This document shows positions 1 through 64,000 of a DNA stretch of 64,000 nucleotides, in pieces. The position numbers and the translations under genes are program-made. The stretch comes from Eledone cirrhosa (Eukaryota). Where the stretch lies: assembly GCA_964016885.1 (NCBI GenBank), contig OZ024741.1:140492001-140556000 (forward strand). The letters run 5' to 3'. Below the pieces are notes generated by a model. It saw only the letters and a program-made list of their open reading frames with translations, did not search any database and was not told where the DNA came from. Every line of letters begins with the position of its first letter. Within the stretch, counting starts at the first letter, position 1.

Positions 1-599
1 AATAGATATTGGTCCAGCTATGCCGATTTTAATTTTGTTTTATTCAGGTGATCTCTTAAAAAGTCAGATATATTAAAATGTCAGACAAACAGTGTCAAGT
101 TAGATTAACAATTTTGTTTAGATAGTATATTGCATAAAAGAGCACGTCAGTTGTTGACAGATAAATTAACTTGACTATTTATTCTCGATGTTTTAATAAC
201 TTATCTTCTAATGCTAATGTTTACTTTGATGTATGGATCTTTCTTGGTGGAAATATATTATATTCTTTCCTTCAAACAAGTAGCAAATATTTATCTAGTT
301 ATGAAAAGAATAATCTTCACGAAAGAATGAACATTTAGAACGTAACTTTCAAGGAAAGTTTACGAAACAACCGTGGGCAACATTAGAATATATATATATA
401 TATATATATGGGGGAGGGGTGTATGCATATGGATGTGTATGTGCGTGTGGATGTGGGTGTGTATATTTTACATGATTGAATGATATCCAATCCTTTACAA
501 ATTGTGTTATATATGAAAAATGATAAAATGTGAAAAAGGCAAGTAATGAATTTATAATTTATATACATGTCATGTGTATAGTACACAACGAAACAATGT

Positions 600-1783
600 T
601 CTATTTTTGCCTGGGCATTTACAGCATATTGCTGCATCAGCCGCCTGCTCTTCATGATAATGTTACAGTCACCTTACCTAACCTGAAACCTATAACAGTT
701 GAAATCAGTAGGTGTGAGTGTGTGGTTGTTGTCAATCCTTTTCAAACCAAACTGAAACCTATTATTGCCCCAAGGAAACAGGAGCACTTAATGCAGAGGA
801 ACATAAAAACGGTGCAACTGATGAATCCTCTGAAGACCACCATCTCTTTTATGAATGGTGATATCCAAGAGACCTAATGCTGTATCAGGTTGTATAACAG
901 CAATATCAGATGTCATGGGAAGATTATATGAGCGACAATGAAAATCAACATGTAGGAAATATTCACATTTTCAGAGACTGTCATTTCAATGACTGCCTTG
1001 AAGCTTCTTATATAGGTGTTGCAGTAGGTCAAGTCTTATTGCAGGTCCTGCAGGACGGCGCCATCTAAATTAGCATGATGCAAGCGATTCTGAAGCTCAT
1101 GGTCTGTATCATAGAAGTAAAGCTTCACAAACGTGGGCGAAGCATCACTTGGAAGTAGTGATCCAATAATATGAAAAATCCTACCCTGGATCTTAAATGT
1201 GGGACTAAATCCTGGTACTTTAATCTCTTCGCTACCAATTGAAGCTAAGGCAAGCAATTGTTATATGGACGTACTTATGGAGAAAAGAATTTCCTGCTTG
1301 AATGATATGGAAATATTTCAGTATATTTGATGGAGGAGAAGAAGGTTGAAGGAGTTTAGCTTTTCCCTGAAAGCAGCACAGAGATTTGGGTACATTTGGG
1401 TACGATAAACATTGCAGTGCCGACAAACAGTGGCAAATAGACACCCTGAATTATGTTGTAGCATTATGGAAAGAACAGTTTGCTCTTGGAAAGGTTCATC
1501 TGACGGATTTTGGCGAGACCTTCAATTGGCCTGTTCCCTACTCTCTAAAAGATTGGTGTATTTGTTGCAAGTTGTTATTGGTGTGTTAACTGAATTACAT
1601 TTGTAGAAATATGTTGGGATGATGTAGAGCGATTATTGTTTGATTGATTTGCCCTCGTCTCTCTTTGTCGTTGTGCGTCTGCTACCATGCGTTGGGATTT
1701 AGATGAGAAATGTTTTCTGCGTCCTATGTTCCTTTTCTGTCATTAATGTATAAGTATATGGTATCTCTGCGTTGAAATCTTAG

Positions 1784-1787
<4 letters not shown>
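600..1787 (-). mobile_element. Helitron 5' fragment (N-terminal Rep/Hel region, frameshifted)
   Basis: Minus ORF 1036-1257 LASIG..PGFSPTFKIQGRIFHIIGSLLP...P.FVKLYFYDTDHELQNR matches the Helitron N-terminal F-x-I-Q-G-x-x-x-H-x-I-G-S-L-L-P / F-x-Q-L-Y-x-Y-D block. A Cys-rich segment precedes it (ORF 1232-1444). Confidence 0.8.
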
Positions 1788-1840
<53 letters not shown>

Positions 1841-2072
1841 GCTGATACGGAGAAAAAAAATCTTTGAAACAAATGTATGTTTGAAATAAATGAGAAACGG
1901 AATATTATAAACGTTATGAAAGTACGATATATATGAACGTTTTTATAGTATTTGTGTGATTATACTTATACATAGAGCGTCTGATATTTCTTACATCAGG
2001 CATAGAGATAGCAGTATGAGGTAGCCATAACGACAGTGGTAGAACAAAGCACGTATGAAAAAAAAGTTCCAC

Positions 2073-2114
<42 letters not shown>

Positions 2115-2140
2115 CATATGTATATATACATGTGTATACA

Positions 2141-3063
2141 TATACTATATATAGAGTTATACACTCAAACAGTATTTTACAATTAAATACCTCAAAGAAA
2201 GAGGTATTTCTGAGCCGTGAAATACAAATTAATATCAATGAATATATGATAAACACTAATACAATTATATAAGTGCTTGTATTGTAAACGACCAAGTTAT
2301 CTAGATTGAAAAATACTAATTAAATTAATACAGTTTGCCTGTCTCGATTTAAAATAATAAATCAATAAAAACAAACCCATATTGGCAATAGCCGTGATAC
2401 CTGGACAAATTTAAATTTCAAAACCCAAACCTGTTCCGCAGACAAATTTAAATTTCAAAACCCAAATAATTTTCGCAACGATAAGTGAAAAAGTGAAAAA
2501 TTCAATTGCTGTGCTCTTCGGCCGCTATCCAGAAAAATTGGTATGTTTCACCTAAAAATACTTAGGAGGACTGATAAGCAAGTGTTAACGCACATGGTTT
2601 TTCAGCGCCTAACCAGTCCTATACTCGTGCTGCTAGAAATAACAGCCGTTTTTATGGGACTAAAAATTTAGTTCAACAAAAGGAGCCGTTAATACTATAT
2701 ATAGAGTTATACACTCAAACAGTCTTTTACAAATAAATAGCTCAAAGAAAGAGGTATTTCTGAGCCGTGAAATACAAATTAATATAAATTAATATTAAAC
2801 ACTAATACAATTATATAAGTGTTTGTATTGCAAATGACCAAGTTAGCTAGATTGAAAAATACTAATTAAATTAATACAGTTTGCCTGTCTCGATTTAAAA
2901 TAATAAATCAATAAAAACAAACCCATATTGGCAATAGCCGTGACACCTGGACAAATTTAAATTTCAAAACCCAAACCTGTTCCGCAGACAAATTTAAATT
3001 TCAAAACCCAAATAAGTTTCGCAACGATAAGTGAAAAAGTGAAAAATTCAATTTCTGTGCTCT
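2141..3063. repeat. Direct repeat pair (~375 bp; 2141-2520 and 2692-3063) with ~170 bp spacer
   Basis: atactatatatagagttatacactcaaacag...aattcaatt(g/t)ctgtgctctt occurs twice with period ~551 bp. It is flanked by TA microsatellite. Confidence 0.9.
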
Positions 3064-3395
3064 TTATATTAATTTGTATTGTGTATACATATATATATAA
3101 ATATATATGCGTGTGTATGCTGTTGTTCTTTGATTTTATAAAATTGCTAGAGCTAGTAAGAGAGAGAGTGAGAGATTGTGTGTGTGAGTATATGAAGAGA
3201 GAGGTACAGATTGAGAGACAGTGAGAAATACACACACGCACACACATACACACACACACACACATACACACACACACACATACACACACACACACACATA
3301 TACACAGGTGTTGGTACCATCTCATCAGATAATACAACTTTTGTATTTAATCTATAAAACAACAGGTCCATTTATTAATATTATTAATAAAGATA

Positions 3396-3780
3396 TAAAA
3401 AAGAAAATTTAACTCTACATGGCTGAATACAATATATTTAATCTGAGTTTTTCGAATATTAATAATAACATTCGATCCGTTTGCAATTTTGCAAACAAGC
3501 CTCAATTTTATAGCCATGTCAGGAGAATGAACCCTTCATTCTTGCTCTTATGTTGGCATGCGAACAGAACTGCAGACACTAATGTTCCTGGGTATCACCC
3601 TTCATCAGTACAGCTCTGACAGTTTGGCAGGTGAACAGTGAGCTGTACTGATGAAAGGTGATACCCAGAAACATTAGTGTCTGCAGTTCACTTCGCATGA
3701 CAGCATAAGAGCAAGAATGAAGTGTTCATTCTCCTGACATTTATTGTATTCAGCCATGTAGAGCGAAATTTTATTTTTTT
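3396..3780. mobile_element. Fold-back copy of hammerhead-bearing non-coding element (family A)
   Basis: Minus arm 3396-3616 and plus arm 3616-3780 each contain the hammerhead motif. The block is the reverse complement of 4336-4670. Confidence 0.8.
3640..3689 (+). ncRNA. Type I hammerhead ribozyme motif (family A)
   Basis: gagctgta-CTGATGA-aaggtgataccca-GAAA-cattagt-GTC-tgcagttc: stem I, both cores and a GUC triplet are present. Confidence 0.75.
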
Positions 3781-3789
3781 TATCTATAT

Positions 3790-4012
3790 ATCAATAATAT
3801 TAATAAATGGAAACTATCTTTATAAAACCATATTTATTTTATTATATATATTTCAAGTGTACCAACATTTTTGGTACACTCTCATCAGATAAAATACAAA
3901 GTTTGTTTTATTTGATGAGATGGTACCAAAACGTTTGGTACCCTTGAAATATATATCATAAAATAAATATGGCTTCATAAAGATAGTTTCCATTTATTAA
4001 TACTATTGATAT
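3790..4012. repeat. ~110 bp-arm palindrome made of two opposed PLE pseudo-LTR ends, each with a minimal hammerhead (family B)
   Basis: Minus 3837-3894 reads ttttat-CTGATGA-gagtgtaccaa..ttggtacactt-GAAA-tatatata-ataaaa. Plus 3906-3963 is the same motif with TTGATGA. Homologous to 54235-54345, 56225-56344 and 16587-16695. Confidence 0.8.
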
Positions 4013-4095
4013 TATACGCCAGAAGAACTGTAGAGTGCTTCGAATCTGTTATAAATAAATTTAAATTATATATATATATGTTTTAACATATATTG

Positions 4096-4331
4096 ATTTC
4101 TAAGATTTCAACGCAGAGATTACATATACTTATACATACATGATAGAAAGTGAACATGGGGCGCAGAAAACTTTCTCATCTAAATCCCAACGCATGGCAG
4201 CAGAGGCACAACGACAAAGAGAGACGAGGGCAAATCAATTAAACAAAAATCGCTCTACAACATCCCAACAAATTTCTACAAATATAATTCAGTTAACACA
4301 CCAATAAAAACTTGCAACAAATACACCAATC
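4096..4331 (+). repeat. Inverted duplicate of the Helitron 5' segment 1551-1787
   Basis: atttctaagatttcaacgcagaga...aaatacaccaatc is the diverged reverse complement of 1551-1787. Confidence 0.85.
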
Positions 4332-4375
4332 GTGAATGAACACTTCATTCTTCCTCTTATGTTGGCATGCGAACA

Positions 4376-4425
4376 GAACTGCAGACACTAATGTTTCTGG
4401 GTGTCACCCTTCATCAGTACAGCTC
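4376..4425 (-). ncRNA. Type I hammerhead ribozyme motif (family A)
   Basis: Reverse complement reads gagctgta-CTGATGA-agggtgacaccca-GAAA-cattagt-GTC-tgcagttc. Confidence 0.78.
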
Positions 4426-4732
4426 ACTGTTCACCTGCCAAACTGTCAGAGCTCTGACTGATGAAGGGTGATACCCAGGAACATTAGTGTCTGCAGTTCT
4501 ATTCGAATGCCAACATAAAAGCAAGAATGAAGTGTTCATTCTACTGACATGGCTATAAAATTGAGACTTGTTTCGAAAATTGCAAATGAATCGAATGTTA
4601 TTATTAATATTCGAAAATCTCAGATTACATTTATTGTATTCAGCCATGTAGAGTTAAATTTTCTTTTTTATTTGAATTTGGCAAAGCCGGCCATTCATCG
4701 TTCGTATACAGGAAGCTGAATGGCCAGTCTGC

Positions 4733-4812
4733 TAATATGCAAATTTGGCTGATCATGGATCTACTAATATGCAGATCTCACTGATCAGCCAGTCTGCTAA
4801 TATGCAGATCAG
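4733..4812 (+). promoter_or_regulatory. Three tandem octamer/octamer-like boxes (ATGCAAAT, ATGCAGAT x2) upstream of a hammerhead
   Basis: ctaatATGCAAATttggctg (4737), ctaatATGCAGATctcactg (4769) and ctaatATGCAGATcaggccg (4802), spaced ~32 bp. Function is inferred only. Confidence 0.45.
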
Positions 4813-4886
4813 GCCGATCAGTCACTGTGTATTTTTGAAAATATCATATATTTTCACAAGCCCTGACAGTTTGGCAGGTGAACAGT

Positions 4887-4936
4887 GAACTGTACTGATG
4901 AAGGGTGTTACCCAGAAACATTAGTGTCTGCAGTTC
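4887..4936 (+). ncRNA. Type I hammerhead ribozyme motif, best family A copy
   Basis: Stem I gaactgta/tgcagttc (8 bp with one GU), CTGATGA 4895-4901, stem II gggt-gtt-accc, GAAA 4915-4918, stem III acat/gtgt, GTC 4926-4928. Confidence 0.85.
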
Positions 4937-5065
4937 TGTTCGCATGCCAAGATAAGAGAAAGGATGAAGTGTTTATTCTCGTGACATGGCTATAAAATTG
5001 ATACTTGTTTGCAAAATTGCAAACGAATCGAATGTTATTATTAATATTCGAAAACCTCAGGTTAC

Positions 5066-5116
<51 letters not shown>

Positions 5117-5294
5117 GGGGGGGGGTATGCGTGTGTGTGTGTGTATATATTGCATAGATATACCGGAAGTATTGAAATTTGAATCTTTTAAAAGAAGTGA
5201 ATCTTGAAATGTGCAATAAAATTATTAATGCTTAATCATACGTTACGAAATTTAGTACATAAATTATGTAATATTCATTCATTATTTATTCTCA

Positions 5295-5485
5295 GGGCGG
5301 TGGATTGGCAGTATCGGTAGAGGGTCGGGCGCCATGCTTTCCAACATAGTTACGTCCCTTTACGATCTGAGTTCAAATCCCGCCGAAGTTGACTTTGCCT
5401 TTCATCCTTACGGGGTCGATAAAATAAAGTACCAGCAATGCACTGGGTAATTGCTGGCCTTGTGCCTAACGTAGAAACAATTATT
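5295..5485 (+). mobile_element. tRNA-derived SINE (main family)
   Basis: Head ggcggtggattggcagtatcggtaga (A-box-like), B-box gagttcaaatccc, and conserved core ctttgcctttcatccttacggggtcgataaaataaagtaccag. More than 10 copies occur in the window. Confidence 0.85.
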
Positions 5486-6409
5486 TATTCTAATTAATCC
5501 AACTTATTTTACTAACGGGATTAACATATATTTTCAGTCCCGTTCTGCTCTCTTTATTATAGTTAAGATCGTTTTTGAATTTTTGTACTTGCTTAATACA
5601 GCTTTTCAATTTTACATATTTAATTTACTATTTGTAATGCTTGTCTTTTTGTTAAAACTAGGCACGTAACTGGTTATAACTTTGCTCCGTATGTCGAGGA
5701 AAATTAAGTTTTGACAAGAGGCCTAAATCTGGTCTGAGTAGGTATAACAGTTTATGTATGCAAAGAATTTAGCTTTATCCTAAATGTTTCTATAAAAATG
5801 GCAAACAAAAGAAGCTATCCTTTGAACATGGATATCATGTCCAAAATATAAAGGACTATAAGACACTTCCTATATATGATTCCGATTCAGCGTTTTCTTT
5901 CATGCTGTTTATTTCTCTTCTATCTCTTTCCCCTTCCGTATCTAGTGGTACTTTTTTCCATGAATATCTATTTAAAATATACCGGCTTTCTCTCGCCAAC
6001 TATTTTTTCATACTCAACAGTACTTCTTGTAAACTACAATATTCCAATGTGATATTATTTGTTAAGACAATTTCGAAAGAAAAACCACTTGTAATTAATA
6101 TTGAAAGCAAATAAGAAATTAGAAAGAAAAAATTCATTTAGCAGCAGAATTATTCACATAAAATTCTGTGTTGCTATTAACAGAACATTTAGTCTTTAAC
6201 GATGCTATAATTGTTATTATAGTCTCCAGTATCAGGTGCTGGGTTACAGGTAATGTTTTAATCTAAACAAAAGCGCTGAACTTCATATATAGTCAAACGT
6301 TTTACATTCATAATTTAAAACAATAACAAGGTATCATTAAGATGCGAGCAAATGACAATATAACGCATTAATTAATTTTTATTTTTATTATTTCGTTAGT
6401 AGAAGATGC

Positions 6410-9400
6410 AATGTCTTACATCTTTCGGTGTTAATATGGTCTCAATAGCACATCAAATATTGCCATAGACAAGCACCGCATTAACACCCAAATCAACAAT
6501 GAACATTCTTTATTTTACAAATAGACCTATTTATAGATTAAATTATTCAGAGAGGTTCTGTTGAGAATTTGGTATCATATATGGATAGTGTGTGTGTGAA
6601 AGCCTGATTGCATGGTGAGTGTGTGTCTGCGTGTCATGTTTTCCATTCACACACTACAGGTGACCGTCTTCTGGCAATAATATCCACTAGCGATGTATAC
6701 TTTCAATACAGGGTAGACAATTTCATACATATATTTCCATTTGTTTATTTCCAATAAGTGATGTTTTCATTCAATTCAAGTTATACATAATTCCGAATTC
6801 TGCCGACATTCTGACTACTGGAACAACTACATGTGAAACACAAAGAGAAGATAAAAACAAAACGAAACCTACCCATAAATTTAAAACTAGTTTCTTTATA
6901 TTTCATTACAATAGCAAATACATTTATTTTTATGTTTGCTTCATATTCACTGAATTCAGTTATAACATTGGTGTTTTGCTATTTCACATTCTCTAAATAT
7001 GTCGACAGGAGCTATTTCAGTTGCTAGAGACAATACATATTACAAAGTAGCAGTGAAGAAACATAATACTCTCCTACATATTGAAACGTGACGTCGTATA
7101 ATTTAAAAGCGATAGATTCAATGCAGTTCACAAACTCCGGGGGAAAGATTAATGGGATAAGATCATGACAGGCCAAAGCAAGTGTCCTTGAAATTACATA
7201 TAATGCAAATGTCAATGAAAGTATCAATGTTGCAGCACAGGGCAATACGTTAACTTTCGATAATGGAGAGTACATGCAAAGACAGAGCTGCAATTATACA
7301 GGACGGGTCTGTGCTAGCTTTATTTAGAGCGTAAGATATTTGCTGTTTTACCAAAGGCTGATGCACAGATTATTTCAGACAGACGGATGCGAAATGCTTT
7401 AAATGTGATGCAAAATTGTGAACTGAAGGAACCTTTGAATTTTAGCATAAGAAAAGGACCGGAAACTGAAAACAAATATCATGGCGTTCAATTCGAAGTT
7501 AGGGTTCGCCTTATGAAGAAAAATAATCACTGAATTCACTGCCTAAATCTAGACAGAACGGCGCCGGGCATTCCAACTATTAAATTCAGTTTAACATATG
7601 AGGTTGCAGAGTATGAATTACAGAAACGGATTGCTACACACCTTAACACACGGTATTGAAAACCAATGTTATTGAAATCCAATTATCAATTAGATTCTGA
7701 CGACTGCTACCTATGGAGATTAGAATATAACGTCAGCAATTGAAATCCCAATATAAATCTTTTTTTTTTTTAACAATATGACGATGGGTGTATTGGTCTT
7801 TAATTTCCATAAGACTACCACATACGTATTTGTTTAATCTGAACACACTAAACCAGAAATATGTTCACTATTCTTTCAAGATGTTACACAAAATATGCCA
7901 CATAACCCATGGTGGAAAACTAATCCAAATGTGTCAAACATGGTTTCCTGAGAAATGTTTTTAAAAACCTCCATAAAATGTATAGAAACCTATATTCACT
8001 CTATTTTACACACGTGATATTAACTCTATTTTCATCAAAGTTAGTGTGTCAAACGTATTATCAGTAATATTAGTTGTTCGAAATATCCCGCATTTATTAA
8101 CTAACTCTATGTGTAACCATATGATAATGGAATAGATCTGTTATTTTTCTTTTGAAACTCATATGACCCTGTGCAGCCACAGGATAATATGAACCATTTA
8201 GAAGATGAACAATACCTTTACTTCAATAATATTAATGAGAAAATTGAAGAGATTATAATTAAAAAAATCATAAGTCAAATTCAGCTAACTTGACATCACA
8301 TTCATCATCTAAACTTAAGCTTTCTTCAAACGGAATGTCACAGAAAATTATACGTTTGATGAAAGCAAGAAAATATGGAATGAGAGAGAAATATTAGCCA
8401 CTATATTGGATGTATATAATCGGTTTCGCTGCAAGATCAGTGTTGGTTTTATCTCTATGCTATTTGTATTTGTTTTGAGAACGACCTCAGTTAAAGTGAG
8501 TTTAAGAATTGCTAATATCATAGTTTCTTATTCAAAAGATGACGCCGCCGACAAATTAGGTTGATCATATGTTAATATTTATCATTCTGAAACTTTAGAT
8601 GTTTCACAATTGCCTGCCACACGATATCAATACGAAGACATTTTTGTTAGCTCGTTTTTTACTCTCTTTCCTGCAAATGGTCAATCCGACAAACTATGTT
8701 CAAAATATATTTGACATCAACGTTCAGAAAATGAAAATAATATGTTTGATGTAACTGAAATGCCTGAGTGAATACGATAGCATACTTGACAGAAAATGAA
8801 ACTTATTTTACGAGACAATTACCCACCTATGATAACATATATCCCGTATAATATAAATATCCGCACAGAAATTCAGCATTAGTTGAAGAATTTCAATTAA
8901 CTGTGTGACATAATTTCTGGATAAACAGTGAGAAAGCAGTTTGAACCATTCAAGCGAATGTCATTATTTATGATATGTTATCCATGACGCAGTGTTTCCT
9001 TTCATAAGCTTTGGGTGGAACATTAAGAGACTTCATAAAAAACTCTTGATCCAAGACTTGAACACATAACATTCTGATAAAACGTTGAATTTCCTCGGTG
9101 TAATAAGAAATCTAATTAAACATGGAAACAGAGCAATAACTGTCAACGTTAGTTTCAATTATTATTCATTATGGAAACCTATAAAAATGCTTCCATTAAG
9201 AGAAAACATGCAAGTCAGATCATATGGAATTTGGTGGAGCAAGATAAACAAATATAATTTAGCAAATTTATAATGCGTGTAGGAAACAGCAGTGATCCTG
9301 AAGACACTAACGGAAAATCTAATAATTCCGAAGAATTTAACCGCATTCATGCTTTAGCTGAGATGCGGTTTATAGTTTTTAAAGCAAATGATAGAGAGGA

Positions 9401-9950
9401 CATGCACATAATCACCATTGTGTTTATCACAATACAGTTGGGTCTGAAATACCAAAAGTCAATATTACATCATTTTACAATAGCAGATCTGTAAGAAAAA
9501 TAATGACTGCCTAGCACGAAATCAGCATATATCCATATGGCACAAGGGATGGCATATCAACACTAACACATCAAGCAAACAAGTAGAAAATACATTTTAA
9601 AAAACGATTAAAAACTAGGAAGGATTGCAAAAATCTTAACTAATCACAATAAGTACAATCCATTTTTCAGAGAACACAAATCCATTTCCAGGGGGCATAA
9701 TATAAGCCAAATTGCAAATAGACTATTTATTCTTGGGTAAATACTGTGGTATACACATGAAGATGGAATAATTATTTAAAGAAACATGAAATAAAATGAA
9801 AATAATATTCAGCGATACAACTCCTCTGACAGAGGATATACTCCAAGAAAAATTATAAACAAATTGCATGTTGATGATATAAATACAAAAATAATACACA
9901 CGAAAAACCAATACTATACACAAATATGACAAACCATGCAATGACTACAT
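6410..9950 (+). pseudogene. Possible heavily decayed single-pass receptor protein-kinase-like relic
   Basis: A 3.5 kb microsatellite-free block. TM-like LYWMYIIGFAARSVLVLSLCYLYLF at 8401-8475 is followed, in kinase order, by AVILKTL (~9290), TCT*SPLCL (~9400), IHMAQGMAYQH (9531-9563), GRIAKI (~9620) and IYS..ILWY (~9725-9752), with many stops and frameshifts. Confidence 0.3.
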
Positions 9951-10371
9951 TATCATTTCCATTGTATCCAGTGACAAGAGGGAGAGTAATTCAGGACAAA
10001 TTCTAAAATGACAAATATTCTTAATCTGGTTTTCCTCAGTTAATACTTTTATATTTTAGCTCAATTCATAATTTTTTAAACACTCGCATACGCAAATTCT
10101 CTTTTATATATTTTTCACTAGCATATAACTATAAAACGACATTAGAACAATTCATAAAGGATATGGCAGTAGTTGAATTAGCCGATCTATTTGAATTGAG
10201 AATCGATTTTGATCATTCATTCTGGCTCGTTTACCTCTATATTCAACTTCCTCCATGGACAATTTTGAATTTTATATATCGAGGTCCATAAATAATGTAC
10301 CGGCCCTTCTTTAGGATATATTTTCCTGTATATCTATTTCAGGTTTTTTACTCTCTCTCTCTCTCTCACTC

Positions 10372-10488
<117 letters not shown>

Positions 10489-10664
10489 AAAACAACGGCT
10501 TTGTTCTGACGGGCTACACAAATTTGTCGTACACAAGACACTCTATATCAGAATGGCACCACCAAGATCTTATGATAGGTTAAGGACCGATACATTCCAT
10601 GCAAATTTTGTGAATTAAGCAAAATAAAAAACATGATCAAATAATGATTGCTGATTCAGAAAGA

Positions 10665-10990
10665 AGGCCACCAATTTGAGGGGCCGGGTTAGTCGATTAA
10701 ATCGACTTCAGTATGTTACTGGTGCTTTGCTTATCGGCCCAGTAAGGATGAATGGCAAAGCTCACCTCGGTGGGATTTGAACTCAGAACGTAAAGGTCCA
10801 TAACTCTATGTCACGAAGCATGTTGTCGAACACTGTACCGATTCTGCCAATCCTTTCATCCTTATCAACCTCGTAAGGATGAAAGGTAAAGTTAACCTCG
10901 GCGGGATTTGAACTGGGACCATAAAGGGGCGTAACTCTGTGCTGCAAAGCATGGCGGCCGACCCTTTACCGATACTGCCAATTCACCGCA
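10665..10990 (-). mobile_element. Two adjacent SINE copies (main family)
   Basis: aggatgaa(t/a)gg(c/t)aaag..acctcgg(t/c)gggatttgaact occurs at ~10745 and ~10876. The second copy ends in ctgccaattcaccgc. Confidence 0.85.
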
Positions 10991-12329
10991 TTTACTGCCA
11001 AATAATGAATATGGGTAAGCACAACCAAATACACACCCGCAATGAAATGAATTGACAAAGATTCCCCAACCGGGAAAACCTCAAAACAAATTCTTCCTTT
11101 CCTTCTTGTCGTAAACATATTTTAACACGTAATTTCACTATCAATTTAATAGACATCAATCTATAAACAACATTATATACAACACAGGATTAAATCATAA
11201 TTTAATCAAAAGTGCCATAACTACAAAATAACAACGAAAACAACGTTTATTTCAATTACATGGATATAGTTTAAGGTAATTATTTATTGAAGTAAATATG
11301 CTTCTTTTTATTAATTGCATCATCATTTTCGTACTTCATTTCACTTTAGATAATTACATCATGCTTTCTTAATTAACGTTCGGCAACACTTAAATATGGT
11401 GAAAATAGTTTCCGTAATGATGACAAAGAAGATTTAGAAAGAATAATAAATAGGATCACAGAAAACCAAAACATAATAGTTGTAAACACATCAGCAAAAG
11501 CATACATGGACCAACGTTATTATCAAAATAATTTTACGCTGTTTATTGGCCCTGAACCATGGGGTGTTGTTATGATATGCAGCCCTTAAACTTAGCGGTG
11601 TTCTTCTTTCTTCAAATATGAGTTCACATGATTTCTTAACGAATGCATGAGTGAGAAGAAAAAATACAGGACGCTTCGTCTCTGTTACGGAACTAATGCT
11701 ACATAATTGGATCTCGATGCATAAAAGACAACGTGGATATTGTCTGGTTATACTCAGTTTGCAGAGAGGTGGAGGAAATAACACATATCATTTCATCCGA
11801 CGTCTTAATTTGCTGCCTAACACGTTTATTATAACCTTTCAAGAACAATGCACTGAATATAAAAAAATAACTAAGTCATTTGCTCCATTAAAGGAAATAT
11901 CAGTCGTGCATTTCTAATCCATTATGATTTTCACAATTCATTTATATTTGCAAAATGTAACTTTCAAATTCGGATATTTATTTTTACTATTATTAATTCT
12001 TTCTGAATTTCATATCAATAACAATGCATTGAACCACTCAGAGAATAAGTAGAAATGTAACAAATGTGAGATAAGATAAGAAAAACATGTATAAATAACT
12101 AACAGATTTCACAAGATAATTCTTGTTCAATGTTTATTTTTCGATCTATTAGCATATTTATATTTCATTTCATTTTCCCAAATTTGATTTTCACGTTACC
12201 ATTCCTTCTGAATGTTTACATATGGAAATAAATGTACCTCATCTATCATAAGGAACAAATAATACAAAATAATATCGATTATTACATGGAAATAATAATA
12301 CATTCATAGCAGAAAGACTGAAATGCACC

Positions 12330-12505
12330 TCGTCGGTCTTGAAGATGAAAATTCTAGTTATTAGCCGAATGGAACAGACTGTTCTGAAATTAACGTGTAA
12401 TTTCCTGAACATTCCAATGGCACGTGTACCCTTAGCGTAATTCTTTAAAAAATTAGGTGTGACGCATTGTATGATAAGACTGGCCGTTTGAATTACAGGT
12501 ACATA
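12330..12505 (+). mobile_element. Degenerate copy of a second SINE-like repeat family
   Basis: gaacag..gaaattaacgtg..cacgtgtacccttagcgtaattct..ctggccgtttgaattacagg. Related weaker copies lie at ~17610-17715 and ~41930-42060. Confidence 0.45.
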
Positions 12506-13009
12506 CTTGAAGCGATGCTCAGTTCACATCTTCGCAGGTGCCGCTGACCACGTTTGTCGTCTCCTGATTTTCACAACTATTATTAACAGTAATCGAATAT
12601 TATTATAAATATTTCCGTTGGAAAACACGCATTACATATTTTAAATATATTAAATTATAGCATTGCATTTATCTCTCTTTCAGTCATGATCCCCTAGAGG
12701 TCAATAATATAGCTTTACGGAATCAGAATGAAATGCTAAATAAGACAAATTTGTATATATCAATTGACTTGCTTATCATAACATAGCCACGATATTTCCT
12801 TATGCTGGAGGAAAATAACATGGCGTGACAATATTAAACTTAATTACAGCTAACGACACGCTAGGAGCATTTTATAAAAGTGACAACTAGATATATGACA
12901 GAAGTGAATTCAAAGAGCCTTTCGTTGGAGATAGAACACCATTATAAATAGATATAATTAATAATTCTAAGTCTGAAAGGAAGCCACTAATTATGAATTG
13001 GCGAACAAT

Positions 13010-13355
13010 TAATTAAATCTATTCCAGTAATTGACTAGAGTTTATTTTATCGATGCCTGAACCATGAAATGTAATGTCAACACGGAATGATTTAAACACA
13101 ATGTATATGGACATAACCACAACACTGCAAGGCATATTTTTTCTGTCGAGCTAATGATTTTGCTTTCCATCAACACGTATTTCCGTACAACAAACCAACA
13201 ACAACAACGGTTTCTAAGCTGCGTACAATGTCATAAATTTTGGAAGGAATAGATAAATCGATTACATCGACCCAAGTGGTTGATAGGTACTTTAGTTTAA
13301 TGCTCGAGAAGTATGAAAACCAAAATGTCCGAGACGTGATTTGAACTTAGAAGTT
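13010..13355 (-). mobile_element. Two degenerate SINE copies
   Basis: Decayed tttattttatcga..atgaaa..gattt(a/g)aac cores. Confidence 0.55.
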
Positions 13356-13563
13356 GTGTTCAGTATTGCACATGTTTAATAAAAGAAATGTGTATCGATG
13401 TGTGGTGGAGTTTCCAGTGTAGGAAATTTATGGAGTGATATGGTAGTATGTCAGTGTAGAAAACAAACATAGTTAGGTAGAAAGTATAGAAATCAATGAC
13501 TAGGTGTTTGAAGATAACACACACACACACACATACACACACACATATATATATATATATATA

Positions 13564-13614
<51 letters not shown>

Positions 13615-14265
13615 GTGTGTGTGTGTGCGTGTGTGCGTGTGTGTGTGTATGTGTGTGTGTGTGTGTGCGTGTGTGTATGAGTGTGTATATGTATATATAG
13701 CAACATCTATAGACCGAATCAGTAAATTCAGCAAACACATCTAATGGCAGCTACAAAGCAATTTATTCCAAAGTACACTGCAACCAACAGTTTATTAAAT
13801 GTCTAAAAGTTACAGATGACATTTGATAGCGTTCTGCACAGTGACGATAAAGTGATGTTGAATGTATGGAATAGGAAATCCCAATTGATTTTATCGATCT
13901 ATTGATCAGATCGTATAATTCTATTTTGGGGAATGACCAAAGACATCAGATATGCATCCCTTGTGAATATAGGTGGAGCTGACTATTTAAGCCGAGTTAT
14001 AAATTTAATTACTATCTTAAATTAAATTCGTACCATTGAAAAAATATTTTAAAACTGAATGAGTTTCTGGAGTTTTACGTGATATATTCACGAATATAAC
14101 AATTTTAAAGTAAATATATACACTTGCATGTATAGAAATTTCACTACTGTAGTCACTTCCTTCGTGATTAAGCTTATGCTTATGAGACACTATGCATTAA
14201 AAAATCTATGTCAAAATATGCCTGTCTTATACACCGAAATTGTGAATGTCGGAATACATACACAT

Positions 14266-14366
<101 letters not shown>

Positions 14367-15512
14367 TATATATATATATATATATATACATATAGTTGAT
14401 ATAGAAATGGCTTCTACAGGACTAGAACTGTTTCATTCGAAGGAAATCATCAGGAAAGCTCTGTAGAAGCCATTTCTATATTAAAAATGTATATTCTGCT
14501 CTGTATTGTGTGCCTTACTTACTGTGGTTACCCCCAGTTGAACCCGGGATATAAACATATAAATATATATGTATACATACATGAGTGCGTGTGTGTGTTT
14601 GCTAATATGTATGTATGGGTGTACGTGTGTGTGTATGAAAAGACAGGTATCTTTGTATATTAACTTTTTCTGCAAACTTTTATTATTCACAATAAATGTG
14701 GGTCTTGTATTCTGAAAAATACTGTAGATTCGAACATTTTGAAAGACGACGTTACAGAACAAATTAGCGCGGGTTAAAATAGTCTAAATATATTTGAGAA
14801 TGGAAATACATTCCATTCTAGTAAGTGATAGATAAAGATAACAGGTCCAAGTGACATAATAATGTGATTCATATAAGATCACTTGAATATCAGGAAATGT
14901 TAACCGAAAGCTAATGCAATGTTGTAACCGATCATAGGTAGCAGCGTTTTACAGCAAAGCATATATAAATATACATGTGAACGTAAATATGCATACATCT
15001 AAGTCTGTACATCAATTATGCATACATCCATTATAACGCTGGATGTCGAGTGATAGCAAGCGGGAAATTGGTAGAATTATCATCCCGATATTATAACGCT
15101 TGTAGGATTGCCTCATGTAGGTTCACAAGTTAACAATCACATTATTATACCACTCAGACCTCTATCACCCAACTAGTTACTGGTCAATTTCATGTTTCTC
15201 GGATTCACACTCATATAACACAAACCTGGGTGCACAAGGAAAGTCAATCACACTGAACCTTCTACATGACGCCATTACATTCCCAGCATGCAGCCAGCGT
15301 CCATCCACAGTTAGTGATATGAGGAAAACGGATGTCATCATGCTACAGTCACCGAATTACATAGTCTCTGTAATATACATTATATATACTAGTAGAAAAC
15401 CCCCCCTCCGGGTGGTTTTCTGCTAGCTTGAGTTGTGTGTATATTGATACTATACGCAAGTATATATACATGTAGATATGATACATCAAATACAATCGTA
15501 ATTGACAATATA

Positions 15513-15700
15513 TAATTGTTTCTACTTTAGGCACAAGGCCAGCACATACCCAGTACATTTCTGGTACTTTATTTTATGGACCCCGTAAGGATGAAAGGCA
15601 AAGTTAACCTCGGCGGGATTTGAACTCAGACTGTAAAGAGACGTAACTATGCTAGAAAACATCGCGTCCAACCTTCTACCGATACTGCCATTTCACCGCC
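15513..15700 (-). mobile_element. SINE (main family)
   Basis: aattgtttctactttaggcacaaggccagca..ccccgtaaggatgaaaggcaaagttaacctcggcgggatttgaactcag..tcaccgccc. Confidence 0.88.
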
Positions 15701-16005
15701 CTTTTCACCTTAATTGACAACATATAACACAGAGAAATTGAGCGAAGACTATGTTCCACTGTCTTATGTAATCAGTAAAGTAATCCATGATGCATTAAAA
15801 AAGACGATATTATATATAAACTGAATTAGGAGAAAATTAGTGACAGAAAATTAGTATGTTTATTTAATCGATATCCAACCGGAAGTGTTGACATTTCAGA
15901 AATTTTAAAGAAGTGAATCTTTAAATAGACACAATATATTTAATCAATAGCCACGAAATTTAGTAGATAAATTATGTAACATTCATTCATTATTTATTCA
16001 AAAAG

Positions 16006-16195
16006 GGGCGGTGAATTGGCAGTATCGGTAGAGAGTCGGACGCCATGCTTTCCAGCATAGTTACGTCTTTTTACGGTGTGAGTTTAAATCACGCCGAGGT
16101 TAACTTTGCCTTTCATCCTTACGAGGTCGATAAAATAAAGTACCAGTAATGTACTGATAAATTGCTGGCCTTGGGCCAAAAGTAGAAACAATTAT
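16006..16195 (+). mobile_element. SINE (main family), inside a larger ~400 bp duplication of 5162-5570
   Basis: Same head, B-box and core as 5295-5485. Both flanks also match. Confidence 0.85.
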
Positions 16196-16353
16196 TTATT
16201 TAAAGTAATCCAACTAATTTTACTAATGGGATGAACAATTATAAACCGCACGCAGTCCCACGGTCATCCCTTTATTATAGTTTAGATATATATTTGCAGA
16301 AGTTCTTACGCTGTAACTGGATAGACACACATGGCCACCGACATATCACAATA

Positions 16354-16413
<60 letters not shown>

Positions 16414-16586
16414 TATATTTATTAAAATAACAGATTTTTAATCTAAGCAATTTTTAATGTAAGCAAAGAATCGGTGCTTTCACCCTTAACGGGATCTTCT
16501 GAAACTAACAAAGACTTTTCGAGCCCTCTTTGGATTTTAGTCTTCAAATTTATTATTATTACTATATATATATATATATATATACG

Positions 16587-16695
16587 ATATTAATAAATGG
16601 AAACTATATTTATAAAACCATATTTATTTCATTATACATATTTCAGGGATACCAAATTAAATTATGGGATGCCTTCATCAGACAAAATACAATAT
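16587..16695 (-). ncRNA. PLE pseudo-LTR end with minimal hammerhead (family B)
   Basis: Reverse complement reads ttttgt-CTGATGA-aggcatccca..tggtatccct-GAAA-tatgtata-atgaaa. Homologous to 54240-54345. Confidence 0.65.
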
Positions 16696-16813
16696 ATAAC
16701 AGTTTTACAAATAAGCTTTGATGTACCCTATTAAAATGCAACCATTGTTTTTGGGAGGCATCAGTTATAAAAATATTTACTTGTTGTATCCCAACAATTT
16801 TAAATAGAACTTT

Positions 16814-16854
<41 letters not shown>

Positions 16855-17429
16855 TTTCGGAATATTTTTGACTGTTGTTTCTTGTAAACAAACATACGTC
16901 TCATTCTGACGTTACCAGCCCTGTCTTTCCACATGACCGTTTTATTTTTCATAATCACCCATGATGGTGAACTTGCCTGCTTTTAATTCCCTTTTTGGCA
17001 TATTAATCAGTGAGAAATTTTGTTTATCGAGTTGAGCTCTGCTGAGGATCGAATTCCAACCGTGACTATCTCCACTGAAAGTTTTCGTGAAATAGTCTTC
17101 AGGACTATACAGAGCATATGAATTTTTTTCCAAATTGAAGGATGAGTATTTTAAACTTTATTTTATCATGGGTTAAGGCTCTATTGATTTTCCCCTGGAT
17201 TTCACTAAATTCTGTTGCATTAATCTATATACTGATTCTTTTTGAGTTGAGTTTGAATTATTTTTCCCACATCTTACGTTAACTATTTTTCCCATGTTGA
17301 CGCTATAATCACTTATATACTATGGACTACTGTTGGTTTCTTGCTACAATACTTTCTATACCTTTCATTTATATATATATATATATATATATATACTGTA
17401 CAGCGTATCCGTGTTATTCTTCACTCTTT

Positions 17430-17551
<122 letters not shown>

Positions 17552-18448
17552 AATATATGTGAAAGACCCTCCGTCAATTACAAAGATAAAAGTTCACTTT
17601 GTACAATCAGCAACATAGCAGGCTCATATCTCTAACGTGTACGTAGCTGCGTCTTCTATACCTAGATTAAGCGTTACACAAAAATGGAAAGTCTGGCCTT
17701 TTGTATTACCTGTGTACTAACGGGCTTCCACGCTGTTAGCGTCTACCTAATTTCGACCCTCAAAACGTAGGTCCATTCGAGAGAATAATAAATGTCACTT
17801 GCGAAAGATGCTTAGCAAAAGGATCGATCCCGGGACTTGAAGACCTTAACCATGTGGCCACTCTCAGTCAACGCTTTTCCCTCCTGTTTGCTGTTTGTTT
17901 CTAGTTCCAGTAGAAAACATGTCATTTAGAACACCATTCCCAAATAACATATTTTCTCGTTCCTGAAAATGAAATTGAACATTCCGTTTAATAAGAAAAC
18001 GTGAGTTTTTTCCCAGTTCGTGATTTTTTCACTGCATATATGATTGATTTGATTACTTCTGATAAAAGAACAACAACAACGACAACAAACATAACACAAA
18101 GCTCATCAAGTACAACAGCTACAGCAACTACAACAGCACTGACTACAACAAGAACAACACGAACACAGTAAGTAAAAACCGATGCATATGCGTGTATATT
18201 TATTTTTGAAAATAATATTAATGATGAATTTCTAATCGACATCAATAGATATATGTACTGAGTTGAAATATTGAAAATTATATATCGACATAATTTGAGG
18301 AAAGTAATGCATTTGTAATGCATCAAGGGTATTTCATTTTCCTAAAGTTGTAGTAAATGCCAAATTGCATGCGTTTTCTTTTTTCATATGAATTTATATA
18401 AGCGTACAGATATATCAGAGTGGTGGTGGTGCGTAAATATGTGAGTTT

Positions 18449-18562
<114 letters not shown>

Positions 18563-18989
18563 ATGTACGTGTGTGTATGTGTTTGAGAGAGAAATTGTGT
18601 ATGTATGTACATCTGTGTGTAAAATCTATTATAATGATACGCATATGGTATTCATACGTATACATAATAATTGAGTCTATATATTCACAGGGGCACAGAT
18701 ATACACATATGTGTGATGGTATATGTGTGTGCACTAACGGAAAGAAAGTAACGCGCATATATGATTGAGGATATAAACACACTGAAATGCCGGTTACGAG
18801 AAATTCAATAAGAGTATGATTTTCAACGGCGAAAAGAAGAGAGTTTTACTTTTATATGGAACATGGTTTGTAATCTGTACATTGGTTTATAGTATTACAT
18901 CAAGCCCTTTGCTTGACTGGCACTTTATTTTATAGACCCAAAAATGATGTAATGCTAACTGGAACTCGCCAATAGAAGGCGGCACGAAA

Positions 18990-19145
18990 TAATGGTTTCT
19001 GAATTAGGTACTAGGCCAATCATTTTCTCAACCCCTTAACGGATGAAAGGCAAAACTAACCTCGGCAGAAATAAAACTCAGAACGTAAAGCAACGTAATT
19101 AATACCCAAATGCATGTTGTTGATAGTCTGTCGATACTGCCAATA
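18990..19145 (-). mobile_element. SINE (main family), degenerate
   Basis: ggatgaaaggcaaaactaacctcggcaga..actcagaacgtaaag..gatactgccaat. Confidence 0.7.
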
Positions 19146-19154
19146 CACGACACT

Positions 19155-20645
19155 TTAATAATGGTTTCTTCATTGGCCACAAGGGCTAACATGAAGAAAA
19201 CATTACAGACGGTACAGAACGGTACAGGACGATACAAAGTGGGTTTTTGGCCGTATAAAAAGGTTACCACAAGAAAATAGAATGTGTAAAAACAAATTAA
19301 AGAATATAAACAACAAGAATTACCCAATAGGGGAGAAGCCTCCGAGGCTCACTCGTGGCGAAAACTACACAAAGGACCAGAGCCACACTGACCACCAGGA
19401 CAAGCGCCCTCTCTCAGTTCTCCCACTGCTCAATCTACAGGCGCATACTCAAAGTGTGCCGGTTCACTGGGACCAGATCGCCAATTTCAACCACCTTTCA
19501 ACAAACTTAGTAGAAGCCAACACTTGCCTCTCCACCCCGATTTACCACTTCAAGTGAAATTTGAAAAAATTAATCAGTGGAAAGTATCTGTCATCAACCC
19601 TTTCAACCTCTTCCATCACACAATCTCTTTCGCCATGGCCACCAGGCAGAGGAAAACTGCTTGCCCTTGCTCCTCCATAAAGGAGGACGGCGGGGCCATC
19701 TGCACAATGGACTCAGTCGATAAACGGATCCATCCTACAGGTGACAGTAACTGTACGACATAGCGTCACAAGTCAGAAATACTCGGGCACTGAACGAATG
19801 CATGCACGACGGCTTTGTATCCTGCGCGCATCTCGGACAGTTTCGGCTGACGGTACTTCCGTGACTGTCGAGCTTTTCTCAAATGAGCAACGCGCCTCTG
19901 TAGTACTGCCTGGCCAGTTATTTCTAGAAGTTGTCCATAGACCCCGGACTGAAGGTTCTCTTGAAGAGAGCCAACAGCTGATCGCCGTCACTCTTCTCCT
20001 CCACTAGTCCTCTATAGAACGCGGAGGTGGATGTTCCACCGATGCCAGTGCCCAGCTGTGGTGAGCGTTTGGAAACATTCCAGCTTCCAAGCGCTATCAC
20101 TCGATATTTTCCTGATCCAGGACTGCAGCTCCATCAATGAGACGAGCAGGGAAAAAAACGCGTCAGGAAAACGACGACCACACCTGTTAAACCTCAAGGA
20201 AGCACCAGACATCTCGCAGCCTCAGCTCTTGTTTGCGCATCATTAGCCATGGCATGCCCATGCAACGGGTATTGACAACAGATGGATAGTCTGAACATGA
20301 GAGCATGTCCCTTCCACAAAAAGCGAAAGAGGAGGCCTTCCATTTTGGTCAGAGTTGGGTCGGGGCAATGGACGATGGTCAGGTGGTAGCAGATGACGGA
20401 TGCGATGAAAGCATTCGCCACCCCAGCCCTACCTTTCAGGGACAGCTTCCTGTCGGCCCATCTCTGTGTGAGACAAACCACCCTGCTCGTCATCTCGCTC
20501 TGGAGAGCCGGTCCAAACCAGACCTCGAGTAATTTAACCAGTCCTTCCTTCCAGCCCCGCCACGATGCTGTCGTATGGCATGGTTTTTCCTCTCCAGGTT
20601 GCCGAGCTGAAAGCCCACCGAATTTCCCTGGTTTATTTTTGCTCC
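19155..20645 (-). mobile_element. 5'-truncated Tx1/L1-like LINE (post-RT region, zinc-finger region and 3' UTR)
   Basis: Minus ORF 20194-20493 RWADRKLSLKGRAGVANAFIASVICYHL..LFRFLWKG matches the W..R.LS..GR....N / F.FLW.G block of L1/Tx1 ORF2. It is GC-rich relative to its flanks and is disrupted. Confidence 0.8.
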
Positions 20646-20689
20646 TGTCACCGCTTTGACGGCCGGCTATATATATATATATATATATG

Positions 20690-21280
20690 ATTATTCAAAT
20701 TATGTTTGTGTAATCAATTAAATTGATTGTTCAACAAAAATCAAAGACCGCTTACAGTAGTTTTTACTCAAAGTACGAATTATTCCAATTGATATTTCCT
20801 GTGGTAGTTATATAGTTTCCAAGTGTAACAATTTACGGAGTGTATATAGAAAATTGCAAAAATTTAAAAAACACCATAATTATGTAAGAACACAGAAGTC
20901 CAGATATATGCATCCTACATAATACGTGTATGTGTGAAAACATGATGTACTAATTTAAAATCGAAGTATACTTTCAAATATATAGGAGCAGGATAGAACT
21001 TTTTTAAAGAAAAGATGGTATGTACACACGGATTTATTCAAACATCCGAAGTTAAGGAACTCCACAGCACTGGCAGGTAAAATTTGGGAATTGGTACAAT
21101 CCCAGAAAAGTACAAGATTTCTTGGTATGTCCTTGAATTTGCGCGTAAATATCATTCTGACGTAAAAACTTACCATATAATGATAGGGAAAAAAAAATGT
21201 ATTCGCGGCATGCGAGAATTTTTAATTGCGAACATTAGCAATTTAAAGCATTTTCTTATAACGATCCTAACTAATTAGTG
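20690..21280 (+). mobile_element. Decayed Naiad-type Penelope GIY-YIG endonuclease remnant
   Basis: Read across frameshifts: ICILHNTCMCENMMY..KYIGAG*NFFK/KRWYVHTDLFKHPKLRNSTALAGKIWEL/KYKISWYVLEFARKY. This is collinear with the GIY-YIG at 54527 and 60720. Confidence 0.65.
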
Positions 21281-21469
21281 ATTAGAACCTAAAACCTACC
21301 ACAATAACTTGTTTACTACTATGATATGACAGTATCCACGCTCCCTACCTCTTTGAAAATATACCGACTATGATACCAGCTGTTAAGGACCATATACCTG
21401 TCTGATTGATTAATGTACATTGAACTAAATAATGTTTGTCGTTGCTGTTGTTGTTATTAATGTCTGTTA

Positions 21470-21625
21470 TAATTTTTTCTACTTTTGGCACAAGGCCAGC
21501 AATTATCCAGTGCATTACTGGTGCTTTATTTTATCGACCCCGTAAGGATGAAAGGCAAAGTTAACCTCGGCGGGATTTGAACTCAGACCGTAAAGGGCGT
21601 AACTCTACCGATACTGCCAATCCAC
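21470..21625 (-). mobile_element. SINE (main family, internal deletion in head)
   Basis: ggcacaaggccagcaattatccagtgcattactgg..gatttgaactcagaccgtaaaggg. Confidence 0.85.
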
Positions 21626-22384
21626 CTTTTATCATAACTGCAACTAGATTTCTATTTTTCTTTAATGTATCACATGTACTACCTCCTATCCGTATTGTAT
21701 CTTCGTTTCTTTTTTATTTATTTTCCTACTTTCTTCTTTCTCTCTTTTTCTTATCATCAATCCATTCATACTTGCCTTCTCAATCAATTTGAAATTTGTT
21801 TGTAACGACATATCAAGTAGTTGGAGGGCAATTAATTTTCATTAAAATAATGCGGTCCAAGACTTCTATGTAATACATATGATGAAACACGTGTGTTACG
21901 CAATAAAAGCTATTCCCATTCATCTGGATTATGGTGCTTTTAATTATATTTTTGTAATTTATGTATATATATATACATATATATATAGAAAGAGAGAGGG
22001 ATAGAGAGAGAGCGAGAGAGAGATAGAGAGAGAGCGAGAGAGGGCTGGAAGAGGTAGAAGTAGAAGGACAGTCACGTGAAATTACAAATAATTCACCCAC
22101 ACCGTATTTGATGTATACGAGGTTCGATTCGAAGTAGGCGGATATGATCAATTTTCTTGTGACAAAGTTTTTATCGTATATTTTTGTTTGACTTTTGTTA
22201 TCAAATTCGATGATTTCGGCCTTATGCAAGGATGAAACGATCGCCAATGATTACATATTTGAAAGATTAAACACTATTTGACTTTCATTTATATTGTATT
22301 TCGGCTCTGTATTATACTTGTATTTTACATCGTGCTATTTTCATACCTGTAACTGGATAATATTTATTATTACCCACCATATAT

Positions 22385-22479
<95 letters not shown>

Positions 22480-22836
22480 TGATGTTGTCTGTGTGTGTGT
22501 ATCCCCTTATTTTTGCAAAGTCTATACGAATCCACATTTCTACTCCGATTGACTTCAAACTTGCATTCATATATTCATTGAGGTCTAAACTGCAGCTTTT
22601 ATTTTTCAATTTTCTATTGTTAAAGGGGTATTAAGCGCCGGTTATCGATCTCCGTCGAGCCCGTATAATATATGTCTGTATGTCTGACTTTCTGCATAAC
22701 GACATTCTGACGAACACGTCATTGCAGACGGATTATCTTCGCTACATTCACACACACACACACACACATATATACTTATATATACATATATATATATACA
22801 CATATATACATATCCACACACATATATACACATATA

Positions 22837-22876
<40 letters not shown>

Positions 22877-22881
<5 letters not shown>

Positions 22882-23573
22882 AGAGCGCTGCGGAGTTGCA
22901 AATGGGTTACATATGAAAAAAGTTTGTCCTTCATCAGTGATCTTCCAACCATCATAGGCATTTCATCGCTTTAAAGACCATATACCTCCGGTTGGTGCGA
23001 GCAACGGCTAAAAAAAGTCGTTGGGACACGTAAATAAAGGGGACGCGAGGGTAAACAAACAAAATGGTGAAGCAACAGAAAGTGAGGAAGAAAGAGACAA
23101 GTCCCAGATTTCTATGAATTTAAATTCGGTGAAATCGTGAACGAGAGAATAAAGACCATCAAACCTGGTTGAAATGTGAGCAAGGAAGGAATTTCGCACA
23201 GGTCTAACGGGAGGAAGAAGGGGTCTGGTCTGCGAATTCGGTAAACATAAGTTCTGTGAAATCGTAGACGAGAGAGAGAAAAAATTCCGACCAGCTTGGC
23301 CGAGAGTGCGACAGAAAAGAATTACTCACAGGTCAAACGGGAAGAAAGAGGAGTAGAGGTAGTGACAGAGAATGAGTGAGTGAAGGGTGAGGAAGATGCT
23401 AACAGAGAGAGAGACTGCTAGAAAGGGTAAAGATACATAGAACGAAAAAGACGCGTAGCAGCAGAGGAAAAAATATGTGTAAATATGATAATAAGAGCGT
23501 TGCAAATGGGTTACATATGAAAAAAGTTTGTCCTTCATCAGTGATCTTCCAACCATCATAGGCATTTCATCGC
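22877..23573. repeat. Non-coding element bounded by ~90 bp direct repeats (22877-22970, 23488-23573)
   Basis: ataataagagcg..ttgcaaatgggttacatatgaaaaaagtttgtccttcatcagtgatcttccaaccatcataggcatttcatcgct occurs twice around a purine-rich interior. The left end abuts (TA)n. Confidence 0.8.
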
Positions 23574-24199
23574 TATATGTTATGAGAACAGATTCAATTT
23601 TAAGCAAATAATCGCTGCTTTCAACAATAACGGGATCTTCTGAAACTAAAAAATTCAATCTGTGAACGCAGAAGTAAATATTTCGAGAAACGTTGCAACC
23701 GAAGGAAAACGGGAAGACGATATTTTGTTTCGTGAAGGCGTTCCCTGGCAATGAACGGGAAAAAAGCGAGGATAATGGGGCGTTATGTGGACCGAGAAGA
23801 ACAATTTCATGCAAAGACAAGACCAAGTTTGTGATATAAATGGAGTCGTTAGACTAATGTTCTATTTAAAATAACCGAATGATTTCCAGCACCAGAGTTT
23901 AAGAATGATGTAAATAAAATTGTAAACGAAAATGACAGAGGTTATTAAAATAGTAAAAGTAAATAGTGAAGATTTAGGCCAGTATGCGCCGACGGACATA
24001 CACATATATATATATATACGCACACACAAATACATATACACACACACAAACTCACACACACACGCGTGCGCGCGTGTGTGAGTGTGTGTAAACTTTATGT
24101 ATTTCTACAGTATTTTCCCCAAACTTAAGACATAGGTTATTTATGTACTCCGGATGCTCATGGGCACTTTCATTTTTCCAAATATTGAATATGGAGCCT

Positions 24200-24522
24200 C
24201 CCAGCAGATAACCCCCTTTAACCGAAACCTGTGAGTCGACTGAAGCATTGCAGTGCAATGCAACAAAACGTCATAACTTCTGGAGTTCGCAACCGATTTT
24301 CACAAAACTTGACACATGGGCTACGTTTGTTCTACAGATGAATGTAAATTCTCAGAATTGGCACATACTGAGTAGGGGACCCCTGGGGGGCAGGAATCCC
24401 CTTTTGGAAAAAGCCGATGATATTGTAAAATTATAGTTTTCGAAGCAGCACTGAAGTATTGACATAAATATTATACATAACTGCTATTTAATACCCGAGC
24501 AACGCCGGGTACCTTTGCTAAT
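24200..24522 (+). mobile_element. Non-autonomous Helitron-like 3' fragment
   Basis: Ends in the hairpin acccgagcaacgccgggta followed by ctttgCTAA-t, similar to the 30670-30698 terminus. Confidence 0.5.
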
Positions 24523-24529
24523 ATATATT

Positions 24530-24562
<33 letters not shown>

Positions 24563-24597
24563 TTGTGTGTAAAAGGTAATACATATATATATATATT

Positions 24598-24669
<72 letters not shown>

Positions 24670-25539
24670 TATATATATATACGTATTGAAACAGAATCGT
24701 GTATGGAAAAGAACATGGTGAATATAATGGCAACTAAGATCTTTAAATAGTTACCATGTCGTATGTTACACAAATGATATTAGAAATATACTTGTATAAC
24801 CTCGTATAAACTTTTAAACACGGAGGATGGGAAGATGTTGATAGTAATTTAGTACAGTGTAGATTAATAGATTTTCTCTCATTTATGAAACACTCAAGAA
24901 AATCAAATAATCTGAAAGACTGAAGTAAATAACGCAACACAATAAAAAGATTAGCTGTCACGGTATATTCCTGATTGTCATAAGATGTGCCAGTTTTTTT
25001 TTGCTGAAACACACATACTACACACACACACTCACAAACACTCACACTCACATACACAAACACACACACACACACACACTCACACACACATATATATATA
25101 TATATTAATTTGAACAACGTCAGTATTCCGTGTGTCATAATTCTCGATTATCATTGGTTCATAGGTTACAAACAACTCCGCCCACCTCAAAGACGCAAAA
25201 CTTAAATTAATACACATAATTCCAATGAGGGGGTGAGAGGGGAGTGTAAGAAACAGAGAAGCAAAGTGAACGCTGTAACTATTACCATGTGTGCGTGTGT
25301 GTGTACGTGCGCGTATGTTTATCTGTGTGTGCGTGCGTGCAGCGTTCCACAGAAAGTAAAAACTATCAACATGTGTGAGTGTGTAAGTGTGTGTAAGTGT
25401 ACGAGTGCGTGTGTAAGTTTTCGTGCGTGTGCGCGTTTTCATGTGTGTATGTGTGTGTACGTGGGGCGTTCCACAATCGTCACGGAGTTTATCTGTCTGT
25501 GTGCCTATTTGAGAGTCTAACATACACTGAGTTGTGAAG

Positions 25540-28500
25540 GGAGTAAATAGGGACCTTTTTTTTACATTGACGGACATCTTTTATATATATTATTGTGTCT
25601 TTTTTTGACAATTGCTCGAAATGAATACTGATAATAAAAGCAATTCGACTTTATCAAACAGTAAACTACAGCGGCGACGGCGTGCAGCCAGCAATGAAGA
25701 AAAACGGGCCGAACAGCGCCATCGGAGCGCGCAACTTCAGAGGCGAAGACGTGCCGCCATGAATGAAGAGGAGCTGGCTGAACAACGCCAACGAAACACT
25801 GGAGCCATGTAGCGACGGCATGCTGCGATGTTTAAAGACGAACTGGCTGATCATCATCAGCAGATGGCTAGAATTCAGCAGCAATGGTGTGCTGCGATGG
25901 ATGAAGAGGAGCTGGCTTATCAGCGCCAGCGCAATACAGAAGTTCAGAGGATGTATCGCCAAAGTGCTCCTCATTCCAGTAAAGAGGCTAGAAGGTGAAC
26001 GGATGATATTAAAAATGGATCATGGCAACCGTGTCATTTTCAGATTGGTGGACGAGCAGAGTGTCCACATTGTGGAGCATTGCTTTGTAGGCACGAAAAA
26101 ACGTGGACCACAATGTGCTGTCATAAAAGAGCAGTTCAACTAGAACCCTTGCGAATACCGGATGACGAGGAATCACCTGTGTTTAAAATACTAAGTATGT
26201 GGCGTGATCAAGGAGACCGAGGTAGAGTACTGCGCAAATATTCGCGGCAAATTAACAATTCATTAGCTTTAGTATCGCAGAGAGTTAGTGAGATGTTTGA
26301 GAGTGGAGCATGGCAACCGAATGTAGTCATTCAAGGCCGTTTGTATCATTGGGTCGGTAATTTAGAAGTTACCCCAGGAGAGAGGCCTCGATTCGCTCAA
26401 ATTTACGTTAACGATCCAGATTATAGTGAATCGGAGGAGGATATCAGGATCGGTTGGATGAAGTTGCCGGGAAATATAACTGAACTTGAACGGCAAAGGT
26501 TAAGTGATTTGATCCGTGATTTGCAATCATGGCTTAGACAGTGTAATCCTTATGCTATGGATTCCATGTTGGTGGCTGAACTGCAAAATGTTCAGCAGCA
26601 AACATTCGTGATTAAGGCTGACGCAGAGCCAAGGAATAAACACAAACGGTGATATAATGCCCCTGGAGGATTTCGTGAAGTTGCTGTGTTGATGGACGAT
26701 AAGCCTGGATCGAGAAATATCGTCCTCAATCGCAGAGGTGGTCTCAAGACTATCAATGAGTCAAATAGGGCATACGATCTATTGCATTATGTTCTTTTAT
26801 TCCCAAAAGGTTAAAATGTTCATTTAGATGATCATGAGAATCAGCATCAACAGGGAGGCGGCAATAGACACAACAATTCGATTCCCGACTTTTACGCGTT
26901 CCATTTGAACAAGAGGAATCAACAGAGAAATGCGCTATTTCAAGCCAGCATATTGTTCCAGGAATATTGTTGTATGGCATACGCAAAGATCGAAAATCAA
27001 AGGCTAAATTATATAGCAACATATCAGAGCTGAATTGTATAATAATATACAGGATTCGATAACAGCCGATGATGCCAATTACAAGCAAATTGGTCGACGC
27101 ATCATTTTGCCATCGTCGTTCATCGGCGGCCCGAGATATATGAACATTCCCTATCAGGATGCCATGACTATTGTCAGAAAGTTTGGAAAGCCAGAATTGT
27201 TTATAACGGTTACATGCAATCCTGAATGGACTGATATTAAGGATGCACTTTTGCCAGGACAACAGCCACAGGACCGTCCTGATATTGTGGCAAGAGTATT
27301 CAAAGGATATCTGAAAAAGATAATGGATGATGTGGAAAAAGTGGGAATATTTGGGGGTATAGTTGCTTTTACATACGTAATTGAATTTTCAAAAAAGAGG
27401 ATTGCTACATGCACATTTGCTGATCAATTTACATAGAGATTGCAAATTGAGATGTGCTGAGGATGTTGACAGCATTGTGTGTTCTGAACTGCTGGAGAAT
27501 GAGGCACTACGCAACTTGGTGGCACAGTCAATGGTGCACAACCAATGCGGAGTGGCAAATCGGAAAGCGCCTTGCATGGAAAATGGCCAATGCAGTAAGC
27601 ACTTTCCGAAATCTTTTGTCACGAATACTTCCTGGAACGATGGGGATGCTCATCCCTCATATAGAAGACGGTCGCCTGCAGATGGTGGATTGATAGAAAA
27701 TGTAAACGGTCGACACGTTACAAATCAATGGGTTGTGCCATATAATCCATATTTGATTATGAAATATCGTTGTCATATTAATGTGGAAATTTGTAGCTCA
27801 GTGAAAGCTTGCAAATATCTATTCAAATATGTTTACAAAGGTCATGATCGGGCAATGATGAATGTCAGGAACGAGGAAGCGAACCAAGGAGATGATGTGG
27901 CAGGTTCCAGGATGTTCGCTCGATTGGATCTAGCGAAGCTTGCTGGAGATTGTTCGATTTTGATCCCAATGAACGCAGACCCACCGTTCAGAAATTGACG
28001 GTTCACTTAGAGAATAGGCAAATGGTGTTTTCAGGACACTAGCAGAGGTGTCGAAAGAATTGCTAACGCACCACCTCCTAAGGCGGAATTGACTGAGTGG
28101 TTCAAGCATAATAGGGAACATGCTTTGAACCCGGATCAAAGGCAGCTCTACTACGATTTCCCTTCGCACTATTCGTGGGATAAGAAGGGAAAGAAATGGA
28201 ATGATAGAAAACAAAAGTTGAGATTCATGACTATTGGACGGGTTTGTAATGTCCATCCAGCATCTGGTGATGTATTGTATCTCCGAATTCTGTTGCATAA
28301 TGAATTTTCGAGAAGTAAACAGAGCTTCGCTGATTTGAAAACAATCGATGGCGTGGAATATGAAACATACCAGGCTGTGTGTCAGCATCTGGGACTCCTT
28401 CAGGATGACGGTGAGTGGAATAACGCCATGAAAGCTGCAGGAACAACACAGATGCCAGCTCAAATAAGGCAGTTGTTTGTCACGATTCTAGGATTCTGCC

Positions 28501-30060
28501 ATCCTGCCGATCCAAGAGAATTATTTGAACGCCATTGAGGAATTATGGCTGATGATTTTAGGCATCATCTTCAGGTCGATGATGAAAATTTGATGAAAGC
28601 TATTGTTTTGCTCAATATTGAGCAACTGTTTGAAGTTCATTTCAAATGTTTAAGAGATTTTAATTTGCCAATTCCTGATGAAGAAATGCAGCAACGTGTC
28701 TTAGCATTGAACATGAGATTGCAGCTTAGATGGTTGCCACTCGATCAGAGGGAACTATTCCAGTTTGATCCACTAGAAAAGCAACGTATTGTGGATGAAC
28801 ATATGCCAATGTTGACCCAATCTCAAAGAGAATTGGTCGATGGCGTTCTCCACACGATTTCCACTCATGAGCAGCTTTGTGCTTTTATAGATGCTCCAGA
28901 AGGCACCGGAAAGACATTCTGTTTCAACACTATGTTATCGGCACTCAGAGCTCAGAGGAGGATTGCTCTCCCTGTGGCCACCAGTGGGCTGGCTGCCACT
29001 TTGCTGAGTGGTGATAATCAGACTGTAAGAATCCCAGACCATTTGGTCATACCACTGGACCGTCAAGCATTGATTGACTGGCTGTTCCCTAATTTGAATG
29101 CTTTTTGGCAGAATATCTCCTGGATATCGGAACGCGTTATTCTAACTCATACGAATGCAACGGTCGATGAAATAAATTCACACGTAGCCGGAATGTTTCC
29201 TGGAGAGAAATGGTTGACCGTCAGTGCGGATGCAATGGAACCTAATCAGGAGAACAATATGGATGTTCCGACTGAGGATCTGAATTCACTTCAAATACCC
29301 GATTTCCCGCACATATTTTGAGGTTGAAAAAGGGTATGCCGATTATATTGCTTAGAAATATCAATCATAAAATGGGTCTTTGCAATGGTACCAGATTGAT
29401 TGTTGAGAGATTGATTAATGGAGGAGTTTTAGAAACTAAACTCCCAGGCAGAGAGGAATCGCTTCTCATTCCGAGGATCAGGCTGAGACTAAGTGAAGAT
29501 CTGCTGCCATTCATTTGGCAAAGGAGACAGTTTCCCATCAATTTGGCCTTCTTCATGACTGTCAACAAGGCACAGGGACAGCATTTTAAGCGAGTCGGTG
29601 TGTACTTGAATGATCCACCATTCAGCATTGGGCAACTGTATCTTGCTGCATCTCGAGTGTGCGATCCAGATGGTATAAAAGTTGCAATTGATACCACTAA
29701 CAGAGGAACAACCCTGAATATTGTCTATAATGAAGCTTTGAGCTGATGTATGCATATCTTTAATGCTATCAATAAGCGACGTAAATGATTCGGACATTGG
29801 TGTCCTTTGATCAGTATTGTGAGCTTTGACAGAGTTATCATTTATGTTCAATGTCATTTAATGTAGTTATGAGCAATACAAATAAACAAGTATTGGTAAA
29901 AATTGCTTTCACTGCTATGTTGCGCAATAAATACCCACAAGTATTGGTAGAAATTGCCTTCAAATTTATCGCTTCTGATTGCGGTGGTAATAAAACCTCA
30001 TCATATGCTGAGTCTGGCAAAACGTTTGGTGCCTATGGCCAACCAGGGCTAGAGTAGTAT
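25540..30060 (+). mobile_element. Helitron (autonomous-type, decayed)
   Basis: Contains the Rep/Hel pseudogene. A possible 3' hairpin gcctatgg..ccagggc with a GTAG-t end lies at ~30030-30058. The 5' end is uncertain. Confidence 0.85.
25621..29746 (+). pseudogene. Helitron Rep/Helicase (HUH Rep plus PIF1-like helicase), frameshifted, with an internal deletion
   Basis: Charged N-terminal repeats, CxxC..CC, IQGRLYHWVG..PRFAQIY, RIILPSSFIGGPRYM, Rep motifs FITVTCNPEW, EF/QKRGLLHAH and KYLFKYVYKG, Walker A DAPEGTGKT, ATSGLAATLL, IILLRN..GLCNGTRL, RRQFP..AFFMTVNKAQGQ and GQLYLAASRV. Confidence 0.95.
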
Positions 30061-30339
30061 TGAAAAACGGTTCTATTTTCGAAATAGAAGGATCCGCCAT
30101 TTGGAGTTCAAACCAGGCCACCTCCCCGAGATGAACTCTGGGCAATATTGACTCAGTGGCTAAGAGCCTGGAAATTACTGAATAAATTTCTGTGTCATAT
30201 AATTTGTTGTCTTATTATTATAGTTGACCACTTATAGATACGCATGTTATCCATATCCATATTAATTTGGCATTTGTATAAACCATTTCAAGTAAATAGG
30301 GACCTTTTTTACATTGTCGGGCATCTTTTATATTAATTA

Positions 30340-30698
30340 TCTATATCTATATCTACATATAATATAAAAGATTGGAACTTCCATCATCCTTTTGAGAAAC
30401 GTGGAACAACCACGTCTATGCAATGATACACGTTTTACAGTCAGGCAGAAGATGAACCATCTCCTAGAGGTCACTATTCTAGGTGGAAGGACCTAAAATT
30501 GTTAATATACTATGCACAAACGGTACAACGAAGAATCTGGTATATCTGGAAGACTTTTTTTACTGTTTTTTGTATCACACAGACACCACGGACTCGCCTC
30601 ATACTGTAACCAGACAAACATCCAATACAGTCATTTTCTCTTTTACCTGTCTTCTCTTATCATATGTTTACCCGGGCGAAGCTGGGTACGTCAGCTAG
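30340..30698 (+). mobile_element. Internally deleted non-autonomous Helitron
   Basis: Encodes remnants GTSIILLRNVEQPRLCNDTRFTV and TKNLVY. It has the 3' hairpin acccgggcgaagctgggt and a terminal CTAG-T at ~30695-30699. Confidence 0.8.
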
Positions 30699-30721
30699 TA
30701 TATATATATATATATATATAC

Positions 30722-30891
30722 ATTATGAAGAGAGAAGAAACATTTAGATATAATTAGTAATAAAATGTATCATACCTAAACTGCTCCTATTCATTAAGCA
30801 ACATCGGTGAAGTTGGCACCCTTAACTCACAGTTGCGTGCGGATGCATTCATGTATATATGTGTGTGTGTCCGCATGTATCTGTGTGTTTC

Positions 30892-30895
<4 letters not shown>
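30722..30895. repeat. Truncated, internally inverted copy of the 49410-50183 element
   Basis: 30722-30788 matches 50002-50068 directly. 30789-30895 is the reverse complement of ~49842-49943. Confidence 0.8.
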
Positions 30896-30967
<72 letters not shown>

Positions 30968-31024
30968 TCAATATATATAATTTCATATACATATGTGTGT
31001 GTGTGTGTGTGTGAATGTATATAT

Positions 31025-31185
31025 GTAGAGAGAGAGGTAAAATCCCGACAGCGGCGCCAAAGCGGTTTCAGCTTTTATTTTCAGCAAGCCTTGGTGGCGC
31101 TGGCTAGACTGTACCTCTCTCTTTACCCATGCATCGAGAACTCCCACGATTTGAGGACTCCCCGGTCTCATCGCTCCCTCTTGTC
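31025..31185 (+). repeat. Small hairpin-plus-tail insertion
   Basis: agagagaggta..cagcggcgccaa / ttggtggcgctg..tacctctctct form inverted arms, followed by a unique ~60 bp tail. The layout matches 50763 and 56584. Confidence 0.5.
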
Positions 31186-31437
31186 TCTCTATCTCTTTCT
31201 ATCTCCCTCTGTATCTCTGTCTCTCTGTCTCTCTCTCTCTCTGTATATATATATACATATATATATATATATACTAGTAGAGGAACCCGGCGATCGTCTA
31301 ATGCTTTCCTTCATTTGCTTTCTTTTGACGATGCATTTGCTTTCCTTTTTTCCCAGAACCAAAATATTGAACTACCACCACCTCTGTTAAAACCTGAGAG
31401 CAAGGTTGCCCAATGCTGGATGGTGGATCATTCAAGT

Positions 31438-31511
<74 letters not shown>

Positions 31512-31534
31512 CATTATAATAAATATATATATAT

Positions 31535-32155
31535 AGCATTATAATAAATGTTCGGTAAACCGATACGTGCATATATATATATATTTATGTGTGCATGTAT
31601 GTATATATATACATACTACTGTACGTCTGTATACATATATGTATGTACGTATACATACATACTTACATTTAAGTAAGTGCCGTACTAAGAGTGAGAAATG
31701 AAATTTCGTTTCATTCTATTCCATTTATCGTTTTCGGTGTGCCCGGCCGACTGAACTCACTCGATATGCAAATTAGGCTGCTCAGCCGTTAATATGCATA
31801 AGGAAAGTATATACTTTCAGACGTTTAACCATCTGGCAAGCTGACGATAGATAATAAGCTTGAAACTAGTACATCGTTCCTGTGTCACTGTTGAACAAAA
31901 AGGTGACGTGGTTGCCTAAACACTGTACTGCGTAATTGGGGCTGTTTGTTTGTTTACAAACAAACAAACCGAGCATTATAATAAATGTTCGGTAAACCGA
32001 TACGTGCATATATATATATATGCGTGCATGTATGTATATATATACATACTACTTTACGCCTGTATACATATATGTATGTACGTATACATACATACTTACA
32101 TTTAAGTAAGTGACGTACTAAGAATGAGAAATGAAATTTCGTTTCATTCTATTCT
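31535..32155 (+). mobile_element. Retrozyme-like non-coding element, ~1.4 tandem units (~437 bp period), family C
   Basis: ~185 bp direct repeats at 31535-31722 and 31972-32153. The interior has an octamer at 31766-31773, the hairpin aaagtatatacttt, and CTGACGA(31841)..GAAACTAGTA(31862-31871) with poor stems. It is embedded in (TA)n. Confidence 0.65.
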
Positions 32156-32180
32156 ATATATATATATATATATATATTCT

Positions 32181-32267
<87 letters not shown>

Positions 32268-32509
32268 CATAATCAGTTATTAATATTGCTTTGTAATATG
32301 GAAATGCCAGATAAATATAAGAGCCATTCATTCAGACAGTATTATGGCAAACAATTGGTTTCTTTGTTCAAAAAATTTAATATTTATGGAATGTTTTTAT
32401 TGATCACAATATGTTCGAATTGAATGAACGGAAGTATATTAGTTTAATCCTGCTACTTTCATTTAGCTGCAGGTCATCTTTTGTTTAGTTTTACATTCAT
32501 AATCACATG

Positions 32510-32830
32510 ACTCAATAAAGTGCATAACTCGGAGATCTGAGAGTCGCTCCGCGTAGAGCCGCTACTTTTGCAAATTGACAGATCTCAGCTCTATTAAGGA
32601 CATTGGGGATAGAATGTCTCAGGAAAGAATCATTGGACAGTTTGCACGAGAAGAACCAACAAGCAGGAGACCCAGATGTAGACCCCGAGCAACAGAATTG
32701 GATAACATCCATGAGCTCAACTAGTCTCGTTTGGGGTTCCAGCCGAATCAATTGGAGATTGTTGCTTCTGACAGGACCCACAGGAAGTAGTGTTTGAAGA
32801 TTCTGCCCCACGTCCCTCTCAGGAATAAGT
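32510..32830 (+). mobile_element. RTE-clade LINE 3' fragment
   Basis: Plus-strand translation across stops: LNKVHNSEI*ESLRVEPLLLQIDRSQL..MSQERII..PTSRRPRCRPR..DNIHELN*SRLGFQPNQLEIVASDRTHRK. This is the typical RTE C-terminus (R-P-R-G-R-P..W, A-x-D-R-x-x-W-R). Confidence 0.75.
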
Positions 32831-34240
32831 CGGGGAAAAGGAATGTTATTATCATCCCTTCTTGTCGCACAGAATACATGCACTCTTTTTGTTATGACCA
32901 TGTTCCCTTCCACCGACTTAATTGTTAAGTGAAATAATCGGTAAAGGGAATCCCCACTTACCGATCAGTTTGTTCTCAGCAAGCTAGTCACAATATATAA
33001 AAAAAACATCTTTAGATAGATTTAAAATGACTCCCAACGGTGTATAGAGTCACTGAAAGTGTAGAAAATTATGAGTATCAGTTTTATATTAAATGGATTA
33101 TCTGAATATAGATTCGTAAATGTCGAATGTTATTGGATCGTAAGGTGTGATAGTAATTAAAAAATTACTTTATTATCCTAAATATTTCGGAATTATAACA
33201 ACATTATTTTGAATGAAAAAAGGCATTCTCAGGATAAATACATATAAAAATATGTAATGTAAATTTTGAAATATATATAATAAATATGAGTAGCCAAAAA
33301 CAAAAAGTCGATCATACGTATGAAGGGTCGCTTAACATTTTGATCTTTAATGGAGAAATGGCTGAACGTTAGATCTATATATTTTATTTAGCTTGTTTTG
33401 TTAAAGATTTGAAAGTTGTAAGTGCACCTTAATAAATAAAGGTGTTTAACTCACTAACTACATAATGAAGAAAATTGTGGCTTGATCAGAGTACATGTAC
33501 CGGTTTTCTAAAGCAGGCATAGTCACCAGGTGCTGCGCAGTAGGAATGAACATGAAGCTCGGTGGCGTTCTAGTGAATCAACTTTGATAAATGTTTACTT
33601 TGGCGGCCATGAAGCGAGTAAAATACTATTAGCATCAAGAAAAATATTACGTTTTTTGTTATATTTTTATTGATGTTTCTTTATGTTTGTTTCCCGTAAT
33701 TGTCATTTGTCTTTTTTTCATCTTCTCGTTCAGACTACAGCTTCATATATGTAACGTAAGGTGAATTGGGTTAAACAATAAACGTATGTTTTATTTATAG
33801 ATTTTTATTAAAATATAATAAACATTGATGTATATTGTGAATTTAGCATTTCAAAGGATTATTAACCCACGTTTGTATATCTCTTTCAGTCATATAAATG
33901 AATAAATATTTTACCAAAATTCTAAATGTTTTGTTTTTTATAAATCCAACGTAAATGTAACTAGTTATTTTTAGTGTGCTAAGATAATACCAATTATTTG
34001 CTAATTTTCACAATTTACCCCTATTTAACTTTCAATCAATAATGTTCATACTATCACAAAAATGTTTATATTTACATTCTATTTACATATTTGTAGAAGG
34101 AAATAGATATAATCATAAAGATGCATAACTACATATAGATCAAACAGATATACATTTACAAACACACACGCACACATACACACACACACACACATACACG
34201 CGCACTTTGATATACGCTTAAATACACCCACATATACACA

Positions 34241-34291
<51 letters not shown>

Positions 34292-36169
34292 GTATGCCTG
34301 TTTCTCTAAAACGAAGACATCGATATAAAGTATATAGATTTAATATATTTCAATTCATTCTTTTTTGATTTTTTTTTAAATATACAAATTTCCCCCAATT
34401 TGGAAAATGTGTGGTTTCCCTTTTGTGGTTTTCCTTTTTTTCTCCCTAAAAAACACTCAGATTCTGATACATATTTGAATGTGATTTTTAGAATATATTT
34501 TAGTTTTTATCTAAAATAGTGGATGTTATTTTCTACTTATATCTTCCACACAATGATAACTAAACGACTTATCCTGTATTCACTTCTGATAGACAATCTA
34601 GTTTCCATTTTCTGTTGAGTTGTATGTGCACTAAACTATTGCACAACTATGATCACAATAAAATGTCAGAAATAATTATGTTTGTAGAGGCTGTATGTCG
34701 GTCCCGATGACAATTGTTTCAGTTGGTTTGATCGACGAAGCAGAAAATTAATAACATGTCTTATAAAAGGTCAGACAAATATTAGGAATTCATCTTACTG
34801 CTAGAAAAAAAGGATAAATATTTTAAATATGCACAGTAGAGAGTTCTACACACGCAGAAAAGCGTATACTTAGGGATAAGAGGAAGAGATCCCGTTCCTG
34901 TAACTGACTCTAAGGTTGACAAAGACAGTACAAAACCCTCGTCTGATGCGCTGTATCTCTTTTCTTTCTTCATTAGGAAACAGAGAGATAGAGAAAGAGA
35001 GAGCGAAAGAAAGAGAAATGAAGAAAAGGAAACAAGGAGTGAAGGAGAAGAAAGGAGAGAAAGAGATAAAGGATTATTTCTATCTTCTCCATAGTATTTG
35101 ACTTCCATGCTCTAAATGAATAAGCCTTTAGTTTCGACGCACAGCGTTTTTTATGATATCAACAATTAACTCATAATATGTGTGACGTAGGAAAATTTCC
35201 CAAGGGTGCTTTCTGCTCGAGGAAAACATAGTTAATAAGTGCAAGCTCCCATGTTGGAAATACTATGACGAAAATAATTACTAATTCATCAATATTATAT
35301 TCCTGATGAGAAAGAGAAGCATTAATGAAAACTATTCGCAGATGGGGGAAGGGGAAGAACTCCCTAAATTTCAATCAGCTCAAAATTTGTTTTTCTCTTT
35401 TTAGGGTCACAATTTCAATTAACTAAAAATTGTCTGTTCTCACAACCTCACGGGCTGTTATCTCTTGCATTTTAATATACCAAATTATGAAACATATATA
35501 TAATGTTTAACCATGATTTAACTTTCATGAGAATTTCACGAGAGTTTTTTTTTTCCCGTTGATCACACGAATGGAACAATCGTTGTCGGAGCCGAAGGAT
35601 GTCCAACAGAGTAGGATAATTCAATGGATTACGAAAGTCATCAAATGTCAAACTAAACCGCACGAAAGAGCTGTGATAAGTAATTATAATTCTTTCTTTT
35701 TACAAATCTATTGATTTTATTCAACGATTTTCGCGAAAATATACTGGCAGTTCAGAAAGAAAATCACTATAATTTTGATGGATGGCGAGCTAACAATTTA
35801 ATGAGATATGAATTATGAAGAAAAGCATTAATACAAACAATGGTATTTCATTGACCTCATTTCACCTCATATAGAGACGTGACAACATACGGCCCGGCAT
35901 TGATCTTAATAAAAACAATAACAATATTTATAACATTTTCTAACATGAACGCAAGGCCAGATATATGGGTGAAAAGGAAAGTCGATTATATCGATTCCAC
36001 TACTGAAATGGAACTTATTTCATTGAGGCCAAAAATGACGAACGGCAAGGCTAATATCAAATTTACCATTCATATTTTGAGAGCTCAATAAAATAAAGTA
36101 CCAATCAATTTGTTGGTTTGATTTACTTCCTTTCCATTCCTCTAAATTGCTGGGATTGTACCTAAATAA

Positions 36170-36350
36170 TAATTGTTTCTACTTTTGGCACAAGGCCAGA
36201 AATTATTCAGCGCATTACTGGTACTTTATCTTATCGACCCCGTAAAAATGAAAGGCTAAGTTAACCTAGGTGGGATATAAACTCAAACGATAAAGTGCCG
36301 TAACTCTTTGCTGCAAAGCATGGCATCCGAACCTATACCGATACACCGAC
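36170..36350 (-). mobile_element. SINE (main family)
   Basis: aattgtttctacttttggcacaaggccag..atcgaccccgtaaaaatgaaaggc. Confidence 0.8.
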
Positions 36351-37102
36351 TAATAATAATCATGATGATAATGATAATCAGTACCTTAAAATTTGCGGAC
36401 GACTTAGGAATACATTTTTAAAATGATAGTGACTATGCAATTAAAGCCGCAAAGAACATCAAAGTGTCAATAAATGATGAAGGTCAACAGAGTCTGTGCA
36501 CTTGCACTAAATGAGAGCAACAGCCACTGCATGGGCAGTATGTTCTCCGTATCAAAGTACCAGATATAGATCAAACTCTCACCCACCAGTCGATGCGGAG
36601 TTCTGGGTAAAAGCAGACCAGTGCATAAGAGTGTTTTAAGGTGCAACTTGAAGCCAATGGGATAAGAAATGGAACTAACCCAAAGTGTCGATTCTGTGAT
36701 GAGCATGTTGAGACAATTTTCCTCCTGGTCGCAGGTTGCAAAGTATGAGCCTTCCAAGAATACAAAACGAGGCATGATGAGTGCGACAAAACTTACATTG
36801 GGTAATGTCCAGGGTCTATTTTCTGAAAACGGAAGGAAAATGGTACAACCATCACCCAGATGCAGTAATAGGATGTGAGATCCTACAAGATTTTCATGTG
36901 AACACAGACCGTACAATCAAGGCCAACAGAGCTGATATAATTGTGATGTACCATAAAGAGAAACATGTTTCTTAATTAACATAGTCATTTCATCAGATCA
37001 TAAAATCTCTTTGAAAGTGTTTGGAAATCTCTAAGTATAAATATCAATAATTTGAAATTGAGAAAATGTGCAATATTAAGACATGTACATTACCAGTGAT
37101 AG

Positions 37103-38841
37103 CACCGTGTAGTATATTTCTAATTCCCGAGTTTTAAGTATAATTTCCAGGTTTGTTATATACCATTATTATGAAAATACACTATTATTTAATATAAAGT
37201 TGGGGTTTGTAGTCAGGAGTTTGATCTTTCGAAATGTTCATATTTTTCAAGAAAAAACACATTCTTTTTAAATGTATCAGTTCATATAATTAAATAAACA
37301 GAGTATATATTTATTTTATTACACAATCTTATCAAAAACAAACAAAAAAAAACAAATAGCACTTATAAAGCAACTTATACACGTCAGAAATGACTGGATT
37401 TCCTGGATTTGCGGTTGTAGTCCAGGTTGCATTCCCGCACTAGCCGCCAGATATAGTCCCCCATCATTTTTTTTCATTTTAGTGGCCCTGGTACCTCCGC
37501 TTTATCTCTTTCACATCTTGGTGGAATCGTTCGCCTTGCTCTTCTGAGTAGGCGCCCATATTGTTCTTGAATTTTTCCTCCTGGTGAACGTCCAGCATAT
37601 GGAGTTTAAGCGACATCCTGTATGCCATGGCGCCAAAGACCTTTATCAGATCCTGCACCAGTTGCTGGTAGTTTTCAGCTCTGTAGTTTCCCAGAAAGCC
37701 CTTAACAACTGCCTTGAAACAGTTCCATGCTGTTCTCTCAATCCTATTGAGCTTATTGGAGAACTCGGTCCAACAGAAATTCCACCTATCTGAGGTCCAA
37801 CAAAAATTCCACCTTTGATTTTGGCCTCAGATAATTTGGAGAAGGACTCAAGAAGGTACTTAAAAGCGGCTGATTCTTGGTTGAGAGCCTTCACAAACTG
37901 CTTCATAAACCCCAACTTAATGTGCAGTGGCGGCATGAGCACAATCCTGGGACCAACCAGTGGCTCGCACATGACGTTCCGGGTCCCAACTACAAATTCT
38001 GTTCGCTGCTCCCAGTTCTTTCTTTTATAGTGGTCAGAGGTGTCTCTGCTGTTCAAAAGGCAGAGGAAGCATTGGAATTTGATAAAGCCTCCTTGTAGTT
38101 CAAGCAGGAAAGCCACTAACTTGAAGTCTGAAATGATTTCCCAATTGTACTGGTTGTATTGCAGAGCTTCCAAGAGGACTTTCAAACTGTAGTAATCTTC
38201 TTTCAGGCAGACTGAATGAACTAGGGACAGTGTCGAGAGCTTGTTTCCATTGTGGAGGAGGACAGCCTTCCAGCTTGTGGTGGAGCTGTCTATAAATAGC
38301 CGCCACTCCTTGGGCACAAACGGCACCCCAATAACGTCAAACAGTCCAGGCACGTCATGGCAGAAACGGAGGCCATCACTAAGAGTGTAAAAGCCTAAGG
38401 TTCGTGTCGATCTCTGACTTGTCACCTGCACTTCCTCCTTGACCAAGTTCCACTGCTTCATCCTGGAGCCGAATGCTTAAAACACAACTTACCCTTTATT
38501 CAGGGTGCGAAAATCCAGTATCAATAAATCTCTTTAATCCACGTTTTAACAATGTTATACTTTATTGTACTTTTATAATTTTCTTTAGATATTACTCTTT
38601 AGTTTATAATTTTCATTTAACCTGAAACATATATAAAAAGAATCATTTAACAGAAGCAAATTAAACTTACATACAACGTAAAATCAAGCATACAAATAAT
38701 TCTAGTGAATAGCTTAGAGTTTTTACAAACCCAAACTTTTAACTGTTTAATAGCACTTTTTTAATTTATTTGGGACCTAAGCAACACAAAGAGTGATTAC
38801 AAGCCAGGAACAGAGAAAACATTTTTTTTTGTTACACGGTG
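37103..38841 (-). mobile_element. Chapaev3-type (CMC superfamily) DNA transposon, internally deleted
   Basis: TIRs caccgtgta (37103) and tacacggtg (38841), with a TAG duplication at 37100-37102 and 38842-38844. A transposase remnant lies inside. Confidence 0.85.
37390..38470 (-). pseudogene. Chapaev3-type transposase C-terminal half
   Basis: EWRLFIDSS..KAVLLHNGN, DFKLVAFLLELQGGFIKFQCFLC, PPLHIKLGFMKQFVKAL, AKIKGGIFVGPQI and downstream GAYSEEQGERFHQD..RYQG..MMGDYIW. Confidence 0.85.
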
Positions 38842-39597
38842 TAGTCAGCGGACTTGGAATGGTAAATAAAGCTATTGAAACATATTTGGACCACATACAT
38901 GGAAATCTCATTCTGTAAGAGATACAGAAAATAGAGCTGACTGGCAATTTCTATGTCCTAGGAAGGGCATACAAATATATACAACACAGAAAAATAATCC
39001 AGCATCCAGCTCGATCATTAGAATAGCATTGTAAAGATAATCGAAAATTACTACTCGAATATGCAAATGCGGGGAGAGAATTTTCTTGCGAACTGAATAA
39101 TTATTTTAAATGTTCATTAGATATCAATTATGCTCTGTTGTTTAATTATACATTCAACTTCATGCCAGGTGCTATTTTTAAGTGTTACGTTATAATATAT
39201 CCATCTCGTAACTATCCGAATTATAACAGTTTGAATGAGATACAAATCCTTAGACCTACAGGTTTACTAAGTTCAATGTATGGTGGAGTAGTTGTAAAAG
39301 AAAATGTTAAACATTTGAGCTTTTAGGGTGTAGCGTATTCTCCACCAGTTCAGAACATAGTCATTTGATCTAGAGAAATAGAGAGAGGGTAAAATTAGAG
39401 AGGTGATAAAAAGGTACAGAGGAAAATGTGATCACCAGCACTGAGTTTGTATTTTATTTATTGAGCACGACTTTGGTGAGATTGGAAATCAGAGTGCTAG
39501 GAGAGCTAGAACTAACACCACTAAGTATTTGTTTCGATAGTCTAGCGTCTCCGCTACGTTGCTGCCTTATGATGCTCAATGACATTATTAATTTGAA

Positions 39598-39785
39598 GGG
39601 TGGTGGATTGGGAATATTGATTGAGGGTCAGACGCCATGCTTTGCAACATAGAGCCCTTTACGGTCTGAGTTCAAATCCCGCCGATGTTAACTTTGCATT
39701 TAATCCTTACGGGGTCGATAAAATAAAGCACTAGTAAGGCGTTGGGATAATTGCTGGCCATGTGCCAACAGTAGAAACAATTATT
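39598..39785 (+). mobile_element. SINE (main family)
   Basis: gagttcaaatcccgccgatgttaactttgc..ggggtcgataaaataaag..tagaaacaatt. Confidence 0.82.
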
Positions 39786-42264
39786 AATTTGACCATTAAA
39801 ATAAAGCCTTTGATTTATATTTATCTCAGTTTGTTTGCTATAACTTAATATTATACTAAGTAAGATAAGCAATCGCTTATCTTACGTAGTATAATAAAAA
39901 TTAGGATGATGAGAGTATCATAGTTCTTACCTTTTATCTATAAACCTTTTAAAGTCTGAAGTACCCATTGTTTAGTGTAAATTGTACTGATTGATTAGGG
40001 TAAAATCCATTGTGCATTCAGGTGAATCACTAAGGGTTATTTGTTTTTATTTCATATGTAGAATGGAAGGAAAGTACGTAAATAAAACATATCTGAAGTA
40101 CCATGGATTTCATTGTACAGAATGATTTTACTAATTTCGTTGAAAATTCAAGAGATTCATTAGGATTAATTTATTTCCCCCTGTTTAATCGAAAGGAATT
40201 AAACTGAATTGAATTTAAGTAAAAACGTCTGGCGTACTATATGTTCCATATGTTTTGTACTGAATGGTTTTACTAATTTCGTTCAAAAATTCATGAGATG
40301 CAGTAGGGTTAACTTATTTATTTTCTAAGTTCATTGGAAAGAAATTAAACTGAACAGAACTTAAATTAAGTTCATAGTAAATTCACCCCTTATCTCTCCA
40401 ATAGTGTTTTTCCTCTTGAAATGTATTGATAAATTCTTTTTGCGTTGATTGATTCACTTATCATTGGTATGTCAATATCATTGGCAGCCAGCCTTCAATT
40501 TCTTAAAGACAATTTCATCGTTTCAAATTAAGTGATTTTGGTTTTCTTCCAACATTCATTTCTTTATGTAGATCTTATCTTCTATATAATGCAGCAACGT
40601 TTCCACTATCCTGGCCAAAACGTTTGCCAAGCAAATTTTATCTAAAATTATAAAGAAACCACAAAACATTCTTTGGTAAGAGGTTCTCTGTATTGAAAGT
40701 AATACCACAGAACAAACATGCATTCCACATGTAGGGTTCACAAGCGGAATTTTAATCCCAGTTGAAAACAACTATTTTTACGTATATTTATTAATTAATG
40801 TACATGCAACTGTACAGCATAATTTACATTTAATAAGGATAGGATTGTATTATAACGTTAAATGGAAATAATGCATTTTCTAAGCTAGAACAATGAAGTT
40901 AAATGGGAAAATAAGCAAACATTATAATCTTTAATAAGGGATAAACTACAGGTTCTAAAAACAGAAGGCGTCAGTTCAAATATTTTAGTAGTTTTTTATA
41001 CATCAAGGAACGTAAATCCTTGAACAAGTCAACGATGCATCCTGGTGTCCCTACGTAATTCGAAGTTTACAACCAAGGTGATACAACCATGTTTGAGCAA
41101 GCGTCAATCTGTTTCCTAGTGTCTTACTACTGACCCCACTGTTGACATCGCTTTAGTCATAGGCATGTATATACCCTCTTTACAACTCCTATTATAGCTA
41201 TATTCTTCCCAACTATATAACGTTTAACAGAAAAGTATTAAAATGTATTCGTTGAATATACTGTAAGAAAATGCTAGAAAATAGACGGGTTGTTGAAATG
41301 ATAACAGTTCACCTCATGTGTTATGATTGTTGGCTATGACTAATGAATTCCACGTGTGTGAGGATGCGCATGTTCTTTACATATGTGTAGAGGAATTATA
41401 TATTTATAGGCAGTTAAATCAATATATGCACGAGGCGATGTGTTTACATAAATCACTCCATTTACCGTATCTATATATATAAATATAAATATAGTTACTG
41501 ATATTTATTTGCAATAGCATGTATGTCTTCATATATACCTATTTTATTAATAAACACACATGGCAACAAATAGTTACATGTCCAAATATATATATATATA
41601 TAATATTGTTTATATGTGTGTGAAATGATAGTGTACATGTTACTTATTTGCGTTGCGGGCGCAAATGCAATGAGTCTACCTTTATTTAAAATGCAATTCA
41701 CATAAACGTTATAAGGGCATATTTTTTCCGACAACATAAATCATAACACTTCTGCAAACCTGCCATTTTTTTATATCTACATTGCTTCATTTGAAAACCA
41801 GTTGCATTAGAAATAATTTAAAACGGGCCTCTATAGGCATACCACTGCATTAAAAATAAATAAACACTTAACTATACATGAATCTAAGTGGCAAAGGACA
41901 AATGCTTGCGCGTTAGTATGTGACTGTTGAAACTCCGTCGCTTCATATGATGTATGTTCTAATTGTTTGATCAAAGAACCAGCCTCCTCTACTCGTGAAA
42001 TAAAAGTAGCTGATCCATTCTACAGATATATGTATCATTAACATAATGTTCAGAGAGGTTTAGTATTAGAGAGCATGTGAAAAGGATAATTCTTTGAATA
42101 AGTGTTGCACCTGAATGGTGCAACGTGAAATGAAATGTCTAGCTCAGGAGAACAACGCACCGCTATTTATCGAACTCACTCGCAAACGCTATATAATATC
42201 ATGATATATAGTTGTATTCCGACGGCTGTATCACTCTATACGAATACAACCTATTTCAAGTAAT

Positions 42265-42485
42265 AATTTTGTTTGATTTAGGCAAAGGTACAACAGTTTT
42301 GAGGGAGGGGAAAGTCGTTTAAATCAAACCCCCTGCGGTACTGGTACTTTAGTTTATCGACCTTCTATGGAGAAAAGACAAAATTAACCTCAGCAGGATT
42401 TGAACTCAGAACATAAATTGCCGTAATTCTATGCCAGGAAGCATGGTGTCCGATGTTCTACAGACACTACCAATCCAACGCCCTC
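42265..42485 (-). mobile_element. SINE (main family, diverged)
   Basis: ctggtactttagtttatcgacc..aacctcagcaggatttgaactcagaac..ccaatccaacgccc. Confidence 0.75.
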
Positions 42486-42829
42486 CTTATTACAAGTAAT
42501 AATAAGATAAATCTGAGCTCGAATTTTTGATAACTCATTGATATATCTATTCAGTGCTGTAATAAACCCGTGGCAGAAGATATGAAAACTGAACCTTTTA
42601 AACTGAACAACATGTACATCAAATACGAAACACTATTTAAAATATCTTTTAAACTCAATGCTTCCAAATGTGCGACCAAATATTTTCTGTGCAAATATTT
42701 ATTTTTAAAGGGAAGTGGAGTTGTTTAGTGTGTTAGGTATTGCAATTCGTAATAATCTGTACAGCCGTAAACCTCATTACCAAGATATTCTTGAAAAGAG
42801 CAAAACAGCACTATGTCCGCCTGAAATTA

Positions 42830-42950
42830 ATAATTGTTTCTACTTTAGGCATAAGGCCAGCAATTTACCAGTGCATTACTGGTACTTTATTTTATCGACC
42901 CCGTAAGGATGAAAGGCAAAGTTAACCTCGGCGGGATTTGAACTCAGATC
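42830..42950 (-). mobile_element. 5'-truncated SINE flanked by a cgcctgaaattaataat duplication
   Basis: The core is intact. cgcctgaaattaataat occurs at 42818-42834 and again at 42950-42966 (likely TSD). Confidence 0.85.
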
Positions 42951-43555
42951 GCCTGAAATTAATAATACGAGTATTTGTTTAATAAGGCAAATATACGCAT
43001 TCACAAGGAAATATCATATACACAATTCAATTATCATAACATTTTTAGATATTTTCTTTTATATAATGATGTTAAAAGCTTATATCACATGTACACATTT
43101 GTGAAATAGAAATGTTGTAGCTGAATTCTGTGATAATTAGTAAGGTTTGAAAACGAATGTTTAGCATGTTTCTGAAATATTATGCCCAGTACTCCATTGC
43201 GATTGAAATGTATTAAAGTGGTTACGATAGGAAAAATAAAGAATCAAAAAAGCAACTTTGAACATGTCGTATCTTCATACACCTCTTGGTGTAATTAATA
43301 GTATCTGTTTATAAGCAGTTAGAAACCAAATCAATATCTACATCAGAAAACAAGTAGGCATAACAAGCAGCAAGTATTGATTTATTATTTACGAAAAGAA
43401 ACCGAAATATGAACCAATTAGATGCGATAAGACTAACATATGATAGCAAAGGGTTTCTATATATGTATGTATATATATATATATAAACATGTAGGTATAT
43501 ATGCACACACGGCCACCCCTACACACACACCACACACACACATATATATATATAT

Positions 43556-43676
<121 letters not shown>

Positions 43677-46000
43677 CATATAAGTGTGTGTTTCATTTAC
43701 TTAAATAAACCTATAAGTGACTACATGCTTTCGCGTTCTTCTAGGCGAAGTTAATTGCCTCTCCTATTGAATCAATTCAACTTCAGTCCACTACTCTGAA
43801 TAAATTGAAGTATATAATAGTTTATAAAGCGACAAGAAATTACGAGAAATGCGCAATTAAATGGAATAATATCAGAAGACATTTGCAGATAAAGCAATTG
43901 TTTCTGTATCTCTTAGAGTTTGTGTCACGTTTGTAATGCATGGGGTGACGAATCCATTAAACCAAATTGATAGCTTAAGACGGTTGACGCCTTTCAATTG
44001 CAGTGATGTCATTGCTGACCAGCAGCAAAGAATTACCAGTTTCAACCTTCCTTCACAAGCCAAATTCAGATGCTATTAGAGAAAGCTGGTGGGGTCAAGA
44101 TAAAATCACGTTTTTTATATAATATAGTGGAATATCAGAATCATTTCTACATCGGGCAAATGATCAGCAGTATTTTTCTGGTTCTGAGTTGAAAATATAT
44201 ACGCTGTCAAGCAGTAATCATTTTACTAGCTCTAATCCATTGACTTCTAATATAGTCATAGAATTGCCGTCGTGACATACACGTTTCTTGGTCTGTCTTG
44301 TGTATCTAAACTTGAAGGAGTCCATCGCTCATCAAGTTTGAACAGAGCCAATTTCTCCCAAATAGAAATGGACTTGAAAACAAAGATCATATTAACTATC
44401 AAACATATATAACTTAAACGTATCTGAAATGTTCTATTTCAGTGATAGGATGCAGTTTTTTTCTCATGTATTCTCATGTTTTGTCCCGTCATGTACAACG
44501 GCACAAAACAATTCATTATATATCGAATGTGTTTTTTTAATAACCACATCAATCTCATTGTTTGCGGCATCTCCTCCTACTATACCTCTTCGTTTCAAAA
44601 TATTATATTACAGTCAACTTTAAAGTACTCATCACATGTCAGCTAAAATCTATTTGCAATACTTCGAGAATATTTTTTAAATCTATTTGCAATACTATTG
44701 AGAATATTTTTAATAAATATGTAGTTTTCATTTGAAATGTTTTGACATGTTAAGAAATTAAATTGATACTTTATTATTATTTATAAATTCACATCTGTAC
44801 GCAAACAGTACAGGATTCAATAAAAGCTGCGAGAAATATTTAAATAAACAGAAAGTTTTCTGATATATATGTTTCTCATGTATCTCTCTGAGGAAGAAAA
44901 TATAAATGAACAGCCTGAATCGAGTTTTGGACCTTGTGAAAAAACATCAGAAGCTATATACTTCGTTTACAATCTCCGACTACATATGTATGTCTGTATT
45001 TATTCATTTATTTTATAATCAATTTATTCGTCCATAGTCAGATATGACAAACTCAGGGAAGTATCTATTTGCGAAACAATTGCAAAACAAAATCAAGATT
45101 AATGAATATAAACATAAAAATCAAATTTTAAAAAATAAGATAAAAATTTAAACGGAGAAGGTTAACGCGAGGCAAAATAACTATGAAAAATGATTTATAC
45201 ATCCATTAAATGTAACATTCATAGACAATTGGATCTGACAAACTACATTGTGATATACTAATTTGTGCACTAATGAGCTGAATGTATACTATAGATACAT
45301 ATCAGGACCCAAACACTACAAGAGTCAACCTAGATTGCAAGTAAATATATTGGTTTATGTTTTGTTTCTGCGATTATATAGGTAGCTTTGATAATGGTGA
45401 CAGCAGAGACGAAAGCATTGGTCAATGTTCATATTTGCATACTGATGTCTCACAGCTTCGATTGAATACTGTGCTCGTCGTGTCGGCATCTGAATTTATT
45501 GCACTTCCTCTGCATCTTTCACACATTCATATATTAGAATTTAGTACACCATTCTATAAATTGTTCTGTAAATAGAACGCTAAATGACAAGCTGTTCATT
45601 TCTATGGCAAATATTGGATTTTAAAATATGATGACTACGAATATTCAGTGTTTTATCTATAAAATATGGGTGGGTGCCTCTACATCATATTATATTTTGG
45701 GCTATCAGATTTAGTGTAGCATTATATGAGTGGATTATCTGTTAGATTTATTATCTATATATGTCCTGTAAAATTCTATTTCTATTCAACTGAATGGGTG
45801 AAAATTTAGTAGTTTTAATGTTATTATATTCTTAGAGGTATGAAGCCGGATTCCCCGTGACGGCGCCCTCATTATCTGATCTGATATTTTAAAGCGAATT
45901 TAAAGCACCCAACTGAAAAATGTAGTCATTCCTGCGCAGGAGCATCCTACACTATATATATATGGAAGTTGTAGTTTACTTTAAGCATTGCGTAATGAGG

Positions 46001-48615
46001 TATAAACGTTTGGAGTTGGAAGGCCAAGACAATGCAGGTATGGATATAGAATATAAATGCAAATGCAAAAGATATTGTGGACAATTACTCTTTTACCTTA
46101 AATTTATTTAAATATCCTTAATTTTCGAGATAATATCTCTTCTTTGGATAAAAGTAAATGGGTTAATCCAGTGTTCTAATTAGCTTGCCAAGTCATGCTG
46201 ACAGGAAATGATATAGAGATTCCATTCTATCTTCTAATATCAAAGAGTGAAGGTTAGGTGGATAAAGAGTTGTCTCCCTTTAAAAGCGGTTTTGTACATG
46301 TATGTTTAAGTGTGTGGGAGAATACGTGAAGGCGTAAGTATGCGTGCGTGTGTGTGAGTGTGAGAAGATATGTCTATATGTAAATGTGGGGGTTAGATGC
46401 TCTATCATGTTAAGACTATTCTTTGTGTGTGTATGTATGTGTGTGTGTGAGAGAATAAGTGGATGTGTATGCGTGTGTGTGTGTGATGTGTGTGCGTGTG
46501 AGTGTGTGTGTGAGAGGGTGTAATAAGTGTGGGGCTAGGTGCTCTATCATGTTAAAAATTGGGTGTTGAGTTCTAGTCTATTATTGATTGGTGGTTGTGT
46601 TTTATCTATAATCAGTACTTCCTTAATTCTAAGATTGCCGAGGTCACTTTCTTTAGTTTCTATCCTAACTGTTATGATTTTGTCGGTGTTTTTGCATTTC
46701 ACTAGGTGTTTCTTAGTATTGAGGTGTTCTTTTATTCTTATGTGAAGTGGTCTGGTGGTACTACCTACGTAGAAATTGCTGCATTTGTCGCACTCTAATC
46801 TGTATACGATGTAAGCCTGGTGGCATAGGTCTGTGTCGTAGGTGGGGCAGTTGGCTAGCCTGCAGCGGCTGTCATGTCTGGTGGAGTGTCTTTTGGTTAG
46901 CCGTCTACACTACATTCCCCGCTCATCCAATGTCGTTGTATTGACGGACTGCGTGATTGCAGAGAACATCCACTGCTACGGCCTCCATCCGACGGACATA
47001 CACCAGCTTTTGTCCTTGACAGAGGACAACACGTACTTCACCTTCCACCACCACACATACAGACAGACAACAGGATTACGCATGGGATCCAGCTTAACGG
47101 GCCTGCTGGCCATCACCTAAATGAACCAGCTAGAATGCCGAGCCCTCAACACCTGTCATTCCCATACCTTCTTCATCTGATATGTAGATGACATACTCAT
47201 CCTTACCTCATCCCGTGAGGAAGCGGATAAAATAAACACGACATTCTTCAGCATGGACGCCAGTATAATGTTCAGCATGGAACACCCCGATGACCGCGGA
47301 TCCCTATCCCTATTGGATACACAGGGTAACAGAGGAAGGCAACATCCACACCTTCTTCTATAAAAAAAAGCCGCCAGCATGGATCTGTTCGTACATTTCA
47401 GATCGGCCTTCCCAGCCAGCGCTTAGTTCGGATACATAAGGAACGAACTACACGTATCCAGAACAAATGCACCGACGCAAGAGACCGAGACACACACACC
47501 ACACATTTCCTGGAAGTACTTAAACTGAACGGATACCCGACGTCCACCGCGAAACGTGCCAGAAATAACTGAGGACACAACACCTGCTTCCTGAAGCTCC
47601 CACACTTCAGTGACGAAACAACAACAGACATCCGCAGACCTATCAGACGAGAGGGACTAGATATCCAACTAGCCCACTCAGGACCTTCTCTACGCGGACA
47701 GCTAACCAACAGACACACCACCAGACATGAAAGCCGCTGCAGGCTAGCCAACTGCCCCATCAACGACACACACATATGCCACCAGGCTTACGTCGTCTAC
47801 AGATTAGAGTGCGACAAATGCGGCAATTTCTACGTAGGTAGCACCACAAGACCACTTCACATAGGAATAAAAGAACACCTAAATACTAAAGCTTCCTCCT
47901 TTAAGAAACACCTAGTGAAATGCAAAAACACCTACAAAACATATCCGTTAGGATAGAAACAAAGGAAAGAAATCTCGGCAATCTTAGAATTAAGCAAGCA
48001 CTGATTATAGACAAAACACAACCAACAATCAATAATAGATTAGAACGCAACACCCAATTTTTAACATGATAGAACCCCTAGCCCCACACTTATTACACCC
48101 TCTCACACACACACTCACACGCACACACATCACACACACACACGCTTACACATCCACTTATTCTCTCTCACATACACACACACATACACACACAAAGACC
48201 AGTCTTAACATGATAGAGCATCTAACCCCCACATTTACATATAGACATATCTTCTCGCACTGACACACACACACACGCACGCATACCTACGCCTTCACGT
48301 ATTCTCCCACACACTTAAACATACATGTACAAAACCCCTTTTAAAGCAAGACAACTCTTTATCCACCTAACCTTCACTCTTTGACATTAGAGATAGCATG
48401 GAATCTCTATACCATTTCCTGTCAGCATGACTTGGCAAGCTAATTAGAACACTGGATTAACCCATTTACTTTTATCCGAAGAAGAGATATTATCTCGAAA
48501 ATTAAGGATATTTATATACATTTAAGGTAAAAGACTAATTGTCAACAATATCGTTTGCATTTGCATTTATATTCTATATCCATACCTGCATTGTCTTGGC
48601 CTTCCAACTCCAAAC

Positions 48616-48622
<7 letters not shown>
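46001..48622 (+). mobile_element. Penelope-like element, 5'-truncated with an inverted 3' copy
   Basis: RT remnants NTYFTFHHHTYRQTTGLRMGSSL and YVDDILIL (47030-47210), GIY-YIG VVYRLECDKCGNFYVGSTTRPLHIGIKEH (47790-47880). Arms 46001-46905 and 47697-48622 are reverse complements. Confidence 0.9.
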
Positions 48623-48649
<27 letters not shown>

Positions 48650-48965
48650 GAATAACAAGAGGCTCGACTGGTGTAATTCCTTAAAGATTTATTATACTAT
48701 GAACATTTCAATGACCGCGTTCAGTATGAATTCAGTGACATCATCAGATATTTGAAACTTAACAAAGGATACAACAGACACAATCCATGGGGCTGAAAAG
48801 GTCGAGAGGCGAGTGGGCGGCCAAACAGTTAGCAGTTTCTAGTCCAGTTGGCTGCCCTCGAATACCTGATGATGTCACCGGATTCATACTGAACCCGGTC
48901 ATTGAAATGTTCATAAAATAATAAATCTTTAAGGAATTACACCAGTCCAGCCTCTTGTTATTTTA
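48650..48965. mobile_element. Short fold-back PLE-like insertion with two opposed hammerhead motifs
   Basis: Arms 48650-48753 and 48860-48963. CTGATGA at 48866 (plus) and 48741-48747 (minus), irregular stem II, then GAAATGTTCATA. Confidence 0.65.
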
Positions 48966-49284
48966 TAATAATTAACTACGTACTCGCACCACCAACAACA
49001 CAAACTAAGACTGTTGAGTTGCATTACGTCCAGTGCTCTCCCTAATATTACATCAATGGTGACTATACGGAATGACTAGTTCTATCCAGTGGTGAACTAA
49101 CAAACCTAAATGAATATATATTTGAGGTCAAATACCAACCCTACTACCATCTACAAACTGACCAATGAGAATCAAGACTATTCCTGCTGACAACATTAAA
49201 TTATTCCTAACAAGCTCATATGTCCCGAGGCTCTGATACCATCAACACTATAAACACAGAGCTTGCATATCTAAGAACTGATTA

Positions 49285-49340
49285 ACTGCCTGATGAGGTC
49301 ATAGCCATTTAATGGCTATCATCGAAATATATGTAGCAGT
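49285..49340 (+). ncRNA. Minimal type I hammerhead ribozyme motif
   Basis: actgc-CTGATGA-ggtcatagccat-tta-atggctatcatc-GAAA-tatat-GTA-gcagt, with a perfect 5 bp stem I and a long stem II. Confidence 0.82.
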
Positions 49341-49409
49341 AAATAAGGGATTATGAGTTCATGCAATTGACTTATGTTTCATCACTATATATACACACAC
49401 ACACATATA

Positions 49410-50181
49410 TTATGAAGAGAGAAGAAACATTTAGATATAATTAGTAATAAAATGTATCATACCTAAACTGCTCCTAGATTCCTCGACTACGTAGTTTCGT
49501 GGCATAAACAAAAACAATACATCATAAAGATATAGAGTCCTTGCGAGGTCTGCCGACTTATCAAGAGGATACCTCATTTTACTAGCTTCAAGAACGCGTC
49601 TACACGACGTGAGAAAGAATCTCAAAAGGCGGAGTGGGAGATAGTCACGCGATATAACGGTCGAGAAACAGAGCTAATCCTCTTATAACCCCGAAGAAAA
49701 TACCACGGAGGCGGAGGGGGTATTTATATCGAAGCCGTAGAAGAGGTGGTGAAGGAGGCGAGAAGTATGAGTAATGGCAGCTTTCCAGCAGTCACCACAC
49801 TTCAAAGATTACTCGACCAGAGGGAGTTATGAACAATATATTTAGAAACACACAGATACATGCGGACACACACATATACATGAATGCATCCACACCCAAC
49901 CGTGAGTTAATGGTGCCAACCTTACCGATGTTGCTCAATGAATGACTGGGACAGACCAATCCGGTTGAATTAGACTGAACCAGTATCAGAGTTAAAAATA
50001 CATTATGAAGAGAGAAGAAACATTTAGATATAATTAGTAATAAAATGTATCATACCTAAACTGCTCCTAGATTCCTCGACTACGTAGTTTCGTGGCATAA
50101 ACAAAAACAATACGTCTTAAAGATATAGAGTCCTTGCCAGGTCTGCCGACTTATCAAGAGGATACCTCATTTTACTAGCTT

Positions 50182-50183
<2 letters not shown>
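49410..50183 (-). mobile_element. Non-coding element with ~180 bp direct repeats (period 593 bp) and a degenerate hammerhead-like 3' half
   Basis: Repeats at 49410-49590 and 50003-50183. The minus strand reads GAAACTACGTAGTC-gagga, but the 5' core is (a)tgatgt / aagacgt. It is flanked by TA/CA repeats. Confidence 0.65.
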
Positions 50184-50243
<60 letters not shown>

Positions 50244-50676
50244 ATATATATATTCGTCCCTAAAAATATATCATGCCTGAACAATTGTTTACATTTTAAC
50301 AAAAGCAGCATCACACTAGAAAATAGTATTTAACACGAGTATGATTACTACAATTATTTACATGGGCACTGAAACGAATAGGCATGCATCATATGAATAT
50401 TATAATCAAAGTTATAAGCAATATATCCGTTTGCACAATGAATTCAGTATAACATTTTCAAGGAAAGTAAGTATCACATGCTAAATGATACACTCACCAC
50501 AAACATCCAAGCAAATATATACGGTACCATACATTTCCAGTAAAAGGTCCTACTACTTATTCGTATACAACAACATCAAAGCAAGAAGGGAATATACATG
50601 CATAAATACATCTACACCAACACCTACACTTACATGCTTATATATATATATATATATATATACATATACACACACA

Positions 50677-50762
<86 letters not shown>

Positions 50763-50766
<4 letters not shown>

Positions 50767-50958
50767 AAAATGTTTAACCCAGGCGGCAGAGCTCAAGCCG
50801 TTTCGACGGCTATTTCTGGTCTGGACTGAAATAGCCGTCGAAATGGCTTCAGCTCTGTTGTCGGGGTTAAACATTTTCCTGTTACCTACTCTACTACCCT
50901 AAGTATTGAGTACTCTGGTGCGTTATGTTCCATCTGGTTCATGATCACACTTCCTTCG

Positions 50959-50960
<2 letters not shown>
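50763..50960 (+). repeat. Near-perfect ~52 bp-arm hairpin plus ~80 bp tail between TA runs
   Basis: aggaaaatgtttaaccc..gccgtttcgacggctatttc / gaaatagccgtcgaaatggc..gggttaaacattttcct. Confidence 0.8.
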
Positions 50961-51002
<42 letters not shown>

Positions 51003-51089
51003 AGGGTTGACGGACCCAGCATATTTATCAATGCCAGTAACGGTTGTATCTCAGCGCACTCAATGGGCAATATATATATATAGAGAGAG

Positions 51090-51892
51090 AGAGAATTAGT
51101 ATATCTACCAACATATGCGTACAGATGTACACTAATGCTAGCAAATACATAAGTTATGTCATAGTACCTAGGTGGTTCAATGCAGGAGGATGCAGAACAA
51201 TAATATGAAATACGTAAAATAAGAAAATTAAAAAAAAAATTAAAAATTAACTTACTAAAATTTTCACTCCAACTAATTAGTTTCTGTAATGGGATAAAGA
51301 TAGTTACGTAATATAACATCGAGAATTCATTACGTCATCAGTTCTTTCATATTATTGTTCTGCATCCTCCTGCATTGAACCACCTAGGTACTATGACATA
51401 ACTTATGTATTTGCTAGCATTAGTGTACATCTGTACGCATATGTTGGTAGATATACTAATTCTCTATATTTATCTCCAAATTATTTATTTGTTGAGCAAA
51501 CCTGCCAAATCCACTACTAATTCATTGGTGTGGTAGTAGGCTTTTGTCATCTTACCAACCCACTCCTTCCGACTAGCCTCAGTGTCACGTGATTGATTCT
51601 TTAGAATCTGCCATTTGACCAGAGACGGCGAACTTTTTCAGTGCATGGAATCCAGTCCCCGCTAGCTGTTCCATCCATCGAATTATTATTATTTTTATAT
51701 GAGTCCCTAGTGTCCGCGCATTGCCTGGAGACTTAGCTGAGAATAGACTCCCAGATGACGTAATGAATGCTCGATGGTTATATTACGTAACTATCTTTAT
51801 CCCATTACAGAAACTAATTAGTTGGAGTGAAAATTTTAGTAAGTAAGTTAATTTTTAATTTTTTTTTAATTTTCTTAATTTACGTCTTTCAT
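51090..51892. mobile_element. Non-coding element with interleaved inverted repeats A'B'-A-core-B
   Basis: 51090-51210 is the reverse complement of 51345-51464, and 51205-51340 is the reverse complement of 51753-51892. A more GC-rich core lies at 51490-51750. It is bounded by TA/GA repeats. Confidence 0.8.
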
Positions 51893-51904
51893 ATATATAT
51901 ATAT

Positions 51905-52320
51905 ATGAATGTATGTATAGTATATCTCATAATATACTGTATGTTTATTATGCTTCTGCCGATACTTATCGAAGCTGGATTCTTATAGAATTCCAGTGAT
52001 GTTTAAGAGCTTATTAAGCAGAGCAGTTGCCGGTGCAGCAAAAATTATAAATGAGTATCAGTCCTCTTAAATAGCGATGTATGTATGAATGTATGTATAG
52101 TATATTTGATATTATACCGTATGTTTATTTTAAAACATGTTGAAGACCATTCACTATGAGTTTTAAGGTAGTGACTATGTCACTTACTTTGTCTCGGCAA
52201 AAACAAAGGGAAGCAACTGACAGCTGTTTCTCTTTTGTTTACGGTTATCAATAATAGCTAATATCGCCTCCCCCGCTCCAACCGAGATTTATCGAAGCTG
52301 GATTCTTATAGAATTCCAGT
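51905..52320. repeat. Small element with split direct repeats
   Basis: atgaatgtatgtatagtatat.. occurs at 51905 and 52085. ttatcgaagctggattcttatagaattccagt occurs at 51966 and 52288. Confidence 0.7.
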
Positions 52321-52323
52321 ATA

Positions 52324-52380
<57 letters not shown>

Positions 52381-52866
52381 CAAAATACAATCCAAGTCAA
52401 TGAAAAACATCTTAACACATGCCAAAGTACTGCCACAACCACAACAACGATACCCAGAGTAAAAAAATGCGATACACCCAACTGTGGCATTTGCATCAAC
52501 CTAATAGAGGGTTCGGAATTCTATTTCAAAGATGGACAACGTTTTATAGTAAAACACAATTTCACATGTGCATCGAAAAATCTAATATATGTATTAACTT
52601 GTTCAGGTTGTCGAGAACAATACATAGGCCAGACCAAAAACAGCCTCCGCCAACGCATGACTGTCCATAGATCCCAATTCAAAATACGGGAATACAGGAA
52701 AATAACACTGAGTGAACACATTGATACCTGTGCCGCCCAAAATCATCCCAACTTCAGAATCTTTCCCCTCTACAAGTTTAAAGATAATGCCACCCACACC
52801 CAGCGCATCAGCAAGGAATCTTACTTCATTAACAAATACGGACCCCGTCTAAACACTTCTCCCTAA
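52381..52866 (+). mobile_element. Neptune-type Penelope-like 3' fragment (Cys linker plus GIY-YIG endonuclease)
   Basis: Open frame KCDTPNCGICINL..FTCASKNLIYVLTCSGCREQYIGQTKNSLRQRMTVH..LSEHIDTC..RISKESYFINKYGPRLN*. It begins directly after (TA)n. Confidence 0.88.
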
Positions 52867-53006
52867 GACGAACCCACAACATACACACGTCAACATACAT
52901 ACCTACATCAGCACACATCTCTACCCACATATAAACACAATGACATACGTAAACACACATGCTCTATGGTGCAACACAAAAAAATATATGTGCATATATA
53001 TATGTA

Positions 53007-53044
<38 letters not shown>

Positions 53045-53404
53045 GTGAATATATGTATGTGTATATATATATAGTGAATATCATTTCACACCCTTTTTTT
53101 GTTAAGATTGTTGATGTTCTATTAAGAGAACCAATTTTACTGAAAAAATCGAATAATGTACACCATTTTACCAGGGGGAAAAAAATACTGGTCCACCCAC
53201 ACACACACACACATATATATATATACACACACACATACACACGCGTACATCAACATACAAAGAGACTTATATACACACACACACACACACGCACTTCTCC
53301 GTATAAGACAAAAGCTGAAAAATATCTTTTGACATGCTAAAATACCTCCCATTGCTTTCAGACACATTCTTACTGACCATCCTTGCCACCACGAATTACT
53401 CTGC

Positions 53405-53487
<83 letters not shown>

Positions 53488-53556
53488 ATCTTAATAGCCA
53501 TTTGACACACATCGCTGCTAACCATTATCACAACATCGAACACCTTACTACTACTA

Positions 53557-53608
<52 letters not shown>

Positions 53609-54069
53609 TGTTGTGAAAGAGTCATTTCTCAATCTTGGCGCAAAACCAATTTTTTATTCACATGACCTCTACCCACCAATCCAAAATTGTTTTGACCACA
53701 AGAGTTTTTGCTGGAGCCACTTTTTTAACATAAAAACAGTCTTGGCGCAAAATCTATTTTTTGACATTCACATGACCTCTACCGACCAATCAAAATTGCA
53801 CTTTTTTAACATAAAAACAGGTAGAATTCCCAAAACTAATCAGATCAGAGCAAACAGCACGGACACTCTATCTCAAAATTATTTTTGAAAAGCATTTAGA
53901 AATGCGCAACCGGTAAAAACTTAAAAACTTAAAACCACAACTGAATACTAACCCATACTAATACTCTTTTATTCCTAATTAAACCATTTTTCAACTGTGA
54001 ACAATTTGTCAGCATTTTCTGTTCCGTTTACCAATATATAATAACTTGTGTGTTACACCTCTATTCTTT

Positions 54070-54155
<86 letters not shown>

Positions 54156-54234
54156 TTATTTAATTTGCTTGAAATCCAAAAATTATAGATGTTTACAACT
54201 GATTCAGAGCACTCGACAATTTCTGGAGTAAGAT

Positions 54235-56344
54235 TTCAATGATATTAAATAAATGGAAACTATATTTATAAAACCATATTTATTCTATTATATATATTTC
54301 AAGGGTACCTAAAATGTTGGTACGCTATCATCAGATAAAATACAAAATGTTTCGTAAATATTTGACATGACCAAGGACCTTAACGGTTCAAGTTATCCCT
54401 GGAAAGTGGAGGGAAGAGAGAAGAAAAGTCAGATATTTCAAATTATCAATATGAGTATGCAAATGATGTGTATATTAAATGGCTGAAAAAAATTTATTTT
54501 AGACGCTATGGAAAATTTAAATATTTATGATACATAAAAACATAGTTTACAAATGTACAGTTAAAACTGGTGATAATATATTCAACTATGTCGGTGCCAC
54601 TTCTACAGAATTTAAACTTCGCTGGAATAACCACAATTGTTGTTTTAGAAGATCTGACAAAAAATATTCTACTACCCTCTCACATCTTATATGGAACTTT
54701 AAAAGCAGGAATATAGACTATACACTATCTTGGAAAACGATTTCGAAAGCACATGCTTACCGAAACACGGCCTTATGTAGATTATGTAAATTATTTATTG
54801 AAGAAATTTTTTATATAATTAATTGTAAAAACTTTATTAACCTTATAACAGAAATATTTAGTTGTTGCAGACATCGCCAAAATTCTACATTCAGAACTAT
54901 ATGTAACTTATAATATACTTATAATATTCCTATTAATCTCCAAAATGATCTTATCTGCTCTAACATTTTATATTTGTAATGCTTTTAATATATTAATATC
55001 TCTAAATCATATCTTTAACATTTCTTATAATATATATATACGTGTGTATGTATAGATATTTATATATGTTTATGTACTTCTACATTATATACTTCTATAT
55101 AATTATAATTTTAATTTTAATTTTAATTTTAATTTAAATTCTTTTAAATTCTTTAATTCTTTTTTCTTAATTTTTTATTTTTCTAATGACAACCTCTAAA
55201 GCTAAATTTTAAATATAGATTAATAACCATTAACTGTTTTTACTAAAATGTATCCTATTCAGGATGATGTTTAAATATTCATATTTCTTTAGAATAAATA
55301 ATTAATCCTACACTAGCGATTAATAAAAAAAATTGGAGTTATCTTTCCTTCTTTCAATCATAAACACTTTTTATACATAACTGCGTTAATTCAACCTTAT
55401 AAATTGTAACTACCTATTTATTTACATAAAATCAACATCCCTAGTGACTTATATTAGGAACAAACACCCATATATATTTTATTTATTTATAAATCAACAT
55501 CCCTCGAAACTCATATTATAAACAAACTATCCTTTTAATAAAAAAAACACATATGCTTTTATAAAAATATATATATAGATATTTGATATTTATATATTAT
55601 TATAATAGGGTAAATAATTCTCCATATAAATATAGACAAATGTCTGAATATATTTTCCCTAAATTAACGTTCAAGTGGTCTTCCTTTCCTCCTTCTTTAA
55701 CAATTTTAGTTTGATATAGTTTCGTTAAATTAACAATATTCTGCAAACATTCTCAGTGTTGAAAATGTTTGTATCCACAAATTATTCTAATTTTCACAAC
55801 TTGAAAATAAAATGTTTAACATCCTTCGTAACTCATATTTGTTTATATAAACAATCAATGCATACGCAACTTATTAATATATACAGAGATATTAATATAC
55901 AGATAACCTATCCTAATTTAATAAGATAAAAATACTTACAACCATAATTCTTCATATAATTTTATAACTCATAATATAGGTAACAAAAATCTTTTCCCCC
56001 CAAATTAACGTTATTCTTTTATCTTTCTCTTCCTTCCTTATCATAATTATTTAAATATTCCATAGCGTCTAAAATAACGTTTTTTCAGCCCTTCAATATG
56101 CACATCATTTGCATACTGATATTAATAATTTGAAATATCTGACTTTTCTTCTCTCTTCCCTTCACTTTAGGGGGATAACTTGAACCGTTAAGGTATATTA
56201 TCCTTGGCCATGTCGAATATTTATAAAATATTTTGTATTGTATCTGATGATAGCGTACGAAAATGTTTGGTACCCTTGAAATATATATTAATAGAATAAA
56301 TATGGATTTATAAATATAGTTTCCATTTATTCAATATCATTGAA
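54235..56344 (+). mobile_element. Naiad-type Penelope-like 3' fragment with inverted pseudo-LTRs carrying hammerheads (family B)
   Basis: GIY-YIG ORF 54527-54913 (NIVYKCTV..YVGATSTEFKLRWNNH..STTLSHLIW..CRLCKL..CCRH). Arms 54235-54530 and 56039-56344 are inverted. CTGATGA occurs at 56244 (plus) and 54328-54334 (minus), each followed by GAAATATATAT. Confidence 0.88.
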
Positions 56345-56583
56345 TTATATATATATATATATGTATGTAAGTGTGGATGTAGGTATGTAGTTGTGTAAAT
56401 ATATTTATGCAAGTATCTACCCTTCTTGTTTTGATGTTTTTGTGTACGAATAATTAGTATCACTCATACATACATATGAATATATTTTAACATATGCCCT
56501 CACACATGCACCCACATGCACACACACACACACACAAACATATATATATATTTCTTCATATATATATATATATATATATATAT

Positions 56584-56909
<326 letters not shown>

Positions 56910-56910
56910 C

Positions 56911-56983
<73 letters not shown>

Positions 56984-57298
56984 ACACTTGAAGGTAATAT
57001 GTATATATATATATATATATATACACACATAGACAAATACATACGCTTAAATATACACACAGTGATGGTCCATATAATAGTCAGAAGATCACTCTATATA
57101 TACAAACATATGCTTGTATATAATCAAATAGTATACATGAGTCAAGTCGTGAAGTTACACATACATGCATAGACATATTTTCACACAACAATACATATAT
57201 GGTGAGAGAGGGAGAACACATCATAAATATAGTTGAACTCAAACATATATATACACATGCAAATATGAATCATGTATAGATATATTCATAAAATTCCC

Positions 57299-57366
<68 letters not shown>

Positions 57367-57506
57367 GTATATATATATGTAGGAGGTGAGTTTTATTGTA
57401 GTACAATAAAGCAAGGCAGATATCGGATAAGAAGCACTCTACACTTTGTAGGACTGGAGTATATATAATATATAAGAACAAAAGATGGTTAAAAGAGTTC
57501 CATGTA

Positions 57507-57573
57507 TTTTATTATGCGCATTTCAAAAACAAATATCATCATGCAATAACATTTGTGTTTTCATCAGATAAAA
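57507..57573 (-). ncRNA. Minimal type I hammerhead motif in PLE pseudo-LTR
   Basis: Reverse complement of 62125-62191. Confidence 0.78.
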
Positions 57574-57939
57574 CAGGAAGACATGATATGAAGGTTAAAA
57601 AACACTTGTGGATAGTGCAGTTTTAAATCAACATATGAAAAGTAGTTTTAGATTGATGTGTGATATTTGGAAAAAAAAAATTATTTTGGGGGTGGGGGGT
57701 CGAAAGGATAAAAAAGAGGAGGAGATGAGAGTAAAAAGTGGAGAGGGAGGAGTATAATGAGGAAGGATGAGATAGGAGGAAAGATGGCTGATAGATAGAG
57801 AGAGATAGCTTTTATTACTGAGAAAGATATATTGTTTTACATAGAGAGGTTGAAAACCGTTGGAAGATAATGTATAAATTAAAAGAATTTGAAAATTAAC
57901 GAAGAGAAAAATAATGTAAAGTTAAGGTTTGTATATTGA

Positions 57940-58110
57940 AGGGTTTAATAATATGTGCGACGAAAAGAAAATGTTAATATGTATTAAGAATAATATTTAA
58001 GGGTTTAATAATATGTGCGATGGAAAGAAAAAGTGAATATGTATTAAGAATAATATTTAAGGGTTTAATAATATGTGCGATGGAAAGAAAATGTTGATAT
58101 GTATTATTAA
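57940..58110. repeat. ~60 bp minisatellite x3 in the PLE 3' UTR (mirrored at ~61590-61760)
   Basis: Units of aagggtttaataatatgtgcga(c/t)g(a/g)aaagaaaa.gt.aatatgtattaagaataatattt. Confidence 0.85.
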
Positions 58111-61100
58111 AAAGAACAACATGTAATTTAAGTAAGGATATATTGTGGGATGAGCATGAATGAGTTAGATGAAAGGGAGAAAGAATAATGAATTGAGGAT
58201 GAATAATCTAACGTCAAAAAAATGTTTATGTTTACGAAGGATTTTTAGAAGGTGATATAGAGTAAGAATGTATTGTATTATGTAATAATTGATTCTATGT
58301 TAGGCAACAGTGAGAAAAGGTACATATTAGGGGTTATACATTAAAAGAAAAAGAGAAGAAAGGGAAGTGATAAATAGGAGCGATATAGAATGGTTAACAA
58401 GTATTATAGAATGAGTAACAAGTATTATATAATGTATAATAAAAACTTTGAAATAAGGTAGAAAGATGGGTATATTTTTAAAGAAGTGTATATATATATA
58501 TGCCTTTGAGAAAAAGATTCTAAATTGATAAGGTTTTTGGATATTAGCTGTATACTTTGTGGAATGTTTTGTGGAATTTATGCAAGCAGATAGAAAACAA
58601 GTCAGTGCGTCTATTTATTATATCTAAATTAGATATAATGGTAAATTTTTCATTTAGACAGAGATTGCAAATCTTGGATAGAGAACTGTTCAAGTATGGA
58701 GACGCAGAAGAAACCTTCTTCCAAAAGATGCTATATTTAATATTTTTGTCTTTCAAGGACCATATGAGTTCTGAAAGAGCTGTGTTGGTGCTTTTAAGTT
58801 TGTATTTAAAAGACGAATGATGGTTATAAAGACGAGCTTTAAAGGAGGTGGAAGTGGAGCCAAAATAGGTGAAGCAATTGGTGTCAGTTATAACTTTACA
58901 TTCGTAAATTAAGTTTTTATCAAGACAATGGTTGTTGAGAGGACATTTATTTTTGACAGGGCAACTGCAATTGCGATTAGAGAGATTATTAATGAGTGAC
59001 CTAGTGTTATCTATAGAAGGAATTGGATTGTTGAAGTTATTTGCGATAGGAATAATAGTTTCTTGATTTAGAATGGGATTAAGAACATTTAGCGAAGTTG
59101 TGTTTGACGTTGTATTTGGGTTTGCAGAAATTAGCCTAGGGTTTACAATGACGTCGGGAGTACTATTACTATTATTATGATATTCAGTTTTGGAAGGAAG
59201 AGATTTAGTATTTAGTATTTTATTGTTGTGTTTAGAGATAATGTTGGAAAGGTTGGAGGTTGTAGAATAAGAAAATGTTATAGTGTGTTTGTTAAATATT
59301 TTACTATAGATATGTGAGGGAGGGAAGCATTTATTTAAGGCACTAAAGAATAATTTAGGAATATTACTATTAATAGAGATGGAGAAAGGAGCATTATACC
59401 AGATTATTTTTTTGTATCTAGGTCTTTTATTAAAGTTATTGGAATGATCATGATTAATTATTCTACTGTAAGATCTTCTAGAATGTGTTTCTTTACTATA
59501 TTTGATTTTATCAGGATTGCCGGCTTTAGAAAGCGCGTTATTATAGTAATTGGCGTTAGCATCAAAGATCTTTTATTAGAAGAAAGGTTAGATATTCTTT
59601 TTCCAATATTACTAACTATAGCATTCTTGATATTAGTAGGATCGTTAGATTTAAAATTAACATAATTTAGGTTCTCATTGTTTTTATGGTAAGGGTAATA
59701 TAGGCCAGTGTCAAGATTAAGAGATACATCCAGGAAATTAGCTAGTTTGATGATGTTACCAAATTCAATTTTTAGGTTATGTTGGGTAAAGAGATTACGT
59801 ATATTGTTCTTAATAATATTAAGGTTAACTATGTTGCAATTTAAGATAGTAAAGAGTCCATCGTCACGATAAATTCCACCGCGAAGTTGAGGAATTGTCC
59901 GACTCAAAGAGTTCAAAATAAAGATACCAATTAAATCTGTCAATTGGGATGAATCGGATGCTCCCATTGTGATGTCGAAGTTGTTAGAGGTATCGGCTAT
60001 TACCCTTACCACAAAAACAATGAGAACCTAAATTATGTTAATTTTAAATCTAACCATCCTACTAATATCAAGAATGCTATAGTTAGTAATATTGGAAAAA
60101 AATATCTAACCTATCTTCTAATAAAAACATCTTTCATGCTATCACCAATTATTATAATAACGCGCTTTCTAAAGCCGGCTATCCTGATAAAATCAAATAT
60201 AGTAAAGAAACACATTCTAGAAGATCTTACAGTAGAATAATTAATCATGATCATTCCAATAACTTTAATAAAAGACCTAGATACAAAAACATAATCTGGT
60301 ATAATGCTCCTTTCTCCATATCTATTAATAATAATATTCCTAAATTATTCTTTAGTGCCTTAAATAAATGCTTCCCTCCCTCACATATCTATAGTAAAAT
60401 ATTTAACAAACACACTATAAAATTTTCTTATTCTACATCCTGCAACATTTCCAACATTATCTCTAAACACAACAATAAAATACTAAATACTAAATCTCTT
60501 CCTTCCAACACTGAATATCATAATAATAGTAATAGTACTCCCGACGTCATTGTAAACCCTAGGCTAATTTCTGCAAACCCAAATACAACGTCAAACACAA
60601 CTTCGCTAAATGTTCTTAATCCCATTCTAAATCAAGAAACTATTATTCCTATCGCAAATAACTTCAACAATCCAATTCCTTCTATAGATAACACTAGGTC
60701 ACTCATTAATAATCTCTCTAATCGCAATTGCAATTGCCCTGTCAAAAATAAATGTCCTCTCAACAACCATTGTCTTGATAAAAACTTAATTTACGAATGT
60801 AAAGTTATAACAGACACCAATTCCTTCACCTATTTTGGCTCCACTTCCACCTCCTTTAAAGCTTGTCTTTATAACCATCATTCGTCTTTTAAATACAAAC
60901 TTAAAAGAACCAACACAGCTCTCTCAGAACTCATATGGTCCTTGAAAGACAAAAATATTAAATATACCACCTTTTGGAAGAAGGTTTCTTCTGCGTCTCC
61001 ATACTTGAACAGTTCTCTATCCAAGATTTGCAATCTCTGTCTAAATGAAAAATTTACTATTATATCTAATTTAGATTCTATAATAAATAGACGCACTGAC

Positions 61101-62124
61101 TTGTTTTCTATCTGCTTGCATAAATTCCACAAAACATTCCACAAAGTATACAGCTAATATCCAAAACCTTATCAATTTAGAATCTTTTTCTCAAAGGCAT
61201 ATATATATACACTTCTTTAAAAATATACCCATTTTTCTACCTTATTTCAAAGTGTTTATTATACATTATATAATACTTGTTACTCATTCTATAATACTTG
61301 TTACCCATTCTATATCGCTCCTATTTATCACTTCCCTTTCTTCTCTTTTTCTTTTAACGTCTAACCCCTAATCTGTACCTTTTCTCACTGTTGCCTGACA
61401 TAGAATCAATTATTACATAATACAATACATTCTTACTCTATATCACCTTCTAAAAATCCTTCGTAAACTTAAACATTTTTTGACGTTAGATTATTCATCC
61501 TCAATTCATTATTCTTTACTCCCTTTCATCTAACTCATTCATGGTCATCCCACAATATATCCTTACTTAAATTACCTGTTGTTCTTTTTAATAATACATA
61601 TCAACATTTTCCTTCCATCGCACATATTATTAAACCCTTAAATATTATTCTTAATACATATTAACTTTTTCTTTCCATCACACATATTATTAAACCCTTA
61701 AATATTATTCTTAATACATATTAACATTTTCTTTTCATCGCACATATTATTAAACCCTTCAATATACAAACCTTAACTTTACATTATTTTTCTCTTCGTT
61801 AATTTTCAAATTCTTTTAATTCATACGTTATCTTCCAACGGTTTTCAACCTCTTTATGTAAAACAATATATCTTTCTCAGTTATAAGAGCTACCTCTCTC
61901 TCTCTATCAGCCATCTCTCCTCCTATCTCATCCTTCCTCATTATACTCCTCCCTCTCCACATTTTACTCTCATCTCCTCCTCTTTTTCATCCTTTCCACC
62001 CCCCACCCCTCAAAATAAATTTTTTTTTCAAATATCACACATCAATCTAAAACTACTTTTCATATGTTGATTTAAAACTGCACTATCCACAAGTGTTTTT
62101 TAACCTTCATATCATGTCTTCCTG

Positions 62125-62191
62125 TTTTATCTGATGAAAACACAAATGTTATTGCATGATGATATTTGTTTTTGAAATGCGCATAATAAAA
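62125..62191 (+). ncRNA. Minimal type I hammerhead motif in PLE pseudo-LTR
   Basis: ttttat-CTGATGA(62131)-aaacacaaatgttatt-gcat-gatgatatttgttttt-GAAA(62174)-tgcgc-ATA-ataaaa, with palindromic tgcgca in stem III. Confidence 0.8.
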
Positions 62192-62223
62192 TACATGGAA
62201 CTCTTTTAAACATCTTTTGGTCT

Positions 62224-62252
<29 letters not shown>

Positions 62253-62254
<2 letters not shown>

Positions 62255-62917
62255 AAAACAAATAACGAAACGAAATTAAATTTCGCTTCGTTTGTAACTC
62301 ACTTTTGTATGACTGACGCTTAAACAATTAAGTTAAAAATGTACATCCACATATGTATACTGAAATATTAGTATGCATATAAATACACACACGTGTACAT
62401 ATGTAGATGTACCGAGTTTTTCACTGGTCACCTTACTGTGAGTGTTCAGCTATTCTGTATGTAAACACACAGACAAACCAGTTTTTAGAGTCATACTGGT
62501 TTTAATTTCGTTTCGTTATTTGTTTTTATCGTCTCCGCTGAACCGGTACGTACTCACGCTCTATGCAAATTAGTCTGCCCACTACTAATTTTCATAGAAA
62601 AAGCATATAACGATATGTGCTTTTACGATTCTCTAGAAAGGCCGGAATAGGTAAATATTGCTGATGAGATGTAACAACATCGAAACTAGTCCAATGTTCC
62701 TGTCTGGCTTTCTGGAGAATAGAGGAAAGTTGGTTCCTCGAAAACCAGTATGACTCTAAAAAACGGTTTGTCTGTGTGTTTACATACAGAATAGCTGAAC
62801 ACTCACAGTAAAGTGTCCAGTGAAAAACTTGGTACATCTACATATGTACACGTGTGTGTATTCATATGCATACTAATATTTCAGTATACATATGGGGATG
62901 TACATTTTTAACTTAAT

Positions 62918-62920
<3 letters not shown>
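62253..62920 (+). mobile_element. Retrozyme-like non-coding element (family C), A'..B'-A-core-B layout
   Basis: 62253-62281 is the reverse complement of ~62501-62529, and 62323-62502 is the reverse complement of 62742-62918. The core has an octamer at 62563-62570, a hairpin and a hammerhead. It is TA-flanked on both sides. Confidence 0.75.
62655..62697 (+). ncRNA. Minimal type I hammerhead ribozyme motif
   Basis: atattg-CTGATGA-gatgt-aaca-acatc-GAAA-cta-GTC-caatgt: perfect 5 bp stem II, palindromic actagt stem III and a GUC triplet. Confidence 0.87.
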
Positions 62921-62962
<42 letters not shown>

Positions 62963-62996
62963 ATGTATATATGTATGTATATATGTATATATATAT

Positions 62997-63333
62997 ATAT
63001 TGTTATACTTTGGGAGGGTCATGTTGCCAATAAGAAACAGACGCACCAGTTGTGTGTGGTGACACAACACACACACAGAAACAAGATGGCGTACGACAGA
63101 CCAAAGGAGAGGCAAAAAAACAAAGAAAAGAATCCCGTCACAGAAGAGATGACATAATGTGTGACGAAAGAACTGTGACAGTATAGAAACAACCATCTGG
63201 TTGTGGAACCAACCAACCAACCGGAAATTTATAAATTCCTAAATTTATAAATGTATTATAATAAATTGAAGTTAAATACCTGGCGCGTGTGTTTCTTATT
63301 TGCAACATGACCCTCCCAAAGTATAACAATATC
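62997..63333. repeat. Element with ~55 bp terminal inverted repeats
   Basis: atattgttatactttgggagggtcatgttgc.aataagaaaca..ccag and its reverse complement at 63279-63333. Confidence 0.75.
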
Positions 63334-64000
63334 GGTTTCAACACACTTTTTCAGATAAAGAATCTAGCTAAACAAATTCAGAAACGAAATATATATATAT
63401 AAAAATACGTATTTATGAAAGCCACAACAATGCAAAGGGAAATCTCGAGGTAGGAAGTGAAATATAGATAGGAAAAACAGGTGAAAGTGAAAGTTGAGAG
63501 AGACAAAGATGAAAACAAAACAAAGGTAGAAGGGTTACCGTAGTAGAGATTTAATCCCAATATTTCGGGCTCACGCCCATCAACGGGGGAAAAGTTCCAA
63601 AAGGGGGGAAAAACAGGCCAAGCGGAGAAAGTGGTGATGTCGTTAAGACAGGAATGCCGTTATGGGGAGAAAAATATTTAAAATTTAAACGAGGGAAAGA
63701 ATGCGCGTGCGCGTGATAAGCTGTGGCAAAAGCTACTGACCAAATGGGTTAAATCAAGAGGGTGCGTTAGCGTGTGAAAGCCGTAAGATATGTGTATGTA
63801 AATATATATGTGTGAGTGTGTGTGTGTGTGAAAGATAGTGGGCTGTAGAAGTTGGAAATGAAAGGGTGTGAAAGGTGGTAGGTTGTAAAATATGTGTGCG
63901 TGTATAAATATAGATGTGTGTGTGTGTAAGCGTATGGGTATACATGTGTGTGTGTGTAACTGTGTGTGTATATGTGTGAGTGCGTTTGTGTGTGAAAGAT

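Follow-up and report, generated by a model that had tools for sequence, protein, structure and literature searches.

The retrozyme class, and the hypothesis that Penelope-like elements (PLEs) are its helpers, are already published (Cervera and de la Peña 2020, PMC7229834; Li, Clavereau and Pollet 2026, 10.64898/2026.07.22.740005); both papers propose that retrozymes are non-autonomous PLEs. The closest described systems are HHR_Amex1/Rtz_331 of the axolotl and satellite 2 of the newt. As portrayed in PMC7229834, these are short, low-GC units that carry a type I hammerhead and no ORF; helix III of the hammerhead is weak and closed by a tetraloop that is palindromic, and the hammerheads are predicted to act as dimers. 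The retrozymes of that paper measure 150–450 bp, pair strongly with themselves, form arrays, and share their genomes with PLEs. In the account of Li et al., retrozyme consensus lengths run from 51 to 972 bp, solo monomers are derivatives of their families, and the link to PLEs is drawn from co-occurrence and pLTR homology, mainly in vertebrates. PLE insertions, according to Craig et al. (2021, PMC8557442), are 5'-truncated and partly tandem, often have an inverted truncated copy beside them, and carry a one-sided tail of 30–40 bp; PLEs of the Hydra clade insert into (TA)n.

The copy described here lies at 62252–62918 of a 64-kb stretch of DNA (the 'window'), which is AT-rich and laden with microsatellites, contains GIY-YIG and Pif1 helicase remnants and many inverted repeats, and is likely of animal origin. 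Most probably the copy is a solo one, of a 463-nt hammerhead unit that is non-coding and present in many copies. The unit is likely an animal non-LTR retrozyme, and a borrowed PLE enzyme probably reverse-transcribed it into (TA)n. With the axolotl and newt elements (PMC7229834) it has in common a short, low-GC unit, a type I hammerhead that has a weak helix III with a palindromic cap and is predicted to act as a dimer, the lack of an ORF, strong self-pairing, and PLEs in the same genome; its length is slightly above the range of those retrozymes. Whereas they form arrays, this copy is a dispersed head-to-head 1.4-mer with one hammerhead, and the word 'inverted' occurs 0 times in the main text of that paper. 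The proposed helper is the same as that of Li et al., as is the occurrence of solo derivatives, but the link to PLEs comes here from the structure of the insertion, and no pLTR homology was found in the window. Endonuclease-positive PLEs of the Hydra clade and non-autonomous Chlamys elements (e.g. MRC1), as described in PMC8557442, are alike in their 5' truncation, partial tandems, inverted truncated copy, unequal ends, (TA)n targets, and hammerhead upstream of the 3' end. Unlike them, the copy has no ORF, has an extra 3' segment of 74 nt, and does not match the putatively Hydra-like PLE next door.

The 463-nt unit and its two arms

Self-alignment resolves the copy into four blocks (A, L, B and C), with A-L-B reversed in the left arm and B-C-A in forward orientation in the right. 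The left arm, on the reverse strand, ends beside a (TA)n tract (62231–62251) that it has in common with the 3' end of the neighbouring PLE. Its U-rich 3' end is a copy of B (62252–62280), identical at 29 of 29 positions to 62501–62529. This is joined to L (62281–62325), a 45-nt linker that connects A to B in the unit, and whose end is predicted by folding to pair with B as a hairpin, and then to a copy of A (62326–62503), in which the arm is 5'-truncated and which is identical to 62741–62918 at 171 of 178 positions (seven mismatches). The right arm, on the forward strand, starts with B (62501–62529) and continues through C (62530–62740) to A (62741–62918), which adjoins the right (TA)n tract (62919–62938). 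The two arms are ~96% alike, and overlap at the head-to-head junction in a TTT microhomology (62501–62503). As to target duplication, which in animal non-LTR retrozymes exceeds 4 bp where it occurs, both flanks are (TA)n. The original prediction had placed B, a linker of ~40 bp and the start of A in the left, inverted block; B and the linker are there, but A is present whole. Just right of the TA tract, 62997–63332 is bounded by 53-bp terminal inverted repeats and is likely a MITE.

The A-L, L-B, B-C and C-A junctions close head-to-tail, and the monomer rebuilt from the four blocks is 463 nt long (36% GC), in agreement with the periodicity of ~460 nt that had been proposed. The longest stop-free frame in the doubled unit is 81 aa, and the ORF for RT plus GIY-YIG that lies between the repeats of an autonomous PLE is absent. 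The unit is never joined to a PLE ORF in the window copies, and its earlier description as retrozyme-like, with no attached ORF, is upheld.

The unit is also highly structured. With 30 shuffles each, the z-score is –9.3 for its circular fold, and –1.3 and 0.2 for the folds of two flanks. The unit is a chain of hairpins, and its opposite strand is almost as stable when folded (–125 versus –147 kcal/mol). A chain of this kind, in a window rich in inverted repeats, would also suit satellite or foldback DNA that had spread by DNA-level recombination, in which case the hammerhead would be vestigial and the inversion a later DNA rearrangement. Against such an origin, which we consider highly improbable, stand the dispersal of copies among TA tracts, the variation in their 5' starts, the recurrence of a U-rich 3' end, and the compensatory changes in the hammerhead.

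The hammerhead and its relatives

The type I hammerhead occupies 62640–62710 on the forward strand. Its core (62661–62691) comprises CUGAUGA (62661–62667), a 5-bp helix II (62668–62672 with 62677–62681), and GAAA (62682–62685), and cleavage is predicted to follow the GUC at 62689–62691, that is, to occur after 62691. Helix I is long (62655–62660 with 62692–62697, extending beyond a UAA bulge); helix III is a palindromic ACUAGU, weak but present. The hammerhead is among six matches to a strict type I descriptor within the 64-kb window, and it matches the Rfam model HH9 at 26.5 bits, short of the 52 bits set for gathering; E is 0.024 when 64 kb are searched, and 1.7e-4 for 451 nt. With E allowed up to 1, the Rfam search of the window gave 86 matches, of which almost all were to microRNA models on microsatellites.

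Minimal hammerheads of the PLE type lack helix III and tertiary contacts (PMC6155905). The hammerhead at 62661–62691 is of another kind, with a helix III, a long, bulged helix I, and a helix II of 5 bp. It had been called a textbook minimal hammerhead with GUC; the GUC and an intact core are indeed present, but 'minimal' is apt for helix III only. Judged by its sequence, it is closer to axolotl HHR_Amex1, described as a hammerhead that is poor at cleaving on its own but good at it as a dimer (PMC7229834), than to the minimal PLE form. Counting against the reading as a retrozyme, cleavage was seen in only one of nine dimers assayed by Li et al. (10.64898/2026.07.22.740005). Because it has a single hammerhead, the copy could not release a monomer alone; for the same reason it falls short of the two units that define an active retrozyme in that preprint, and counts as a solo derivative.

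Relatives of the unit were sought in four (X1, X8, X21 and X4) of 23 listed public sequencing runs; the shares of 0.06–0.17 recorded for organisms B–Q, X4 apart, play no part here. No RNA run is listed among the 23, which speaks neither for nor against expression. The stretch is matched by 1092 of the 16,517,967 contigs of X1, 28 of the 762,587 contigs of X8, 3456 of the 12,467,656 reads of X21, and 2 of the 18,844,494 contigs of X4. Single X1 contigs reach a depth of 1683, where rare ones have 13–39; the difference implies that near-identical copies number at least in the tens. Summed X1 depth is no copy number. With just two contigs in X4, at a depth of about 2, we do not claim presence in a second species. 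An X8 contig that spans the hammerhead has six substitutions (among the 40 differences listed, of 125). These exchange the helix II pair 62669/62680 from A-U to U-A, a compensatory change, and convert the cut site from GUC to GUU, with two further substitutions upstream. The sixth, G to A at 62696, converts a helix I G-U pair to A-U, and A is the majority letter there in X1, X8 and X21. On 62501–62797, one variant is dominant in X8 (depth 115–168 across the hammerhead), and has letters that are minor in X1 (62691 and 62572); X8, the run type of which is not on record, is possibly a transcriptome dominated by one subfamily.

The same runs bear on how the blocks adjoin. In a contig of X8, the start of A is continuous with the end of C, and the inversion is therefore specific to the 62252–62918 locus and not part of the unit. 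The direct L-B-C junction is present in one 307-nt contig of X4 (100 letters on the short side, depth 2.3), which may be trace DNA of organism A, and is bridged by no contig of X1 or X8. It also occurs in 36 of the 3456 X21 reads. X21 is a RAD library with chimeric loose ends at AATT sites, and the L-B-C joint, too, is at AATT; these reads may be ligation chimeras, and hence carry little weight. The loose ends themselves, at which 85% of the matching X21 sequence continues unlike the locus, were considered as many insertion sites; the main ones (62279, 62329, 62504 and 62571) coincide with AATT, and so are taken to be restriction or ligation artefacts. No array with two intact hammerheads of the 463-nt family was seen in contigs that are too short to show arrays, or at 62252–62918, which has one. 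Metagenome scans gave 0 matches to the hammerhead pattern. A sole match to the octamer pattern described below (L001) was rejected as chance, its similarity extending over 23 nt only.

With an intact type I core, a short, low-GC, head-to-tail unit, no coding capacity, and many genomic copies, the 463-nt family has several of the features expected of animal non-LTR retrozymes. Its members are likely to be such retrozymes, and are likely mobilised by PLEs.

Two other families are present in the window. The sister family (31535–32161, forward strand) is a direct 1.4-mer of a 437-nt unit, as had been surmised when it was described as a direct partial tandem. It has an octamer at 31766, a decayed hammerhead core at 31841–31871, and a 3' end within the homologue of B. 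Its proposed homology to the 463-nt unit extends from end to end of that unit (score 299, versus a mean of 78 and a maximum of 125 in 200 shuffles); for the core of the unit the score is 110, versus a maximum of 49 in 1000 shuffles. The first 15 bases of the sister are duplicated just upstream (31510–31549) with a short TA run between, possibly by an abortive template jump. The third family (3395–5069), newly recognised here, has a 437-nt unit with hammerhead cores at 4458 and 4895 and an octamer at 4737. It comprises two head-to-head insertions and five hammerhead copies, and includes two hammerhead units in tandem, one of them with a changed core. Its hammerhead is a different one, with a 3-bp helix III and no hammerhead match in Rfam, and it has three octamer-like words. 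Compared over the whole unit, the third family has no significant homology to the 463-nt unit, its score being equalled in 45 of 200 shuffles, and similarity to the sister is weak (82 versus a shuffle maximum of 76). A similar U-rich 3' end occurs in it twice, with about 40 nt between its two kinds of end. Two third-family 3' ends adjoin remnants that resemble the 3' end of the 54–56 kb PLE family.

Other ribozyme-like sequences are scattered through the window. Hammerheads of the 54–56 kb PLE family have a TA-palindromic helix III and occur also at 3888 and 16681. Two short cores with a palindromic helix III (ACAAUUGU) lie back to back on opposite strands at 56621–56693, a small inverted insertion of another family. 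Another type I hammerhead (49290–49335) is near a 187-bp direct repeat (49405–49591 and 49998–50184) that also matches 30699–30900, and at 30103–30171 an HDV-like ribozyme is weakly indicated by Rfam (31.2 bits, gathering score 44, E = 0.071).

Insertion and the probable connection to PLEs

The copy is adjacent to a coding PLE (57460–62238) that is not part of the 463-nt unit. This PLE has head-to-head, 5'-truncated arms, 97% alike, and contains the C-terminal part of the RT plus an endonuclease region. Its own, unrelated hammerhead, with an unusually long helix II, occurs at 62131–62185 and 57567–57513. A CxCX5C linker motif, described for PLEs of the Hydra clade (PMC8557442), suggests that it is Hydra-like, and the clade assignment depends on this one motif. 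Pfam gave nothing on its two ORF pieces; protein searches yielded 0 of 4336 candidates, and 1 of 1126 in a second search. The adjacent PLE is a candidate for the type of helper; a helper with a homologous end was not found within the 64-kb window, no PLE end of which has BLAST similarity to the unit at E 0.5. Our survey of the window revealed further PLE-like remnants at 46001–48622, 54235–56344 and 52381–52866, two of them head-to-head inversions. The head-to-head layout thus recurs in the adjacent PLE, at 46–48 kb, at 54–56 kb, and in the third hammerhead family. At 25999–29746 there is a frameshifted, Helitron-like Rep/Pif1 helicase remnant, with a match to the Pif1 2B domain.

PLE pLTRs carry type I hammerheads, and PLE insertions are truncated, partially tandem and inverted (PMC8557442). 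The 463-nt unit might accordingly be no more than a pLTR, the terminal repeat, from an autonomous PLE that lies outside the window, and its copies ordinary 5'-truncated insertions; the coding PLEs in the window show the same layout, and the sequence examined is 64 kb, not a whole genome. However, downstream of the 3' end the same non-coding unit is reached again 463 nt further on (437 nt for the sister and third families), without an intervening ORF, and contigs of X4 and X8 support L-B-C and C-A adjacency, respectively. We regard a pLTR as an improbable identity for the unit.

A retrozyme inserted by a PLE enzyme is the reading that we prefer. The copy displays the 5' truncation, partial tandem, adjacent inverted truncated copy and (TA)n target of PLE insertions, and a one-sided 3' extension of the left arm that is 74 nt long, versus the 30–40 bp of the PLE tail. 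The inverted read-through junction noted in the original prediction is real; it is not a special feature, but a published pattern of PLE insertion (PMC8557442), specific to this locus. In reactions with purified PLE, both strands of the target are cut and extended, synthesis starts internally at two sites, and the RNA used as template in vitro is mainly uncleaved (PMC11167929). Read-through of the cut site hence does not imply a ligated circle.

The following course of events would account for the copy. Transcripts would come from tandem source arrays, with the octamer/TATA-like block perhaps as the promoter; hammerheads would pair through the palindromic helix III and cut as dimers; and the monomers would perhaps circularise, as in coral, mussel and axolotl. 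A PLE protein would cut both strands of an AT-rich target, and each target 3' end would prime cDNA synthesis at an internal, U-rich site of an RNA longer than the unit: after B for the left arm, and after A for the right, at sites separated by 74 nt. The cDNAs, both of them 5'-truncated, would then anneal at TTT. At nine compared sites, the arms have three letters in common against the family majority, and differ at the other six, split three and three. The three uncommon letters point to one source lineage, followed by divergence.

On the unit, 5' starts occur at 62501, 62741, and the equivalent of about 62798; 3' ends occur at the equivalent of 62529 (left arm and sister), at 62918, and, in an X4 contig, at 62631. 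Varied 5' starts are expected from 5' truncation on any tandem template. The left-arm end (62252) and the sister end (32154–32161) fall at one homologous, U-rich site, and so are not random. Circular permutation had been put forward for these copies; the permuted ends were found, but the circle does not follow from them, for a linear tandem transcript explains them equally well. Whether a covalently closed circle of 463 nt served as template, and was copied round more than once, is a sub-question within the preferred reading, and to us such a circle is a possible but somewhat doubtful answer. Copy ends at several unit positions, the three uncommon letters of both arms, and the circles documented for coral, mussel and axolotl retrozymes speak for it. 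Against it, a linear multimer would give identical products, and the arms differ at 62816, and probably at 62863, where the family is divided, with a sizeable minority lacking the majority letter; this hints weakly at two template units. Moreover, the right arm starts within 29 nt of the left-arm end (chance ~0.13), and twin priming on a single template is not established.

The octamer block

The octamer ATGCAAAT, an octamer box as predicted, is at 62563–62570 on the forward strand, in the 5' arm of a predicted hairpin (~62560–62598), and is the best-conserved word among the three unit families. A TATA-like CATATA (62604–62609, forward strand), a candidate promoter element, follows 41 nt after the octamer start. 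TATGCAAATT is the sole 10-mer common to all three families, and its sub-words are the sole common 8-mers and 9-mers. Six 10-mers are common to the first two families; at least one of these turns up in 25 of the third family's 2000 shuffles. Of 137 unrelated window tiles, 3 contain one, in no case the octamer word. An octamer or octamer-like word stands 41, 42 or 43 nt before a YATATA hexamer, one spacing per family, where the spacing of the third family uses the last of its three octamer-like words, picked post hoc. A 20-nt pattern was derived from the three copies themselves, and its chance figure is set aside. The octamer is not significantly enriched in the window (13 found; mean 8.2, with 13 reached in 9 of 100 shuffles).

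In immunoglobulin promoters, the TATA box has an octamer ~40 nt upstream. In newt satellite 2, the promoter is reportedly an octamer plus a proximal sequence element that drives Pol II. This promoter is internal and of the snRNA type (Coats et al. 1994, as cited in PMC2220036). Satellite 2 and the 463-nt unit are alike as hammerhead repeats, the former with its own Pol II promoter; they are unlike in that the 463-nt unit has no proximal sequence element that we could identify, has its octamer followed by a TATA-like hexamer, and has a promoter that is only a candidate. The recurrent 3' end is also followed, 34–66 nt downstream, by the octamer block, and RNA ~55–60 nt beyond its start sites is required by the anole PLE (PMC11167929). 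The conserved block is accordingly a candidate for an internal promoter or, equally, for an RNA signal that loads the PLE enzyme.

In the literature searched, supplements and most subscription papers aside, we found no report of PLE-type inverted retrozyme copies, nor of a conserved octamer in invertebrate retrozymes; in one retrozyme paper, 'octamer' refers to viroid multimers. Both the enzyme behind the movement of animal retrozymes and the manner of their transcription are open questions. The link to PLEs has come from shared hammerheads, co-occurrence and pLTR similarity, to which the PLE insertion scar (divergent truncated arms, a microhomology junction, a TA target, and alternative 3' ends) adds further support. 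Copies that bear the scar supply the published in vitro assay of PLEs with natural substrates, and the octamer block is a concrete candidate for a promoter or loading signal. More speculatively, and in our opinion rather unlikely, retrozymes may be an old, self-transcribing lineage and not scraps of PLE ends, in which three families too diverged to have even their hammerheads in common have kept the octamer–TATA-like block just upstream of the ribozyme. The block would be a POU-driven internal promoter, as in newt satellite 2, or else a PLE loading signal just downstream of the preferred start. If this is true, self-transcription together with PLE-type inverted insertion would provide a full and testable life cycle for animal retrozymes.
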